Part shown: positions 1-13,019 of the stretch, piece by piece
Position numbering within the stretch: position 1 is the first letter of the stretch
How the letters are laid out: each line of letters begins with the position of its first letter
Assembly: GCA_036012755.1 (NCBI GenBank)
Contig: DASCPX010000117.1
Span: forward strand, 1-13,019
DNA from: Myxococcota bacterium
GTDB lineage: Bacteria; Myxococcota_A; UBA796; CAJQPC01
Reading direction: 5' to 3'
Length of the DNA stretch: 13,019 bases
Translations under genes and position numbers: made by a program
Notes under the pieces: generated by a model
The model's database searches: none
Seen by the model: the letters and a program-made list of their open reading frames with translations, nothing else
Told to the model about the DNA's origin: nothing

Positions 1-7
1 TCGACTT

Positions 8-277
8 GTGCATGGGAACGAGTTGGATCTCGACCCCGCGCGTTCGTACCGCCTTCTCCTCCCCTTTGCCGAGGCGCTGCCGGACGAGATGATCGCCCGC
101 TTCAAGCAGACGCCGGGGGCCTGGGACTTCTACCAAGCCCAACCCAAGGGCTACCGCAAGCACACCCGGCAGTGGGTGACCAGCGCCAAGCGGGAGGCGA
201 CCCGGGCGCGGCGCCTGGCGACCTTGATCGACGACTCGGCCAATGGGCTACGGATCAAGCAGCTGCGCAAGGGCTAA
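8..277 (+). CDS. YdeI/OmpD-associated (bacteriocin-protection) domain protein, possibly 5'-partial
   Basis: AWDFYQAQPKGYRKHTRQWVTSAKREATRARRLATLI matches the OmdA/YdeI C-terminal pattern (F..qp.sYRk....W...AKre.TR.rRl). The frame is open to the window edge, so the true start may lie upstream. Confidence 0.8.
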   Translation: MHGNELDLDPARSYRLLLPFAEALPDEMIARFKQTPGAWDFYQAQPKGYRKHTRQWVTSAKREATRARRLATLIDDSANGLRIKQLRKG

Positions 278-317
278 ACGGGCCCGCATGCGAACCCGGG
301 CCGAGTAGACTCCAAAC

Positions 318-323
318 AGGAGG
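318..323 (+). promoter_or_regulatory. Shine-Dalgarno site for the CDS at 329
   Basis: AGGAGG, 5 nt before ATG 329. Confidence 0.75.
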
Positions 324-328
324 CGCCC

Positions 329-1123
329 ATGTGGTGGTTTGCGGCCCTGGCGGCGTGCGGCATCTGGCAGGAGGGCCCGCCCTCTGTGGACACGGGGCCC
401 GAGCCGGACACCTCGATCTCGGTTGGGGACGCGGACCAGGACGGCTGGCTGTGGGAGGACGACTGCGACGATGGCGACCCGGCGGTGTACCCAGGCGCGC
501 CCGAGGACTGCGGGGATGGGGTGGACCAGGACTGTGACGGACGCATTGACTGCGAGGACGCAGACTGTGTCTCGGCCTGCACCGAAGACTGCAGCGTGAC
601 CGGCGACGAGGACGGCAACGGGTACGCGGACTGCATGGACGACGCCTGCTGGGGCGTGGGCGAGTGCGGCTGGCCCCAGGTCCAGGTCACGGGCGGCCAC
701 GTGGCGGTGCAGCGCGCGCAGTATCTGTACGTCGGCGGGCCCAGCCTGCGACACCACTACGCCAACTTCTTCCCGTCGGGCAGCGTGCAGCAGGGAGACC
801 AGCGTTGCGATTGGTCGGGGCGCTTCTTCGCCAGCGTGAGCTGGTCCAGCACCCAGAAGGTGAGCAGCATGGCGCGGGTCAGCTCGTCGGTCTCCAGCGC
901 CTGCCCCATCGCCCTGGAGGGGGGCTGGCTGCCGGCGCCCAGCAGCCTGACGTGGGACGCAGGGCAGGTGGATGTCCAAGGCCAAGCCTGGTACCGACCG
1001 GGTGCCCTGTACGGGACCAGCAGCACCACGTGGACCTGGGCCGAGCCCTATGGCAACAGCGGCTGGGGGGAGCTCCGGTCCTACAGCAGGCCGCTGCTGT
1101 CGGGGCAGGCCATCGGTCTCTAG
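329..1123 (+). CDS. Putative lipoprotein with a MopE-like putative metal-binding motif and Cys/Asp-rich repeats
   Basis: N-terminus MWWFAALAA-C. DADQDGW..DCDDGDPAVYPGAPEDCGDGVDQDCDGRID is the typical Cu-binding_MopE (PF11617)-type motif, followed by a second C..(G)D.DG.G..DC.D..C repeat. Good SD. Confidence 0.8.
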   Translation: MWWFAALAACGIWQEGPPSVDTGPEPDTSISVGDADQDGWLWEDDCDDGDPAVYPGAPEDCGDGVDQDCDGRIDCEDADCVSACTEDCSVTGDEDGNGYADCMDDACWGVGECGWPQVQVTGGHVAVQRAQYLYVGGPSLRHHYANFFPSGSVQQGDQRCDWSGRFFASVSWSSTQKVSSMARVSSSVSSACPIALEGGWLPAPSSLTWDAGQVDVQGQAWYRPGALYGTSSTTWTWAEPYGNSGWGELRSYSRPLLSGQAIGL

Positions 1124-1707
1124 CCGCTCACGGCGCCCGGCCCCTCAAAGAACACCGCCATCATGGCCGCCATGCGCGCGTCCTCGCCGGCCCGGTGGGC
1201 GTCCCCCAGCCAGGGAATGTCTCCGCCCGAGCGGTTGGCGTAGGCCACGGCCTTCTTGAGCGCCGGACCCCGCTTGCCGCCCATCACGGCCTTGGCGGTC
1301 TGCTGGATGTCCTGGCCCCGGGCCAGGCCGGTGCGGTCGAAGAAGTCCCAGGGGGCCCGGTCCAGGAACCAAAAGTCAAAGGACTGGTTGTAGGCCCGCA
1401 CCTCGGACACCCCAAAGCGCTGCTGCACCTTGTCGATCCACGCGGCCAGCCGGGGGGCGGCTTGGTCGGCGTCCAGGCCCTCTCGGCACACGCGGTCCAC
1501 GCTGATCTTGTGCACCTGCATGGCCCGCTGGGCTTGCCAGCTGGTCAGGTGGGACCGGGGCTGTCGCACAAAGAAGGAGATGGGCGAGACCACGCGCGCG
1601 TCTTCGGTGACCACCACGGCGCCGACCTCGATGATGCGGGCGCAGAAGCCCCCCCCGTTGTTGGGGAAGCCGGTGGTCTCTGTGTCCAACACCACGCAAG
1701 GGGTCAT
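1120..1707 (-). CDS. DEDDh 3'-5' exonuclease (DnaQ/RNase T-like), stand-alone
   Basis: ExoI VVLDTETTG, IIEVGAV, ExoII AYNQSFDFWFL, ExoIII AHRAGEDA. Its stop overlaps the convergent gene's stop in CTAG (1120-1123). Confidence 0.9.
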   Translation of the reverse strand: MTPCVVLDTETTGFPNNGGGFCARIIEVGAVVVTEDARVVSPISFFVRQPRSHLTSWQAQRAMQVHKISVDRVCREGLDADQAAPRLAAWIDKVQQRFGVSEVRAYNQSFDFWFLDRAPWDFFDRTGLARGQDIQQTAKAVMGGKRGPALKKAVAYANRSGGDIPWLGDAHRAGEDARMAAMMAVFFEGPGAVSG

Positions 1708-1761
1708 GGGCGGCTTCTATCACGCAGGGCGGCGTGCCGAGAATCCCCGGGCCTGACCACG

Positions 1762-2232
1762 TCAGCTGGGCAGGGCGAAGCTGCACGACCCCGAGACCTG
1801 GGTGTCGGGCTTGTCTCCCCGGTAGTGGTTGGGGTCCCGCGCCAGCGCCGTGAATCGCAGCAGCACCTGGCCGCCGCGCACCTCGAAGTGGGCGTCGATG
1901 TCCCACAGGCCCTCGTGCTCGAACACATACAGCCGCTGCCGCGCGTCCCGCTCCGCCAGGTAGGTCCACGGCACAATGACCTGGAAGTCGTCCAGCTCGG
2001 CCGGCTCCAGCGAGGGGACAGGCAGCCACAGGGTCAGGCTTGGGCTGGCCCATCCGCACTGGTCGCCCTCGGGGGCGGTGTCCACCGTGGCGGGTCCGCA
2101 CCAAATGTCCACCGACAGCAGCGTGGGGGCGCCGCGGGCCACGTAGATCTCCACGCGCTCCACGGGGTGTTCCTGGGTGCCGCAGAAGCGCTGCAGGCGG
2201 AGTTGGTGCTTGGGGGAGTCGTTGGTGGCCAT
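1762..2232 (-). CDS. Hypothetical protein (156 aa, MATNDSPKHQL...)
   Basis: Globular-looking ORF with host-like codon usage. ATG at 2232 has GGAG upstream and lies 2 nt after the stop of the upstream fragment. Confidence 0.65.
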   Translation of the reverse strand: MATNDSPKHQLRLQRFCGTQEHPVERVEIYVARGAPTLLSVDIWCGPATVDTAPEGDQCGWASPSLTLWLPVPSLEPAELDDFQVIVPWTYLAERDARQRLYVFEHEGLWDIDAHFEVRGGQVLLRFTALARDPNHYRGDKPDTQVSGSCSFALPS

Positions 2233-2234
2233 GC

Positions 2235-2430
2235 TCACTCCACTTGGACCACCACCCCCAAGCTCTCCACCCCGTGCTTGCCCGCAGCGCTGATGGCCCA
2301 CGAGCCCGGCTCCATGGTCAGGGTGGTTTGGCTTGAGGGGAGGATGCGGTCAATGGTCCAGGCGCCTTGGTCTTGGGCGTACACCACCCACCAGCGGGCG
2401 TCTGCGTGGGCGAGCTGCTCCCCGCTCGAG
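2235..2430 (-). pseudogene. 3' fragment of a secreted protein, resembling the beta-rich C-terminal tail of GHL10/DUF187-type glycosyl hydrolase-like proteins
   Basis: ARWWVVYAQDQGAWTIDRILP...WAISAAGKHGVESLGVVVQVE-stop is an Fn3-like C-terminal pattern. No credible 5' part: upstream sequence reads as a + strand gene. Family call is from memory. Confidence 0.45.
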
Positions 2431-2625
2431 GTCTTCATCTCCCACGTGAAGGGCTCGGTCTTCAAGGTGATGGAGGAGACCGCCCTCATCGAGCTGCTGG
2501 GCGAGGGCCACATGTTCTACGAGGCCAACGACGCCGTCGTCGCCGCCATGAAGCACAGGGCGGCGGTCGAGGACGGGCTGGCGACCGACGAAGAGGACTT
2601 CGGGCCGAGCGACGCGGTCGACTGA
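2425..2625 (+). pseudogene. 3' fragment of a SulP-family anion permease (end of the STAS domain)
   Basis: LEVFISHVKGSVFKVMEETALIELLGEGHMFYEANDAVVAA resembles the SulP STAS end (l.la.vKgpV.d.l...gl...lG....f.....AV). Host-like codon usage on + begins only at about 2425; stop TGA at 2623-2625. Confidence 0.6.
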
Positions 2626-2633
2626 CGGCCTTG

Positions 2634-2660
2634 CCGTTGCCGCCCTTGGCGCGGCGATGG
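2634..2660 (+). terminator. GC-rich stem-loop (possible terminator or element-end hairpin)
   Basis: CCGTTGCCGC (2634-2643) pairs with GCGGCGATGG (2651-2660) with two G:U pairs and a 7-nt loop. No U-tract. It ends 6 nt before the repeat at 2667. Confidence 0.3.
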
Positions 2661-2666
2661 GCCTGA

Positions 2667-2742
2667 CTACTCGATGTATCCGGAGAGGTGAGGAATCACT
2701 GTCGGTTGCAGTCAGTGGAATCAGTCGGTGGGATCACAGTGT
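2667..2742 (+). repeat. Direct repeat copy 1 (putative terIS-like end of an IS91/ISCR element)
   Basis: Ungapped manual alignment to 12268-12343 gives 62/76 identical. The first 17 nt, CTACTCGATGTATCCGG, are identical. Confidence 0.9.
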
Positions 2743-2777
2743 CCGGCCAGGTGACAAGGGCGTACTCAGTCCTCTTG

Positions 2778-2800
2778 TTGCAAATGATAATCATTTGCAA
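2778..2800. promoter_or_regulatory. Fur box (perfect 11-1-11 palindrome) overlapping a putative sigma70-type promoter
   Basis: TTGCAAATGAT-A-ATCATTTGCAA. 2780-2798 matches GATAATGATAATCATTATC at 15/19. TTGCAA (2778-2783), 17 nt, TATGAC (2801-2806) fits -35/-10 spacing. AT-rich island in GC-rich DNA. Confidence 0.9.
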
Positions 2801-2812
2801 TATGACCAGGGT

Positions 2813-4012
2813 GTGCTCTCCCTTCTACTGAACTCGGCCATCGCAGGTCCCTTCGCTCTCGAGGCGGATGGCTACGGCCAGGTGGACTTCGGGTGGCACG
2901 ATTACGGTGCAGACCAGACGGGCCAGGGCGGCTCCCCGCCGGACAGCAGGCTGGTCTTCGACCAGACCCGTTTCGTGCTGGAGCTGGAGGGCGAGGCGGA
3001 AGGAGGCTGGGCCTTCGAGGCTGAACTGGAGGTCGAGCACGGAGGGACCGGCGCCGCGCTCGAGCTGGAATTCGAAGAGTTCGGCGAGTACGAAAACGAG
3101 GTCGAAGCCGGTGGCGAGGTGGTGCTCGAGCAGCTCTTCCTGGCGAAGAGCGTCGGCCCCCACGTGACGGTGAAGGCGGGACGCCTGTACGTCGCGTTTG
3201 GGCAGCTCTACACCGCCCATCGGCCGACGGATCTGGTCGCTCTACGCCGTCCAGAGGCCGAGATCACGGTGGTCCCCGCCACCTGGGACGAGATGGGCCT
3301 CTCGGTCGAACTCCGCCGCCCCTCTTTCGAGCTCACCGGGCAGGTGGTCAACAGCCTGGACTCCACCGGCTTCAGCTCCCAGAGCTGGGTGGCCAGCGGC
3401 CACCAGCGTCGCTTCGAGGAGGTGCGGGCCACCTCCCTCGCGGGCGTGTTCCGTGTTGACTTCGTCGCCGTTTCTGGTCTCGTGGCCGGGACCTCCGCCT
3501 GGTTCGGTGGCACGACCGGCAACCGCCCCAAGGCTGACATGGCCGGCGTCTTCGCCCCGCTGCTCCTGGTCGACGCCCACATCGCCCTGAACCGGGGGCC
3601 TCTGCGCGCCAACGGCGCCCTCATCTGGGGTTCGCTCTCCGAGGCGCCGCTCATCAGCGAGAAGAACCGCCGGCTTTCGAACAACCTGGACGTGCTGCGC
3701 AGCCCCGTCGCGAACCAGGGGCTCGCCGCCTGGGTCGAGGTGGGCGTCGACGTCCTCCCGGCAGGGGGCCACCGGCTGGAGCCGCACCTGCGCCTGCAGC
3801 GCTACGACACGATGTTCCGCACCGACGAGAGCATCTTCGACAATCCGCGCTTCGAGCGAACGGTTTCGACCGCTGGCCTCGCCTACTCCACCCGCGACAC
3901 CGTCGCCGTCAGCCTGGACGCACAGCGCCGCGTGCTGGGTTCGGACGAGTTCCGCCCGGAGCACTCCGTGCTGCTGTCGTTCGGCTTCATCTACCAAACA
4001 AGGACCTCCTGA
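2813..4012 (+). CDS. Outer-membrane beta-barrel porin of the type found upstream of imelysin/DHOR genes (putative iron-uptake porin)
   Basis: GTG start after the Fur box gives signal peptide MLSLLLNSAIA. Alternating amphipathic strands, acidic ELEVEHGGTG..E.E.EEFGEYE.EVE.GGEVVLEQ motif, P.TW.E.G motif, near-terminal LSFGFIY strand. Confidence 0.75.
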   Translation: MLSLLLNSAIAGPFALEADGYGQVDFGWHDYGADQTGQGGSPPDSRLVFDQTRFVLELEGEAEGGWAFEAELEVEHGGTGAALELEFEEFGEYENEVEAGGEVVLEQLFLAKSVGPHVTVKAGRLYVAFGQLYTAHRPTDLVALRRPEAEITVVPATWDEMGLSVELRRPSFELTGQVVNSLDSTGFSSQSWVASGHQRRFEEVRATSLAGVFRVDFVAVSGLVAGTSAWFGGTTGNRPKADMAGVFAPLLLVDAHIALNRGPLRANGALIWGSLSEAPLISEKNRRLSNNLDVLRSPVANQGLAAWVEVGVDVLPAGGHRLEPHLRLQRYDTMFRTDESIFDNPRFERTVSTAGLAYSTRDTVAVSLDAQRRVLGSDEFRPEHSVLLSFGFIYQTRTS

Positions 4013-5049
4013 TGACTCTCATGTTGCTCGCCTGCACCAACCCCACGGACAGCCAGATCGCCTTCGATGACTTCGAGGCCTCCGAGGCCATCGCCCAGGA
4101 CTTCGCCTGGGAGGTGGTCGTCGCTGACTACGAGCTGCTCGCGGACCGCCTTGGCTTGCTGGAAGAGGCCGTACTCACCCTGCAGGCCGACCCCGCCCAG
4201 GCCAACCTGGAGGCCTCCCAGCAGGCCTGGATCAGCGCCCGCGAGCCCTGGGAGCTGAGCGAAGGTTTCCTCTTCGGTCCCGTGGACGCTGGCGGCTATG
4301 ACCCCGCCCTGGACTCCTGGCCGGTCAACCGCACCGACCTGGACGCCGTGCTGGCCAGCGACGACGTGCTCACCCAGGAGTACGTGAGCAATCTGGACCC
4401 GACCCTGAAGGGCTTCCACACCGCCGAGTACCTGCTCTTCGGCGTTGACAGCGGCCGCACCGCGGACGACCTGAGCGACCGCGAGCTCGAGTACCTTGTC
4501 GCCGTCACGGCCGAGATGGCCTCCATCGGTGACCTGCTCGCAAGAGAGTGGACAAACAACGGCTACGCCGAGCTGGTCGCCACCGCCGGGGCCCTGGACA
4601 ACACGGTCTACACCTCGCGCCAGTCCCTTGGCGAGGAGATGGTACGCGGCATGATCGGCATCCTGGACGAGGTCGCCAACGGCAAGATCGCCGACCCCTA
4701 CGACGAGGCCGACACCACGCTGGTGGAGAGCCAGTTCAGCTTCAACTCGCTGGCCGACTTCTCGGACAACATCCGCAGCGTGCAGAACGTCTACACCGGC
4801 GACCTGCCGCAGGGCGGGACCGAGGGTGACGGCCTGGACCTGTACGTGGCCGAGGTCGACCCCGAGCTCGACGCCCGGGTGCAGCAGGAGCTGATGGCCA
4901 GTCTGGCCGCCCTCGAGGCCATCGAGGGCCCCTTCCGTGACGCCATCCTTGACCCCGACTCTGCCGACGACATCGAGGCGGCACAGGAAGCCATCCGGAC
5001 CACCCAGACCACCATGGAGCAGGACCTCCTGCGCCTATTCACCAACTGA
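4012..5049 (+). CDS. Imelysin-family (peptidase M75-like, IrpA/IcmP-like) iron-regulated lipoprotein
   Basis: Lipobox MTLMLLA-C; AW..AR.PWE.SE.FLFGP; LDSWP; GxHxxE metal motif GFHTAEYLLF (GFHTAE at 4411-4428); ESQFSFNSL.DF..NI. TGATG coupling to the porin gene. Confidence 0.93.
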   Translation: MTLMLLACTNPTDSQIAFDDFEASEAIAQDFAWEVVVADYELLADRLGLLEEAVLTLQADPAQANLEASQQAWISAREPWELSEGFLFGPVDAGGYDPALDSWPVNRTDLDAVLASDDVLTQEYVSNLDPTLKGFHTAEYLLFGVDSGRTADDLSDRELEYLVAVTAEMASIGDLLAREWTNNGYAELVATAGALDNTVYTSRQSLGEEMVRGMIGILDEVANGKIADPYDEADTTLVESQFSFNSLADFSDNIRSVQNVYTGDLPQGGTEGDGLDLYVAEVDPELDARVQQELMASLAALEAIEGPFRDAILDPDSADDIEAAQEAIRTTQTTMEQDLLRLFTN

Positions 5050-5057
5050 GGTCGACC

Positions 5058-6358
<1,301 letters not shown>

Positions 6359-6362
<4 letters not shown>

Positions 6363-9157
6363 CGCTGCTGATGCTGGTGGCCTGCGGGCCGATGGACGCC
6401 CAGGAGAGCTTCGAGCTCGAGGTCGTCCCGGTCTTCGAGGCGAGCTGCGCGTCGACCACCTGCCACGGCGTCGCCGCAGACGCCGAAGCCAGCGGACAGG
6501 TCATCGCCTGGGACACCTTCGTCTTCGAGGTGGACGGGGGGCGCATCGTGGACTCCGAGCAGGCCCGGGAGGCAGCGCGCCGCGCCATCAACACCGTCGA
6601 GGACCCGGCGTTTTCCTCGCTGCTCCGCAAGCCGCTGTCCGTCGAGCAGGGAGGCCTCCCGCACTACGGCTACGCCAACTTCACCGGGCCCGAGGACCCC
6701 GTGTACCAGGCGGTCGCCCGGTGGATCGAGCGGGAGGACCATGGCGGCGAGGATCCCGAGCCGCTGGACGAGCTCGAGCAGCAGTTCGCCGACACCGTGC
6801 AGCCCGCCCTGGTCGAGGGCACCTGCTTGAGCAGCGGCTGCCACGGCCTGGGGGCGGGAGGCGTCCCCTACGCCCTGGACGTGGGCTACGGCGGCGCGTT
6901 CTCGATCGAGGCCACCCGGCACAACTACGAGGAGTCCCTGGAGCAGCTGTCACTGCACGGCTTCCCGGACCAGTCGCGGCTGCTGCGCAAGTCCCAGGCG
7001 ATGGACCGCGGCGTCGCCCACAAGGGCACCAACTTCGACTTCTTCACCGACGCTGGCGAGCACGCGATCCGGGAGTGGGCCTGCGCCGAGCGCCTGGCCC
7101 GGACCGGCCAGGGCTGTGCCGTTGGGCTGCCGATGAGCGGCCTGGTCTTCGTCGGAGGCCCCGTGGAGCCGGAGCACGCCTTCGAGCTCGAAGGCTACGT
7201 CCCCGGCAGCGACCTGTACCTGGCCACCGTGGGCGAGCAGGGGGTCACGGCCCTCGAGAACCTGACAGAGGAGCTGCACGAGCAGCCCGCCGACGTCCGC
7301 GACCCCGCCGTGTCTCCCGATGGCTCCGAGCTGCTGTTCACCATGCGCCGGCAGGACGACGAGGGCCACAGCCTGTACTGGATGGACCTGGCCACCCGCG
7401 AGGTCACGCGCCTCACCGATGCGCCGGGCAGCGACCGGGACCCCACCTGGGGCGCAGGGCGAACCATCTGGTTCGTGTCCACCCGGCGCGGCCTGCTGGA
7501 CGACTCGGGCCAGCGCGCCGACGCGGACCTCTTCAGCCTGGACCTGGACACCGGCGCGCTCCGCCGCTGGACCTCAACCCCCCACACCGAGCGAAAGCCC
7601 GGCTGGTACGACATCGGCCCCAATGGCGGCGAGATCAGCGTCAGCACGCTGCGCGAGGTGGTGCCCGGAGAGGCCCGCGCCCACCCCTTCCGCTTCCCGC
7701 CGAACCTCTCCACCGAGTACCACCAACACTTCGGCGTCTCGCCAGGGCCAGACCTCTTCTACGACATGCGCGAGACCGCGGATGGCCGCTACGTGGCCAT
7801 CGTGGGGGACCTGGCCAACGCCTGGCCCGCCGGCCAACTGGGGGTCGTGGACCGCAACCTGGGGCCGGAGATCAACGACGGGGCCGAGCCCGCGTTCCAG
7901 CTCTACCTTCCGCCGCTGACCCTGATGGACGAGGACTCCTCGCCCTGGGGCGGCACCGCCTGGCGTGACCCGGCGCCGCTGGCCGACGGCCGGCTGCTCG
8001 CGGCGGCCAGCGCCGAGCCGGTGGACCTGAGCGACCCCGAGGCCACCCCGCGCTTCCGGATCGAACTGGTGGGCTTCACCGAGGCCCTCGACGGGAGCGG
8101 TCCGGTCATGACCGAGCGCGAGGTGCTGGTGGAGCTCGAGGGCCTGTCTGCGTTCGACCCGGAGCCCATCTGGCACCACGCCCCCCACCGAAGCGAAGGG
8201 CAGCACCAGCCAGAAGGTGACACCGGTCTGTTCCTGCACCACGGCCTGCCCCTGGTGGACGCGCTGCTGGGCGCCCTGGCCCCGAGCGGCGCACGCCTTC
8301 CCCGCCACGACATCGTGGGCGTCCGGCTGGTCGAGGCGCTGCCCACGACCTGGCTGGACCGCACCCCGCTCGCTCCGGAGGAGACCCGGCATGGCCAGCT
8401 GGAGGCCACCAGCGCCGGGCTGGTCCGGCACCCGCCGGCGCGCATTCTGGCCGAGATCCCGCTCGCCGCCGACGGCAGCTTCACGGCACGGGTCCCCGCG
8501 GACGTGCCCTTCCGCCTGCAGGCCCTCGACCAGGACGGCATGGCCATCGGCACAATGCACAACCGCTGGTACGAGGTCGCGGCGGGGCAGGTCGTCATCC
8601 AGGGCCTGACGGTGCAGCACGGCTCGGAGCGCTACGGCTCGCTCTGCGCGTCCTGCCACGGGAACCTGGACGGGGACGACGGCGCCCCTGCCCTGGCTGA
8701 GCCCGACATCATGACGGGCGCCTCGCTCACCCTGAGCCGCTACGAGAACCAGGACCCGCGCCGCCCCATCGAGCCCGAACCGGTCGGCGACGACCTGCTC
8801 GAGGTCGACTTCGTGCGGGACGTCCAGCCGGTGCTGGTCGAGCGCTGCTCAAGCTGCCACGGTCCCCCTTCCCCCGCCGGTGGCCTCAGCCTGACCGCCA
8901 CGTCGACGCTGTGGTTCTCCGACGCCTACGAGAGCCTCCTGGCCCCCGGAGAGCGCTCCGGCGGCGGCTTCGACTACGTGGACGGGGACGCGGGCATGGC
9001 CTCGAACAGCCTGCTGGTCGAGGTTCTGAGCGGGGAAGAGCTGTCAGCGCCCGGCAGCTTCGACGGACCGGACCACGTCGAGCACCTCAGCGGAGAGGAG
9101 CTCTTGCTGGTCATCCGCTGGGTCGACCTGGGCGCAACCTGGGAGGGCACCCGATGA
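6359..9157 (+). CDS. Large (932 aa) multiheme lipoprotein: two N-terminal cytochrome c domains, TolB/PD40-like beta-propeller, HzsA-like middle domain, C-terminal cytochrome c domain
   Basis: GTG overlapping the DHOR stop (GTGA) gives MTLLMLVA-C. Heme motifs CASTTCH (6446-6466), CLSSGCH (6824-6844), CASCH (8645-8659), CSSCH (8846-8860). Propeller repeats DPAVSPDGSELLF, DRDPTW..IWFVSTR, DPAPLADGRLL. RILAEIPLAADGSF.ARVPADVPFRLQALDQDGMAI is typical of the hydrazine synthase alpha middle domain. Confidence 0.8.
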
Positions 9158-9576
9158 CCCTGCTCTTGCTGGCCTGTGCGATAGAGCCCGGCACGATGGA
9201 CCTGCCTCTGGGCGACCTCGAGCGCTTCGAGCAGGACGTCCAGCCCGTGCTGGTCCCGACCTGCAGCAGCCCCTCCTGCCACGGCGACGCGTCCCGCCCA
9301 TTCGAGCTCTACGGCGTGCACCAGCACCGCGCCGACCCGGACGAGGTGTATCTGGACACCCCCCTCCGCGACGACGAGGTCTGGCACAACTTCGTTCGGC
9401 TCTCGGCCCTCAACACCGGCCTGGTCGAGGCCGAACTCAGCCTGGCGCTGGCCAAGCCCCTGGACCCCGACGCCGGAGGCGTGCCCCACGAAGGCGGCGC
9501 CTGGTTCTCCACCACCGACGACTGGGACTACCTGCTGCTGCACGCCTGGATCGAAGACTCCCTGGAGGAACCATGA
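9154..9576 (+). CDS. Small monoheme (CX4CH) cytochrome c-like lipoprotein, 140 aa
   Basis: ATGA overlap; MTLLLLA-C; FEQDVQPVLVPTCSSPSCHG (motif 9262-9282); KPL....GG.PH.G...F....D..Y....WI shared with the N-terminal domain of the upstream protein. Confidence 0.8.
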   Translation: MTLLLLACAIEPGTMDLPLGDLERFEQDVQPVLVPTCSSPSCHGDASRPFELYGVHQHRADPDEVYLDTPLRDDEVWHNFVRLSALNTGLVEAELSLALAKPLDPDAGGVPHEGGAWFSTTDDWDYLLLHAWIEDSLEEP

Positions 9577-9989
9577 TCGCCCTGCTCAGTCTGGGCCTGC
9601 TCGCCGCGCCCATCAAGGCCCCGCCCGAGACCGCCGCGCTCTACGCCCTCACCCCCGACCACGAGGGCCCGCTGCTGGTGAACTTCTGGGCCAGCTGGTG
9701 CTCGCCCTGCGCCGCCGAGCTGCCCCTGCTCGCCCACCTGGACGACGAGGTGGATGACCTGCGAGTGGTGCTGGTGAACATCGACCACCAGCGGCGTCGG
9801 GCCGAGGCCATGGTCCGCCGGCTGGAGCTGGACCTGCCTGTGATCTACGACACCGACGGCGAGCTCACCCGAGCATTCGACCCGGCGGCCCTGCCGTCGA
9901 GCTGGCTGCTCGTCGAGGGAGAGGTGCGACAGGTCTACGAGGGAGTCATCGAGATCGAGCAGGTCCGCCGCGACGTGGAGGCGCTGTGA
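9573..9989 (+). CDS. TlpA/ResA-like thioredoxin-fold disulfide reductase
   Basis: LLVNFWASWCSPCAAELP, V.V.LVNID, cis-Pro ALPSSWL; N-terminal hydrophobic signal; ATGA overlap. Confidence 0.92.
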   Translation: MIALLSLGLLAAPIKAPPETAALYALTPDHEGPLLVNFWASWCSPCAAELPLLAHLDDEVDDLRVVLVNIDHQRRRAEAMVRRLELDLPVIYDTDGELTRAFDPAALPSSWLLVEGEVRQVYEGVIEIEQVRRDVEAL

Positions 9990-10171
9990 TCCTGTTCCTC
10001 TGGCTGGCCTGCGTGCCGCTGAGGCCCTACGAGCGTGCGCAGCTGCAGGCGCGGCTGATGGCGGAGCCGCTGGAGGACCTCGAGGGTGGCGCCGACGCCC
10101 ACGTGCTGGCCGCGCGCGAGTTCGCCACCGGCGCGGCGGTGACCAAGGGGTCGGCCTGCGGATGCAATTGA
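9986..10171 (+). CDS. DUF4266-like small lipoprotein
   Basis: MILFLWLA-C-VPLRPYER..L...M, H....RE, C-terminal CGCN; GTGA overlap; lies between the TlpA and DUF3570-like genes. Confidence 0.85.
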   Translation: MILFLWLACVPLRPYERAQLQARLMAEPLEDLEGGADAHVLAAREFATGAAVTKGSACGCN

Positions 10172-11214
10172 TCCTTCTGGGGCTTGCCACGGCGGGCGAG
10201 GTCGCCACCCGGGTCGACGTCTACGACGACGGCTGGGTCGAGGTGGTGATGCCCGCCGTGTCCGTGTCCGTGGACCAGGACCATGGGACGGTCGGCGCTA
10301 CCTGGACCGCCGACATCCTGAGCGGCGCCACCACCCAGCTCGACGCGGACCTGGTGAGTTCCGCGACGACCTACAGCGAGACGCGGCACCAGTTGGACGT
10401 GCAGGGCCTGACGCGGCGGCACGACTGGCAGCTCGGCGCTGGCCTCAGCGAGAGCCGGGAGCCCGATCACCGGTCGCACAGCGGAGGGGTCGAGCTGAGC
10501 CGCGAGCTCTTCGAGAGCATGAGCACCGTCAGCGTGGGCTACGGACTGAGCGTGCAGCGCGGCGGGCGCGTCGACCAGGAGCAGGCGTGGCAGCGCTCGG
10601 TGGAGCACGCCATGGACCTGACCTGGACCCAGATCCTGGGCCGGCGCACCGTGATGAGCGTGCTGGTGTACGGCGCGATGGCGCGCTGCGGCGAGCAGCT
10701 GGGCTGCTACGCGAACGCCTACCGGTTCGTGCCCCTGGAGAAGGGCCTGGTGGTGCCCGAGCGCAACCCCCACCAGCTCGGTCGAGCGGCGGCCGCCCTG
10801 CGCTTCGCCCAGGCCCTGGGCAACCGGGCGGCGCTGCTCGGCGGCTACCGCTTCTACCAGGACACCTGGGAGGTGCGGGCGCACACCGCGGACCTCACCG
10901 CCAGGCTGCTGGTGATGGACGAGCGCTTGATGCTCAGCGGGACCGGGCGCTACAGCAACCAGAGCGGGGCCTCGTTCGGCGCCTCGCCGCAGGTGGCCGA
11001 CCTGGCCGTCCCCGGGTGGCGCTCCGCCGACCGTGAGCTCTCCGGCTTCGTCAGCCAGCACGCGGGTCTGCGCGCCGAGTGGTCCTTCTTCGGGGTCGGA
11101 CCGTGGCTCCGTCTCGGCGTCTCGGCCAGGGGAGCCCGCATGTGGACGACCTACCTGGAAGGGAGTGAGCGGGCTGCCTGGATGGTCGGTGTGGGGCTCA
11201 CGGGTGAGCGTTAG
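10162..11214 (+). CDS. DUF3570-like outer-membrane beta-barrel, candidate ApbE flavinylation substrate
   Basis: Short signal MQLILLGLATA; DILSGAT/DLVSSAT; S.E.D..S; GcyaNaYR; ER.P..; YRFY.D.W.V.AHT; aDReLS.F; context TlpA-DUF4266-X-ApbE. Confidence 0.82.
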   Translation: MQLILLGLATAGEVATRVDVYDDGWVEVVMPAVSVSVDQDHGTVGATWTADILSGATTQLDADLVSSATTYSETRHQLDVQGLTRRHDWQLGAGLSESREPDHRSHSGGVELSRELFESMSTVSVGYGLSVQRGGRVDQEQAWQRSVEHAMDLTWTQILGRRTVMSVLVYGAMARCGEQLGCYANAYRFVPLEKGLVVPERNPHQLGRAAAALRFAQALGNRAALLGGYRFYQDTWEVRAHTADLTARLLVMDERLMLSGTGRYSNQSGASFGASPQVADLAVPGWRSADRELSGFVSQHAGLRAEWSFFGVGPWLRLGVSARGARMWTTYLEGSERAAWMVGVGLTGER

Positions 11215-12157
11215 CCTGTGGGTCGCCACCGCGTGGGCCTCGTGGGCGACGGTCTCGACCGAGGCCATGTCCACCCGCGTCGACCTGAGCCTGCCCGCCG
11301 AAGACGCCGAGAAGGCGGAGCTCGCCTGGGAGGTCTTCGCCACGGTCGAGGCCCAGGCCAACGAGTGGCGCGAGGACTCCCCCATCGGCCGTGTCAATGC
11401 CCGGGCTCCCCAGGCCGTAGTCGTGCCCGAGGACGTCTTCGCCCTGGTCCAGAGGGGGGTCGAACTGGGCGCCCTCACCGGCGGCGCCTTCGACATCTCC
11501 TGGGCGGCGCTCTGGGGCTTGTGGGACTTTTCCACCCCCGGGCCCGTTCCAGACGCCAGAGAGTGCGCCCGCCGCGCTGCCCAGGTGGACTACACCCGGA
11601 TCGAGCTGGACCCCGAGCAGCTCACGGTGCGGCTGCCCGAGGGCATGAAGATCGGCCTGGGCGGGCTGGCCAAAGGCCACGCCCTGGACCGGGCCGCCGC
11701 AGCCCTGCGCGCCGCCGGAGTGCGCGACTTCGCCCTTTCGGCCGGCGGGCAGGTGCTCGCCAGCGGCGAGAAGGACGGCCGCCCCTGGCGGGTCGGCGTG
11801 CGGGACCCTCGCGGCGCCCCAGACGACTACTTCGCGTTGCTCGACGCCAGCAACACCTCCGTGTCCACCAGCGGCGACTACGAGCGGTACTTCGAGCACG
11901 ACGGCGTGCGCTACCACCACATCCTGGACCCGCGCACCGGCCTCCCAGCCCGCGGGTTGCGCTCCGCGACGGTGGTGAGCGCGGACGCCACGCTGGCGGA
12001 CGCGCTGGCCACCGCCCTGATGGTCCTCGGCCGCGACGAGGGCCTCCGGCTGGTCGCTGAGCTGAAGGGGACGGAAGCGGTCGTGGTGGATGACCATGGG
12101 CGGGTCTTCTCCACTGACGGGCTCCAGCTCACCCTGGCCCACGCCCCCCTACCCTGA
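11204..12157 (+). CDS. apbE: FAD:protein FMN transferase (ApbE family)
   Basis: GTG 11204 overlapping the upstream stop gives MSVSLWVATAWA; AM.T; TGGAFDIS; LGGLAKGHALD; W.VGV.DP; STSGDYERYF; YHHILDPRTG; ADALATAL. Confidence 0.95.
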   Translation: MSVSLWVATAWASWATVSTEAMSTRVDLSLPAEDAEKAELAWEVFATVEAQANEWREDSPIGRVNARAPQAVVVPEDVFALVQRGVELGALTGGAFDISWAALWGLWDFSTPGPVPDARECARRAAQVDYTRIELDPEQLTVRLPEGMKIGLGGLAKGHALDRAAAALRAAGVRDFALSAGGQVLASGEKDGRPWRVGVRDPRGAPDDYFALLDASNTSVSTSGDYERYFEHDGVRYHHILDPRTGLPARGLRSATVVSADATLADALATALMVLGRDEGLRLVAELKGTEAVVVDDHGRVFSTDGLQLTLAHAPLP

Positions 12158-12205
12158 AGCTCCTGGCGATCCGGAGTCCTTCAATGGGCCGTACACGATG
12201 CGAGG

Positions 12206-12236
12206 CCTGACGAGGCGCTTCCCGGGGCACGTCAGG
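12206..12236 (+). terminator. Inverted repeat downstream of apbE
   Basis: CCTGACG (12206-12212) / CGTCAGG (12230-12236); no U-tract. Confidence 0.25.
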
Positions 12237-12267
12237 GACGGCCTGGGAAGGTCTGGGACGGGTCCCC

Positions 12268-12343
12268 CTACTCGATGTATCCGGTGAGTTGAGGAATCAC
12301 CATGGGTTGCGGCTCCTGGGATCAGTTGGTGGGATCACTTTGT
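12268..12343 (+). repeat. Direct repeat copy 2 (putative terIS end of the IS91/ISCR-like element)
   Basis: 62/76 identical to 2667-2742; immediately precedes the transposase fragment. Confidence 0.9.
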
Positions 12344-12354
12344 ACCAGAGCGCC

Positions 12355-12840
12355 GCGCGTCCGCCGTTGGCGAAGGGGCGGCTGGAGGAGAACCCGGATG
12401 GCACCCTGCGGCTTCATCTGAAGCGTCCGTGGTCGGACGGCACGGTCGCGTTCACCTTCAGCGCGGCGGAGTTCGTCGAGCGACTCGCTGCGCTGATCCC
12501 GCCTCCGCACAAGAACCAGGTGATTTATCATGGGGTGCTGGCGCCTCGGGCTGCCTGGCGGCAGCAGGTGGTGCCGCGTCCACTTCGCATCACGGATGCG
12601 CAGCGCAAGCGTCGGGTAGCCGATGTGCTGACGCGGACGCCGAGCCGCGCGGACAGGCCCAGGTGGACACCCTGGCGGCAGCTGCTGGAGCGGACGTTTG
12701 GCGCTGATGGGTTCGGGTGTCCGAACTGCTTTCAGCGGATGCGGCTTCGTGCGGTTGTGATGCCGCCCGCGACGCTTCGTGTGATCGAGGGCCTCCAGGC
12801 GGCGAGTCGCGCGCCTCCTGGGGAGCGGGGGGCTGGCTGA
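12355..12840 (+). pseudogene. IS91/ISCR-family (HUH Y2-type) transposase, C-terminal fragment
   Basis: ARPPLA..RL...DG.L.L.LKRPWSDGT..F.F...EF.ERLAALIPPP..N...YHGVLAP...WR..VVP; W..LL.R.F..D...CP.C...MR; terminal RAPP. The Zn-binding N-terminus, HUH motif and catalytic RY before ARP are missing. Confidence 0.9.
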
Positions 12841-12900
12841 CGCCGCAGGACCGCCTGTTGGTGGGCACACCTGCGTCCCGCTCTCAGGGGCGGGGGCGTT

Positions 12901-13019
12901 TTCGGGTCAGGTGAGGGCGAAAGCGCTCACGAAGGGGTGGACCCGGGTGAAAAAACCAGCGTCGCGCACCGAAGATCGCCAGGGGCATAGGTTGAAAAGT
13001 GGTCTAATGCTGCCTATCC
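12901..13019 (+). other. Putative oriIS region with nested hairpin
   Basis: CGGGTC (12903-12908)/GACCCG (12940-12945) encloses GTGAGGGC-GAAA-GCGCTCAC (12911-12930). ATAGG (12987-12991)/CCTAT (13013-13017). The window ends at CCTATCC. Confidence 0.55.

Follow-up and report, generated by a model that had tools for sequence, protein, structure and literature searches.

A hydrazine-synthase-alpha-like cytochrome cluster joined to an iron-uptake-type imelysin-DHOR cassette in Myxococcota: an apparent partner swap on a mobile segment

In a 13,019-nucleotide stretch of DNA from a marine Myxococcota bacterium (genome G000; the whole stretch is called the window below), an operon consists of two modules, an iron-uptake-type cassette and a cluster containing a hydrazine synthase (HZS) alpha-like, or HzsA-like, gene and a DUF3570 gene. 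Across related loci, the beta-gamma-like partner of the HzsA-like protein is absent where DHOR or porin-imelysin genes and a Fur-type box are present, and this join recurs. To judge from the sequences, this looks like a swap of the beta-gamma subunit for a DHOR cassette under iron control.

ORF and junction analysis identified nine co-oriented genes at 2813-12157, all on the forward strand, with junctions of -1, +8, -4, -4, -4, -4, -10 and -11 bp in that order. This agrees with an earlier note on the same DNA, and gene content and junctions support its reading as one operon. Gene 1 (2813-4012, start codon uncertain) encodes an OprO/P-like outer-membrane porin; Pfam gave a weak match only (Porin_O_P, E 0.007), and comparison with Atlas porin models yielded TM values of 0.88-0.92. 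Gene 2 (4012-5049) encodes an imelysin lipoprotein (E 6e-63) with the motif G134-x-H136-x-x-E139, and this GxHxxE imelysin adjoins the DHOR di-heme lipoprotein of gene 3 (5058-6362; E 5e-93; CxxCH at 80 and 317). The HzsA-like lipoprotein (gene 4, 6359-9157) is matched by HZS_alpha (E 6e-8) and PD40. Gene 5 (9154-9576), without a Pfam match, encodes a small CX4CH cytochrome lipoprotein paralogous to the gene 4 heme domains. The remaining genes encode a TlpA/ResA-like thioredoxin (gene 6, 9573-9989; C43-x-x-C46, Pfam redoxin), a DUF4266 lipopeptide with a C-terminal CxC (gene 7, 9986-10171), a DUF3570 protein (gene 8, 10162-11214) and an ApbE flavin transferase (gene 9, 11204-12157, start uncertain); all four exceed the Pfam cut-offs, and the set is whole. 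DUF3570 carries the flavinylation motif SGAT at 54-57, a degenerate second site (SSAT, 66-69) and a third [S/T]GA[S/T] match at 268, outside the N-terminal region. The seven heme motifs counted in the earlier note were recovered as four CxxCH and three CX4CH. Its export signals, judged by eye without a predictor, are present but very short in five genes (7-8 residues before the Cys). As it had stated, a second imelysin, DUF1513, a permease and a TonB receptor are absent, none being matched in a Pfam scan of the 15 window ORFs. No sigma-70 promoter was found in the window, and neither of its two terminator-like matches lies at the operon end.

Gene 4 is a distant relative of the anammox HZS alpha subunit, with an HZS-alpha-like fold and without the catalytic ligands. 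It comprises two N-terminal CX4CH domains, a TolB-like propeller, an HZS middle domain and two CxxCH domains. Its AlphaFold model (pLDDT 94.9; an earlier, poor model from 6 sequences, pLDDT 52, was set aside) recovered the overall HZS alpha fold of propeller, middle domain and C-terminal heme domain, and HZS alpha was the best PDB match (Z 34.3, rmsd 3.2 Å, 587 aligned residues; Foldseek E 1e-32). The propeller, middle domain and two C-terminal c-heme domains are shared with HZS alpha (PDB 5C2V) and with the non-anammox homologues of clades I-IV described in PMC12758564. Unlike HZS alpha, gene 4 has the two extra N-terminal CX4CH domains and lacks equivalents of Tyr591 and His772. The Tyr591 ligand, which in HZS lies four residues beyond the His of heme alpha-I, is replaced in gene 4 by Asp771, as mapped by offset from the heme motif; 109 of the 114 homologues have Asp (78), Ser (20), Asn (4), Gly (4) or Ala (3). 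The heme alpha-II ligand His772 has no counterpart, as no His follows the last helix; a C-terminal His is likewise missing from 94 of 114 homologues and present in 5, with 15 not matched. H909, conserved in 102/114, may stand in for it. Both CX4CH motifs and their downstream His are invariant (114/114), and the fourth motif switches between CX2CH (77), CX4CH (30), CX3CH (5) and other forms (2), which argues that the CxxCH/CX4CH motifs of gene 4 bind heme.

The neighbourhoods of 70 loci related to gene 4 were compared. A small cytochrome is present in 44, DUF3570 in 37 and a propeller-diheme fusion in 30, and the gene 4 type is natively accompanied by the small cytochrome, DUF4266 and DUF3570. 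The HzsA-like gene is therefore part of the DUF3570 cluster, and the three modules of the earlier note reduce to two. The fusion resembles hydrazine synthase beta-gamma: HZS gamma was the only significant PDB match of its di-heme domain (E 1.6e-10), and its propeller matches HZS beta, ranked behind a generic YVTN protein. In holding a fused beta-gamma-like gene these loci resemble HZS and its non-anammox homologues (PMC12758564), whereas the operon studied here, unlike HZS, lacks it. No beta or gamma gene occurs in the window, and the only match in G000 lies on another contig (C129), beside another alpha-like gene.

DHOR and/or porin-imelysin genes lie upstream in 11 of the 70 loci, and the two arrangements are mutually exclusive: 0/11 cassette loci have the fusion, and 0/30 fusion loci have DHOR, imelysin or porin. 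In a FastTree phylogeny of 66 of the 70 loci (four short rows, L073, L077, L080 and L100, were dropped), all 11 cassette loci fall into one Myxococcota clade of 14 rows (support 100) nested among fusion-type loci, and the join spans several Myxococcota families. DHOR and the gamma-like domain are alignable over only 35 columns (probability 85%), so the swap would be one between distant relatives. In two loci (L064 and L067) DHOR is the one cassette gene left ahead of the HzsA-like gene, which marks it as the linked partner. L053 has porin-imelysin without DHOR, and the clade members L058 and L063 have neither cassette nor box. The earlier note, which did not recognise the combined architecture as described, had named a complete lack of recurrence as grounds against its reading. 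This did not come about: the neighbourhood search found the join in other Myxococcota. The nine-gene form with TlpA and ApbE was found only in copies of one element (1/11). DUF4266-DUF3570 occurs in 6/11 cassette loci, and contig ends truncate two of the others; loci of this type thus do not require a thiol/flavin arm in cis. An ApbE gene is found somewhere in all 11 cassette-type genomes. No gamma-like domain was detected anywhere in 2 of 5 tested cassette-type genomes. A beta-gamma-like gene is located elsewhere in the other 3, in five more by record title and in G000 itself (C129), and such a gene could serve gene 4 in trans.

A perfect 11-1-11 palindrome at 2778-2800, ahead of gene 1, is a putative Fur-type box. 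It is one of 5 sites in the genome within 2 mismatches of the 15-bp Fur consensus, and a Fur gene is present in G000. At up to 4 mismatches, a Fur-like box precedes 10/11 DHOR/porin-imelysin-type loci vs 1/28 ancestral fusion-type loci (28 of 30 used, L070 and L080 left out); since the 11 loci are kin, this contrast represents one evolutionary event, not 11. Box conservation supports the Fur-type control that the earlier note had proposed, and the operon is likely iron-repressed.

Both modules have described relatives. Like the ApbE-DUF3570-DUF4266-thioredoxin clusters of PMC8238504, the operon has all four genes, one intact [S/T]GA[S/T], the CxC and no co-located DsbD; unlike them, it stands behind a Fur-type box and is linked to heme proteins and an imelysin cassette. 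With the imelysin/IrpA-DHOR operons (PA4370-73, SomB1-IrpAB-Ftr1; PMC3143127, PMC9080828), which are iron-regulated, it shares porin, GxHxxE imelysin, DHOR and, to judge from the box, probably iron-type regulation, but it lacks the second (GxxxxE, PA4372-type) imelysin and FTR1 and has six extra redox genes downstream. The main text of PMC8238504 does not contain 'imelysin', and that of PMC12758564 mentions neither Myxococcota nor imelysin. Literature searches, whose scope excluded the large gene-cluster table of PMC8238504, which could list such loci, and the supplements of PMC12758564, returned no description of the join.

These parts suggest, as a reading we consider a little less than an even chance, an outward thiol-flavin-heme chain that under iron starvation reduces ferric iron outside the cytoplasm for uptake. 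DsbD, which like FeoB and the heme-c assembly proteins is encoded elsewhere in G000, would reduce TlpA, and TlpA the CxC of DUF4266, from which electrons would move to FMN on DUF3570; DsbD-thioredoxin-DUF3570 electron flow has been proposed, and ApbE flavinylates DUF3570, covalent FMN having been demonstrated for a Chlorobium protein (PMC8238504). The small cytochrome, and then gene 4 with its four hemes, would carry them on to DHOR, the presumed replacement for the ancestral beta-gamma di-heme partner. DHOR would reduce Fe(III) held by imelysin near the porin, and the Fe(II) would enter via FeoB. A reductive SomB1-IrpAB-Ftr1 system has been proposed (PMC9080828). The outward direction is inferred from the thiol/flavin parts only.

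Oxidative chemistry fits as well, since DHOR is entered in Pfam as a putative peroxidase and is placed among the di-heme peroxidases in PMC3143127. The same chain might, with a rather modest probability, feed DHOR as a CcP/MauG-type peroxidase. Such an enzyme would clear H2O2 while Fe(II) is taken up, or would consume H2O2 in oxidising Fe(II) or in breaking organic ligands that bind iron, along the lines suggested for EfeB. DHOR weakly matches CCP_MauG and cytochrome c551 peroxidase, its W369 and H405 are invariant, the ancestral beta-gamma partner also gives weak CCP_MauG matches, imelysins have been linked to peroxidases (PMC3143127), and varied peroxide chemistry is described for the superfamily in PMC6405878, without mention of DHOR. 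The DHOR matches are, however, far below cut-off, and no FTR1/EfeU ferric permease was found in G000 (96% complete) whereas FeoB is present, which fits Fe(II) as the product. A role in nitrogen chemistry, with gene 4 and DHOR as a low-iron-induced HZS-like enzyme whose substrate is NO, hydroxylamine or an N-N/N-O ligand, would accord with the full-length fold match to HZS alpha and with all three HZS-like parts in the ancestral cluster. We regard it as highly improbable: Asp occupies the Tyr591 position (Asp771; 78/114), the His772 of HZS has no equivalent beyond the last helix, the operon has no beta subunit, and the same ligand losses are reported in other non-anammox homologues (PMC12758564).

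Genes 1-3 might instead carry out ordinary imelysin-type iron uptake and share only their regulation with genes 4-9. The latter would then be a paralogous version of the beta-gamma-type cluster for iron starvation, pairing with a beta-gamma-like subunit in trans, and TlpA and DUF4266 might help to attach heme at the CX4CH motifs. A second porin-imelysin-DHOR set stands without the gene 4 cluster at G000 C49/C175, with its own box; across the order (154 genomes), 74 genomes have DHOR-like and 17 have HzsA-like genes, the two being adjacent only in G000 and G002; many genomes have both locus types, and the cassette is lost in L058 and L063. Yet the join persists across several families, L064 and L067 keep precisely DHOR ahead of the HzsA-like gene, and no beta-gamma-like gene was detected in 2/5 genomes. 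To two separate machines we likewise give a rather modest probability, and we prefer the ferric-reducing chain.

Two att-like repeats flank the operon, which lies on a 9.9-kb segment that is 99.89% identical in a second species (G002), against a background of about 73%; the segment has been transferred recently between species. Mis-binning is an unlikely cause, as both flank contexts assemble separately. The earlier note had noticed neither the repeats nor this transfer, nor the loss of a beta-gamma-like partner. On the forward strand, the segment begins with a SulP sulfate-transporter 3' remnant (2426-2625), the identity to G002 setting in at position 2426 within the STAS domain of an intact SulP, and ends with the right repeat (12268-12354). 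In the left repeat (2667-2753), three GG(G/A)ATCA(C/G) heptamers follow a core that corresponds, in reverse complement, to a ...GY[IV]E-stop gene end; sulfatase-like genes, at their LGY[IVM]E-stop end, appear to be the target. As in islands that integrate at protein-gene ends, the repeats hold a gene-end core, and the duplicated target-gene end expected of an att site is present at the junctions. The core is backed by non-gene sequence in the window, L027, L032, L159 and L162, and in G021 (L133) a gene end carries two cores separated by 87 bp. The repeat is present in 2/154 genomes of the order. A structured single strand was rejected (z-scores between -0.95 and 0.87 over five folds), as was a coding tail (in-frame ORFs of only 14 and 17 codons). 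No integrase was found beside the checked G000 cores or in 4 serine-recombinase loci, many contigs ending near sites, and the contigs of 8 runs held no joint of an excised circle between the repeats.

Adjoining the right repeat is a 5'-truncated ISCR/IS91-family transposase remnant (12354-13019, forward strand), in which the junction has cut away the sequence as far as the Tyr of RYIARPP; an intact HUH-Y transposase is absent. The element's conserved right, ori-side end, presumably oriIS, lies at the contig end, and other G000 contigs have the same end with four different flanks behind it. In carrying its cargo upstream of a transposase remnant whose right end is intact, the arrangement resembles one-ended IS91/ISCR transposition, and on the bottom strand the left junction has CTCG, the tetranucleotide at which IS91 terIS is cleaved (PMC13181058); unlike such elements and islands, the segment has a broken transposase, and no integrase was found next to its repeats. 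One metagenome contig (L033/L034) combines the window's left flank with a G002-type right flank and is either a chimera or a sign that the ISCR fusion came after the transfer, so ISCR-driven transfer is not established.

Taken as a whole, and with clear reservation, we propose that myxobacteria may have rebuilt an HZS-like heme enzyme, replacing beta-gamma by DHOR and placing it under Fur, as a trans-envelope ferric reductase, of which a self-contained thiol-flavin-seven-heme version, with att sites of an undescribed sulfatase-end-targeting element on both sides, may now be moving between marine species. Such a self-contained copy would suit horizontal transfer and, with its own ApbE and TlpA within 9.4 kb, could be expressed as a unit. 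Three orphan systems, none with a known reaction, converge here: non-anammox HZS homologues, flavinylated DUF3570 proteins and imelysin-DHOR operons. A Fur-linked partner swap would provide a single condition, iron starvation, under which all three can be tested, and a single candidate substrate for them. The operon would point to a role of the hydrazine synthase scaffold outside anammox, and to marine iron-acquisition gear being exchanged between species.

The operon comprises nine ORFs spanning 2813-12157, which encode a porin, an imelysin, a DHOR, an HzsA-like protein (gene 4), a small cytochrome (gene 5), TlpA, DUF4266, DUF3570 and ApbE. Their junctions (in order -1, +8, -4, -4, -4, -4, -10 and -11 bp) and seven heme motifs (four CxxCH and three CX4CH) bear out the nine-gene operon of the earlier note. 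The annotation agreed as well: Pfam named imelysin, DHOR, an HZS_alpha/PD40 protein, redoxin, DUF4266, DUF3570 and ApbE, gene 1 matched porin models and gene 5 belongs to unnamed Myxococcota clusters. Upstream, positions 2778-2800 form a perfect 11-1-11 palindrome, among five sites in the 6.7-Mb genome (G000) with at most two mismatches from the 15-bp Fur consensus. A Fur gene is present in this genome, of which the window forms one entire contig. All lipoprotein genes of the window have very short signals with an N-region lacking charge; by a crude pattern without control, 336 such ORF starts were counted genome-wide, with Cys at position 7-9 in 268.

The neighbourhood of gene 4 was surveyed in 70 loci. 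The small cytochrome was found in 44 and DUF3570 in 37 of these, and gene 4 is thus part of the DUF3570 cluster rather than a separate third module, as had been supposed. A propeller and di-heme fusion is present in 30 loci (type B). The sole significant PDB match of its di-heme part is hydrazine synthase (HZS) gamma (E 1.6e-10), and for the propeller the HZS beta match ranks behind a generic YVTN protein. A longer propeller-diheme fusion occurs in 19 distant loci (type C). In the 11 type A loci the fusion is absent, and here the join of iron cassette and HzsA-like gene recurs. Porin-imelysin-DHOR lies directly upstream in eight (L045, a copy of the window's own element, L046, L050, L055, L056, L059, L061 and L075), porin-imelysin only in L053, and DHOR alone in L064 and L067. 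None of the three genes was found in any of the 30 type B loci. A FastTree phylogeny of 66 rows places all 11 type A rows, together with three unassigned ones, in a single clade with support of 100 that is nested among type B rows. The proposed Fur-type control is upheld in part: a Fur-like box (at most four mismatches) precedes 10/11 type A loci versus 1/28 type B loci, a contrast that counts as one event since the loci are kin. Most simply, the iron cassette would have replaced the beta-gamma-like partner once, and Fur control would have been gained with it. In a deep type B clade (L078-L090), DUF3570 lacks the N-terminal [S/T]GA[S/T] motif in 13 of the 13 listed.

Several findings limit the swap reading. 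DUF4266-DUF3570 is downstream in 6/11 type A loci, and among these TlpA and ApbE are in the operon only in the window's element, which is thus a self-contained form; ApbE is encoded in 11/11 type A genomes. Because the nearest relatives of the window's TlpA and ApbE are type B versions, both look retained from the ancestor. Of five type A genomes tested, two showed no gamma-like domain and three had one. Five further type A genomes hold a type B locus, judged by record title, and G000 itself carries a type C pair at contig C129. DHOR and the gamma-like domain share a short profile match only. L058 and L063, inside the type A clade, have neither cassette nor box.

Related clusters were seen elsewhere. 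In G000, the type C pair (propeller-diheme and HzsA-like; C129:290000-298200) is followed by Rnf-subunit-like genes, judged by eye. Contigs C49 and C175 hold a second porin-imelysin-DHOR set, 52-57% identical and with its own Fur-like box, and the next gene is a propeller gene also known from type B clusters. A third imelysin-family gene belongs to a cluster at C127:59200-64760, whose Fur-like box is at 64741. Of two more DUF3570 clusters (C190:26700-30600 and C137:139700-146800), one adjoins a multiheme gene and one has ApbE, TlpA, DUF4266 and cytochrome. In G002, a genome of another species of the genus, a type B cluster (L021:2054-10544) lies between genes that adjoin in G000 C246, where G000 has no such cluster.

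Of 8000 candidates scored, 123 were homologues of gene 4 at E <= 1e-10, and the named sequences among them came mostly from Myxococcota. Its fold was predicted from 114 sequences (pLDDT 94.9), and hydrazine synthase alpha is the structure that the model matches best (Z 34.3; rmsd 3.2 A over 587 residues). The N-terminus has two added CX4CH domains, similar to its own C-terminal heme domain and to gene 5. In contrast to HZS alpha, for which section 8 of PMC12758564 names residues including Tyr591 and a His after the last helix, gene 4 has Asp at the Tyr591 position and no such His. Gene 4 is accordingly an HZS-like protein rather than a hydrazine synthase.

The mobility of the segment and its recent transfer are absent from the earlier note's account. 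Positions 2426-12354 differ from G002 at 11 of 9,929 bases, whereas the other DNA shared by the two genomes (22.9 kb) is ~73% identical. The SulP gene left of the segment is intact in G002, and only its last 65 codons are in the window. The left flank (1-2425; an OmdA/YdeI fragment, a MopE-repeat lipoprotein, a DEDD exonuclease and two unknown ORFs) has no counterpart in G002's contig. Two possible source runs both span the left junction, and a run of another study (X3) has the same two breakpoints and 9/11 of the G002-type differences. Among 154 genomes of the order, DHOR adjoins the HzsA-like gene only in G000 and G002.

The operon lies between two direct repeats (2667..2753 and 12268..12354) spaced 9,601 bp apart. 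We read these as putative att-like junctions marking an integrative element; no integrase could be linked to either repeat. The repeat core equals, in reverse complement, a GY[IV]E-stop gene end that is common among the family's sulfatase-like genes (one confirmed by Pfam). It recurs at other junctions, and in a further genome, G021, a gene end of this type bears a short duplicated scar. Where a sulfatase-like gene of this family ends in LGY[IVM]E-stop, a shared motif often follows, and the same core also occurs without a gene body. Sites are in G000 (C70:312770, C70:336140, C134:678, C242:181, C248:18168 and C14), in G021 (L133, L159 and L162), and at L027 and L032. Such gene ends apparently constitute an undescribed integration hotspot. 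G002 has an AbiE toxin-antitoxin pair (L017:11910-13435) to the right of its second repeat, which fits an island. At its right end the segment is joined to an ISCR transposase that is truncated yet retains an intact end (12354..13019), and on the bottom strand the sequence of the left junction is CTCG, at which IS91 terIS is cleaved (PMC13181058). Together these suggest one-ended transposition. Against this, CTCG is common in this DNA, and one contig (L033/L034) has no ISCR fusion.

Each module of the operon is already known. A literature search found no published description of the imelysin-DHOR/HzsA-like/DUF3570 join, and the main text of PMC12758564 mentions neither Myxococcota nor imelysin. 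PMC3143127 links imelysins both with iron uptake under Fur regulation and with di-heme peroxidases. It is possible, if rather unlikely, that the chain ends in peroxidase chemistry. An equally doubtful reading is that the operon encodes two separate machines; porin-imelysin-DHOR also stands alone in G000, with its own box. Nitrogen chemistry is very improbable for this HZS-like protein.

We tentatively favor an outward chain from DsbD to Fe(III), inferred as a whole. ApbE flavinylates DUF3570, and an electron route from DsbD through thioredoxin has been proposed (PMC8238504); a proposed reductive porin-IrpAB-permease system is recounted in PMC9080828. DsbD, FeoB and heme-c assembly genes are all present in G000, where a search for FTR1 found none. 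DsbD would pass electrons to TlpA, from where they would reach DUF4266, FMN-DUF3570, genes 5 and 4 and then DHOR, which would reduce Fe(III) on imelysin at the end of the chain. The Fe(II) produced may then enter the cell via FeoB.
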